Part shown: piece after piece, positions 1-64,000 of the stretch
Layout: each line of letters begins with the position of its first letter
How positions within the stretch are numbered: the first letter of the stretch is position 1
Assembly: GCA_907165135.1 (NCBI GenBank)
Contig: OU015567.1
Span: forward strand, 9,300,001-9,364,000
DNA: 64,000 nucleotides
Reading direction: 5' to 3'
DNA from: Oikopleura dioica
Taxonomy: Eukaryota > Animalia > Chordata
The notes under the pieces: generated by a model
The model's input: only the letters and a program-made list of their open reading frames with translations
Told to the model about the DNA's origin: nothing
Database searches by the model: none
Made by a program: the position numbers and the translations under genes

Positions 1-480
1 TCTTTGACGATTGGGATGAAATTTGCAACACTGTTGTAGTCGACCGCCTTCATGCCAGAGAAAGAGTCGCCAGTGTTCCATCTGTCGCCAGAAGATCCGC
101 CGCCGAAGCTGCCATAACCTCCGCCGCCGCTTCCGCCACCGTATCCTCCTCCGCCGCTTCCGCCACCGTATCCTCCTCCGCCACCACCGTAGCTTCGACC
201 TCCCCCTCCGCCAGAGCCTCCATAACTTCGGCCGCCGCCATAGCCACCGCCTCCTCCCCCAGAGCCTCCGTAGCTGCGACTTCCGCCACCGCCACCACCG
301 TAGCTGAAATATTTTTTGAGATCTTTTTTTAAATCACATTTTAAAAATGAAATGCTGATTTTCATTTCAAACGCAAATAAATAAATTTAAAAGAATATGA
401 CGATCATTTTTTAAAATAAATTACCTTCGGCCTCCGCCGCCGCCACCATAACCACCTCCGTTTCTATCTCCGTATCCCAT
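1..480 (-). CDS. 5' end of a probable DEAD-box RNA helicase (DDX5/DDX17/DBP2- or DDX43-like) with a Gly/Tyr-rich N-terminus; gene continues beyond the left edge
   Basis: ATG at 480; exon 425-480 (MGYGDRNGGGYGGGGGGR); GT-AG intron 304-424; exon 2 reads SYGGGGGGSRSYGG...GDRWNTGDSFSGMKAVDYNSVANFIPIVK. The final segment resembles the motif preceding the Q-motif in DBP2/DDX43-type helicases. The helicase core is outside the window. Confidence 0.55.
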
Positions 481-1090
481 TGTTCTTCCTTATCTATTTC
501 TCGTTATCACTGCAATCGGAATTAAGGGAAATCAGTTTTCGAGTCGAAAACAATCGGATTCGAGCCGTGGACTTGCTCGTCGGACTTCGAGCAGCAGAAG
601 GCGTCGAGAATTGCTCCAGGGCAACCAATCCAAGAGCGTGAGCGCGTGTAGGCGCAGCGCACTTTTTTGCGCTCAAGGAACGATCCAAAATCGAAATCGC
701 GGAAAATCGCGAGAAATGGAGAAAATTGAAAAATGCACTCGATGAGTGTAAAATTGAAATAAATGTCCAACTCAATTGAGTTTCTTTAGAGAAGAAAGAA
801 TATTTAAAATACGATAAAATCAAGGACTATTGAAAAAACTTTGAAGAATCTCTTAACACATTTACCGTCAATATGTATCAGTTTTATTCAATATTATCCA
901 TGTGTGCATAAATCTGAGTTTATCATACTTTCGTGAAATTACGCCAAGTCTGAGGAGTCTTCAGAAAGTCCATGAACCCCCAAAAATAGATTTGAACCTA
1001 CCTACTGATCAAATATTTGCTCTACCTTCTCGTTGACCGCTCTGTCTCCTTTTATCTCCCACAAATTATCCCATCTTTTCTACGACTATC

Positions 1091-1447
1091 ATGAAACTTC
1101 TTCCCTTTTTCGCTGGTCTTTTGAACTTGTCCGAAGCAGCTACAGTTGCTCCTTGGCCAGCTCGACCTGATCGACCAGAGCTTCCAGTGTAAGTCGAAGA
1201 GTTAATTCATTATCAGAGAAATAAATCCTCGTTTAGTAATTGTCCGAGAAATGTGCAGGTTGAAATCTGCTACACGATGTGCCAGAGTCTCATTTGCTGG
1301 GAATATCCTTTGGTTCACTACCGCCGTCGACGAGCTATCGACGAGAAGATGATGCAGCTCACTGACGAGCAAGTTTCGTGCTTCAGCTCGAATAGTGTTC
1401 CCTACTGTAATGCCAAACATGGACTTTCTTTTGACCCCCTTGCTTAG
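1091..1447 (+). CDS. Small secreted cysteine-containing precursor (~102 aa) with a tetrabasic RRRR site
   Basis: ATG 1091; hydrophobic leader MKLLPFFAGLLNLSEA; 48-nt GT-AG intron 1189-1236 joins in frame to NCPRNVQVEICYTMCQSLICWEYPLVHYRRRRAIDEK...CFSSNSVPYCNAKHGLSFDPLA*; AATAAA at ~1455. Confidence 0.7.
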
Positions 1448-1617
1448 AATGTTGAATAAATATTCTGTTCCTCCCTTTTATAAAATGAATCAGCAGCAAT
1501 GTGACCTGGTCGACCACAGTTATAGCAAACAATATTAGACAAAATGAATCCATCTGAAATGAATCCTGAATCCATTTTCTATAAAATGTTTTATAGAAGG
1601 AAGCACAAGAATTGAAA

Positions 1618-2988
1618 ATGGGAATTCTTGAAAAAATCGCCGATATCGAGGCCGAAATGGCCCGAACGCAGAAAAACAAGGCCACCGAGTATCACTTGGG
1701 TCTGCTCAAGGGAAAACTTGCCAGGTTGCGAGCAGAATTGATGGAGAATCAGACGAAATCATCCGGTGGAAAGGGTGAAGGTTTCGATGTCATGAAGTCG
1801 GGTGACGCGAGAGTTGCCCTCATCGGTTTTCCATCTGGTAAAGTCATGTCTTTCTCTGCTTTATATCCATTTGAATTCAGTCGGAAAGTCGACTCTCTTG
1901 TCTCTCATCACCAAGACTACCTCTGAAGCCGGAGCGTATGAATTCACAACGTTGACTTGCATTCCCGGAGTCATCGAATACAAAGGCGCGAATATCCAAC
2001 TTCTCGATTTGCCCGGTATCATCGAAGGAGCTGCCCAAGGAAAAGGTATTCATAGACCTCCCGTTCCTCATCTCACAAGAAAATCCAAGGTCGTGGTAAA
2101 CAAGTAATTGCGGTGGCTAGAACAGCTGATTGCGTCGTGATGCAAGTTGAAGCGCACAAAGCTGAAATTCAAATTCCAAAATTGACGCTTGAATTGGAAG
2201 CTGTCGGAATCCGTTTGAATCAGGTTCAGTAAGATTTCTTTACGCCAGAAAGTCTTATTGTCGAATTTAGGGACCCCCAGACATTTACTTCAAGCAGAAA
2301 AAAGGCGGCGGTTTGGCATTCAACTCGACAGTAAAATTGACGAAATGCAATCAAAAAATGGTGCAAATGGTCCTCGCCGATTACAAAATCTTCAACGCGG
2401 AGGTGCTCTTCAGAGGCGACTATTCTATCGATCAGTTCATCGATGTCGTTGTTGGAAATAGAATTTATATGCCTTGCCTGTATGTCTTCAATAAAATTGA
2501 TCAGATTTCGTTGGAAGAGGTTGACAGAATCGCAAGAACGCCTAACTCAGGTATCAAATAATAATCATTACTTTAAGATTCACAGTTTTTTCAGTGGTAA
2601 TCAGTTGCAAGGACAAATTAAACCTGGACTACCTGAAAGATTGCATTTGGGATAAACTGGCGATGATTCGAGTGTTCACAAAGAAGCCAGGAGAGAAGCC
2701 GGATTTGAGGGACGAAGAAGGAATTATTCTACGAGGAGGGTCGACGGTGGAACACTGTTGCCATGCTGTGCATAGATCGCTCAAGGCAGATTTTAAATAT
2801 GCTCTTGTTTGGGGAACATCGGCCAAGCACTCGCCCCAACGAGTTGGCCTCAGGAAGAGTTAGCAAAAAACATAAGATTCGGTATTTTATTCTAGATTAA
2901 TTTATCGTCAAAAATAAAGCGACAGAAAAGAACTCGATACAGTCATATGTTACAGCACGACGATGTTATACAAATCGTGAAAAAATAA
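1618..2988 (+). CDS. DRG2: Developmentally regulated GTP-binding protein 2
   Basis: [63 protein letters not shown] domain and C-terminal [14 protein letters not shown]. Reconstructed across five short introns, the last being GA-AG (2854-2942). Confidence 0.95.
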
Positions 2989-3113
2989 CGAAACCACTAG
3001 TCTTGCAAATGTCAAATATTCTATGAAGGAGTCTTTCCATTTTCAGTTCAAGTTCCATCACTGGAAACTAGGTTCAATTTTACTCCCCGCTTTACCAAAA
3101 ATACTTAGACGAT

Positions 3114-3692
3114 ATGATTTCGGGACAGTACGTCACCGTCGACGGCCACGAAGGCTACTCGATCGTCCAAGCAGCAGATTCAACGCAAATTCCCGTAACG
3201 CTCATTCCAGAAACGACGCCTTCCGAAGCGCAGATTCAAGCCGATTCTGGTACGGTACAAATCACTATTTACCGGACATCCTAAGACTGTTTTGAAGGAA
3301 TCACTGATGAAAATCTAATAACGATTTCTGCGCGGGAAGTGAACCAACTCGCGAGTCATCTACCGCCCGAGCAGATAAAAATTCTAAAGCAACGGCGAAG
3401 GACGCTCAAGAATCGCGAATATGCAGGTAAAGTCAAGCTGTTCTTTTCATCTCATAAAAGAACTTTTCTTAAAGCTGCCTGCAGAAACAAACGGTCAAAT
3501 CAACGAGAAGACCTCAAAAACGGCTGCTCCTTGCTGAATAAAAAAATTTCGTTGATCGACGACCAAAATGAAAAGCTTAAAAATTTATTGCTCAAGGCGA
3601 CGCAGAACTTTCCAAATGTTCGTCTTCCACAATTTCTAGAGGAAATAGACAGTCAAATGGTCGTCCTTGATATCGTAAAAGAAGAAAGTTGA
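3114..3692 (+). CDS. Maf-family bZIP transcription factor
   Basis: Spliced frame [11 protein letters not shown]...[18 protein letters not shown]...[24 protein letters not shown] plus leucine zipper matches the Maf extended homology region and basic region. Introns ~3250-3297 and ~3428-3473. The start codon is tentative. Confidence 0.85.
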
Positions 3693-4034
3693 TTCAAAAG
3701 TGATAATTATGTTACATTATATGTTATATTTATGTATAAATATTCCATTTTTCTTTCTCATCCTATTTTTTACTGCCTTATTAAATCTACCAGTCCAATT
3801 TTCTTGAAAAGGTTGTTTTTATTGGGATTAGATTTTTATCGGCTTGGCGGGTTACCCCACGAACTAAAAACCGTTCCTATTTTTGTCAAAAATCTGTCTA
3901 TCCACCACACTTCCTCAAAACACCTGGCCCAAGTGCGCCATCGTCCAGCGATTTTACGCGAAAACAGCCAGCCAAACACTCATTCTACTGATTTTAATTT
4001 CAGAGATACCACGGAAGAAAAAAAGTCGTAGGAC

Positions 4035-5293
4035 ATGCAGTCCGAATACGGCAGTGACGAAGAAGGTTACGTGGGCCTTCAAGAGCGATTGAACCGGATG
4101 GCGAACAAGACTCCCGACCGGTTTAAGAGGACGCCAGCTCTTCAACCGGACAATGGCCAGGCTCAACGGAGAGGTGCCACACGGGCGCGAAGGTAAACTG
4201 ATCTGACGAAACTGAACACCACTAATCTTGCTTTTAGCCCGAAATTCGCCACAAACCGCCGTGCCCAACTGCGCGGTGCTCGAGAGGAGAACCGGCCTGC
4301 TCTCAAGGAAAAAACAAAACGACGAGCTCGGGTAGGCGCTCCTCGTTTGCAAACTGCAGCGCGGGGCGAATTTCACCCAAAACCAGAGCCCGAGCAGTTC
4401 GATCATGAATTCAAAGCTAAACCTGCGCCGAAATTCAAGCAGCCTTCGACCAGGGCTAGCGTCAGATCGAACAGCTCTATCGCTAGTGGTAGAAAAGTAA
4501 CACAGATTGAGCCTTTCTCATTCGATGGCCGGCCGAGGACAAGAGCGAGAAATAACGAGTCAAATGCATCTTTGCAGACGACAAAAGAAGAGGTCGCTCA
4601 TGCGCCAGGTATATCCTCTTTCTTTGTCCAAATCTAACCTATTACTTTCAGGAGAGCTTCCGGACTACCAGAAGCTCCGTAAAATAGGCACTGGAAAGGT
4701 GAAGGCAAAGGAAAAAACTCGTCCCGAAGCCTTCGAGTTCCGCACATCAAAACGTGCGGAATTCAAGCCGACGCCAGTTGAGCCAAAGGTTTTCACTGGG
4801 CGGCGGCTGACAAGCGACGAGTCAATGAGAAAAGCCTTGCTTGGTCATACAGTAAAGCAGATCGCAAAGAGGGAGTGCACGGTTCCAGAAAGTGTAAGTT
4901 TTTGCTCTTTTGTCCGTTTCTTATGATTTTCTTTAGCCTGGGTTAAACTCAAAGGCACGAGCGAGATCCAGAAAAGCTTTCGACGATGCTCTCGACGCTC
5001 GACGCAAGCTCGAAGAAGAAGCGAAGCTAGAAAAAGAAAGAATCGAAAAGGAAGAAGACGATCTACGCTTGATTGAAGAGAGAAAGGCACTTGTGCACAA
5101 ACCAACCGCGATCAGGGGCCAAACGCCACCGCCAGAGCTTGATCTTGGCGACAAAACTTTGACAATGGTAAATTTTTGGTTGAAATCAAGAAAGACTAAC
5201 ACATTTTAGCCTGAGTCGCCAAAGTTCCGGACATCCGCCCGTCTCCGGGCAAGAAAAAACAAGCAGAAAGACGACTCTGCCATGGAACTGTAA
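4035..5293 (+). CDS. TPX2: TPX2-like microtubule-associated protein
   Basis: Repeated FKAKP / TQIEPFSF / TRPEAFEFRT motifs and C-terminal TVPESPGLNSKARARSRKAFD...EERKALVHKPTAI...TMPESPKFRT match the TPX2 C-terminal domain. Four short GT-AG introns. Confidence 0.8.
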
Positions 5294-5522
5294 AAAGAAC
5301 ACATCACAAAAAAAAATCACCATCACGAAAAAAATAAACAAAAATTTCACATTCTGCCCATTTACACTTTTCACATTCCCTGTACCCTCCCTTCTCACTG
5401 AAACGCACACAAAACTTGAACACGGACGTGTTCTTGTCGCTTCCATTTACTACACACTTTTTTTTTCAAAATAAATTTCGCCACCTTGGTGAAAAAAAAA
5501 TATCTTGTGTTTTCTATACAGA

Positions 5523-8500
5523 ATGTCTCAAGGCTTTTACGAGTTGCTAGCAGCTTTGAGCTCGGAAGATAATGGAATTCGCAGTCAGGCAGAGGAGAAA
5601 TATGCGTCTATAAGTGGAGAGCAGAAATTGCAAGTGTTGCTGCCTGCCATAGCTGATTCCGGTCTAGGCGATACAGCTAGACTTCTTGGTAAATAAAAGT
5701 ACTTCGGCAGATCATGACTAAATTTTAAAGCTTCCGTTCTTCTCAGACGAACAATAACAGTTCAATGGGAAGATTGCTGGCAGCCCCTTAGCGCAAATGA
5801 AACCAGTAACGTCAAATCGAATCTCCTTCAAGTTCTTCATAATCTGGTCTTTGGAAATGTTCCAATGAATGTTATCGTTACACGTAAGCTCGTCGATGCT
5901 GTGGCTGAATTAGCAAGACGATTGATAGAAGACGCAGCGGAATTGAACTCCCCTGAACATGTTTGGCCAGAGATTCTCCAATTTCTATTTCAATGCGCGC
6001 AGTCCGAAAATGTCGAAGTCGCGCTTAATTTGATCCTCAACTGTCCGAGTATATTCGGACCTGATTTGGAGAAATATTCTGATGTTCTTAGAGAGCTTCT
6101 TCTGCAAAGTATGATGGATGATAAGCCGCTCGAGAGACGAGGGCTTGCTGTCAAAGTTGTCTGTAACATCGGTTAGTTAATCGAAATTCATGAATGTTAT
6201 CAATCGTTTGTTTAGTTCTTGAAGATCCCGATTCAAAGATCGTCAAATCCCTTCAATCAATCCTCCCACAGATAATTACAACTGTTGGCCAATACTCAGT
6301 GCAATGCGAAAACCCAGACGTCCTAACCGCGATTGTCGAACTTCAAGAAGCCCTTCCAAAGTTTATGAAGCCAGCAACAGTTGAGCTACTTCAAATTGCA
6401 ATTCAAATCGCCGAAAACAGAGATGTAAATGAAGACATCCGAACAATGGCAGTCGAAAGTTGCGTAACTCTTGGTGAGAGTCTTCCAGGACAAATCAGAA
6501 AGAAGGCTCCTCAAGCTATCGACAAGCTTTGCCTTGTCTGTCTTCAGATGATGATGGAGATTGACGAAGACCCAGAATGGGCGGATCAAACAGTTCCAGA
6601 GGATGACGACGAGGATTTGCCGAATGTGACTGTCGTTGGCGAGTCGAGTTTGGACAGAATTGCTCGATCTCTTGGAGGAAATACAGTTCTCAAATGTATC
6701 GCCCCGCAGATTGCTGAACTATTGAAACCTGAAAAAGTCTGGCAAGAAAAGCGTGCTGCTCTCTTAGGTATGCTTACAGGGTTCTCTCGTTTTTATCGAT
6801 TTATTTCAAGCTCTCTCTGCTATTGCTGAAGGAACAGCAAAATCCATCAAAAGCATTTTACCTGATCTTGTCCCTGCTATGCTCCCATACCTCCAAGATA
6901 AACACGCACGAGTCCGTCATGCTGCTTGTAATTGCGTCGGTCAATTGTCAACCGATTTGAGCCCAGAAATGCAAAAAATGTTCCACTCCGAAATTCTTCA
7001 AAAGTAACTTCTTCTATTTGTATATGTTTTTATCAATTAAAGTCTCGTGCCTGTCCTCGACGACCCCTGCACTCGTGTTCGAACTCATGCCGGCGCTGCC
7101 TTAGTCAACTTTATCGATGACGCTCCTAAATCCGTTCTTATGCCTTATTTGGAGCCTCTCTCTCAGAAATTAGCCACAGTTCTTGAGCAACACCTTCAAT
7201 CCACTGGTCCCTTCATGGTTCTTGAACAGCTTTGCACTACCGTTGCTGCTGTTGCTGATAAAGTCGAGAAAGATTTCGCGAGCCAGTATAATTTGTTTAT
7301 GCCTAATCTTATGAGCTTGTTGAACGCGACGGAGAATGCGAAATGCCCAGAAAATGAAGGTGCTTAGAAATCGAGGGAGACATTATTTTAATTCTTTCAG
7401 GTGATCCGGATCTTCGACTTCTTCGAGGAAAAACTATCGAGTGTGTCTCTCTGATTGGCCTTGCTGTTGGTAAAGAGCACTTCCTCAAGGATGGTCACGG
7501 AATCATGCAGCAGCTTGTTAATACTCAGCAAGACATCAACAAATGGGCTGACGACGATCCACAAATTTCTTACATGATCAGCGCGTGGGCTCGCCTCTGT
7601 CAGATTCTCGGGGATGAATTCCACCAATATTTGCCGCTTGTGATGGGTCCCTTGATGAAAGCGGCTCGATTCCAGCCTCAAGTGCAGCTAGTAGACCCAG
7701 ACGAAGAAGAGAAGGAAGATGATGATAACTGGGAATTTGTGAATATCGGTGGGGGACAGTCATTTGGCATCGCCACCGCTGGGCTCGAGGAAAAAGCAAC
7801 AGCTTGCTCGATGCTAGTCTGCTACGCCAAAGAACTTGGAGGAAAGTTTGGTAATTATGTCGAAGAAGTCGCGCAATTGATGATTCCAATGCTCAAGTTC
7901 TACTTTCACGACGCAGTTCGCTGCTCAGCTGCCCAAGCTATTTCCCCGTTGATCAATGTGACAGCAGAAAGTAAAGGATTGGAAGCTGCGAATGAATTGT
8001 GGAAACACGCATTTAAGGAAATCCTGGGTGCCTTAGAATCTGAGCCAGAAAGTGAGATTGTGGTAAGTATCTTTTCATTTAGAAAATCTTGATTGTTTTT
8101 AGGGCTTCCTGTTTGGGGCTATTTCAGATGTCTCTGAAATTTTGGGAAAGAACTTTTTGGGAAGCGAAGAAAACATCGCCAAAGTGTTTGAACTTGTGGG
8201 AACTCGATTGTCCGAGCATATCGAGCGATCGAATAATCGAATCAAGGCAAGAACAGACGAGGATTACGATGAAGAGGTCGAGGAGGACTTGCAGGTTGAA
8301 GATGAGGAGGATGGCTTCGTTTTGAACAAGAGTAATTTATTGTTGAATGTATCTACTATCATTATTGTTTAGTTTCGGATGTATTCCACAGTTCTTTCGG
8401 TCTAATGGGAGGTTCTTTATTGCCCTTCTTTGAAAAGTCCATGAAAGAGCAGATGATCGAACTAATCAAGCCACAGCGAGTTTGGTCTGACAGACAGTGG

Positions 8501-9349
8501 GGACTTTGCCTCTGGGATGACATCATCGAGTTCTGCGGGGAAGACTCCTGGCAGTATTCAGAGCTTTACATCCAGGCTCTTGCTCGAGGAATCAACGATC
8601 AGCAACCCGAAGTCCGTCAAGCAGCATCATATGGAGTCGGTATTCTTGGAAAGTGTGGACCACAGGCGGCTCAACAAATGCTTGCGCCATTTGTCGAACA
8701 GCTAGCGAAGGTCATCGAGGGTCCCCTAGGAAGAGGAGGAGACAATCCTGAACAGACTGAAGCTACGGAAAATGCGATCAGGTATTACTACAGCAGAAGC
8801 CTTGATATAATGATTTTTAGCGCTGTTGCTAAGATTCTTCAACACAGACCCAACTGCGCGTCGCTTGAAGATTGGCTAGAGCGTTTCCTTACATGGCTAC
8901 CAGTCAACGAGGATACAGAAGAAAGCGTAAACACTTACAGCTTCTTGGCCAACTTGCTTGAATATGGAAATGTAAATTTCTCTGCTCTGCATTTTTTCAA
9001 CTTGTTTAGGAATCAGCACATGCGCACACCAACAGAATTATCTTCCTGTTGGCTGAAGCACTGACGTCAGGAGGACTTGATGAAGATGAGGAAGCCCGTG
9101 AACGAGTGACGAGGATTTGTGCAAGTGTAAAAGATGTATGTGAAAAAATTTCAGTATCTAATCAGATCTCCGTATTTGGGTCTATCCCTTAGGGCGGGGC
9201 CGTCTAGAGCGCGTGATTTGGATCAAACTAGTCTGAAGAAGATTTTTGTAAACGAGTATTTATAGGGAAATCGAGAGCTATGGAACGCAGTCCTTGGCCA
9301 AGTCGGTCAAGTGAAGGTCAGTCGTCTTCCAGCGGAACTACAAAATTAA
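5523..9349 (+). CDS. IPO5: Importin-5 (karyopherin beta-3)
   Basis: HEAT-repeat protein: SSEDNGIRSQAEE, GESSLDRIARSLGG, HARVRHAACNCVGQLSTD, LRGKTIECVSLIGLAVGKEHF, WADDDPQISYMISAWARLC, GLEEKATACSMLVCYAKEL, WSDRQWGLCLWDDIIEFCG, EVRQAASYG. About ten GT-AG introns. Confidence 0.95.
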
Positions 9350-9659
9350 AGAGAAAGAGAATTTAAAAAGAGATAAAAAGAGCTCCTACTGTTGACAAAC
9401 CTCATTTTGCAAAACCACAACTAGTTTATTCAATTGTATATGTTTTTGTTGCTAGTATCATAATTCCACTCTAGTTCATATTGCCTATCTGTAACCTTTT
9501 CCCGACAAAATCAACTGTAAGTGGTCGTTTGTTAAAAGAATTCATGACTTTGTCGATTTGTTACGGACGAATACATAATTTAAAAGCCCCGTCGGAAGAG
9601 TCCGACTGGAATGCACGAAAACAAATCTAAAATCTGAAAATTTCGCGTTTTAGAAAAAT

Positions 9660-10717
9660 ATGGCGTGTCAATTCTTTCGAGGCAAATATTTGGCGGACCG
9701 AATGCTTAATAATATCAAGCAAGAAGTTTACAAACGCCAGGTTCGTCCAAAGCTCTTAGCCGTTTTGGTCGGCGATGATCCGGCTTCGCAAGTCTATCTT
9801 CGCCACAAGGAGAACGCGTGCAACTATGTGGGGATAGGTACTCCGTGTGATTCTCCTCCTTGCTAACATTACCGTTCTTCTTTTACATAATTCTTTCAGC
9901 TTCGGAGATAATTCGAGTACCCGAGACTCACTCTACTGCGATGGTATCTGAAATTCTCGTTGACGCAGGAGAGCGAGAAGATGTCGACGGCATCCTCCTT
10001 CAGCTTCCTGTTCCTGATCATTTGGACGAGCGATTTCTCTGCAACCTCATTCCCCCGACTAAAGACGTCGACGCGCACAATGCTGCGTCTATCGGAAATC
10101 TCGTGTACGGCCGCGGCATCTTCGTCCCTCCCACTGCTTCTGCAGTTGCTCACTGCATTCAAGAAAATGGCATCGACACCTTTGGAAAGCGCGTTCTCGT
10201 TGTAGGCAGATCGCGCCATTGTGGTCTGCCAATAACGCTCATCATGCAAGGCTTTAGGACACACCCCGAGCTTCCTGACGTTGGAGAAGCCACTGTCACC
10301 ATGGCACACAGGTTCAAAGGGCTTATCACTTTTTGTTAGTCTTTTTACGTAATTAGACATACGAGCGAGTCAGATCTTGTCAACATCGCGTCGAATTCTG
10401 ACATCATCATCTCCGCCGCCGGTGTTCCAGGACTCATCCGTCCACAAATGATCAAAGATGGCGCGATCTTGATCGACATCGGCTTCTCGAGAAAGATCTC
10501 CGGCAGCACAGTTGGCAAAGTGCGACTTATGGGCGACATTCATCCGGATTGCAGAGCGCGAGCGTCGTTTATCACGCCTGTTCCTGGTGGAATCGGTCCT
10601 CTGACGGTTGCCCATCTTGTCAGAAATACGCTGAATGCACATTTGCATGCGAATGGTCTTCCACGCGCTTCCCTTGCTTCTCTCTGCCGCCCAGAATTTG
10701 AAGATGAATTGGAATAA
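9660..10717 (+). CDS. MTHFD2: Methylenetetrahydrofolate dehydrogenase/cyclohydrolase (MTHFD2/FolD-like)
   Basis: LVGDDPASQVYLRHK, VDGILLQLP, KDVD, VVGRSRHCGLP, ATVTMAHR, ITPVPGGIGPLTVAHL. Introns ~9838-9900 and ~10313-10357. Confidence 0.9.
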
Positions 10718-10833
10718 GGGAACTAATAGATTCAAGTTCAATTCTTGCCATTCTTTATACTGCTCTTTACGTTCACACTGTTCCTCTTCAATAAACCGAA
10801 ATAGCTCAAGCTTAAAATTGCTCCTTTTGAAGA

Positions 10834-13800
10834 ATGGTTTCCAAGAAAAGGGAGCCAGATTCGACCGGGCCGAGTAGTAAAAAGCAGAAACGCTCAGACT
10901 CAGATCCACAGGAGAACGAAATCAATTGGTATAAGCCGGGTGATATTGAACGAAAATGGGGTAAAAAGTGGGGACGTCCAGAGGGAGAGAAAGGAGAAGA
11001 CCTCGTCTTCCAGCAGATTGATTTGGATAAATTCGTCGAGTTTGAAAACGGGGATCCAAAACCGACCATCCGAATTTATGGCACCGATAAAAAAAGGATC
11101 ATCAATCTGTCTTTATGTCAATGGTTTCAAGCCATACTTCTATGTTCCAGCACCAAAAGGCTTCACTGAGGACTACTGCGGCCAATTTGTGAAAGAGCTC
11201 AACGACCGAGTTGTAAGCAATCTCGGTTCTCGCGCAGGAATTATGAAGGGCGTTACAAAAGCTGTACTCGGAGCAGAAATGTGCGAGAAGGAAGATATCT
11301 ACGGATACAACTCACAGGGAAAAGTGCCATTTATAAAAATAACTGTTGCTTCTTGGCAGCTAATGACGCCGTGTAAAAATGTGTTGGAGCCGGGATGGAA
11401 AGTGACGACTGACAATGGTCAATTTCATCACAATTTTAAAATGTTCGAAAGTCACATCGATTACGAAGTCCGTTTCATGGTCGATTGCAAAGTCAGAGGA
11501 GCGTCTTGGGTAACAGTTCCTCACGGAAAATATCAGCGAAGATGGGATAAGGTAAGGAAAGTATCCAAACCATGACAAAAATCAATCTGTAGCAAACAAC
11601 CTGCTCTATTGAAGCCGATGTACACTTCTCTGACTTAATTCCTCATGAACCTGAAGGTGAATGGGCGGACATCGCCCCCATGCGAATCTTCAGTTATGAT
11701 ATCGAATGCGCAGGACGAAAGGGTATCTTTCCAGAGCCGGAACATGACCCCGTCATTCAAATTGCTTGTATGGTGCAAAATCAAGGTTAGTCTGACGAAA
11801 AGCATTCAGAGATTTTTGATATTTTAGGCGATGCATCCAAAAATGGTAAAAAAGTGTAGATTAAGGTGTTTCGAATCATTTTTTACTAATTGGTTCACCA
11901 TTAATCAATTAATTAGAAAGATCAGAGCTCGAATTCGCTTGATTCTATGTGCACTAATTCAATTATTCGTGGTCTGATGTTTACTTTAGGTGAACCCTCG
12001 CCGTTTATTCGGATGATTTTTACACTGAACTCTTGCAGTCCCATCGTTGGCAACCACGTCTTCTGCTACGAGAAAGAAATTGACATGCTGGAAGGCTTTG
12101 CCGAACTTATTCGTCTCGTTGACCCTGATATTATTACAGGCTATAATATCATGAACTTCGATACTTCATACCTTGGTAAATAATTCTCGGTAGATAACAA
12201 CTCATGAAACTTTTAGTAAACCGAGCGAATACGCTCAAGAGTAAAACCTTCCCCTTCCTCGGCCGTGTCCGAAACACCGCTTCCAAAGTACGTGATGCCA
12301 AATTCTCGTCCAAGCAAATGGGCACGAGGGAATACAAAGAGGTAAATATTGATGGCAGAATCCAACTCGACGTCATGGTCTCTATCGTTCAAAACTACAA
12401 ACTCCGATCTTACAACTTAAACGCAGTTTCCTACCATTTCTTGAAAGAGCAAAAAGAAGATGTCCACCATTCAATCATTTCTGATTTGCAAGCAGGAGAT
12501 GAATCAGATCGACGACGATTGGTGAGTACTCTTCCTTGATTTCACCGACCGATAATTTATTCAAGGCTGTTTACTGCCTCAAAGATGCGTTGCTACCACT
12601 TCGACTCATGGACAAGCTGATGTTTGTGGTGAATACAATGGAAATGGCGAGAGTAACGGGTGTCCCTGTGTCTTATCTTCTTACTCGAGGACAATCTGTT
12701 AAAGTCATGGCCCAGGTAAAAATCATTTTGACCTGCTTGAGATAATTTCTTATCAGCTTCTACGTGAGTCCTCGATTCGTGATCTTGTCATGCCTGTTTT
12801 GAAAACAGAGCAGTCTGATCAGTACGAGGGAGCAACAGTCATCGACCCGATCCGTGGCTACTACAAAGAGCCCATCACGACTTTGGATTTTGCCTCTCTT
12901 TATCCCTCAATCATGCGCGCGCACAATCTATGCTATACAACACTGTTACAAAATAAATTAGAGCGCTCGAAACTTTCTCCGGATCAGTTCATAAAAACTC
13001 CGACTGGTGATGAATTCGTCAAACCAGAAGTCCGGGAGGGCCTTCTACCGATGATTTTGAAAAATCTTCTTGAAGCTCGAGGAAGAGCGAAGAAAGAACT
13101 CAAAATCGAGAAATGTCCTTTCAAGAAAAAAGTGTTGGATGGTCGACAGCTTGCTCTGAAAATTTCGGCCAACTCTGTCTATGGTTTCACCGGAGCGCAG
13201 GTTGGAAAGCTTCCGTGCTTGCCAATATCTGGATCTGTTACCGCTTTTGGCCGAATGATGATTGACGAGACAAAGAGACACGTTGAGGCAAACTACACCA
13301 GAGGTAAAAACTATTAAATGTTCGTTATTTCAAATGGACTCTAGCCAACGGATACGAGCATGACGCCCAAGTTGTTTACGGTGATACTGATTCTGTCATG
13401 ATCAAATTCGGAACAGACTCGATCGCGAAATCCTTTGAGCTTGGTACTGAGGCAGCAAAATTTGTTACGGCCAAATTCATCCAACCAATCAAACTGGAGT
13501 TTGAAAAAGTCTACTGTCCGTATCTTCTTATCAACAAAAAGCGATACGCAGGGCTTTACTACTCATCCAATCCGGAGAAGCATGATAAGATGGATTGCAA
13601 GGTAAGGTTTTCACAAAAGCTTTTGTCAACGATAAAACAAGGGTATCGAAACTGTCCGTCGTGATAATTGCCGACTTGCTTCTGAGCTCATCTCCAAATG
13701 CCTTGACATGATGTTGATCAACCGGGACCCAGAAGGCGCGGTTGAGTACGCAAAAGACACCATCAGAGATCTTCTTCTCAATCGAGTTGATATCTCCAAG

Positions 13801-14603
13801 CTAGTCATCACAAAAGAACTGACGCAGAAAGCCGAGGGATACGCTTCAAAGCAGGCACACTGCGAACTCGCCGAACGAATGCGAAAGAGAGACCCAGGAT
13901 CCGCACCGCAGCTCGGTGATCGAGTACCCTATGTGTTCATCAAAAAGCCAAAGAACACACCTGCTTATGAGAAGGCAGAAGATCCGCTCTATGTGCTTGA
14001 CAACTCAGTTCCAATCGATGCTGGTGAGTCTCAAATGAACATCTCCTTACTAAAATTTTCAAAGAACATTATCTTCACCATTCGCTTGAAAATCCTCTTC
14101 TTCGGATTTTCGAGCCTGTTCTTGGTGAAGCAAAGGCGAAATCCGTACTTTTCAAGGGAGATCACACTCGAGTCAAAGCTGTGACGACTTCAAAAGTTGG
14201 TGGACTTTTCAAATTCACCCAGAAGCGAGAGACATGCATGGGATGCAAAGGTACACTATCTCTTCTTTCCATCGTACTTATTTGACTTCAGCGGCGATGC
14301 CAAAGGGTGTTGATGGAAATGTCTGCCCGAGCTGCAAAGAGAACGAAATCGAGCTCTACTTGAGCCACAAGGCGGAGCTCGATGATCTTCGAATTGATTT
14401 TAACAAGCTCTGGAGCCAGTGCCAGCGCTGTCAGAAGCACATGCAGAAGGAAGTTCTTTGTTCCAACTGCGACTGTCCGATTTTCTATCGCCGAAAGGTA
14501 AATGCTCTGTTTGATTGAAAATACTGAAGAAATTTAGAAAATCCGCTCCGATCTGATGAAAGCAGAAAAGGCTGTTGCCAAATTTGGTCCCATCGACTGG
14601 TGA
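10834..14603 (+). CDS. POLD1: DNA polymerase delta catalytic subunit (one apparent +1 slip at the A7 run 11089-11095)
   Basis: [71 protein letters not shown]-terminal CysA/CysB clusters and KFGPIDW*. Confidence 0.97.
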
Positions 14604-14756
14604 AAAATAGCCCTCTCTCAGAGAGTCTCTAGAGAGATGTATTAGTTCAATATCTCACACATCACTTATCCTCAGTTACAATTTGCACTGCCGAATGTCA
14701 CACAATACATTTCCAGCAAGCTCATCCATCAGATTCGCATTATTTTAGAAGAAAAA

Positions 14757-16131
14757 ATGCCACGAAGTCGGATTTCGGAAACATCATCAGCTGACCGTGT
14801 CGTTGTCGTTTCTGCCCCTGGAAAGCTGATTCTTTCAGGCGAACATTCAGTTGTCTACGGTCATCCAGCTCTAGCAACAGCTCTTCAGTTGCGTTTGAGC
14901 ATTCGGCTAGAACGTTGCCATACGAACAGTATTGCATTGATTTCTCAGGTATGATAGCAAGGAGGAGTACAGACAGTAACTGACTAAAGACGTTTAGCTT
15001 ATCGCTGAGCCTAGAAAAATATGCCGAATGGTGGGCTGACCCCTCGCTTCGCCTGAATGACACTCAAGACAACATAGAAAGGATAAAAGAACTCATATCA
15101 GCAGGTTGTGAATCAAAATATGAATTTCAAATTACCTCTTGCTAGAGTTTGAAGGTATAACAGGCCCAGCTGTTTGCTCCTTCATGGCACTTGTTTTTGT
15201 TGCCGGCGAATATACGGAGCTGACTGTCCAAGCCTATCTCTTACGATTACTAGTCAAATACCTCTTGGCGCTGGGCTGGGCTCATCTGCCTCACTCTCCG
15301 CAGCTCTTGCGGGCGTAATCCTAGTCGATAGTGGTCAGATTTCCGAAGCAACAGGCGGAAACGGAACCTTTACCACGCACGAGAGGGGGCTTATACGCGA
15401 TCTAGCAAGGTCAGGAGAATAAACAAACGCTCATTGACTGCTTTATAGCACCTGTGAAAACATATTCCACAGTCGATCCTCTGGTATCGACACAACAGTG
15501 ATTATAGAAGGCGGTCTCATCAAATACCAACCGGGAAATTTCGAACCATTCCAGATCAACCACTCACCTCGAATACTGATTGTAGAAACTCATGTAGAGG
15601 TAAATGTAACCAATCAACCTTGTATGATCAAAATTTAAAGCGATCCACAGCTCAACTTGTTGAGTTCGTCCGACGCAGACGTGATCGTCTAACGGATATT
15701 GTAAACGGAGTCATGTCTGCTCTATCAGAATGCGTACATAAGTGGCTCGAACTGTTTCAATCCGAAGATATCCTCGGCTCGTATCAACAACAACGAGAAT
15801 TGGTGGAAATCAATCAACACTTACTCGCCTCCTTAGGTGTATCCCACGCCTCCCTCGATGCGATAGTCTCTGCTGCAAGCGAAGTTGGTCTTGCAGCGAA
15901 ACTAACCGGTGCAGGAGGGGCGGCTGCGCGATGGTTTTACTTCCACCGAGGTGAGATCAAGCTTATGATTGCTTTATTTGAACTAAAGAAAAGCTGACAA
16001 TGTTGTACAGATTCTGGAGCTCAGCAACTAGGTTTTCTTCGAGTTTTCGCGCCTTCAGTATTTGTGGGATAAAGCTTTGCAATCCTTCCAGGATCTTAAA
16101 CTCGATTAGAATCGTTATTCTGGAGATTTGA
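14757..16131 (+). CDS. MVK: Mevalonate kinase (apparent -1 slip at 15917-15920; exact stop uncertain, 16072 or 16131)
   Basis: SAPGKLILSGEHSVVYG, IPLGAGLGSSA, HSRSSGIDT, KLTGAGG(G)GC GHMP-kinase motifs. Confidence 0.9.
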
Positions 16132-17135
16132 GTTCATTCTTACCCTCCGCCCAAATTTCCGTTCGGTATCCATCTGTGACGGATCGATTGGTATAAAAAT
16201 TGTATCCGCTGAAGGGCCTTTGGCGAGGCGGTCGTTGACAGTGTAGGCTAGTTGCAAGATCGAAACGAGATCTTGATGAGTTTGCCCGTTCATCAGCTCA
16301 TTTAGTATAAATTCCAGAAGATTTCGAGTGAGTATGTTGCCGTTGAAGAGCTCTCCGATCATTCTTGACACAGTGAGAGTGGTTCTCGATAGTTTTCTTA
16401 CCTAACAACGCCGAGCTGTCTGTTTTCTCCGTAAAAGTTTTTTACCAGAAGATCGACTAGGATTTCGCGGAATCCTCTCAATTTGATATTTTCTGCCATT
16501 GCTTGTTTCACGCTTATACAGACGTACTTGTCATTTTCGCCAGTAACGAAACCGAAATGATCGAGCTTGAAGTGCATGTTGATGCAGAACTTGGTGTAGA
16601 TTGGTGCAAATTGAGGCTTTTTAACGCATGCGTCGACTATCTGCCGAATACAGTTTTCTAGGGAGTCGTGGTCGTATGGCTTTGATCCTTATGAGAAATT
16701 TGATAAACATGTTTCTGATTTAAATATTTACCATTTATGAATTCATCTACGAGTGCCGTTTGCTGCTTGTTTGTAGTAGTTTCACAGGTAATATATTCCT
16801 GAATACGGATTACTGAATATCATAAAACGAATGTCAATTACCAGTATTTCTTCCAGCGTGAGACATTTTTCAGGTTTCTTCAATTCTTGGGCAATACTCA
16901 CTTCCGTATTTACTTGCGGTTTTTGTTTTTGAGGCTCTCGAACTTGCCGGGCTAACTGCTGTCGAACTTGTCGAACGCGAGGCTGTTGAGGTTGCTGCTG
17001 AGGTGGGGGTACTGTGTGCGGCAATCCTTGAAGCTGACGAACACTAGGATGTTCCCAGCCTCGATTTCCTGTCTTCGGGGCACTTTTTTCAGGAACTTTT
17101 ACCGGTCTTTCGGGCTTTCTCTCTGCCTTCTGCAT
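16096..17135 (-). CDS. MIF4G-domain protein with a Q/P-rich N-terminus (MIF4GD/CTIF/PAIP1-like)
   Basis: Spliced: MQKAERKP...EEIL / EYITCE...FING / SKPYDHDSLENCIRQIVDACVKKPQFAPIYTKFC...SALL / GTLTVSRMIGELFNGNILT. The PxFAxxYxxxC and IGELF patterns are MIF4G hallmarks. Three GT-AG introns. Confidence 0.7.
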
Positions 17136-17183
17136 TTTCGTCTTTGAACTGACTCCGTAAAAGACGCGGTCAGTGAAAGCGTG

Positions 17184-17219
17184 TCTAGAAAAGTATTATT
17201 AGGTCTTTTTCAATCTAGA
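17184..17219. promoter_or_regulatory. Candidate bidirectional promoter with two palindromic TCTAGA motifs
   Basis: TCTAGA at 17184-17189 and 17214-17219 in the 108-nt spacer between divergent start codons (17135 on -, 17244 on +). Confidence 0.45.
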
Positions 17220-17243
17220 AAAATCAGAATAATTTTCAGTGGA

Positions 17244-17393
17244 ATGTCAACCCCAAATTCAACCTCAGAAGAACTGGACGTACAAATCGCAGTTCTACAG
17301 CAGCTTTTGAATCAGAAAGGATTCACGAGCATCGAAAGCACCATCGCCGAAGACGGAATCAGGCTCGACCATTATGAGTCGAACTTGCCTTGA
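17244..17393 (+). CDS. Candidate 49-aa microprotein of unknown function
   Basis: ttttcag acceptor 4 nt before the ATG; MSTPNSTSEELDVQIAVLQQLLNQKGFTSIESTIAEDGIRLDHYESNLP*; coding-like composition; AATAAA at ~17431. Confidence 0.5.
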   Translation: MSTPNSTSEELDVQIAVLQQLLNQKGFTSIESTIAEDGIRLDHYESNLP

Positions 17394-17481
17394 ATTTGCG
17401 ACTGTTCCATTTTTCCTCGTTCAAAATTTAAAATAAATAATTGTTCAACTTATAACTCCATTTTATCCTTATCTCCTTTAG

Positions 17482-18948
17482 ATGATTCGCCGAGGAGTCC
17501 AAAGACTCGGAATCGGACTGACGCTCGGTATCGGTTATGACAGGCTAATTGCCGACAATCTTTGGGGAATGCGAAAATACTCTTATTTTGATCGCGCCTG
17601 GTCAACAGGGGTAGCAGCTATTGGAAAGCTCACGTTCTTCGACGATGGTATCGGTACCCCTGATCAAATTCGCCGAGTAGATGAATACAGGGATGAAATT
17701 CTTGAAAACAGAATTGAAGAGATGATTGACTCTTTCGCAGAATCTATCGTTTTGAAATCGAAGAAGATCGATGGAGACTATCTTTTAATCGAAGGGGAAC
17801 TTGACGCAAATTTGGATCTTGATGAAGAGCTTTGGCCCAAAGAATGCCGAAGAGGATATTTTCAGCTTGTTTTACCTGCTAGCGGAGAAGTTGAAGGAAT
17901 TGTCATCCAAACGGCAGGCACTGGCGATCATGGATTCAAGCGAAGACGCGAAATCATCGCCAAGGTAGAATCACTCTCCCTTCTCAACTTTACATCAATA
18001 AGTTAAGCCATTATTGCAAGAGCATAACATCGCCTCCTGTATCATGGAAAATCCTTATTATGCGAGGCGAAAGCCACAGAAGCAACAATATTCCGGTCTT
18101 CGAAGCTTTCCCGATCTGATCACGCTTTGCATGGGTGTTGCTATTGAATGCAACGCCGTCGCAAAATGGATCAAAGAAGAGCTAAAGATCGAGCGAGTAG
18201 GAGTCACTGGGTTGTCACTTGGTGGACATACTGCGGCTCTTGTCGCCTCGGTTTCTCCGACACCAATCGCTGCTGCACCTGGATTCTCTTGGTCGACGTC
18301 GGAGGGAGTCTGGACGACAGGGGCGCTCTCGAATAGAATCGATTGGAACAGCCTAGAAGCAGATATAAAAGCACATCCTGGTTATGAACCTTATTTTAAC
18401 TCCATCGGAACAGGACTGACAAAATGGCTCAATAGAGATGAAGAAATCGCAAAAGAAATAGAAAATCTTCCCGAATTGAAACGTGCGAAAGACGTCGAAG
18501 AAAACTTTGCCAAAAAGAAGCTTAAATTATTGGCCGCCCATTTTTCGCATTTGGGAAACTATCCAGTGCCAAAAGACGCCAGCTTGATTCACTACGTTGT
18601 TGGCGAGTATGATTATTTTTACTCAAAAGATCAGATGACTGGGATGGATAGAGTTTGGCCTGGAACTACGGTTGAAGTTTTACCAGCCGGTCATGTGGAT
18701 GGCTTTCTTTTATACGGCCGCGTGTATAGGTAAATAGACAAAGGAAAATCTCGTTTTATGACTTGTATAGAAATGCGATAAATACTGTTCTGAATCGTCT
18801 TCCCAAAGCAAGCACCAAAACAATAAACCTTTCCATTGTCGAGAATGTGCCGAGCGAAGAAATCGAAGATGGAAGAGGAACAGACGTATTTCAAAAAGCT
18901 TTTCAATACTGTACTGTACAAACTGTTAATTTTCTGCAAAGGTCCTGA
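17482..18948 (+). CDS. ABHD18: ABHD18 (C4orf29/DUF2048) alpha/beta hydrolase
   Basis: IQTAGTGDHGFKRRR, IMENPYYARRKP, VTGLSLGGH nucleophile elbow, AGHVDGF. Two short introns. Confidence 0.88.
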
Positions 18949-19169
18949 TCGCCTCAGTCTCGCTTTATTTATTCTAATAATAACTATTCACAAAACAGTT
19001 TCTAGAGCCTTTACCGAAGGATTGTTGTCTTATTTTTCAAATCTGATTTTTCGTGGACAGCTGCAAGAAAACCGTTAGACGAGTTTCGCGACTAACGGGC
19101 CCGTTTTTTTTTGCCAATAAGGCATATTTTTAGATTTAGGCCTCAGTTTATATGAGAATTATTTTCAGA

Positions 19170-20544
19170 ATGGTGCTATTCTCTCTTTTCAAGGGGAAAG
19201 CCGAGAAGGACACTGCCGCGCTTCTTGAGGATATTGAGAAGAAGTTGAAAGAACTCAAAGAAGATAGATGTAGCACTACCGTTAGGAAGAAATCGGCTTG
19301 TCGAAAGATTCATTATTATGGGTACTTATCATTTTCAACAATAATCTCTTATTGATTTCATAGGGGTGGTTTTTATGCTGTTGCTCTCGGATTTATGTAC
19401 ATAAACTTTCCATCTTCCATCGATTTCATGGACCCAAGCGTAGTCATCCCTATTGGAACACGCGTCCTCTCTGTTCTCCTTGGTATTCCAGTTCTCATTT
19501 ATCTTCTGAGACGATTCTCGGTCTTTTACTATGAGCGGAAGTACAAGAGCATCGATAAAGACATCAAGAGGATAGAAAAAGAGAAAGACGCCTTGATCGA
19601 TAATGTAATGGAAAAAGAACCGTATAACAAGGCGCGCGAGATCCTGAAAAAGTACAAACCAAGCTTGCTGAAAGCCGAAGAACCAGCAAAAGTCCAACTG
19701 TTCGTCGACGAACTGTTCAGGGCAACATCACGAGCATCGGTCCTAAGAAAATTGGCCCAAAGTCTGGACAAATCGCTCAAGTCCAAAATGTACCAAGCCC
19801 AATCCAAAGAAATCCTCAGCAAAAGCAGCCAATGGTAAACCAGGGAATGCGGCAAAGACCCCAGACTATTCGACCTTTGCCGTCGCAGAATTTGAACTCA
19901 TCGAGGATGGACAAAATCGTAGGTGAAATGGAGTGATCCTTTTGCTATCATACTTTCAGGTCGGCTGGATGACTGGATCAAGCCCAGATCAAATGTACGC
20001 TTTGATTTGCAAGCAATGCGCTGAACACAACGGTCTTTCACCAAAAGAAGAATTTGACTATCTTCAGTGGAGATGTGCGTTCTGTGGCTTTAATCATCCT
20101 CCAAGGTAAATTTCTAGGACCCTAGATTAGTAACCAACTGGTGTTAGAAAGCAACGACCACGTCCACCTAAGCTCCAAGAGCAACGTCCGGCTGATCGAC
20201 CCATTTTCAATACTTCTGCTGTCGAACCTCGACGAAAATTATCGGGCGAATCATCTGGAAGCGGCACCTCCAAGCATATCGCTCAAAATCCCAATCAAAC
20301 AATGCCTGTTCTCGCAGCCAACGTACGCATGGAAAAGCGCGGATCTCTTGGCTCTTCAAAGAGTGATGATGAGAGAAAAGAAAAAGAAGACTCAGGAACT
20401 GAATCCGATCAAATCGAACAGAATCAGATGAGAAGCGAAGATGACAACTCGACTTCTGCGAACTCGATCTCTTCTGACGAAGAAATGGAAACAGAGGCCT
20501 CTAAAGACTCTATTCAAGCTGAATCTAGGTATGTCCAAAGTTGA
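19170..20544 (+). CDS. LNPK: ER junction formation protein lunapark (apparent -1 slip at 19688-19691)
   Basis: N-terminal coiled coil, two TM segments, LIDNVMEKEPYNKAREILKKY, zinc ribbon YALICKQCAEHNGLSPKEEFDYLQWRCAFCGFNHPPRKQRPRPP. Confidence 0.9.
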
Positions 20545-20923
20545 GAACAGAGTGTGATGATTTTGTAGCGTTTTGAATGAAACAATCGAAGCCGGTTTCG
20601 AGCAGCAAGAAGCAACCGCCAATTAGATATTCCAAATTCCACATGTTATTACGACGAAACTTTCAAGCTGATATTTCTAGCACTTTTCACTGCACAGACT
20701 CACTCTTCATCAACTCTCAGTTCTCGAAAAGTTACATGTTCAATTCTTGAAATCCAAATATATGAACCATTCTGAAATCAACAAGGAGTAAGCCCGCGAG
20801 TATTTGAACTAGTCGGGCTTGTTCTATTTTCCTTTCGTATTTAACAATGAATCAACATTTGCATTTCGCCTTGGCAGCTTGAGAAAGAGCAGCGCAGTTG
20901 CAAACATAGCAGAAATTGAGAAA

Positions 20924-22641
20924 ATGGGAATAGAAGGAGAGCTTAAAAATGGTGAAGCAAAGGCGACTCCGAATCGGACTTTCGCAGAAATATGCTCATG
21001 TCCTGTTTGCATGTATTTCTGATTTATATAAAAAATCGATTATATATTTAATATACCGCAAGATTTAACGCTTTCTCATCTTAGGGAGGTCTTTAAAGAC
21101 CCAGTTCAACTGTCGTGTTGCTTCAATCATCTGTGTAGAGGATGTTTCGACAGGAGCGCTCAAGAGGGCTGTCCAATGTGCAGGAATCGAAATGTTCGAT
21201 CCGAGCGCGTTGCTCCGAGTTTGAAAAAACATCTTCGAAAAGTCCGTATGCTTTGTAAGCACACAACTTGTCCACAGAATAAGGAAGGCATTTCAGTTGC
21301 AGATTATGAAAGGTATCTAGCTGATAGATTGAAAGTCATAATTTTTTTTTTGTGACAGTCACGTTCAATTTTGCCGCCATGCTCCTGAAATGTGCGAGTT
21401 TTGCGAGCAAAACTTTTCCCAATTGATGATTAGCGCCCACAAAGAAAATGACTGCACTGAAAGATGGAAAAGATCCGCACGGTCGGCCAAAGACCTTGAA
21501 CAGGAAAATTCTCGGCTCAAAAATGAAGGTCATTTTCTATCAAAGCTACTTTTTATATTCCTTATTTCTAGTTCATCGATTGAAACGGGAACTACAGAAT
21601 AAGGATGATGAAAATCAGAGGCATGTACGAGCAATTCAGCAAACCGATTACGACATAAAATTATTGAAAGAAGATATTCGGAGAAGAGACTCCGAAAGTA
21701 ACGATCTTTTTCATCATGCATGCATTTGAATTAAAATTTTAGTCTCGATTTTGAAGGAACACAATGAGAATCATGGTCAAATTATGGCTAAGACGATGAG
21801 GGAACAAATGGAAGCAATGTTGAGGACCATGACCATTAACGGACAAGTACCGGTCCATTCGATGAATCCTGGTCCAATTCCATCTCAAGGCTTTTCTCCT
21901 TATGCACCTCCTCCTCAGCAAACGAATAATTCAAACATAGGCGGACTCAATCAAAGTTACCAGTCAGAAATTGAATACTTGACTAGTACCCAAGATCTTT
22001 CCCGGTCGGGTGGATCAACATCATCAACCTCCTCATTCGTGGTAACTATTTATATGATATAACTTATATCGATAAATAATATTTTCAAGATTATAAAATA
22101 TTTCTTTTGCTTACCCTTATTCAAGAATAAATCATACGAAAAAGAAAATCCGTTCCGAAAACACCCAATCATGTCAACGCCAAGTCTTGAGAACGTTGAA
22201 GAACAGCGCACAACCAGTAATCAAAGTAAAATATGCCAATTAAAAAATAAATTCATAATTTCTAAGAGCACGCGATGCCAGCCCCACCTGCACCGACAAA
22301 TGTCTCTGTTGCTCGTGGGTTCTGGAATAAAACTCGACTTACCACGATAAATGTCCAAATTCGTCACAAGGGTCAGACTGTAAAAAATGTTGTCTTGAAC
22401 GGTTAGTTCTGATGTCAAAAGAAATTTTCAAATTTATTGGATTCTTTCAGTTGAATCTGCGGACAATCTTGAGGCACAAATTCTCAATGAAGTCCAACTA
22501 TCCGGATTATACAGACTTTTTTACAATTTTGAGGGAGAAGAAGATGCAGGGTTCTTCAAAGATGAGTTTGAGGGCCGCATCGAATCGCTTCATAATAAGA
22601 GAATAATTGCAAACACAGTTTTTGTAGCTGGAAGAAAATGA
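20924..22641 (+). CDS. RING (C3HC4) + TRAF-type zinc finger + coiled-coil protein with an unassigned C-terminal domain
   Basis: CPVCMEVFKDPVQLSCCFNHLCRGC...CPMCR, CKHTTCPQ...HVQFCRHAPEMCEFC...HKENDC, heptad region, Pro/Gln-rich linker, then LTTINVQIRHKGQTVKNVVLNVESADNLEAQIL...FVAGRK*. About seven introns placed by eye. Confidence 0.75.
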
Positions 22642-25600
22642 AAATAAACTCGCTCTATCCATCTAGTAACATGCTAAACTCCACTCAAGAAGCAGGCGGG
22701 GCATCTTTGAAATAGCACAAGTCTCCTTTGGTGCACCTGAAATTCCACCGCCTCCCCCGTCGAGCGCGACTTTTGGCACCGCCCTCCCCGCTGTTTTGCA
22801 AGAAAGCATGAAATTCAATCAATCAGATGCAATTCGCGGCATTCTAGCTCTCAGAGTCTCATAACAATAACATCCGCATGATCTCCAGCAGTTTTTAATA
22901 TGTTCTATTCCGTTTTGAAAAATATTAAAAGCACAGCACGCTGGTTTCTTCCCTTTTCAACCTTTATTTGGGCACAGTAGGGGCCTCGTTCACTCATAAA
23001 TCTTGCAAAGTTTATTCAATTGGACTTTTCTTAACTTTTAATTGATTGATCGATATTACAGTCATATTAACAATCCCATAAAGATGATCACTCATATCTA
23101 CCGTTTAGGAGGTGTTTGCTGGAATAGAAAGGATTCTCAAAATAAAAAAATCTGGGAAAAATAATATCGAGCTCTAAATTTTTAATTTTCCGTTACACAA
23201 AACTGTCACCTGCACGTTTTTTAATATTATATCGATATATACAGCCTTGTGAGAAACTCACTACGAATCGATAATATACTCTCGCTGGGAAGAAAACTCG
23301 GACAGGTTCAAACTCTGCGGGAGACGGCTAAGACAGCTTTAGCCTTTCCGGTTAGCTTGAGTTCTATATAACTGGCATAAATGTCTGGGAATGTCGACGA
23401 GTATAACAACCAGGAGATTATCTTGTAATTGGGCAAGTAAAATTGGTCTGCTGGACATAAAATTACTGGATCATCAAGCGGAAAGCTGAATACACTGCAA
23501 CGCAGAGGACACAGACTGTTTCAACACTACTGTAGTTGACTAACTGTATTTTTTTCAATGAACTCAACTCATCATAGACCTGGACTGGCTGAAGATATCC
23601 GTAAAAGACAGACTCCGGAAAAGGAGAGCGATCAATAGCATCTGATCGGCGTTTTAATTCAATTAAGAAAAAGTCGGAAATTTCAGAAGCCATCGATCAG
23701 CGAAAAACATCTTCAAAGCGTCAGAAAGCCTCGGAACCCATCGATTGCTCTGAATTTTCGTTTTCCGAGATGAGTCGCTCGTATCATTAAACTACTTAGG
23801 CCGAGCGGTACCTTTCAAAATGGACATCAAGGAGGTGACTCTGAAAATGAAGATTCAGATAAAAAAATGCCTGACGTACAGGACTTTGACTATTTTGTAC
23901 ATCATTTTATTGACAAGAAAAGCTACTTTGCTATCTTATATTGGTTGATAAGAATCATTGAGGATTGACTAATATTCTTTATGCAACGGACTACAGGTAC
24001 ATGTTTTATTTCAAAAATTCAGTTGGTAATTGATCGAAATTAATTTTTTCGAGTGTCACGTGTCCAGGTGTATCGAGCTCGGCTTAGCTTGGCGCTCCGG
24101 TTTGGGCACACACGTGCGCTCAAACTTCCGTTTCATTATCGAGCGAGCTAGAGTTTATCAAATTGCAACATATTGGGTTTAATTATTCAATCTTCTGGTG
24201 CATAATCGAAATCGTCAAAATAACCGGAAAAATTGGAGAAACCTGAAATCAATTCATCAAATTAAGCTTTCGAGAGTCGAAACAGATTTCGCATTTTATT
24301 TTGGGGCTAATTCTAAACAGACTTTTCCAATCAAACTTTTCAGCAATCATCGAATTCAACTAAAGTGATCGGTTAAAAATGATATTGAACAAGTGTCCTC
24401 TTTTGGGGTCATTAGCAAAACCGTCCTAAATACATATCTCCCACTTCCGAAAAATCATTTTCCCCAGGCGACTTTGACCTTTTTTGATTTTCCAGTAGAC
24501 CCGCAATTTTCCACAAGAAAGGGGCCGATTGATGACTGTAATCGATCAGAGCTGACTTTTCTCAGCTTCCATAATTTTCGGAATGAAAACCGCTTTCCCT
24601 CTTCCCACCTCGAAATCAAAGGAACTCGCCGCCGGGGCTTGTCGATAATGAGTTCCGTAACGAAATGCAGAAATTATCGAAGATCGGATATCGCGTGATT
24701 TCCCAGGCCTTTGATCAGAATGGAAATTTATGCAAGCGGGAAATGGGAGATCAGAAGAATTAACGTTTTCCTCTTTTTAAAGCGGTTCCTCCTTGTTTTC
24801 AGTTCTAATCCTGTCTCAAAAATATATTACAGTTACACACATTCACATGAGAAACTGACAAAGGCTAAAGCACTAAAACCTTTGCTTTGATGAAATCCAC
24901 GTCTTTCAGAGAATGGCGAAATGGTTTTCAATTCTAAAGCTCCCCGGGGCGCCTTCCGTTTCAAAAGAGCTAAACTTCACCCTTTCTCAGCTCAATGTAT
25001 TCAAACGAGTGGAAGTAAATTTAATTCTTCTTCAGTTCAGCTCATAAATCATTCTAATCGAGCAACCAAGCAAACTTTATTTTGCATCTTTGAAAAATGC
25101 GAACGCACATTTCTCTTCCATGACTTCAGACTTCTGCACTATGAAAGATCAGTTTCTTACTGAAGAAGGCATGCCTTACTGATATCCTTAGTAAGTCCTT
25201 CGTTAGTGGCTTTAGTTACTCAATATAAGCAAGATAAAATACTTCAGTAAAAAAAAGAAAGACACTGCTGCTGACTAAGATATCTTTTGCAACCGAAACC
25301 CCATGAATTTATCAATGTAATCCATTTGGAAAATACACAAACTTCTCCTTTGTTCTAACGACTTTCGCGGCTTTTTCCAGAGGATTACCTCCATTAGCCG
25401 TCACGGGATCTCGTTGGCCGTCTCTTCGCCTGGAGCGCCGCTAGCTCCGGCCTCGAGCGCGTGCCCCAAGAAAGCGCCACCTCGTGTTCTCTCGTGAATC
25501 CGTTCTCTTCCCCCAGGCGGTCTTCACTCACTACAGTTACTCCCGCTGAGCACCCGACAGCGAAACCAACTTCTCTCAAAAACAATAACTAGAAGTCCCA

Positions 25601-25720
25601 CAGAGATATCTACTACTGTAATTCTAACCTTTACAGGTAAGTCATCAAAGACATTCAGTAATATGAAGGAGTCTTTCTTGAGAATTTTAAGTATACGAAA
25701 CTAACTCTTCTCTTAGAAAA

Positions 25721-27300
<1,580 letters not shown>

Positions 27301-27599
27301 ATCATCATCTTCCATTTCTGTAAAAAATATTATGTACATACGATGTTCATTTATCACGTGCCTAGAATTATTTAAATCTGAAATAAAACCTTCATAAACT
27401 TGAAAAGCTGTCTTTTTATGAAATGGTAAGCAAAAAAAACAGGGCGTAAAGAAATCAATTTGCCTTCTCAGCGCCGCAATTCCCGCGAAACGGACTCTAA
27501 GTTGTTTGATTGTGGTTATCTCAGTTGAACGGGGTTGAACATGGGCGCCGCGGGAGCTCCGCCACCTTTTTCTTATCACTACACTTTGCTCAAGAGAAA

Positions 27600-28302
27600 A
27601 TGAAGAAGGCGCTGGCTACGTTACTATTTCAGATTTCTCGGGCAGATTGGCAGCTACCTTTTGGAAAAGAAATTCTAAAGGAGCTGAAAGAACTCGGCTT
27701 TGAAAGCCACAACATCTCGCACTACGGATGTTACTGTCGATTCGGCGGGACCAAATACGCTCCTGAAGGAGAAGCGCAGGACGAATACGATCGGGCTTGC
27801 TTTAATTACAGTCAATGTGTGAAATGCTTGGATCTGGACCAGTGCAAGATTCACTATCCAAGGTAGTCTTCCTTGATTTTCTTTTTTTGAAAATTTTGGC
27901 GCGCACTGCCAGGACAAATTGGTAAAACCTTTCATTAGAATACCATTTCGAGTGGGGAATGAATTTTGCACAGATGGAGACAGTTCTTGCGAAAATAACC
28001 TCTGTAAGTGCCAGAAAAAATTGATTCAAGACATCATGGATCTATCTTGGTCACAAATTCATCTTCGGTCTTATCTCTCCCGCGATTTCAACCACAACGA
28101 GGAATGCCTTCACTCCTCCAACTATCAACGACTCCACCAAGACGAGTTTGAATGCTGCGGCGAGTATCCTGATAGATTCATTTACGCTCCAGAAAGTGGC
28201 GCAAGAAAATGCTGTGGAACAAGAACTTTTAACTCACAGTATCAAGAATGTTGTGATGATAAGACTGTTAGACTTCATGGAGAGTGCAAAAGAAGCCCTT
28301 GA
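27600..28302 (+). CDS. Secreted phospholipase A2-like fold protein with Cys-rich CC repeats; catalytic His-Asp absent
   Basis: Signal peptide MKKALATLLFQISRA; ISHYGCYC...DEYDRACFNYSQCVKC; CENNLCKC; then CCGEYP...CCGTRTFNSQYQECCD. The exon junction (intron 27863-27912) needs a 1-nt correction. Confidence 0.65.
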
Positions 28303-28625
28303 GTATTTGGATTCGATGAAATCAGAAATATTCTAACTGTGCATTTAAAATTTTTTCTAATAAAATTCAAAATTTTTAATTCAATTTTTTTAATCATGTG
28401 AAGATGCAGAAGTCTAACCTAACCAGGAAGGTTTCATCAATTCAGATAAGGCTATCTTTTAGTTTTTCAATTTCTGAGAACGACCAAAATCGCCAAGTCA
28501 GTCAAATTTGGCGCTCGCCAGGCATCGACCAATCAGCGCTCGCCTCCACCGTAGAAACACCAGGCAGCAGCTGTTAATCGTGTTTTTGACGGAAAATTGA
28601 ATCTTAGAGAAATCACTGTATCAAA

Positions 28626-30062
28626 ATGATACCTCTTCAGCCCCAAGAATTAACGAGAATATTTAAGAGATTTTATGTTAGATCGTCGGTAATGGAGCAA
28701 CTAATTGAACTTTTCCCGCATATACTTCCAGTAACGAGCGATTACAATTCGAACTTCGAAACTTCTGTCGTCGGCCAAGAGGATATGGAAATGACGCATG
28801 ATGCCGATCTTGTGAATGCGCCGCAACGAGATATTCATCTTGTGGAAGAGCAAGCTGTGGATCTACGTGCAGATGGTTTGAAAGTTCGAATAATCAAGAA
28901 GCTTGGTTCAGGCGCTTACGGCTCCGTCTATAAAGGCATTCTCTACGGAGAACCGTTTGGAGAAACTAAAGTTGCGGTAGAGTAGAAAATAACGTCGGAA
29001 TCGAGTTGAAATAAACTTCAGGTCGTCATCAAAGTCGAGCATTATCTCTGCGAATTGCCACAGATCAACCTCGAACAACGTTTCTATACGCATCTCAAAG
29101 TATATTCGCAGAGAAATGTGAATCTCAAAGAAGGCATCCCAATCGTGTATTATTGTGGGCAAGAAGTAAAGCTGAAATACACTTCGCCGAAGCTTCACGG
29201 TCACAACTCGACGATGATAGGGTTATTCAACATTATCATAATGGAAGAGCTGGGAAAGGACCTCAAGGTCGTCCACAAACAGCTTTCTATGGGATTGCCT
29301 TTCGCCTGCTGGATAGACTTGGCGGGACAAATGTTCAAAATTATGCAGACATTAGTCGAAGTAACCTCTCATTTACTGAATGTAAAATAAAATTTTCCTT
29401 TCAGAAAAAACTGATTCACCGTGACATCAAGCCAAGTAACTTTGTCCTCGGCCGTGCCCGAGCAACTGTCACTGCCCGTGGATCAAGCAAATTATTCATC
29501 GTCGACTTTGGCCTTTCAAAGAGATGGGAACGCATGAAACGAGAATGGGGGTTGAACATGGTTGGGACGAAGAAATACATGTCGGAGCATGTTATGGCTG
29601 GTGACAGGCCGCATGTTAGAGATGATCTGATTTCCTGCTGCTACGTTTTGCGAGAGATGCTCGACGGGTGTCTTCCCTGGGACGAAATGATCCACGAACA
29701 AGACGATATGCGCAACTGGGTAGGATTTATAGCCAAAAACATCCTTATTTATTGAACTCTAGCACCAGACATTGCAGCGTATGAAACGAAACTTGAATGG
29801 AAATGCTCTCTTCGGGCAAGAGGACCCGGACGATCCTCTTTTCTGCTTCGACACTCCTGATGATCCACAGGAAGGTCAACCAAACCAGCCTGACATCACC
29901 AAGATGTGCTGGATTTTTGATCATATCAAGGGCCTCCAGTGGGGCGAACTGCCCGATTTTGGCTTCATTTTCGATCTTCTCAATGAGATGAAGAACGAGA
30001 ACCAGTCCTTCCTCAAGGCTGACGATCCTTGGAAGGAGATTCTTCAAGTCATTAACGATTGA
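28626..30062 (+). CDS. Divergent casein kinase 1 / tau-tubulin kinase family protein kinase
   Basis: LGSGAYGSVY, VVIKVE, PQINLE, IMEELGKDL, HRDIKPSNF, DFGLSK, GTKKYMS, RDDLIS, LPW, PD(F)GFI. Three GT-AG introns. Confidence 0.85.
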
Positions 30063-30606
30063 AGCCACTTTTAAACTTAAAACAATCCATTAACCATCAG
30101 TGCCATTCATTTGCCAGAAAATATGATAAAATATTATATTCCACCAAAAACCTTCAAATGCATTTTAACTGCCCATTTATTTTTAAATAAAATTGATAAC
30201 GCACAACAAAACAATCCCCCTCTTGTTGGCAACAACGAAGAAAAGTGTCGAATCATCATTAATTCTAGATTGAAATCAACATGCTCGTACGATTACTATG
30301 TCTGCCACATGGTAATGCAACGGATCCGCCTGATAAAAATTAATTTTAACCGACTAAATTAATTTTAACGTCCAAGAGAATAAAAAACACAGTCTAAGAG
30401 ATAAAAAGAAACAACAGCTGCTGATCATGATAATTGATAAAGAATCTAAGACGCGTACTCTGTAATCTAAGTTTCTAAGCTCTAATTGTTCAAAACCTAC
30501 CTTCTTCACTTTAAAATAAAATAAAAAAGGATAAACGAGAGAATTAATTATAACTTTCTTAAACTCTGATTTTAATTTCTCCCTATTCTAAATGAAACCT
30601 TCTCAG

Positions 30607-31846
30607 ATGTCTTACGACGGTGGATACGGTAGTTTTGGTGGAGGAGCAGCACCAGCGGGAGAGGTAAAAATCTATTTTGGAATATTTGCTCAAGCTTTAG
30701 GCCGACTACTCCGGTGGGGCTACCTCTTACGGTGCTGGAGCTGGAGGTGCTTCTGCACAAGACGCTGGTGGATACGGCGCTCCAGCAGCTTCAGGTGGAG
30801 GTTACAACACAGGTGGAGCTCAGGGCGGCTACGGAGGAGGATATGGCGGCGGCCAAGGTGGAAACGCACCGCAGGCAGCTATTCAAATCAAGTCCAATCC
30901 AAAGGATGGTCAACTCATCAACTCTCCCGATTCACCAAATAACCAAAAGATGTTTATCGGTGGTGTCTCTAAACAGACAACTACTGGTCAGTAGATTTCC
31001 TTGTGCGCTTTTCAAATTTATCTCAGCTTCTCTTCGAGCTCATTTTGAGCAGTTTGGCGCAGTAAAGGACGTCGAAATCAAAGTTGATCCCAGTACTGGC
31101 CTTTCTCGAGGTTTTGGTTTCGTTCTATTCGAACTCCCAGAATCTGTGAACGCTGTGGTCGCGGCTGGCCAACAATTCCTCGATGGCAAACGAATCGATC
31201 CCAAGCCAGCTGAGAAGCGAAACTGCAAGGTCTTCATTGGTGGTATTAACCCAGCTACCGCTAGCGAGACCGTGCAGGAACTGATGGAGACTTTCGGAGA
31301 AGTCGAAAATTTCGAAAGGTACTCCGATTTTTACCAATCCGAGACCTTCCTTAAAAACTTCTAAGACGCACTGATCGCAACCGAGGCACCCTTCAGCCAT
31401 TCGCTTTTTGCACCTTCAAAGATGATGCCGTCGCATCAAGCTTGGCCAAAACCCGTTGGGTTGAGATCGAAGGAAAACGATGCGAAGTAAAACTCTGTAA
31501 GTTCATCGATTTGATATTGAATATTTATTTGAAACATTTAGCCATCGAAAACAAACAGAAGCTCTTCAACCAGGGTTATGGTGGAAATAGAGGCGGCTAC
31601 GGCGGTGGAGGTTACGGTCAACAAGGCTATGGGGGATACGGTGGCTTCGGAGGCGGTGGCTACGGCCAACAAGGAAACGGAGGATTTGGCGGCTACGGTG
31701 GCTATGGAGGTCCTGGCTTTGGAGGACAGCAGGGAGGATTCGGCGGTCCCGGTGGTTTCAGAGGCGCTCCAGGTGGCCGAGGAGGTGGACCTATGCGTGG
31801 TGGTCGAGGGGGTGGCCGCGGAGCCGGCAGACCTTCCCCGTACTAA
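30607..31846 (+). CDS. hnRNP A/B-D (squid-like) protein: two RRMs with Gly-rich ends
   Basis: KMFIGG...SRGFGFVLF...LDGKRIDPK, KVFIGG...FAFCTF, RGG/GGY-rich C-terminus ending RPSPY* (PY-NLS-like). Confidence 0.88.
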
Positions 31847-32194
31847 GATCACCGCAATCTGACCCTTATACGATCATTTATTCGGCAGCCTTTAAGGCAT
31901 CGAACCCATTTTACTAGTACTTTTTTGACCTACTGCCTAAAAACTATCCCATTACTCGGTGTCACGCAAAACTACTATTACTTTAAGAGAAACCTGAATT
32001 GTCTCCTCTACTTTCTATGAAACCCATTTTTATAACTTGAAAACTGTCCCCTTGTATCTACCCTTGACTGTAGGAGGGTTTCTATACCAGTATAAAACAA
32101 CTCGTCTTTTGTACATACTTGGATCATCTTCTTGAGTCTCAGTCAAATACAACTTGTTCGAAACTGAAATGTCTCATTTTTTTATCGTCTTAGC

Positions 32195-34854
32195 ATGGAT
32201 GATCCGTACGCGAACTTTGATTATGAAGACGAAGGCGCTGACGCTTTTGATACGAACATTGATAACGATGAGGAGTTCAAGCGCGCACTGACTAGCCATG
32301 GTCGCCAAGGATATCGAGGCGGGACTAGCGCTGGCAATAGAAACATCTCTACGGCTTTCAAGCCCCAAAATGACAACCGCCCAACTACAGGCATCACTGG
32401 CGCTGGATATCAGAAGTCTACACTCAACTTGAGCAAGAAGAACTCAAATACGATCGTAGAAGAAGGAGATGAAGAACGAATGGAAGAAGAGAGGATTCGC
32501 GAGATCGAGCGAAACATCTCCAAGATGGTCGATCAGTCAATCATCTGCCAATCAAAAGGTGATTCTCGCAGAGCCCTAGAAATCGCAAAGAGTGCAGCGA
32601 GAAAGGAACGCGATGTGACCAAGAAGCGTGATGCGAGTGGACTCAGTGATGGACAGAATATGGATCTGACTTTTTCCGTTCATTTCAACGTAGCTGTTCA
32701 GTACGAAATGAATGATCTGTACTCTGAGGCTCTGCAAGCCTATCAAGTCATCGTGAAGAATAAAATCTTCCAAAATGTCGGTAGAATTCGAGTCAACATG
32801 GGAAACATTCATTTCAAGCTGCGGGAGTTCTCCAAGTCAGTAAAACAGTATCGCATGGCGCTGGATCAGGTCCCATCACACTATCGAACGATGCGAAGCA
32901 AGATACAAGCGAACATCGGCGCATGCTTCATCAAGCTCGGTCAATTTCACGACGCTGCCAGCGCATACGAGCATATCATGTCCGAACATCCCGATTTCAA
33001 GCCTGGATTCAATTTGATCATGTGCTACTACGCGATGAAGGACGCAGAGAAAATGCGACGAGCGTTTATTCGTCTTCTCAACGTCACCTCTGGCGTCGAC
33101 GAAGAAAAATATCAAATTGCGACAGACGACAAGAACGAAGCCGCTCATTTGGAAGCCATTTCTTCCGACCCTCTTAGAGCTCTCGAAAGACAGCGTAAGA
33201 CACTTGCTGAGCGAACAATTGTCCAAGCGGCGAAGATGATCGCCCCATACATCGAAGAGCACAATTTCTCCGCTGGCTTCGATTGGTGCGTCAATCAAGT
33301 CAAACAAAGCCCATATGGGGAGCTTGCGAGTGATCTGGAAATTCACAAGGCGCTGACATATCTCAAGGAGCACAGCTTTGAGCCCGCAATAAAAATTTTG
33401 AAAAACTTGGAGAAGAAAGACTCGAATGTCCGTTCGCAGTCCAATAACAACCTTTCCTTCATCTACTTTCTCCAGCAAAAAAATGCAGAAGCAAGTACAT
33501 TTGCCTCAAAAGCGCTACAGGCTGATAAGTACAATCCGAGCGCGCTGGTGAACAAGGGAAATACGGTTGCTTTCGAGTAAGTTCAACCATTCTCTTCTAT
33601 GTTTTCAATAAAATTTTAGTGGTGATTGGAGCAGCTCGATTCAATACTACCAGGAAGCCCTACGAGTAGATGCAGAATGCAGAGAAGCTCTTTACAACCT
33701 CGGCATTGCTTGCAAGCGGGTAGACCGAAAAGAAGACGCACTCGAATCCTTCATGAAGCTGCATCAAATTCAACGAACAAATCCACAAGTCATGTTTATG
33801 ATTGCCGACGTCTACCGATCGATGGGCGACAATAGCGCTGCTGTTGAGTGGCTTCAGCAAGCGTTGTCTGTTTCTCATAATGACCCGAAACTGTTGCAAG
33901 AACTCGGAGCTATATTTGACCAGGAAGGAGACAAGTCGTCGGCGTTCCAGGTATGCTAAAACAAATCACTTTTGGTAATCATGTTTCAGCACAACTATGA
34001 CTCCTACAAACTCTTCCCCGGCGACATCCGCGTCATCGAATGGCTCGCTAGCTACTACATCGAGTCTCAATTTCCAGAGAAAGCCGCCAACTACTTCGCG
34101 CGAGCTTCCGTCATTGATCCACATGAAGTAAAGTGGCATCTTATGAATGCAGCCTGTCTCCGAAAGATTGGAAATGTCCACCAAGCGCTTGAAAAATACA
34201 GAGAGACGCATAAGAAGTTCCCTGAGTCGAGAGAAGTGCTCGAATACCTGGTCCGATTATGTACGGATATGAGGATGGATCAAGAAGCAAAGGTACTATT
34301 GTCCAATTTTGAAATATCTCGCTTATCTGTTATATAAGGAATTTGCTCATAAACTGAAACGACTCGATAAATCACTCAGGGAGCGAGAAACTCGTGAGAC
34401 CCGTGTGGGATCAGCGACCAAGGGTAAGTCAATACATTAAAACTTTCGCTAACTAAAGTTCACCCGATCTCACATGAGCCGCTTTCATAAAACTTTATTT
34501 CAGGAAGACAAAAAAGTGCAAGCTCACGAAGGGGCTCCAGTAAAACTCGCAATAATGACCGAATAGGATCCGGTCGTATCGGTTCCGGCCGTGCTGGATC
34601 TGCAAAATCGCGTGATGCAGGCAGCGCTATTTCGAAAAGCAGCTTGGAAAGGGAGGACTCTGAAATAGTTTATGAGAAGATTGAGCCAGACGTGAACATA
34701 CCTGTAAGCCATCGTACAACTAATCAACTTCTCATATCCAATTTAGGAGTCAGTTCCGTCGAATGCTGACTATCGACCTAAGACATCCGCTGGAAAGCGC
34801 CAAAATGACGATTTTGATGATTTTGATGACAACGACGAGCTCCTTCCAGAATAA
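32195..34854 (+). CDS. IFT88: Intraflagellar transport protein 88
   Basis: TPR protein with NMDLTFSVHFN, YQVIVKNKIF, RIRVNMGNIHFK, YRMALDQVP, FDWC...LASDLEIHKA, ALVNKG, DKSSAFQ, EVKWHLM and an acidic C-terminus DDNDELLPE*. Confidence 0.96.
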
Positions 34855-34991
34855 GCTCTTCATATTTTTCTACTGATTTTCCTTTTCTACCGCAATCTTT
34901 TGTTTAGATTTATATTTGTTTACTCAATAAAAGCCATATTTTTCGTAAAATTGCGTTCAACCGGAACAGGTATCATCGTTTCCTCATCAGA

Positions 34992-37900
34992 ATGGCAGAG
35001 GACTTTGAGAAATTGGTAAATAAATGCACGATCCTTTCCACGGAGATCATCCACAATCTGGAACGCATCTCAAGCTCGCAGAAGCAAGAGGAAATCGACG
35101 ATTCTAATGTTTATGCTTCGCGAAAACTCGAGAGTTTCAAACAAACTTTGGGAGGCATAGAAAACACTATTGTCCCCGGTAAGTCTACTAGTCTTGTTCT
35201 GTTCGTGTTTTTGTTCTGTTTACGGTGTTAGAATAAGTACCTCCTGAGTCATCAAAGTCTCCACATGTTCCAGTGGCGGCAATTTGTTTGCCAGAGAGTT
35301 GGGTGTCGAAATCGTAGGCATCGATGAGTTGCATTCTGAGTTTTCCACCAACGTTGCTAAACGGATAAGAGCCGGTTTCTAAGCCAACAAAAGGCCATCC
35401 AGTAGTAAAATAATCTTGAGTAGTTTGAAAGATTTTCCTGTGGTGTAATAATATTCCGTTTTAAAACTATTCCTTCGCTATCGGCAATTCCGTAGCCAGA
35501 ACCAGTTTGATCGACGAAGAATCCTCCGACTCGTCGATCATTTGTCTCGGTTATCTTAACATGAATCCATCCATCATCAAAGAAATAGGCTATGGGGAGA
35601 GCGCTTGCTGCCAGATTAGCGAATGAAGTGACCATGCCAGCCTCAAAAGTAGGGAGAGAGAAGGAAAGTCCATTGTGCCCAATTTTTTCACGCAGTCCTT
35701 GAACCTTAATTTGTATTAGTTATGAGAATTCTTGAATTAATTTACGGAGTATCTGGTCTCATCATAGACACAAAGCGAGAATCTAAATTCACTTGACTCT
35801 TTCGCGTTCTGGAGTCCAATGTGAATATCACCAACTGGAACGAAATTGGCATCGAGAGATGGTCTAAAAGTAACGGTTTTCCCCGCTTCAACGGTAAGCG
35901 AAAGCTTCGAGCTTTCATCGAATTCGACGCCTTTCTCGTTTTCGTTGTTTTCTAGCCATCCGCCGATAGGTTTTGGGAATGTAACATCGATCTCGCCCAA
36001 CTGAGTTGAAAACGGACAAAGTTTGTAGATCGACTGCACTGGGTAATCATCATTAGCCGTTCCAGTTTCACACCCAGTGGTGATAAACGGATTCTCTGTT
36101 CGAAGCACGTATCCGGGATGACCAGTTATCCGACCAGAAACATCGGAAATTGCGAACATTTCACGATCAGCCTTATTATCATTATTCAACTTGTCATCTC
36201 CGAAGATCAGCGGGCAGTTTTCGAAAAGGTTCGAATGGAGAGCTACATTTTCAGGGTTAACTGTAAAGCGAGAGTTGTTTCCAGGGACGATTGGTGCTCT
36301 GATCGCGCCAAAGCCGGCACTGTCTGGGAAAAAGTCAAAGAAGCGGTTGTTAGAAATGATGGTTGGTTCGGATGATGCGGATACCACGATACCGCCTTGG
36401 ATTTCATCTCGTGGGAGAGGAGCTTGTCGGTAAACATCATTTGATGGCTTATACCAGCTGTATTTATATTCCTCTACTGAGTTCGGCTTAGGAAGCTGTG
36501 GCTTATCATCAATCGAGCAGTCCATAAGCTGGTCAAGACTCTTTGATTTTATGCTGCTTCCTTCATCAAGCTCATAGCAGCGCATGTGTCCAGTGTTTTT
36601 TGTGAAACCAACGAAGGTTGAGTCAGTAATTGTTTTCTTCGCCCCGTATACACCCTCAGATGTTACCAACTCGAAACCTTTGGCGTTGTCAGAAACCTGC
36701 CAATTTTCAAGATGGACGTTTGCTCCTTCAATCTTGTTCGTTTTCGTTGTATGGTGAACTTTAAAACCAACAAAATATTCGTCCGCCCAGTTTGACTCTG
36801 GTCGCTCCCAGAGATTTGGTCGCAAATCGTCAATTTTTCGATCTTCATTTGGCTTGAAATCGCCGTCTTGCCACTTTTCTGGCATCGCAGTGTATTTCAG
36901 TCCTGTTGGATCGCCTTCAGGAAGCATCGACAAGAAGGGAGCGTTATGGGATGCAGTTGGTCCATCATCCTTCACAGTTCCCGAACGAATGATTCCGTAA
37001 GTAGCAGCAGAGGCTTTGTTGTTCCTCCATTCTCGGCGACCAGTTTCTTTACTTGGCGGAATGGCTTCGAACTGATATTTTTCTGAAGCAGTGTGATGGA
37101 AGAACCAGAATCCGGCAGTGCCACCGACAGCAGCGTTGTCATGGATCCAGTTAGCACCGTGAGACATCCAAAAGACTGAAAGAGCTTCGCAAGGTGCTCG
37201 GCCAATTTCAGCGCCGTTATATTGATCATTTGCTGCTTCACAGATCGACCCATCACGATCAGTTGGAAGAATGATTCCAGGCTTGACGACAATGCCCAAG
37301 TTTCCAGTGATGTGATTGTAGGTTTCAACACCGTCTTCCATGAAAAATCCGTGACCGACAGTATTGTATCCGACGAAGTTCTTCACTGTTGCTTCATGAG
37401 TTCCGTGCACGGTGACGAAACGTGAGAAGCAATCGTGAACAGAGACGGATTCAAATGAACTCGGATCTTCGTATCCTCCCATTCTGCCAACATACCCAGC
37501 GTGATGCCAATGGAGAGGATATCTAGCGAGCCATGGTTGCCCCGCATTAAAGACCTCAATGTGAGAGACGTGGAAGTTCCTGAACTTCTTCGTTCCGACC
37601 ATGTGGGCTCCGTGTCTGTCGATATCTTCACCCTCCATTTCTGCAAAATATGGGCACCAGTTGACCTGTCGATTAGGGGAATCTTCGTTCAGCGATTCTC
37701 GAGTTCTAGCGTAGTCACAGACCGGTTCCATTTCTCCGTAGAATCGAATGTTTCTAATACGATTTCTTTTTGCTTATTTTTGAGCATTATTCTTACCTTG
37801 AAAGAAGTCCCACCTCCGCTCTCTGATCAATGCCAGTTCGCTGATCAATTCGACCCCAGTGAGTAAAGTCAGCCGGTCGGTCTAGCATAATCTCGAACCT

Positions 37901-40198
37901 AGTGCAATCATCGCATGGCCTGATGGTGAAGACTTCAGAATGTAATGGATCCTGGTCCGTAGAAGCAATCACAATCTTGTCCCCAACTTCCCAGGAAGAA
38001 ATGTCATGTGATACCTTGATTTTAGGGATTTGCCAAGCTGTTGAACTTGAGTACTCTACACGCTGCTCGAAGGCATTCCAAAAGTTAATTGCAGTAGCAC
38101 TTCCGAAAGGGTTGTCAAGTATTTCTTGGAATTCAGATATCGGCATCGTCTCGATCGCAGAGTCTCCCCAATGCGATTTCATTTTAAGTACAAAGTCAAA
38201 GCCTTCTTTTTCACCTCCGAGCGGAACTGGCCCAACATTAATGTACAGCGCGGCTGGTGCTTTCCATTCGTTGGGAATAGATAGTTTTAGATCTGATTCT
38301 CCATTCGCTGTATTAATAACACCTGCGAGCTGAGACCACTTTTTCTTGTGGAAAGTACTGTATGCCTCAGAAAAAGCGGAGTTTTCAAAGCCAAGTCCAA
38401 CAAGAAGCTCACGGAAAGGCGCCGTCAGAGTGTACTGAAGATCAGTAAAGAAAATAACCATTTCACCTTGATTCAGGTTTTCTATATTGAGTTTTTGCTG
38501 AATCTCTTCAGAAATTGTGCTTCCGCTATTGATGCTGAAAGTATCTTTCAAATCTCCTTCAGCAGAGAGGACGTGAAAAACCATTCGCTTCTGACCCCGA
38601 AGTTGGGTTGGCGCCGCGTTATTTTTATCTTGCGACCAGTTGAGCTGTTCGACAGCAATTGAGTCTTTGAAAAGATGATCTTCCAAATGCGTCCAATGCC
38701 ACTTTTCTTTTCCGTGCACCTCTACAACACCATCTCTATCGGCGTGAAAGTACTTTCTTCCGAAGTCCTTGTCCATTGAGTTTCGATTCCCATAAAGCGC
38801 AATATCAAGTTTTCCTTGATATCGACACTTTCTTGAGCCAGCCCAAATTTCTCCACCATTTTCGGCCTTCAAAGCAAGTGCTCGAAATTTTATGAGATTC
38901 CCGGTCGGTCCTCTATCTTTGAAAATGAGTTTTCCTCCAGTTAGGACTCGTACAACTCCTGTATCGATACTTCGGTCGACGATGACGACTCGATTCTCGA
39001 TTGTGACATCGCCAAATGGGTAATCCCAAGCCTCAGCAGCAACGCTGTCTGGACAAGTTCCATCTACGTCCCACTGGTTTGTTGGGAAACGGAGCTTGAA
39101 CTCGTCAGCTTCAAAGCCTCGTCTTCTCTTATCAGAGCGACCAGAGTTGAAAACCTGGCGCTTGAATTTGAGAAAGAATTCTTCCTCATTAACCTCCATC
39201 TCTGGATCGATGTTTTTGAAGATCTTCTTCCATTCTCTTTTGCTCAGATCTCCATATTGCTCCAGTTCAGCGTCGTCGAACGGTGCAGCTGAATTATTTT
39301 AATATATTTGCTATAGCCTATAGTATCATCAAATTTTAACTAGAAAGCTCACCTTTATGTCGGTCTTTCTTCCCCGCCAAGACGGTTGATAACAACAGGT
39401 GAAATAGCTTCATTTTGTCGGAATTTCTCTGACAAAGTGAACTCGTCAGATTTGAGATTAATTTTAAGTACGATTTTATCTCCGATGACGATTTCGGAGC
39501 CGGCTTATCTCCGGTGGAATTTTAAGATTTCAGCGAATAAAGCGTTTGATTATATTTAGGTTGTCCAAAATTGTCCAATTGCGGTATTAAATTAATTTAA
39601 ACTTTATTGCTAGTTCAGTTAAAGACCAGTTAAAATGTCCATAACGGATTGTTTGTTTAGACAACGATCACCAGGTCCTCACATCGAAAAAGCTAGGAGA
39701 ATCATACAACAAACTGAAATCGGATTTGAGGCTGAAAATGAAGAGCGCGGAAGCAAGACTGCAAAACCTCGACCGAAATAGCCTTCTGGGAGACAACAGT
39801 AAAAAACCAGCGGCAAAAAGCGGCCCAAAGATATCAAATGGTGAAGCAAAGACGAGACTGCGGCAGGTTAACCATTTGGTTGGAAACATTCTGAATCAGG
39901 GTCAAAGAGCGCAGGAACAGCTGGTTGATTCTAGTTATGTTCTAAGAGGGACCAAAGGAGACTTGGCGTCTGGATCAGATCATTTGAAGAATTCTAAACG
40001 CCTTTTGGAAAAGGTAGGATTAATCAAATAGAGATATCTCAAAGATCTGTTAAGCTTAAACGAAGAAAGAAAACTGACCAACTCATATTCTTTCTTTGCC
40101 TGGCATTCTTCTTCGCAACTTGTCTGTACATTCTATTCAAGCGTTTCACTCCTGGTTTCATACTTCGTCGGGTTAAAAGTGCCTTATTTTTGTCGTAG
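34992..40198 (+). CDS. BNIP1: BNIP1/SEC20 ER SNARE; exon 1 (34992-35178) is separated from exon 2 (39661-) by a 4482-nt intron
   Basis: Donor G|gtaagt at 35179 and acceptor tttag|AC at 39660 join in frame (IVP-D-NDHQ). SNARE-like helix, then LKRRKKTDQLIFFLCLAFFFATCLYILFKRF, which matches the BNIP1 tail anchor. Confidence 0.8.
35188..39413 (-). CDS. Secreted G8-domain / beta-helix protein of the CEMIP-TMEM2-fibrocystin group, nested in the BNIP1 intron
   Basis: Signal peptide MKLFHLLLSTVLA; G8-like GGKLIFKD...NGGEIWAGS...CRYQGKLDIALYG; WEVGDKIVIAST; EVGLLSRNI; ARYPLHWH; CFSRFVTVHGT; GHGFFMEDG; FWMSHGAN. ORFs of 468 and 664 aa joined by short introns. The 3' end is tentative. Confidence 0.85.
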
Positions 40199-40272
40199 AA
40201 TTCTGTAGTTCATCATTTTAAAAGTGCAATAATGGAAAGATTACACGGGTTTCTCATACTCATATTTTAAGA

Positions 40273-42554
40273 ATGAGCGATAATGTGAAAGTTATCGTTC
40301 GATGCAGACCCCTCAACTCTAAAGAAAAATCAGGGGGCTACAAAGAGGCAGTTCAGTGCGACGAGGTCAACGGTCGGGTTCTTATTGAGCGGCCAAATGA
40401 TCCACCAAAGGTATTCTTTTTTCTCTGCCTTTTTTTCACTTTTATAAGTCTTTCACATTCGACCATGTCTTCGGAAAAGACAGCCGGCAAGTCGACGTCT
40501 ACAATCTCACCTCTCGCCCAATCGTCGATTTCGTTTGCGAGGGCTACAATGGAACCATTTTCGCTTACGGTCAAACTGGAACTGGTAAAACATTTACGAT
40601 GGAAGGCGTGCGCTCAAATCCAGAGCTCAAGGGAATAATTCCCAACTCATTCGCGCATATCTTCAGCCATATTTCGAAAATTGGCGATTCTGGTAAGTCG
40701 AAAACTATTTTTCTTGAGTTTCACATCTATGCCTTTAGATCATACTTTTCTCATTCGCGTCTCTTACCTCGAAATCTACAACGAAGAAATCCGAGATCTT
40801 CTTGGGAAAGATCAGAAAAAGCGCCTCGAAATCAAGGAGCGCCCAGATGTCGGAATCTACGTCAAGGACAAGAAAGAATTCGCTGTCAACTCAGCTGAGC
40901 ACATGGAGAAGATTATGTCTCAAGGAAACCAAAACAGATCAGTCGGAGCGACCCTGATGAATGCCGACTCCTCCCGATCTCATGCTATTTTCACGATCAC
41001 GATCGAATCAATGGACAAGGGGCCTGATGGACAACAGCGCGTACGAAAAGGACAGCTGCACATGGTCGATTTGGCCGGTAGTGAAAGACAAGCGAAAACG
41101 GGCGCTACTGGAGATCGACTAAAAGAAGCGACCAAGATCAACCTCTCGCTATCTACCCTTGGAAATGTTATATCCGCTCTTGTCGACGGAAAATCAAGTT
41201 TCATCCCCTATCGAAACTCGAAGCTTACCAGATTGCTTCAGGACTCCCTTGGTGGCAATTCAAAGACGCTCATGATTGCTACTTTTGGGCCGGCAAATTA
41301 CAACTTCGAGGAGACTATTTCTACGCTGAGATATGCGAATAGAGCGAAGAACATCAAGAACTCGGCAGTCATCAATGAGGATCCAAAAGACGCGCTGCTG
41401 AGGCAAATGCAAGAGGAGCTTGATGCGCTAAAGAAACAACTGGAAAAAGTTGGAGAAGGCGGCGGAGTACCGACTGATCAACTCGCACAAATGAGCATAG
41501 GTATGTTATTATTTTAAAATTCTTATTTTTTTACTTTTTTATAGAAATTATGAAGCAGCGAGAAAACTTAGAAAAAGATCGTGAACTGGCGGAGAAAGAC
41601 AAGCTCAAGGCAATGAACTCACTGAAGAAAAAGGAAGCTGAAATCAAAAAGACCGAAAGTGAACAAGCCGAACTTGAAGCTAAAATGGCGCAGATCAATC
41701 AAAAAGTTGTGCACGGCGGCGTCAACTTGCTGGAAAAAGATGAAGAGCAACAGAAACTATTGGAAGACAGTAACAAGTAAAAATAAGGGGCATAAAGACT
41801 TCTGTATTATTATTTTAAAGAGAGCTACAGCAAAAAATCGCGAGCCAAGAAGACATGAAAAAGCGTATCGTAGAAGTCGACTTTACTCTAGAAGACATCA
41901 ACAAAAAATACTCTTCGCTGCAAGAAGAAGCGAGCGAAAAGACCCGCAAGCTGAAGAAAATCTGGACAATGTTCAACGCTGCCAAATCAGAACTTGCTGA
42001 CATCGAAGCCGAAAATGCAAGAGAAATAGAGTCAATGCTCGGTAAGACAAATTCTCACCACATATGACCCAATAAACGAAATCTTCTTTTGACGATAATT
42101 TTTGTGTATCGGCCCCATAACAGTTTACAACCTCGCAAATATCAAAATCACACATAGTGCGTCAGTAATTAATTTTTTTAAGATAATATACGAGAGTTAG
42201 AACAAAGTCTGCAACTGAAGCAACTCATCATCAGGAGACTAATCCCGCCAGAAATGCAACAACTGATAGAAGAAAACATGAGCTGGAATGATATGATCGG
42301 CGAGTGGCAAGTCAAAGGAATAGGTAGCTCTTTCCAAGGAGAATTTTTTCAATAAACTTTTTAAAACAGCTTACACTGGAAATAATATGATGAAACGTCG
42401 CGAAACACCACCTCCTGAACCAGAAGAATTCGACGAGGAACAAGCATATCTTGTTTATGGCGACCCAATCATGCCTTCTGCTCGACCAAGGACTTCGAAG
42501 AAAAGTCGCAAGAAAAAGAAATCCAGTCGGAATTACGAGCTTGAGCAGCTATAA
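40273..42554 (+). CDS. KIF3A: Kinesin-2 motor subunit KIF3A
   Basis: [58 protein letters not shown], stalk [36 protein letters not shown]. Confidence 0.95.
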
Positions 42555-42903
42555 TAAAATTCAACTTTAGTTCTTATTCAAAATCATCAAATTTCTCTTT
42601 CTGTATCGAATCAACTTTTCAAACTTTCCATTTTCATTAGTACTACTTCTTTGTACTTTTGCTTCTTATTGCACTTTTATACTGGTTTTATATTGAACTT
42701 AGAGCATGCGAATTGTTGTTTCTGTCACGTTCTGCCTTACTACCATTTTTGTATGAATAAATGTTATTTTCTTAAATTTGAACAGGACTTTTTTATTGGG
42801 CTCTTTCAGCATTTAAGCTTGCGTTATCAGTAGTAATAAGTTATCACAGTGAGTTCGAGAGACAGTTCAGTGAACCTTCGAGTAAATTTTTCTGGGTTTT
42901 CCA

Positions 42904-43155
42904 TCAACCATCGTAATGTAGGCGACTTTTTTCGTTTTGCCATGTTCTGACGATTTTCCCGACGAGGTCGTACTTTTTGCCTTTTTCACGGCTTTTGGGC
43001 TGTTCAGAAGCGGTTTTCTGTAGTCTTTCATTTTTTGATTTTCTATCTGAATACTTTTGATGGAAAACTGATTTGCCCCTTGATTTTATACCGACAAAAA
43101 GTAGCGACATCATGTTACTCTCTATCGCCTGGTGGGAAGAATCTTTTACTAGCAA
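42904..43155 (-). CDS. Possible orphan basic ORF between KIF3A and RABL6
   Basis: 83-codon Lys/Arg-rich frame in AT-rich DNA, preceded by a tttag acceptor; a second open frame (WLMENPEKFTRRFTELSLEL) continues past an A-run. No recognisable motif. Confidence 0.25.
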   Translation of the reverse strand: MLVKDSSHQAIESNMMSLLFVGIKSRGKSVFHQKYSDRKSKNERLQKTASEQPKSREKGKKYDLVGKIVRTWQNEKSRLHYDG

Positions 43156-43379
43156 TTGCTAAATTTTGATATTTACGCACTAAGAAATATTTGCCTACTC
43201 TTTCCGATCTCGTCAAAACTAGTACTTTCGCGAAATAACCGAAGAGAATCATGAAAATCTGTTGTAGCAACGGGAGATTTTCTTAGATACATTAAATTTT
43301 AGCGGGAAATGATAAACTAAACGTCATCGACGAACGGTACTTTGGAACTCTTTATAACGACCTGTGTTTGATTTTAGAA

Positions 43380-44934
43380 ATGTTTGCTGCGTTCAAAAAG
43401 AAGATAAATCCAGCAGGTGCGAGTTCGGGCAGTCTCGATGCTCGCTCACCACGCCCAGAGCCTGTTTCGCCCAAGCTGCAGGCAAAATTAAGCAAGGGTA
43501 AGTGGTTAGCTATTTATTTATTAATGATAAAGAGAATTATCATTCTGATTCTTTAGGAATATCGACAAATATGAGAATTCTCGTCAGCGGCCGAAGAAAA
43601 TCAGGCAAATCGTCTCTCCTTAGGCGTCTCAAAGGGCTGCCACACAGAGCAGAATATACTGAAACTAAGGAGCCAGTTGCGGCAGTCTCTGTAAATTGGA
43701 ATTACAGAGCTACTACAGATGTCATTAAAGTCGACGCATGGGAAGTTGCAGACGAGAATTTAGAGTGTTATTTACAGGGCTCAGCTGCTGTTATTCTGAT
43801 GTATCAAGCAACTGAGCCGTTCGAGGTGAACTTTATTCAATAAATCTCTTTCTAAAAATGCTTTTAGATGGACTTTATTCTGAAACGCATTCCTGACATT
43901 CCCCGTAATTTGCCCGTCCTTGTTCTAGCCAATTTCATCGACGCAGAAGAAGCTGATGTCGACAAATGCGACGTTGAAAGATTACAGAAGCTATCTGAAT
44001 CTCGAATAGCTCCTGTTTACTTCTGCAAAAGCGCGATGACTTCTGGAAGAGGGCTCAATATGATCTACCAATTCTTCAACATTCCATATTTAATTCTAAA
44101 AGAGCAGGAGTTGTCCTTATCACTCGGTAAGGCTCGAATGTGATAAACAAGATTCAACTGAAATTAATTTCAAGCAAATACAAAGAACGATCTATCAAAC
44201 TCCTTCATGTCGATGCAGTCCCTTCAACAGTCCCAATTCCGTGTAGAACAAGTGGCTCCTTCGAATAACCCAGTGCCAGTTTTAAAGACGGACCCAGCTT
44301 CTAAAGACCTGCAAAATAATTTGGTAATGGAGGAGGAAGATGAGATTTCTGACGAAGAGATGATGGTCAACTCGATCTTCAAAAAGAAAGAAGATGAAAG
44401 TGCGACAACAGAGCTACAAGAAAGAGAAAGACCTATCGGAAAGTCTCCAGAAGCGCTAGAAAGGCTTTCATCTGGACCAAAGGATACATCTTCTCCTGTT
44501 CTACTCGCCCCACTGGCAAAAGATGATTCGCCTTGTGGGAGTTTAGGAGACACCTCTACAATCACACTTCAAAGGTACTTTTTTAGCTGAAATTTATTGT
44601 GAAGGACTCAAATTTGTTGTAGTTCTCCATCGCTTCGTTGATTCTTTTTTCTTCGTTTTGTTGATCGGGGATTTCCATATCTTGCCCGATCCATGATTCA
44701 ACCTCTTATTTATTTGCTGAAAAAGTGCGCCACTCTAGCCAAATTTTAGCCTAAAATTGGTTCATTCCACACCTGTTTCATCGATTTAATTCTAGCTTGC
44801 CTGAAGATGAAGAAGTGCAAAATCGCCCTGCTTCAAGCAGTTTCGAACTTGACTGGAGCCGCAACAACTACCTAGCATCAGAATCCACTGAATCACTTGA
44901 AAAACTCAGCATCAGCCACGGTACCACGCAATAA
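43380..44934 (+). CDS. RABL6: Rab-like protein 6 (RBEL1/PARF)
   Basis: MFAAFKK..., KG(I)STNMRILVSG, VNWNYRATTDVIKVDAWEV, PVLVLANFID, SAMTSGRGL..IYQFFNIPYL, acidic low-complexity tail. Confidence 0.85.
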
Positions 44935-45580
44935 GAATTCATACTGTACTCGTTTGTCTCTCTTGAGTTTACTATTGGTTATCTTTATATACGAATGTTT
45001 GCCTGTTTCCTCAAATGTGCACGTCTTGTTTCTTCATTATTATACCCAGAATAAGATATTCCCTTTCTTCACTTTACATTGTTCTGACAATTTTCAATAA
45101 ATCTATATGCAGAAAATCAATGGAGATAAATCGCCTTTTTCTAAGCCGATTTTTCTTCACTTACAAGTGGCGAAGTCGCTCTTATCGATCAGTTTGAGGA
45201 GATATTATATCAAATAATTAGTCTTTGATTGCTGTGACTTTTTCACGTTTCGATTTTCGTCGTTTCCTATCCCATGACCTTAATGGCAGTCACAAGGAAT
45301 ATATCTTTATTTTCATGCATTAAATGTTTGATTAAAAGCGCGGGTTCGCACCAATTAGCCTTGCATCGAGTTGTGCACCGATTGGCCTTGCTCGTTCGAT
45401 CTAGGGCGTATTCCCTTGAGGACATCGATCTGCATCCTTTTCTGCCGCGTTCTCCCCCTCTCTCCGCCACTGTTCGTCTTCGTCCCTCCGTCGTCGTCGT
45501 GCTTCTATATTTTGTTTACTTTTTTGTCGTTGTACTCTTTGCCTTTGTAAACAGAAACAAAACAGAAAACAGGAGAAAAC

Positions 45581-48500
45581 ATGTTCTGGGTGCCAAATAC
45601 CACCGCGGCCGCCTCGGCAACAGCTGCCACCGCTGGCTACATTCCGGCCAGGACGCCGTCCGAAAGCGGATCTGAAAAGGTAAACCAGTCCTTTGATTGT
45701 TTCTGGATTATTGAGGGTCTCTTACCTTTGGCTAAAAGTTCAAAGCTAAGAGCAATTATAGGTATAAGGATCGATAATTGAAAAATTAACTCTTCAAACT
45801 CTTCCTTGATTTTAACAAACAACCAGGGATGTAACCGTTTTTACATAACAGCTTCTACTTAATTTTTCAGTAGAGTCGTTGATCATTGTTTTCTTATGAG
45901 CATTTTGTACGAAAAAGAAATGTATGCTCAAGCAAAAATGTATTGATTAGAGGTAAGACCTGAGGGTCTCTCTTTTTGATCAATTTTAAACTTGGTGAAG
46001 ATCTTTAATATTTAAAAAATTGAATTTAATGCCTCTGAGTCACTTCCGGGAAACGCAAAAATAAAAGAGAGACAGACAAATCGATAGCAGGATTTCATGC
46101 ACCACTCGTCATTTTTTTGAAAAGCTCGATTATCAACTCGCGGCAGGTGTTTGGTAAGGTTTTTTACGACCTTCGCCAGTTCCAAAGTTATTTGAGGTTT
46201 GCGTGTAATTACTGTCACGGGAGGGACTGATCAAAGAGGGGTACTTTTCCTCTCATAAACTGGTCAATTACGATTATCAGTTTCTAGTTTTTTGAGAACA
46301 AAAAATTTTACAAATCTTAAAAAAACTAACATTCAAGACATTCTCCTTATTTCAAGCCAGGAATATCGAATTGTTCATTACAAATCTTAAAAAAAAAACT
46401 GAAAATCTAAACTAATCTTTCAATCATTTCAATGTCTGAAAGTATTGCATGATAGTATTATTTATACAGAAAGCTGCATAAAACTACATGCTCGATAGAA
46501 AAAAAAGGGTTATCGATAAAATTAATATTGTTCTTGACGGATGAGCTGTCTGCGCAGTGACAGGACTTGAAAGAGCTTGTCTGATGACGTGTGACTAATC
46601 CCCGTTCTATATGATGACCTATATTGAGGCGATTCAGGAGGAAGAGGATTTCGGGCGGGACGTGTTCGATTTTCGGCCCTTCGCGGGGTGGCCAGATGCT
46701 CACCCGCTAAATTTGAAGCAGGGGCCATCTGGACATCGATTCCTTTCCTGCCCAAAGTCGATATTTCTATCTGTCTCTTTGCTGCCGACAGGGGAAGATC
46801 TGAAATTATTTAAACTTTCCGACAACATTCTCCCTGAGTCAAAAATCCCGGACTTTATTTACGAGAGATAGCTTATCCAGATAAGAAACGCGAAAATAAA
46901 TATTCAATAAGATTTTTGAATTGCAAAAGAACAAGAAACGAAAAATGATGGAAGTTGTGAGCCCGATTGAAGCGACTAATTTGAGCAAGAATTTTCTCTC
47001 CTCAGAATGGGTAAGACATGTTCTAGATCATTTTTACTGACAGATCTTTTATCAGACTCTTTCTTCTAAAATGCTTGTTTTTCCGGCTACAGTTTTGAAA
47101 GTAAAAAAGCCGCGTCGCGGCTTTCTGAAACATGAATCTACCCAGGTAGAGACACCGGTACTCCTTTTTTGAAAAGAGAAAGTCAATGTCATAGGATGAC
47201 TGTAAGGGAATCTGAAAGGATTGAGCTGCTGATAGGCTCATCTTGCCTTGAAGTGAAAGGGTTAGGCTTTATTACCAGCCTCTCTTTCTCTTTCCTTGGA
47301 CAAAGCCGCAGCGAGGGTCAATTTGCAAATCAATCTCAACTCCTGAAAGATCCTCCTGACTTTTTTAAAAGTTACAATTTGAATCCTCCGGCTACAGATA
47401 AACCAATTAATAATTGGGCAATTATATAATTTTGATACCGAGAGACAGAGCAGACGATTGGATTCGGGACAAAACATACTCAAATATAAAAAAAAAATAA
47501 AAACTATTTTAAATGGAGATTTTTGGTCCTAAGAGCAATCAGCGGCGAATTTTTAAGATAGAATTTAGGAGCTGCGTTTGGCATAATAATGAAAGAGTAA
47601 GAATAAAAACCGGTTGTCTGACCTTTTTTCTTGCCTTTTTTTGATATTTCTTCGAGAAAATAAAAGTAATCAACATTCCAATGTTAAATGACGTGCAATA
47701 GCCATCTTGCTTCAAGGTTATCGTGCATTAATGCAGCCCTATTCTCTAGCCTATCGATAAGTGAGTCTAGTGACAGTTCCCAGGAAGAGCAGTAAAGATA
47801 GAATTTGTTATTTTTGAACGCGGAGTAACAGAGGAAAAGAACGAAAAGAAACGCCTCTAAAATGAAATCTTAGATGGGGGCAAAGACCAAGACTGAAGTA
47901 AACTCAAACGACAACTGCGAGGCGAACAACAACAGAGAAGAAGACCGAAAACTATTCGTGGGAATGCTTTCGAAAACGCAGACTGAAGAGGATGTCAGAA
48001 GGCTTTTCAACAAATTTGGGCCGATAGAAGAGTGCACTATTCTCAGGTAAAATAGCATCAGTGTCTGAGAAGGAGCAGATCGACTCACGTGCGCAGAATA
48101 TAAACCTAGTTATAACCAAAAAGATACCGTAGAATTTCGGTCAAGCTCTTATTCATTCATAAAATCGTCTTTACCAAGCTTTAATATTTTTTATAGAACT
48201 CCTGAAGGCTCCTCAAAAGGGTGCGCTTTCATCAAACTCGGCAATGTCCAGCAAGCTCAAAACGCAATCGCTCAGATGCACGGTTCCACAACAATGCCGG
48301 TAAGTGTACTCGTCATCGCTTGAAACGAATGATAAGCGTCATTTGTGATAAAACATATATCATGAAACAGTTCTACACGAGCGCTCATCTGAAACGATTA
48401 TTTCTACGGGATACATTAAAAACCTAGCACAGTTCAACGTATTCGGAAAGGATCGATAGAAACTTAAAATCTTGTGATATAAAAGTCACTCGAGGGCGCT

Positions 48501-50877
48501 AGATTTTCATTTTTTAGTAATTTTATTGCCCCCTTTTCGTTTCTGAAACTGATTTATAAAGAGAATTTCCAATAGTAAACAACAAAAAAGGTAATACGAA
48601 AGACCCCCAAACTCTTTAGACTTTCAAACTGCTACTTTTTCTTACAAACTGTCCCCCCATCGATAATTTTTTCCGTGTACGCATGATAATTTTCCGAATT
48701 TCGTCCAATTGATTTTTCGGCACTGACCCCCTTTTCGTCAAAAATGCTCCAGCTTTGGGCTTCCTCAAACGAGAGAAATTTGTAACAAGCTGTAATTGAT
48801 ACGGTTGTGGTTTTTTGTTTGGACAAGATCGACCACCTTTACTAATCGGACGCTTTGCTAGAAAATTAAAACAGTTTTTCGGCTCTTTAGCATCTTCTTA
48901 AATTTTGACGCAGGTTCGTTAGAGAAAATTTTCAGAGATTACCGGCGTTTCATTTTTAAAGAAAACTGTCATTATTACGGTGAGAAGGAGAAACATTCTT
49001 ATTTTTTACTTCGCTAAAGAGCTGAGAAGGTGTTTTACGGAGATCGAGGAGCAAAAAAACAATTGAATTTTTAATTCGGAAAAAATGCCTTCTATTCTTC
49101 CCCAGATCATTTGGGCGAGAGAAAGCGTGTTTTATTCATCATTGCTCAAGAAAAAAAAAGAGTTTCATGATGAAATGTATCCGTAACGGAGAGAGAAATG
49201 CAAGAAAGGATTGAAAACCAAGATTTTAAGGGTGCGAGCTCATCGATAGTCGTCAAGTTGGCTGATAACGAGAAGGAACGTGCGCTGCGAAAGATGCAGC
49301 AAATGGCGGCGAACGGCATGGTGTCACCGATTCTGAACTATGCTTATCCACAGGTAAAGAAACAGTGAACTCTGTCATGCGATCCATTCTTTAGTCGATC
49401 GGTGGATTCGCTAACAACATGTGGGCAGGAGGCATTGTCGCGCCGATGGGAATGCAAATGGTCAACCAGATGGTCCACGGCGTCGTTCCCAGTAAGTTTA
49501 CGCACATTCTCTTTAGAACTACTCGTTTTTAACATTTCTTACTGGTTGTTCATTATTGGGGTCGAATGATTTTTATTATAAAAATTAACCTTCTTTCTAA
49601 GGTTAAAAAATCTTAACATGGACACGAAGTGAGTCTATTCGGTAATTTATTCGGTATTCGGTATTTCTGTCTATTCGGTATTCGTCCAACAATTCATTTG
49701 AAAGTGTTTAATAACTGTCCTTTCTGTTGGTCGGTAAAGTAGCAGTCCCAAAACATAGAAGTGAAATTAGAGTTAACATTTAATCAATGTAATGTTTCAT
49801 CTTTGTTAGCAATCTATTTGATCGTCTCAAAAAGAAACTTGATTTTTCAAAGAAAGAATTTTCATTTTCGCAAAAATCGAAATAAGGTCAACCTTATAAA
49901 CCGGGGATCGTCTCGGCATTTTTCCCCTTTTTCTTCGTTCGATGTCTCTTTCTGTGTCAAACTTAAATTTTTAGCTATGATGCCCCAGATGCCCTCTGCT
50001 CCTCAGTCTCCCATCGCCATTTCTACCGCCGGTAGCACTTCGGCCGAGTCTGCCCAAGCTCAAGCGCACGCACAAGTTCAAGTGCAGGCTGCTGCCATCG
50101 CTCAGCCTCAGCCAGCTGCTGCGTATTCCCTTCAGACCGCTTACGATAGCACCTTGGCCCAGTATCAAGGTAATGTTCTGTTTTTATAATGTGTTTTTAA
50201 CGCATGTATTATGGTAGCTCAAACCGCGGACTTATCTTCTCTCGCGGCGACGGCGGCATATGGCGGTTACCAATTCGTGATGGTCCCCAATCCCGCGGGT
50301 GGTTATACTCAAGTCCCGCTGTCGTGCGGCACGCAGAGCATGGCTGCTCTCAATCAGAATCCCTGTGCTCCTCAACGTGAAGGTAAGCAATCTTTCAGAC
50401 ATCTTCAGCCTAGACTTGAAAAGAACACATTTTCACAAATATTGTTTATAGGCCCGGACGGGTGCAATCTGTTCATTTATCACCTCCCCCAAGAGTTCAC
50501 AGACGCCGATTTGGCCAACATCTTCGCGCCCTTTGGAAACGTCATCTCGGCCAAGGTCTTCATCGATCGAGCGACGAATCAAAGCAAATGCTTCGGTAAG
50601 GCACACAACCTCGAGGCCTGTCACTTTCGATCTTTGGCAGATATCCTAATCACATGCATTATTGATTTCGCGCTCTTTGTAGAGCAGTTTGCCCGGATTA
50701 ATGAATAATGAGCAGAAAACTCTTAAACATATCTGTATTTATTTTTTAGGCTTCGTCTCCTACGACAACGTCTCCGCTGCCCAAAACGCAATCAACGCAA
50801 TGAACGGATTCCAAATCGGCATGAAGCGCCTCAAAGTTCAGCTCAAGCGACCCAAGGCCGGCGAAAAACACTTTTAG
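45581..50877 (+). CDS. CELF3/4/5/6 (Bruno-like, ETR-1) RNA-binding protein
   Basis: [12 protein letters not shown]...IEECTILR / SKGCAFIK...HGSTTMP / [17 protein letters not shown] (RRM2), a divergent linker, and [20 protein letters not shown]...SKCFGFVSYDN...[11 protein letters not shown] (RRM3). Unusually long introns. Exon 1 (45581-45679) is joined by phase only. Confidence 0.92.
49636..49684 (+). repeat. Short TATTCGG repeat cluster in a CELF intron
   Basis: Five TATTCG(G) units within 49 nt. Confidence 0.6.
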
Positions 50878-51265
50878 CTAAAATTATATTTTTCATCCTT
50901 CTACCATATTTTCTTCTTCTAAAGAGTTGACCTCTTGAACCAACTTTACCAGTAATGCAACCCTTGCTTTCCCCAAACTCCCACTGTAAATACGCCCTTT
51001 ACCCTTTTTAAAAGACTCATTTTAATGAGTCTTTATTAAACCCTTCTCTTGCACATCAAAACCGCTTCAATACTTTAATAATAATTTTAAATTATTTCTT
51101 TTCGCTTTTATTTTATTTTTTTCTGATGATTCTTTTTTCCTCCACTGGTTACTTCATTTTACCTGCAATAAATCAACGAAGTTACAGAACATCACTTTTC
51201 AATTAGTAAAATTAGCTACCTCCCTCGCTTCGATTCGAAAAGAGATCAGTCTGAACCTGAAAAAA

Positions 51266-51964
51266 TGGGAAATCAACAAGGAAGTTTTTCTCCTGAGCAA
51301 ATCGAGCAATATCAAGATTGCACCTTTTTCACTAAAAAGAGATAACAAAGCTGCATGCACGTTTTCGAGAGCTTGATCCGGATACAATTCCGTGGAATAT
51401 GCAAACCGAACAGGTTCCACATTAAATTTGAGTAATCTTGTAACTTGTTAATCTGAGGCAATGAATTTATCTCTTCCGCCCGATGTTGTGACAACAATGA
51501 CAGAGTTGAGGGAGAATCCTTTTGCAGAGAGGATTTTGGAGGTTTTCAGCGAAGACTCCAGGTAACAACAAGATTTGCAGAAAGAAAAAAAGTCATTCTA
51601 GCGGGCACATCACTTTCAACAACTTCGTGGACATGTTCAACGTTTTCTCGGAACACGCTCCACGCGACTTGAAAGCATTTTACGCCTTTAAAATCTACGA
51701 CATGGACAACGATGGGTATATCAGCATGGACGACCTCTACAATACCCTTCGTTGCCTAACCCGAGAAGAGCTGACCAAAGAAGAGATTAACCTCGTGGTT
51801 CAGAAAGTCCTTGAAGAGTCGGAAATGGACGACGATTGCCAAATCTCATTCATGGAGTTTGAGCACGTGATCTCAAGAGCGCCCGATTTCCTCAAGTAAA
51901 ATAACATTCAATTGTTTCATTTTGTAATATCATGTTTTAAAGCACCTTCCACATCAGAATTTGA
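51266..51964 (+). CDS. Calcium- and integrin-binding protein (CIB2/CIB3 type)
   Basis: MGNQQ myristoylation-type start, YQDCTFFTKKEI, ELRENPFAERI.EVFSED, FSEHAPRDLKAFYAFKIYD, FEHVISRAPDFLSTFHIRI*. Confidence 0.93.
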
Positions 51965-53426
51965 GGGCAAATAAAACAACATGACCTGCTCTGTGTGCAA
52001 CAAAAATAAACTTAGTTCTATCCATGACCATGAACATTTAGAAATGAATATAAGCCATCAAAAAGGGCGACTTGCAGAGATTATAACATTATTTAATAAC
52101 CATCATAAAGTTCATCAAACACTTTGGGCAATTTCCTATCTCAATAATCCACTTTGGCAGAAATAAGAAAAATCCTTACTCTTACATAGTATGTACTAGC
52201 AGACTTAGTTATCTTTCTTGCGGCAAAGCGACTTTCGCTTATCACGCTTCACGGGAATTCTCTTAAATAACACTCAACGAGCATAAGAGTTAACAAATGG
52301 CCTTCATCGTTATATGATCCACTTAGTAATAAGTTGTGATAATAACTTGTAATCCTTGGTTTTTTCCTCACGGCTGCGCCAAAAGTAACCCCTTGTGATG
52401 TAAGCAGGCAATTGATCCACCCATACTTTTATATGGCTACGAATAGGATGTAATTTTTCTTAGAAAAATTGCAATAAACACTGATTACTGCACTAAAATT
52501 AGTATGCAGGGCTTAGATCTCCCCGCGAGAGCTGTGTTTTTACGTTGACGCAACGAGTGAAAAAATGTAGCGCTGCTGAATGAAACGTATTTTGCTGCTG
52601 GTGGTGGAGGAAATCGAGCAGCGCCACCAATCAGCGCGAACGGCGGAGACTCGGCCAGGCGCGATTGGCGCAGTCCAGTACCAACCGCCCGGGGTACCGT
52701 CAGCGAAGCACTCATTCTCGCCATTCATAAAAGTATCTTCTTAAAAAGCATTCAATAAGCACTCAAAACACTGATTTATCTTTACGCAGAGACCCTGACA
52801 AGAGCATAGAGATTTTAGGAAGATTAGACAAGCGGGAAAAGATTCGAAAAGAAGATACAAAGAGCACTGGTAAGCCTGGTTTAGAAGATTGACCTGATTT
52901 CAAATTCTATAGAAATTTATTTGCCAAATACTGAATTAGATTGAAGATTTTGTTGGTTAAAATTTTCACGAAAATGATTAATATTTTGTACGGAACCTTA
53001 AAATACCTTGGTACGAAGCATGATAATGTTTTCAAATCAAACAGACAAACTTTAAATTGTCCTAAGTAAATCGACCATCCATTTTTTAGACATTTCATTG
53101 AAGAATTCTTTCGTAAAATAAAGTTAAACATGTTCAAATATCCGAATTATTCTGGAATTCGAAAAATGCGTCAAATTAGAATTACACTTTGTCTCACATC
53201 GCAAAAAATTTCGATGCACTGGAGGAGCGAGAGACTTCATCCTCTTTAAACTTTATTATTTTTAAAAGTATCCGGTCTTAAATAAGCCCATTCGAGTTTC
53301 TTCTCGCGCCGGGCCAAGTGGAAGGCGGTGCGTTGGTTTATTTAAAATCTCACCTTTTAAATATTTATGCCGAATTTTTAAGATAAAACTCACGCGAGGG
53401 TGAATGAGCCGTGACAGATTACGATT

Positions 53427-56400
53427 ATGAGGTCCAAATTTTATATATTCACGTTATGCGGCCTTGCAGGCGTTTATACACAGGTTGAGTTCCAAATAGA
53501 AAACAAAATTATCAGTAGTTTATTTCTGAAACCAAAAAACTGAACTCTGAAAAAGTCAACAAATGTCAATCCGCCTGGGATGTGCGCAGGCTACATCAAC
53601 AAATACACACATTCTGACCAATGTGTCTACAGTTTTACCGTCCCGAAGCGGGATGTCAACGATTGCAAAGGGCTAGAAGACACTGTAAATAATATGAACG
53701 AAAGAACAAACGCCCTGGAGTTGGAAGTTGCCGAATTAAAGAAAATCATCGAAATTATCAAAGACAACATGGATGCAAATCGAATGATCGGACAAATGCA
53801 GCAGCAACAGGCCACGTGGGAAGAAAATGACAGGATTATCAGAGAGGAGAACGCGATGAAATCAGCGCAGCTTACTGAAATGGAAATTAATTTACGAGAA
53901 GTCCAAAATAACCTCGAACGCGCGAATGCTGATCTAGCTGCATTGAAATCAGAAGCGACTCCGCTCGAGGAGGAACTTCTCAAGTCCAGATCGCAAACTC
54001 AACAATTCCGAAACGAGCTTGTTATTATGACGCAAAAGTACACCGACCAACTCAGTTTGGTGGACGAAATGATGAGTGCGAAGAACTGTTCGGAAATCAA
54101 CAAGAATTTGCCCTCGTGCGATGCGATTCGACTCTGGGGCTTCAAAAAGTCAGGCTACATGATGATCGATCCTGACGGAGAAGATGGTAATCCCCCCTTT
54201 CAAGTTTACTGTGACATGGACAGCATCCCCGGCAGAGGAATCACCCACGTGCATCATTCCAACCAAGGAATCGGCGTGGATGTTCAAGGGTGCGAAGAAG
54301 CCGGATGCTTTTCCCACGAGCTCAATTACCAAGGAGTCTCTATGTCGCAAATGGAATCGCTTATTGATATCCACACTGCTTGCGAACAATCGCTCAGATA
54401 CGACTGTCTCGATTCCAAGGTACAAAATCAAGTTAAATGCTACATGTAGTTACATAGTTTAATTCAAGATTATGCGAGACAGAACCGCTTGGTGGGTATC
54501 CCGCGATGGACGGCGGCAGAACTCTTGGGGAGGGGCACCCATCGGCTCAGGCAAATGCGCTTGTGGCCTAACGAACACCTGCGTTGACCCTAATTACGTG
54601 AGTGATTCTTAATTTTTATTGCTTTATATCAATTTTGTTAGTATTGTAACTGCGACGCTGACGACGAAAAGTGGCACAATGATGAGGGTCTTATTTATGA
54701 AAAGGATCTCCTTCCGGTAAAATTTTTTTAGAGTTTTAACTTGACTAAATTTCGGAATTCAGATAAAGGAAGTGCGTTATGGTGACGTTACTACTGATAA
54801 AGGCGAGAAGGGCAAATCGCTCGTTGGCGCGCTTGTCTGCAAGTGGGATAAAACGATGGCAGTCACATCGTGTCAAGCACTAGCGAGAGATGGTGTTAGG
54901 GAATCTGGACATTACATGATTGATCCTGGTAAGTGTTGACTAATCAGTACTAATTCGCAAAAAGAGAGTTCGAAATTGGGGGCGGATAGCGTAGTTAGTC
55001 GTGCGTACGCAATCTCTGGTGAATCTCGCGGGCGTGAGTTCGAATCCTTCTGACGAGGGGATTCTTTGAACCTAACGCCTACGTTGGCATCGCAGCTAGT
55101 CGGTTTCCCGAGGGTTAACCACAGTTTGTGCGACTATCGAGGACTTGTGTTTCCTCGAACAATTGGTAGATGTAAAGTCAATTCGTCACGAAGAGCCAAT
55201 GCGTTCCCGGCGCATGAGCTCCCAGAGTACACAATTAACCTTGTCACCAAAAAGAACTCCAAAATGACGAAAGGCTGCACGAGCCCTGAGGTTTCTCCCT
55301 GCCCCTAGTCGGCTTCGAGACGTCGAAGTTAGATCACCAGATTGGGAGTTTTTGTAAAACTTGTATCGTCAATTTCTCGAGACGCAAAAAAATCCCTGCC
55401 TCTTCCCTGTTTTCAGTAAATTTTTCTTTGAACAGAATCTAGAAAGATAATATTTCCAGAAAAGAAGGCGCATCCGTGGGAGCGGATAGCGTAGTTAGTC
55501 GTGCGTACGCTGTCTCTGGTGAATCTCGCGGGCGCGAGTTCGAATCCTTCTTCCGAGGGGATTCTTCTCTTCGCCCACGGTGGCATCGCACCTCGCGAAC
55601 GGGTGGTGGTTGGGTTGCCTACATAAAATGTAGGCATTGACAGGACTTGTGTAGGGAGGAGTGTCCATTGGTTGATGTAAAGACAATCCTTCACGAAGAG
55701 CCAAAGGACCACTCCTGCACAAAGTACCGAGTCTCGCGGATAACCTTGTCACCAAAAGAACCCTAAATTGACGAAAGGCTGCGCGGGCCCTGAGGTTCCT
55801 CTCTGCTCCTAGTCGGCATCGTGTCCTCGATGTTAGATCACCAGAATGAGAGTTTTTTCGATTTACGATTATCAAACTAAGCCTTTGCTTCAGATGGACC
55901 ACATGGAGTAGAACCGCCACAAAAAGTATTCTGTGACTTCTCAAATGGAATCATGCCCATCGACGATTCCGTTGATCCAACTACCGTCGTTGAAGGTGGT
56001 GGACTTCTTCCTCGTAAGTAAAAATCAAAAATTCGTTGACTCGAATGCCAAACTAAGCAAGTTTAATTTTAAGCTGATTACTTGACAACGCACTGACATA
56101 TCAAATTTTGCCATTATGCTTGATTTTGAAATGCGCTCAAGTTTATTTGATTCATCTCATAAGAATCAGTTTTTATTTCTATACATTCAAAATATTTTTA
56201 GCTGCGCCTGTGCCAAGCAATGTTGGTCCTCGCCGTACTTGGGAATTCAACGATTGCGGAGCCAGTGGTCGCTTTGGACCCACTGAATCAATGTGCAAAA
56301 CGGTTTATGACGAGGACTATCCCGGTTTCTTCGTCAAGAGTGGCATGCAATTCTTCTACGCGCCAAAAACGGGGAGATACAGAATTACTGCGACCGCACC

Positions 56401-57519
56401 TGGTGGATTGGCTGCCAAGAAAGGCGCCGGAAAGGGTGCTTCTATGTCGGCCATTTTCAAATTGGAAGAGGAAACTGAGCTGAGAATTATCGTCGGTCAG
56501 AAAGGATCAATCTCGCCCAATAGGGAGTTCTTTGGCGGAAGTGGCGGAACCTTTGTTGTCAAATTCGCGGTGAGTATTTGGTCAGACCGAACTATAAACA
56601 AAAGTTCGAAATAATCCCATTCTAGTCGATAGAAAGTGCAGGTCTAATGATATTCAAATGATATTTGTCGCTTGCAAACTTGAACTTTGAAATAACCTTC
56701 TGTTTATAGTCCTGGGTTCATGAAGCACTTGTTGTCGCTGGCGGTGGTGGCAGTGCCGGAGCTAAGGATTCATCACCGAATCCTGAAGTGACTGACGCCA
56801 ACCTCAAGCGTCAAGGAAAGGATGCGTCAAAGACTGGCGCCTCTTTTGGCTTGGGAGGTGCAGAAGGTCAGGGTGGTCTACGTGGAAATCGCGCCATGGG
56901 TACTAATACGCCTGGTGGTGGTGCTGGGTAAGTGATCGTTTCCAAAATATGTCTCAATATTCATCGAGTAGACGTTTGAAAAACAGAAAAACTTTGACTG
57001 TCTTTACACTGATTTTTCAGTATGATGGGCAACGGTCAACCATCAGGCGATTCCCGCTGGGGAACTCCCGAGCCAGCTATATCCTTCACGAACAACGGGG
57101 AAGGAAACGAAGCCCCAGGAGTCGGTGGCACCTTCTTCGACGCTTCCGGTGAAGAGATCGACGGTGGTTTCGGCGGCGGTGGATCAGGCGCGCGCTGGGC
57201 AGCAGGTGGCGCTGGTGGATATTCAGGTTTGTGAACTGACTGAAGTGAAAGGTCGTCTCGCCGCATTGTCGGTGTCAAAGAATTCAAAATAGTGACTTGG
57301 TCACTTTTTCCAGCTCATTCGCGCACACTAAGCGCTAATAATTCGAAAAAAACAGAATAAAGAATACGAATTTACCAATTATTTTCAGGTGGTGGAGGAG
57401 GCCCTGACGAGGGCGTCTCCGGCGGAGGTGGAAGTTACATCAATGACGAAGGCGAAAGTCCTAAGTCTGAAGTCACCAACGAAGGCCTTGGCTCTGTCGT
57501 TATCGAGCTCTTGAGCTAG
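53427..57519 (+). CDS. Secreted multidomain protein: angiopoietin-like N-terminus and coiled coil, Caspr-type fibrinogen-like domain(s), ALK/LTK-type glycine-rich domain
   Basis: Signal peptide MRSKFYIFTLCGLAGVYT (intron 53484-53555); CVYSFTVP; heptads; SGYMMIDPDG..PFQVYCDM..CEQSLRYDC..WWVSR..WGG..CACG..YCNCDAD; second SGHYMIDPDG; FNDCGASGRFGP..GRYRITA..LRIIVGQKG..GGSGGTFVV..GGFGGGG..GGAGGYSGGG..GSVVIEL*. Confidence 0.85.
54978..55353 (+). ncRNA. tRNA-headed structured unit, copy 1 (candidate Pol III ncRNA or SINE)
   Basis: A-box-like TAGCGTAGTTAG (54987-54998), B-box GAGTTCGAATCC (55036-55047), ~290-nt body with multiple hairpins, T5 at 55349-55353. Confidence 0.7.
55478..55858 (+). ncRNA. 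tRNA-headed structured unit, copy 2, with its head 500 nt downstream of copy 1's
   Basis: Near-identical ~85-nt head, diverged body with the same stem positions, T6 at 55853-55858. Confidence 0.7.
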
Positions 57520-58164
57520 CCTTCACCTTTAGCAATTTTAACGTCAAAATCTAATTGTGTACAAACTTCAACAAAACTCAAAAATGTCAAAATCTTCTCA
57601 ATTTGCTCAAAATGCTCACCTCAAAAATGCACCAATTGTAAAAAACGGTTCCAGAAACAGACACTTTTATTTTTACTTGTTTATTCGCTCATTTTGTTTT
57701 CCCGAAAATACTTATTTATAGAAAACAAAAAGAGTCCCTCATTGCAGTCCTATTTCATACTGAATCCTGAAAATACTATTTAAATATGCAGAAATCGTTA
57801 TTTAAAAAATTTCTTATTGAATAAATGCAAATAAAAAGATTCTCGTCGTTGATTTCAATTTTTCAAAGAGCAAATAAGCTGTTTAATTTTGAGGGATTGT
57901 CCGAAAATGCCAAAATAGGTCACCTGGGATCAGCTCCAGCTACTTAGCACCAGCTGTTTTCGTTATCCCAAAAAGAGCTACGTTGGATTCCGATGTTGGC
58001 AACTTCCCATGTCTTTATCTTGCATTTAGTCGAATAGACAAGTTTCTACTTTGACCGATAGACACTGTTATCGAAACTCAATTAAGTTTATGAAGCCGGC
58101 GAGTGTAGCCGGGATTAGCGCGACAAGAGCCAGGGAGGAAAAATTAGGTAGAACTGTCTAGTAG

Positions 58165-59383
58165 ATTCGAGGTCGTCCAAACATAACCACAGCGTTTTTT
58201 AAAAGAAGAGAACATCCATCTAGTTGAAGGAGGAAAGACATCAAAGCTTGTCTTTTAATTCTGATTAAAAATATTCTTCGCGGCGGAACAGATGGCAACA
58301 ACAAAACCAGGCCATCACCAGCTCGTTATTAATTATTTTAGGCGACACGAATTGCTTTCCAATAAGGGCGAGTACGCGAGCGCGTTTTCCCAATCGTGAA
58401 ATTTGTCAATTTTGAGCGCTACCGTATTGATTCCTAATCAGCAGCATGTTCTTTGAAGAATGAAAGCCATAGCAATTGTGATGATGGCTTAATTTATTAA
58501 TCTTTGCTATGTTTGCAGCTTTCAGATTTTTAAAAGGAAGATGTTATCGTCTTTTTAAGATTATTCAAAGGGCCTTTAGAAATATCAACTCTGAATTTTA
58601 AATGAAAAGTCTTTTCACTCAGAATACACTCAAAACTGACCTCAAAGTTCAATTTGCTTGCCCGAAGTCATGATTTAGTAGTCATTGCAATAACTCCTTC
58701 CAAATGCTACCAAAGCTTTGAACTTTGGTGAAAATATACTTTGCTGCGGAAAAATATTGGTATATCTGACAAACTGTGTCATTCAACTGTCAACCTAAGT
58801 TCAGAGCAAAGTTTCAAGCCCAATCTTTCTCCAAGAAACATCTCGATGAAATCGAAATTGTTTTGCATCAGAGTAGAAAGCAAAGAAGCCATGCTTTTAT
58901 CAATTATTTGTTAAACATCAATGCTAATTTTATTGCCGCAACTTGAACGAAAATGAAACATAATCATTTAAAGTCGTCCTTGCTGGATAATAGACTTAGC
59001 TACAATAAGAAAAACATCGTTTGTCCACAAAATGAAGGCGTAATTGTCGTTTTGGTTTATTATGTCCTGCCCCAAGGGGTGAAAAGCTGAAATTCGCGCT
59101 GGCACGCCACCTTTACTTTTAGGCTGCGGCGCAACCCCGTCCGCGTCAATTACGCCTGGTGACTTTTTCCAAACGATAGAATCACTCGGCTCTTATCAAC
59201 GTAAACTGCCATAGAATTTTTCAAAGGACAAAAATGAAGTTTGCAAAGATAGCAACGCTACAGATACTGCTTGTAAATGCACAAGAGAAGAAACCACAGG
59301 AGAAAATCATCAGTCGAGGTGGAGATGTTCGTCTCAGGTTAGCTAAAGATGATCAGGAATCTTGACTCAAAAGTGTTTGTGGC
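58165..59383 (+). repeat. Segmental direct repeat, copy A (upstream region plus exon 1 of the Ig gene)
   Basis: Matches 62781-64000 at an offset of ~4617 nt, with about a dozen differences seen by eye. Confidence 0.95.
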
Positions 59384-62037
59384 ACTGAATCGCAAGTTGA
59401 TTTACTCATCTTCAAATTGTATTGAGGATTAAAATTAACCCGAAACAGGGGATTTGGCTCCTTAGGGTGCAATAAAAGATTTGTGCTCCTGTAATTGAGG
59501 TTGGATTAATTGAAAAAGGTTACCCATAATTTAATTCCATGCCGATTCGCGATTATTCCCTGTAGATCCCTTTCAATACTGTATGGAAAATACAGTTTTC
59601 CTTACATTTGCATCAAAATGATGGCCAGTCAATGACCCGTGAAATATCGTTGAATAGTGATAATCCGCATACTGAGATGATACAATACTGACATAGAAAC
59701 ACACTGTAAAAGATATTAGTAAGGACATTTATCAGATCATCTACGAACTTTCTCCAAGCAAGGTTTCATCTTGTATTCTAGCTGCAAAGTCAACACAACG
59801 GATTCAATCGTCTGGATAAACAGCAAAGCTGGTGCAAGTGGGGAGCTTTCCATACCTCGCGCCGTTTCTATTGGCATGGAGCAACTCATGGACCTCGGCA
59901 AAGTCTCCTTCACTAGTGGAGGTAAATGCAGCATTATATTTCTGTAATTAGAAGTTAACTCTTTACGGACGACGCCAGTGCCAATTTTAGTGAATAATTG
60001 ATTGACTATAACCTTAACTCAATATTCTGAGATTAGGTTTTTGCCCCTGGCGATCAGCCAGGTGCAATCGCCGAGAGCCATCGGGCGATCTCGCTTGACC
60101 TGTATACTTATGTCAGCTTACACCATCTAAATTAATTACAATACTCATATTCTGCAGGCATAAATAATGAACTAACGTCGCGTTTACGTCGCTTTTCTGG
60201 CAGTGGAGTATAAATAGTTGAGCACGGATACTCTTGTATCGATCAAACTGGCAATGATAATATATAAAACTAGACATTAGGAGTAATTGACTGAAAAGTC
60301 ACAAGATGAGTTGAAATGTTTTAAGATTATTCTCTGACGATCCAAAATGTTGATGATGATAAACAAGGACTCTGGAACTGTCAGCAAGCGGGTCGAATAG
60401 TCGCGTCTTACAATCTCATTGTCGATGGTAAATATTCAAATGAATGCTTCCAAATCCATTTAACACCGTCTTTCCCAGTGCCACCTGAAATTGAAATGGT
60501 GTCATCCTCGCCCGTCGAAGTAGGTGAAGATTCGACGTTGATCTGTCAGGCATCTGGGCGACCCCGACCGAAGATTTACTGGACACGAAAGGGAGGAGAA
60601 ACTATAGGTATGTTGAATCAATGCGTAGAGTTATAGAAAATAAACAATTTGCGTGGAATCAGAGTTATTGATTTTGGATTATTCAGACGGAGCCAAAACG
60701 ATCGAACTTGCTGATGCAGATGGAGTTCAGCGATCCCAAGGTACATCTACATGTCTTTAATCCCTTCCATTACAATGCAATTATTCCGACCCCGTTTATA
60801 AAGAAACCAACAATAGTACCTCATAGTATCTCATTTTGATTTCAGGAACTTTGGTGGTTCAAAATGTGACAAAATCGATGATTGCGGAAATTTCCTGCAA
60901 CGCACAAAGCCGCGCTACCACGGCCACCCAAACGACAGATGTGAACGTGAAATGTAAGCGCGATTTGATTTTTGACTGATCATTAGCTTGGAACACACAG
61001 ACACAAACGAATAGAGGCACAGATGCTCGTTAACGATAATTGTTTTGTATTTTGTCCCGAAATCATCATTTCCCTTGAGTGCGCTAATCACAATTACATG
61101 AGCGCGTGTTCGTGATTTGTTTTGTGCCTTTGGGTTGAAATGATGTTCTCGGGGTCAAGATACGCTCTCATGCATGCTAGTTCATCATCACAATGTGTCA
61201 TTTACATTTCCATCTTCAATGAATTTCTATTCATTTACGCATGATCAACATTTCAATAAAAATTTTGAGCAATAATTAATGCTAGGCTCAAGGTTTTTCC
61301 CTCGCATGATTTTAAACAAAGATTTTAAAAATTGTATAGCTGCCCCCGTGGTGATAACAGAGGAGGGTTTGGGGATGACGAAGCGAAGGTATGCCAAAGT
61401 AGGCAGTGCCACCCAAGTCTCCTGCATCGTACAAGGATTTCCTATTCCTACTGTACGATGGTGGCTCGATGAGCGATTGTAAGTTGCTCACAAGAGATAG
61501 GTTTTATTAATGATCATAGCTTGCGGATTGATGAGATCGAGGACGAGCGCATAAAGTTATGTACGAATGTCAGGGATGACGCCAAGTATGGCCGCATTAT
61601 AATTTACACGATATGGAAGTGTTCATCAATTTTTAAACTCATTTTTAGTCCAAAAATGTCACTCTTGCTTTCTCGCCTTGCTCTTTAACGACAACGATAC
61701 AGTAATAATGCAATAGCTCTAAGTACCATCGATGCAAGTCAAGAGCTTGAGTAAAAATCATTTTTGAGCACTGTAAAAGCAATAAAAGAAGTGAAAGATG
61801 CCGACTTCGGCGTATACAAGTGTGAACCTTCTAATGAACTTGGATCCGACCATTTCAAAGCAGTCCTTGCCCGTAACAAGGCAAAATTTTAGATACAATT
61901 TAACACTCATCCTAGGCCTTCCGAAAACCACGAACGAAGCTCAAACTCAAGCACGCAAATCGGGCCAAAATGGAGCCTCTACTCGATCTGTGAATTTGCT
62001 AACGCTTGGATTCCTGCTTGCGTATCTCCTTATTTAA
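59234..62037 (+). CDS. IgLON/lachesin-like GPI-anchored three-Ig-domain cell adhesion protein
   Basis: Signal peptide MKFAKIATLQILLVNA; Ig1 VRLSC..W..DYSLTIQNV..GLWNC; Ig2 TLICQASGRPRPKIYW..LVVQNV..ISCNA; Ig3 VSCIVQGFPIPTVRW..DFGVYKCEPSNELG; hydrophobic end LLTLGFLLAYLLI* with no cytoplasmic tail. One junction needs a 1-nt correction at ~61761-61765. Confidence 0.85.
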
Positions 62038-62607
62038 GAAAAAATACTGCTTTTCCGAAACAAAATCAGCCACGTTACCTCCACTTATTTGTACAGAATC
62101 TCAAAATTACATTCACTTTTGATAATTTAGTAGAACACATGTGACACATGTATTTACATCCCTTTTTCAAGACTAAAATTGACAAGTTGCAATCCACCCC
62201 TTGCCGAGGCTCGCTTGGCGTCCAAGTTCTTGCTGTAATGAATAAAATATTTCAAAAAAAAACCTGGGTGTTGATTTTGATTAAAACAAGAGAGAGATCA
62301 CAAGGATTGTAGGATTGAAGGCATCATGTGGCTTATCATAAGGCAGCCTTTTTGTTTAATAGACAATAACAAGTACTGGAATTTAGTATCTGCAAAGTCC
62401 AATTCATATCCTGATCAAACAAGGCAGTTGATTGAGCATCATGACTCATGATTCATGAGTCTACTAAGCATATGATTTTTATTTGCTTCTTGTTGAAAAC
62501 GCATAGCAAATGTTGTCTAGTCACCGTGCAAATAGTGCCATGCCGTTGAAATTCAAATAGAACGTGCGTCCAGAACGAAAATTTCAATAACACACTAAAT
62601 TTTAAAT

Positions 62608-62802
62608 ATGCGTTTTGTAAGAGAGGTCGGAGAACTGCTTGATGCCATCAAGGACAAGATCGATGGTGGAGCTGAAGGGCTCCTTGGCGATGCTGGAGAT
62701 GCAGTAGCAGATGCTTTCGGCAATGTTGGAGAGAGTATCGATAAAGCTGTCGGCGGTGCTGTTGACAACGCTGGTGATGCATTCGAGGTCGTCCAAACAT
62801 AA
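62608..62802 (+). CDS. Short Gly/Ala/Asp-rich amphipathic ORF (64 aa; complete gene or last exon)
   Basis: Strong GNN codon bias; MRFVREVGELLDAIKDKIDGGAEGLLGDAGDAVADAFGNVGESIDKAVGGAVDNAGDAFEVVQT*; a tttgtaag acceptor lies inside its 5' end. Confidence 0.55.
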   Translation: MRFVREVGELLDAIKDKIDGGAEGLLGDAGDAVADAFGNVGESIDKAVGGAVDNAGDAFEVVQT

Positions 62803-64000
62803 CCACAGCGTTTTTTAAAAGAAGAGAACATCCATCTAGTTGAAGGAGGAAAGACATCAAAGCTTGTCTTTTAATTCTGATTAAAAATATTCTTCGCGGC
62901 GGAACAGATGGCAACAACAAAACCAGGCCATCACCAGCTCGTTATTAATTATTTTAGGCGACACGAATTGCTTTCCAATAAGGGCGAGTACGCGAGCGCG
63001 TTTTCCCAATCGTGAAATTTGTCAATTTTGAGCGCTACCGTATTGATTCCTAATCAGCAGCATGTTCTTTGAAGAATGAAAGCCATAGCAATTGTGATGA
63101 TGGCTTAATTTATTAATCTTTGCTATGTTTGCAGCTTTCAGATTTTTAAAAGGAAGATGTTATCGTCTTTTTAAGATTATTCAAAGGGCCTTTAGAAATA
63201 TCAACTCTGAATTTTAAATGAAAAGTCTTTTCACTCAGAATACACTCAAAACTGACCTCAAAGTTCAATTTGCTTGCCCGAAGTCATGATTTAGTAGTCA
63301 TTGCAATAACTCCTTCCAAATGCTACCAAAGCTTTGAACTTTGGTGAAAATATACTTTGCTGCGGAAAAATATTGGTATATCTGACAAACTGTGTCATTC
63401 AACTGTCAACCTAAGTTCAGGTCAAAGTTTCAAGCCCAATCTTTCTCCAAGAAACATCTCGATGAAATCGAAATTGTTTTGCATCAGAGTAGAAAGCAAA
63501 GAAGCCATGCTTTTATCAATTATTTGTTAAACATCAATGCTAATTTTATTCCCGCAACTTGAACGAAAATGAAACATAATCATTTAAAGTCGTCCTTGCT
63601 GGATAATAGACTTAGCTACAATAAGAAAAACACCGTTTGTCCACAAGATGAAGGCGTAATTGTCGTTTTGGTTTTATAATGTCCTGCCCCAAGGGGTGAA
63701 AAGCTGAAATTCGCGCTGGCACGCCACCTTTACTTTTAGGCTGCGGCGCAACCCCGTCCGCTTCAATTACGCCTGGTGACTTTTTCCAAACGATAGAATC
63801 ACTCGGCTCTTATCAACGTAAACTGCCATAGAATTTTTCAAAGGACAAAAATGAAGTTTGCAAAGATAGCAACGCTACAGATACTGCTTGTAAATGCACA
63901 AGAGAAGAAACCACAGGAGAAAATCATCAGTCGAGGTGGAGATGTTCGTCTCAGGTAAGCTAACGATAATCAGGAATCTTAACTCAAAAGTGTTTGTGGC
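62781..64000 (+). repeat. Segmental direct repeat, copy B (runs off the window)
   Basis: About 99% identical by eye to 58165-59383. Confidence 0.95.
63851..63954 (+). CDS. Exon 1 of a second IgLON-like paralog (or allele)
   Basis: 104-nt exon identical to 59234-59337 (MKFAKIATLQILLVNAQEKKPQEKIISRGGDVRL), followed by a gtaagc donor. Confidence 0.8.

Follow-up and report, generated by a model that had tools for sequence, protein, structure and literature searches.

Two tRNA-headed Pol III-type RNA genes in an Oikopleura dioica intron belong to a dispersed family with covarying predicted helices

Introns of Oikopleura dioica are typically about 50 nt long. In the 64,000-nt stretch of contig OU015567.1 analysed here, which we refer to as the window, one host gene has an intron of 965 nt on the forward strand (54929–55893, with GT at 54929–30 and AG at 55892–93), and inside it lie two adjacent RNA units of about 375 nt each. 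Both have the layout of a whole Pol III-type RNA gene and are read on the forward strand: unit 1 spans 54978–55353 (376 nt) and closes with a T5 run at 55349–55353, unit 2 spans 55478–55858 (381 nt) and closes with a T6 run at 55853–55858. The spacer between them (55354–55477, same strand) holds in its 3′ part the upstream A/T box of unit 2 (55448–55453). The two units are 75% identical over 376 nt in a BLAST comparison and their tRNA-like heads 93% identical, while the DNA flanking them shows weak mutual similarity. An earlier note on this DNA had described such a pair within a long intron, and this description is borne out in the position of both units and the length of the intron.

All parts of unit 1 lie on the forward strand. 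A TATA-like A/T box at 54948–54953 occupies positions −30 to −25, and the unit begins with the 5′ strand of an acceptor-like helix (54978–54983), which RNAalifold predicts to pair with 55301–55306, with a compensatory G-C to A-U change between units 1 and 2. The A box (54987–54998) matches the consensus and is part of a D-arm hairpin whose stem (54989–93/55006–10) is retained across paralogs with shifted or altered pairs; the D-loop bases (54999–55005) are complementary to the loop of a hairpin further downstream (55276–55282). They are followed by a strand at the position of an anticodon (strand A, 55015–55026; partner 55331–55341), by the B box (55036–55047), whose T stem is not conserved as RNA, and by a variable body (55048–55246) that includes a long hairpin around a GATGTAAAG..CACGAAGAG core. 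An A-run and a kink-turn-like module (55247–55294) come next, with a C-stem (55254–58/55290–94), GA dinucleotides at 55266–67 and 55288–89 and a capping hairpin (55273–85). The 3′ domain (55295–55348) contains strand B (55295–99), the 3′ strand of the acceptor-like helix (55301–06), a linker hairpin (55313–28), strand A′ (55331–41) and strand B′ (55344–48), and the T5 terminator lies immediately 3′ of B′. Unit 2 repeats this order, with its A box at 55487–98, A at 55515–26, B box at 55536–47, kink-turn module at 55752–55798, B at 55799–803, A′ at 55835–45 and B′ at 55848–52 ahead of the T6 run (55853–58). The internal A box TAGCGTAGTTAG and B box GAGTTCGAATCC are present in both units and are retained in the paralogs that have a head.

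These units are members of a family. Covariance-model searches of the O. dioica genome, in which 150 candidates were scored per search so that all copy counts are lower bounds, recovered at least about 25 copies at 22 or more loci: a motif search found 11 copies, and successive models found 15, 22 and 24 matches until the count reached a plateau at about 25. Each of the five large contigs has copies, some copies lie in introns, and 19 of 22 loci consist of a single unit. Most are strongly diverged from each other, almost all are distinct, and there are no bursts of near-identical copies. Unit sizes range from 237 to 492 nt, and tRNA-like heads of several kinds are coupled to one common 3′ module. 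One copy (L003) is interrupted by a MITE, and two headless copies have no T run. The 3′ domain had no match outside the family in motif and covariance-model searches, the motif was not found in viral contigs, and a BLAST search with the head alone, too insensitive a query, recovered only the two units. Two further tRNA-headed loci on OU015567.1 (L026 and L027) proved to lie outside the family.

Further copies occur in marine metagenome contigs of a diverged Oikopleura, whose coding flank is 73% identical to the O. dioica genome and whose RNA 3′ domain is 86% identical. The GATGTAAAG..CACGAAGAG core is also found in one metagenome copy (L025) and is absent from another (L024), which lies on a contig with the same upstream flank and lacks half of the body module. 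The site orthologous to the locus of the metagenome copy has no unit in the O. dioica genome, which is uninformative given that the genome is known to be scrambled.

Nearly every copy shows the same succession of A/T box, A and B boxes, variable body, invariant kink-turn-like GA/GA module, terminal stem and T4–T9. At positions −30 to −25, A or T is found at each position in 16–19 of 19 copies, the flanking positions have no such bias, and an A/T box of this kind also precedes a genuine tRNA-Lys gene. The dinucleotide TC immediately precedes the G start in family copies, and at the other end T4–T9 follows directly on B′ in 22 of 24. The ‘T arm’ around the B box is conserved solely as promoter.

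The family is present in RNA libraries. Contigs from two marine metatranscriptome studies lie wholly within unit 1 and unit 2 at 95–97% identity, and none of the metatranscriptome contigs lies on the host exons or on the spacer between the units. A third paralog is likewise covered by an RNA-library contig and a fourth by reads in an RNA-seq run of the species; such contigs cannot reveal RNA ends, and RNA libraries can contain DNA.

With MFE z-scores of −0.96 and −1.95 for the two units, thermodynamic stability alone is unremarkable, and the case for a conserved RNA structure therefore rests on covariation. Judged from the aligned sequences, six helices and one putative loop-loop contact covary across subfamilies. 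In an alignment of 25 sequences that had been fitted to the structural model, 96.9% of the positions proposed to pair can do so, compared to 85.4% in shuffled controls; none of 500 shuffles reached the observed value, although such tests overstate independence as the paralogs are related. In the same alignment, 9 of 12 pairs have changed on both sides, and controls in which the strands were slid against each other collapse. For the three pseudoknotted helices and the loop-loop contact, the counts come from custom scripts, with loops assigned by anchored patterns. Beyond the consensus sequences of the subfamilies, the helices are intact in nearly every single copy. The terminal B/B′ helix has 5–9 bp in 24 of 24 copies and exists in more than 10 compensatory versions, and the acceptor-like helix is found in all copies in at least six (GGGGC/GCCCC, GGAGC/GCTCC, GGAGT/ACTCC, GGGGA/TCCCC, GGTGA/TCACC and GTAGGT/ACCTAC). 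The A/A′ helix is formed by three unrelated but complementary sequences in three subfamilies. We base its support on this replacement at the subfamily level and not on duplex energies, which do not discriminate cognate from non-cognate combinations because the purine-rich heads pair with any pyrimidine-rich loop.

Several pairings had already been proposed in the earlier note from the two units alone, and some of them recur here. The long-range closure between TCTGGTGA and TCACCAGA is exact in both units and extends to AATCT/AGAT; the GGCT..RGCC hairpin and the helix CTTCGA/TCGAAG, or CATCG/CGATG in unit 2, also hold, as does the long hairpin in the body around the GATGTAAAG..CACGAAGAG core, in which nine pairs have changed on both sides between unit 1 and unit 2. 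By contrast, TGTCA/TGACG, AACCT/AGGTT and the GGGTT/AACYC pseudoknot are not retained family-wide; their bases belong to the kink-turn-like module instead. The head, previously seen as a tRNA promoter, does contain the promoter, but it is more than that, as its 5′ end, its D loop and the strand that follows the D arm are predicted to pair with the 3′ domain.

The kink-turn-like module varies little: a core of 28 nt is invariant or nearly so in 11 copies, its flanking stems covary by the pair count given above, and at the sequence level GA is retained on both strands in nearly all copies. The bulge has the canonical 3 nt in four copies (L056, L057, L069 and L071) and 6–7 nt in the others, including units 1 and 2. 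At least five bases of the loop of the capping hairpin are complementary to the D loop in 23 of 23 copies, compared to 0.8% of pairs combined across groups, and this complementarity changes by subfamily from TCGTG/CACGA to GGTGG/CCACC or AGTGGG/CCCACT. In the predicted fold, the two loops would touch.

The predicted fold appears to be absent from catalogues of RNA families. Rfam returned no family at the gathering threshold, nor at E-values up to 10 over positions 54900–55900, so the comparison that the earlier note had called for points to no known family. ARAGORN finds no tRNA gene in the 64,000 nt, and the Rfam tRNA model (RF00005) matches true tRNAs near paralogs but never a family head, in agreement with the view that the heads are not working tRNAs. 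As for a very divergent known RNA, one of the options raised before, SRP RNA is excluded, since the genome has one canonical SRP RNA gene at another site (194.5 bits with the Metazoa_SRP model), and the units are without an Rfam match. On inspection by eye, RNase P and MRP RNA do not fit a family of at least about 25 copies, the template expected of a telomerase RNA is not conserved, and a motif resembling the U1-70K loop proved to be part of a stem. For box C/D snoRNAs, the near-C and D boxes are a 13-nt hairpin apart and have no guide, and there was no Rfam match. The models for Y RNA (RF00019) and vault RNA (RF00006) found nothing in the genome, in searches that had no positive control; no bulged terminal helix for Ro binding is seen in the copies, and vault RNAs are panhandles of about 90–140 nt, compared to 237–492 nt for the units.

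In parts, the family nevertheless resembles known systems. Like BC1, 4.5SH and vault RNA or the yeast RPR1 and SNR52 genes with their A/B-box leaders, it has a borrowed internal type-2 tRNA promoter, an oligo-U end and a small number of genes. Unlike in these, the head appears integral to the fold and is neither a removable leader nor a simple hairpin, and neither BC1 nor vault RNA comes near these RNAs in size and intricacy. The kink-turn-like module shares with the core of box C/D snoRNAs and the 5′ stem-loop of U4 snRNA the tandem GA on each strand, flanked by a canonical stem and, opposite it, a non-canonical, hairpin-capped one, and, in the four copies named above, the 3-nt bulge; its TGACGA ... 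CTGA nearly matches the C box (RUGAUGA) and D box (CUGA). It differs from canonical kink-turns in the longer, A-rich bulge of most copies and in a C.U instead of a U.U after the GA pairs, and from box C/D snoRNAs in that no guide lies beside the D-like box and there is no match to a snoRNA model. Rearrangements or imitations of the tRNA fold are known from the permuted tRNA genes of Cyanidioschyzon, two-piece tmRNA, bacterial YrlA and viral tRNA-like structures, which, like the fold proposed here, have a tRNA-like four-way junction and a contact of the D-loop/T-loop type in a non-standard strand order or with pseudoknots. In our family, however, the 3′ half would be swapped and not circularly permuted, there would be no free acceptor 3′ end, a hairpin presented by the kink-turn would take the role of the T loop, and the host is an animal nuclear genome.

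In the Bergen ortholog of the host gene (L060), the intron at the same exon junction has 43 nt and no units; the search with the host protein used its first large exon only. The absence of the pair from this intron implies that some form of mobility or loss was involved, and it is what one would expect of a mobile element. The units might accordingly be a low-copy family of tRNA-derived, SINE-like retroposons that inserted into a formerly 43-nt intron, with the 3′ domain and its pairing to the head as a structure recognized by a reverse transcriptase and the covariation as a trace of selection for mobility, and not for a function in the host, on successive master copies. With tRNA-derived SINEs such as those of the CORE-, V- and Deu-SINE superfamilies the family has several features in common: a tRNA-like head with A and B boxes that would drive Pol III transcription, a conserved module common to copies with different heads and bodies, and dispersed, often intronic copies of lineage-specific presence. 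SINEs have been reported in oikopleurids, making up 0.6% of OdB3 and <0.1% of the Okinawa assembly (PMC8008620), and one copy (L052) is flanked by a 10-nt direct repeat. It is the only one, however, as the longest word shared by the flanks is within the range of shuffled sequences for 19 of 20 copies. We favour a Pol III ncRNA family over an ordinary SINE because of this lack of target-site duplications, the lack of a LINE-type tail, the low copy number and a promoter box kept copy by copy. Unlike in SINEs, the conserved module is 3′ and is predicted to base-pair with the head, and each copy ends in its own B′ stem and terminator of T4–T9, with no A-rich, simple-repeat or LINE-derived tail. 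The −30 A/T box is not transcribed, so that copying through RNA would drop it, yet it stands at nearly every locus. The divergence of the copies and their individually intact helices also argue against such elements, and the motif and covariance-model searches found the 3′ domain in no LINE; the Okinawa assembly has hardly any LINEs (PMC8008620). Taken together, we consider a selfish, SINE-like origin rather unlikely.

We regard it as improbable that the units are lineage-specific, divergent versions of a known Pol III RNA, namely a Y RNA, as partner of a Ro60-like TROVE protein, or a vault RNA, as partner of the major vault protein. Two features of Y-like RNAs fit this possibility: those of bacteria (YrlA) contain a tRNA-like domain, and the Y-like sbRNAs of nematodes number about 18. 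Among the ORFs of the genome are one with a TROVE domain and an MVP-like one that has vault repeats, vault RNAs likewise use internal A and B boxes, and the empty Rfam searches for both RNAs would leave these proteins in want of a partner. But those same searches, for want of a positive control, leave room for such RNAs elsewhere in the genome; the two RNA ends do not form a bulged helix of the Ro-binding kind, the units greatly exceed the roughly 100 nt of Y and vault RNAs, and there is no weak Rfam match. A self-cleaving ribozyme element, or a miniature LTR-type retroelement with the units as long terminal repeats, is very improbable, even though the direct repeats, spaced at about 500 nt around a short internal region, and the complex pseudoknotted fold might suggest one. 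No hammerhead, HDV-like, twister, pistol or hatchet ribozyme was matched in Rfam at E-values up to 10 over 54900–55900, the strand order is wrong for a hammerhead, and the GA/GA core is arranged as in a kink-turn; nothing supports the ribozyme-bearing element that had been raised as an option. As for terminal repeats, the units are only 75% identical and both carry a terminator of their own, inspection shows neither TG..CA ends nor a primer-binding site downstream of unit 1, a flanking duplication is likewise absent, and single units prevail among the loci.

Among the three options offered in the earlier note, a Pol III RNA under a co-opted tRNA promoter is the best fit, and its broader claim of a tandem, tRNA-headed and structure-constrained new Pol III family, as opposed to neutral SINE decay, finds support in the diverged paralogs with their common promoter and terminator anatomy and their covarying helices, in the lack of an Rfam match and in the RNA-library contigs. 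On balance, we lean towards the view that the two units are Pol III ncRNA genes of a structured-RNA family whose products probably act as RNP scaffolds. Each unit would be an independent small-RNA gene with an A/T box at about −30 and internal A and B boxes, whose transcript would start at the G run and stop at the T run right after the last helix. Its core would be a four-way junction of the helix between the 5′ end and a near-3′ strand, the D-arm hairpin that contains the A box, the long-range helix that joins the strand following the D arm to another near-3′ strand, and the terminal stem. This stem may stack on the kink-turn-like GA/GA module, whose capping hairpin loop would pair with the D loop much as the T loop meets the D loop in a tRNA. 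The strands would follow one another as in a cloverleaf that has been rearranged (permuted), so that the helices would cross as pseudoknots, and the B-box region and the body may represent a fast-evolving expansion at the position of the anticodon loop. The likeliest role for such an RNA would be that of a stable small RNP scaffold, with a protein of the L7Ae family on the kink-turn and La on the U tail, and its tRNA-shaped core might be recognized by some tRNA-binding factor. At the locus described here, one gene may have entered the intron, or may have been lost in the Bergen lineage, and would then have been duplicated in tandem together with its promoter.

A bolder version of this model, which we put forward only tentatively, sees a new class of structured RNA in animals: a pseudoknotted, rearranged cloverleaf locked by a kink-turn-presented hairpin in place of the T loop and encoded by about 25 Pol III genes, each of which would display a different body. 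Such RNAs could mimic tRNAs or serve as RNP platforms, for example by partnering Ro60 or the vaults of Oikopleura or by regulating enzymes that handle tRNAs.

Large families of structured RNAs are rarely found in animals, and here about 25 paralogs and copies from other lineages suffice to define a complex pseudoknotted fold from sequence. The family illustrates how a tRNA gene may be rebuilt: its promoter boxes are retained, its T arm is left only as a DNA signal, and a new 3′ domain would restore a tRNA-like junction in another strand order. It accounts for some unusually long introns of O. dioica, and its Pol III genes are of a kind that annotation pipelines will overlook or take for SINEs. 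If its members do act as RNP scaffolds or tRNA mimics, they could lead to the RNA partners that are missing for conserved proteins of this fast-evolving chordate.

The two units in the 965-nt intron of the host gene (54929-55893) are real and structured, and the Pol III-type RNA genes to which they belong form a new family. As the earlier note had described, they fill this intron and end in T runs: unit 1 (54978-55353) in T5 and unit 2 (55478-55858) in T6. They are 75% identical overall by BLAST and 93% identical over their tRNA-like heads, which the note had rightly called nearly identical. Likewise, ARAGORN calls no tRNA across the window, in agreement with the note's view that the heads are not working tRNAs, and the Rfam search that the note had proposed (Rfam 15) gave no match at gathering scores in the window and none at E values up to 10 over 54900-55900. 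The minimum free energies of the units are ordinary (z = -0.96 and -1.95), so any claim about structure must rest on comparison between sequences.

A BLAST search with unit 1 against its own genome (64.3 Mb in 19 contigs, of which C5 carries the window) retrieved seven further loci, in which some 50 nt of the 3' part match and a similar tRNA-like head lies 150-250 nt upstream. A 28-nt motif search found 11 copies, and covariance models of the 3' domain, built in three successive rounds, detected at least 15, 22 and 24. The total levelled off at about 25 copies, itself a lower bound, which occupy 22 loci and are spread over all five large contigs; 20 of these loci, compared with Rfam, matched no family other than that of genuine neighbouring tRNAs. 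The family motif also occurs in three marine metagenome contigs, whose coding flank is 73% and whose RNA 3' domain is 86% identical to the searched genome, so the family also exists in a diverged lineage of Oikopleura, and its conservation exceeds that of coding DNA. Two of them, L024 (Ga0209092_10058476) and L025 (Ga0115008_10081503), share an upstream tRNA-Arg(CCG) gene and spacer and hold the same member of the family, in which the scaffold is identical and the body differs by large insertions and deletions. This suggests that the body evolves fast while the scaffold is held constant. Headed copies are 237-492 nt long. Headless units of about 135 nt occur in tandem pairs at two segmentally duplicated loci, G000:C5:1193879-1194169 (L035) and G000:C3:2051441-2051730 (L040/L044); they keep all core helices and lack the B box, in both pairs the second unit is without a T4 run, and other short tandem repeats (GAGAGCGAAGAAAGGGGTGGCTCATCCC...) lie upstream of the pairs.

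From 5' to 3', the family shares a G-rich 5' strand, a D-arm hairpin with the A box, strand A, the B-box region with a variable body, an A run, a short AAACC/GGTTT-type stem around TGACGA..hairpin..CTGA, strand B, a strand complementary to the 5' end, a linker that often forms a hairpin, strands A' and B', and a T run. For the nested helices, 96.9% of cells are paired in an alignment of 25 sequences that was fitted to the model, compared with 85.4% in shuffles, and both sides have changed in 9 of 12 pairs; none of 500 shuffles reached the score, which falls sharply once the partners are slid. The long-range helix B/B', searched for with its two fixed ends as the sole anchors, has 5-9 bp in 24/24 copies, with more than 10 compensatory versions. 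Every copy has the 5'-end helix, for which at least six versions of the sequence exist, for instance GGGGC/GCCCC in unit 1, GGAGC/GCTCC in unit 2, and GGTGA/TCACC and GTAGGT/ACCTAC elsewhere. A/A' reads TCTGGTG/CACCAGA in the long subfamily and CGTTCAC/GTGAACG in the headless units, and consists of purine/pyrimidine tracts in the short subfamily. This is the closing helix proposed in the earlier note, whose GGCT..RGCC hairpin and linker hairpin (55313-55328 in unit 1, 55817-55832 in unit 2) are equally confirmed, as is its long body hairpin with a conserved core, through compensatory changes between the units; the core sequence recurs in L025. Three further pairings of the note (TGTCA/TGACG, AACCT/AGGTT and GGGTT/AACYC) find no family-wide support, and their bases belong to the kink-turn module. 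The copies do not conserve a T stem around the B box, so the B box persists as a promoter and not as RNA structure.

We infer a kink-turn and a contact between the D loop and a hairpin loop. GA is kept on both strands almost everywhere in the family, flanked by a canonical stem on one side and a hairpin-capped stem on the other, both of which covary. Four copies, with a bulge of exactly 3 nt and, after it, GA and an uninterrupted non-canonical stem, match the textbook layout; most, including both window units, have an A-rich bulge of 6-7 nt. In 23/23 copies, the capping hairpin has a loop complementary to the D loop, and the two switch jointly from one subfamily to another (TCGTG(C)/(G)CACGA; GGTGG/CCACC or TCACC; AGTGGG/CCCACT), while only 0.8% of combinations across subfamilies reach 5 bp. 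In our reading, the three long-range helices would cross one another, and the strands around the junction would connect as a four-way junction, running from the 5' strand through the D arm to A and from A' to B', with strand B continuing directly into the 5'-end-pairing strand, much as the T stem of a tRNA runs into the acceptor stem. By these connections, the core would be wired like a cloverleaf with its 3' half in swapped order. The kink-turn hairpin would face the D loop in place of a T loop, and the A run before the kink-turn stem would be positioned for pairing with the 3' U tail.

All headed copies carry A and B boxes. Each position from -30 to -25 is A or T in 16-19 of 19 headed copies, a bias absent from neighbouring positions, and the G-rich start is preceded by 'TC'; a similar A/T box is found at a genuine tRNA-Lys gene adjoining one paralog. 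T4-T9 directly follows the last helix in 22/24 copies. Logan contigs from two marine metatranscriptome studies (95-97% identity) lie wholly within unit 1 (55029-55207 and 55046-55242) and unit 2 (55498-55765), and none covers the host exons or the spacer. One further contig matches the paralog L003, and an oligo-dT RNA-seq run under the species name contains reads that match the L024-type paralog. These matches establish presence in RNA libraries and say nothing about ends, strand or abundance. The L003/L039 paralog (G000:C1:15342978-15344008, minus strand) is interrupted by a 612-nt element that lies between its D arm and strand A and that terminal inverted repeats (CAGGGTGTCTAAATTGG...) and an 8-bp duplication (CGCTATAT) identify as a hAT-type MITE; the metatranscriptome contig still matches the 3' part of the split paralog. 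Other Pol III-looking units, in the L026 region (G000:C5:10501743, minus strand; head called tRNA-Ala by ARAGORN) and at L043:651-741, resemble the family in their ends (A run, AAACT../..GAGTTT, stem, then T run) and lack the GA/GA module; a wider superfamily of tRNA-headed RNAs may include them.

At this locus, the pair is lineage-specific: a search that used the host gene's first large exon alone, exons unjoined, led to an ortholog on Bergen contig FN656403.1 (exons 73-77% identical), whose intron at the exact same junction has 43 nt and no unit. Either the pair was inserted in the Okinawa lineage or it was lost in Bergen. Weak similarity between the flanks of the units extends as far as a pseudo splice junction in the spacer and would fit a tandem duplication of nearly the full intron, promoter included. 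At 55398-55425, the spacer reads TTTTCAG and then TAAAT, resembling a 3' splice site with a decayed 5' splice site fused to it, which suggests that such a duplication took in one unit with nearly all of the intron. The 9-mer TTCGAAATT directly before unit 1 (54968-54977) recurs in the Bergen intron (L060:1201-1211), which may reflect chance or a piece of the ancestral intron left where the insertion occurred.

Such presence and absence at one locus, together with the modular heads and the dispersal of the copies, would fit the main rival explanation, a selfish SINE-like element, which we consider rather unlikely. The earlier note had taken many dispersed copies whose substitutions break the stems as the mark of an ordinary SINE; the copies are dispersed over the five large contigs and low in number. 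Nor do they have a tail or target-site duplications, which the note had suggested looking for and which are missing at 19/20 copies examined, and their helices are intact in individual copies. Moreover, RNA-mediated copying would hardly account for a non-transcribed upstream box that nearly every copy has kept.

Among known kinds, a canonical SRP RNA gene lies elsewhere in the genome. The features that define Y and vault RNAs are absent from the units. The Rfam Y_RNA and Vault models have no matches in the genome, which does encode a Ro60-like TROVE ORF (G000:C2:6034837-6035715) and a major-vault-protein (MVP)-like ORF (G000:C2:9047002-9047691), so orphan RNA-binding proteins exist. With moderate confidence, we regard a small RNP scaffold, its tRNA-shaped core locked by a kink-turn, as the likeliest, putative role of these RNAs.
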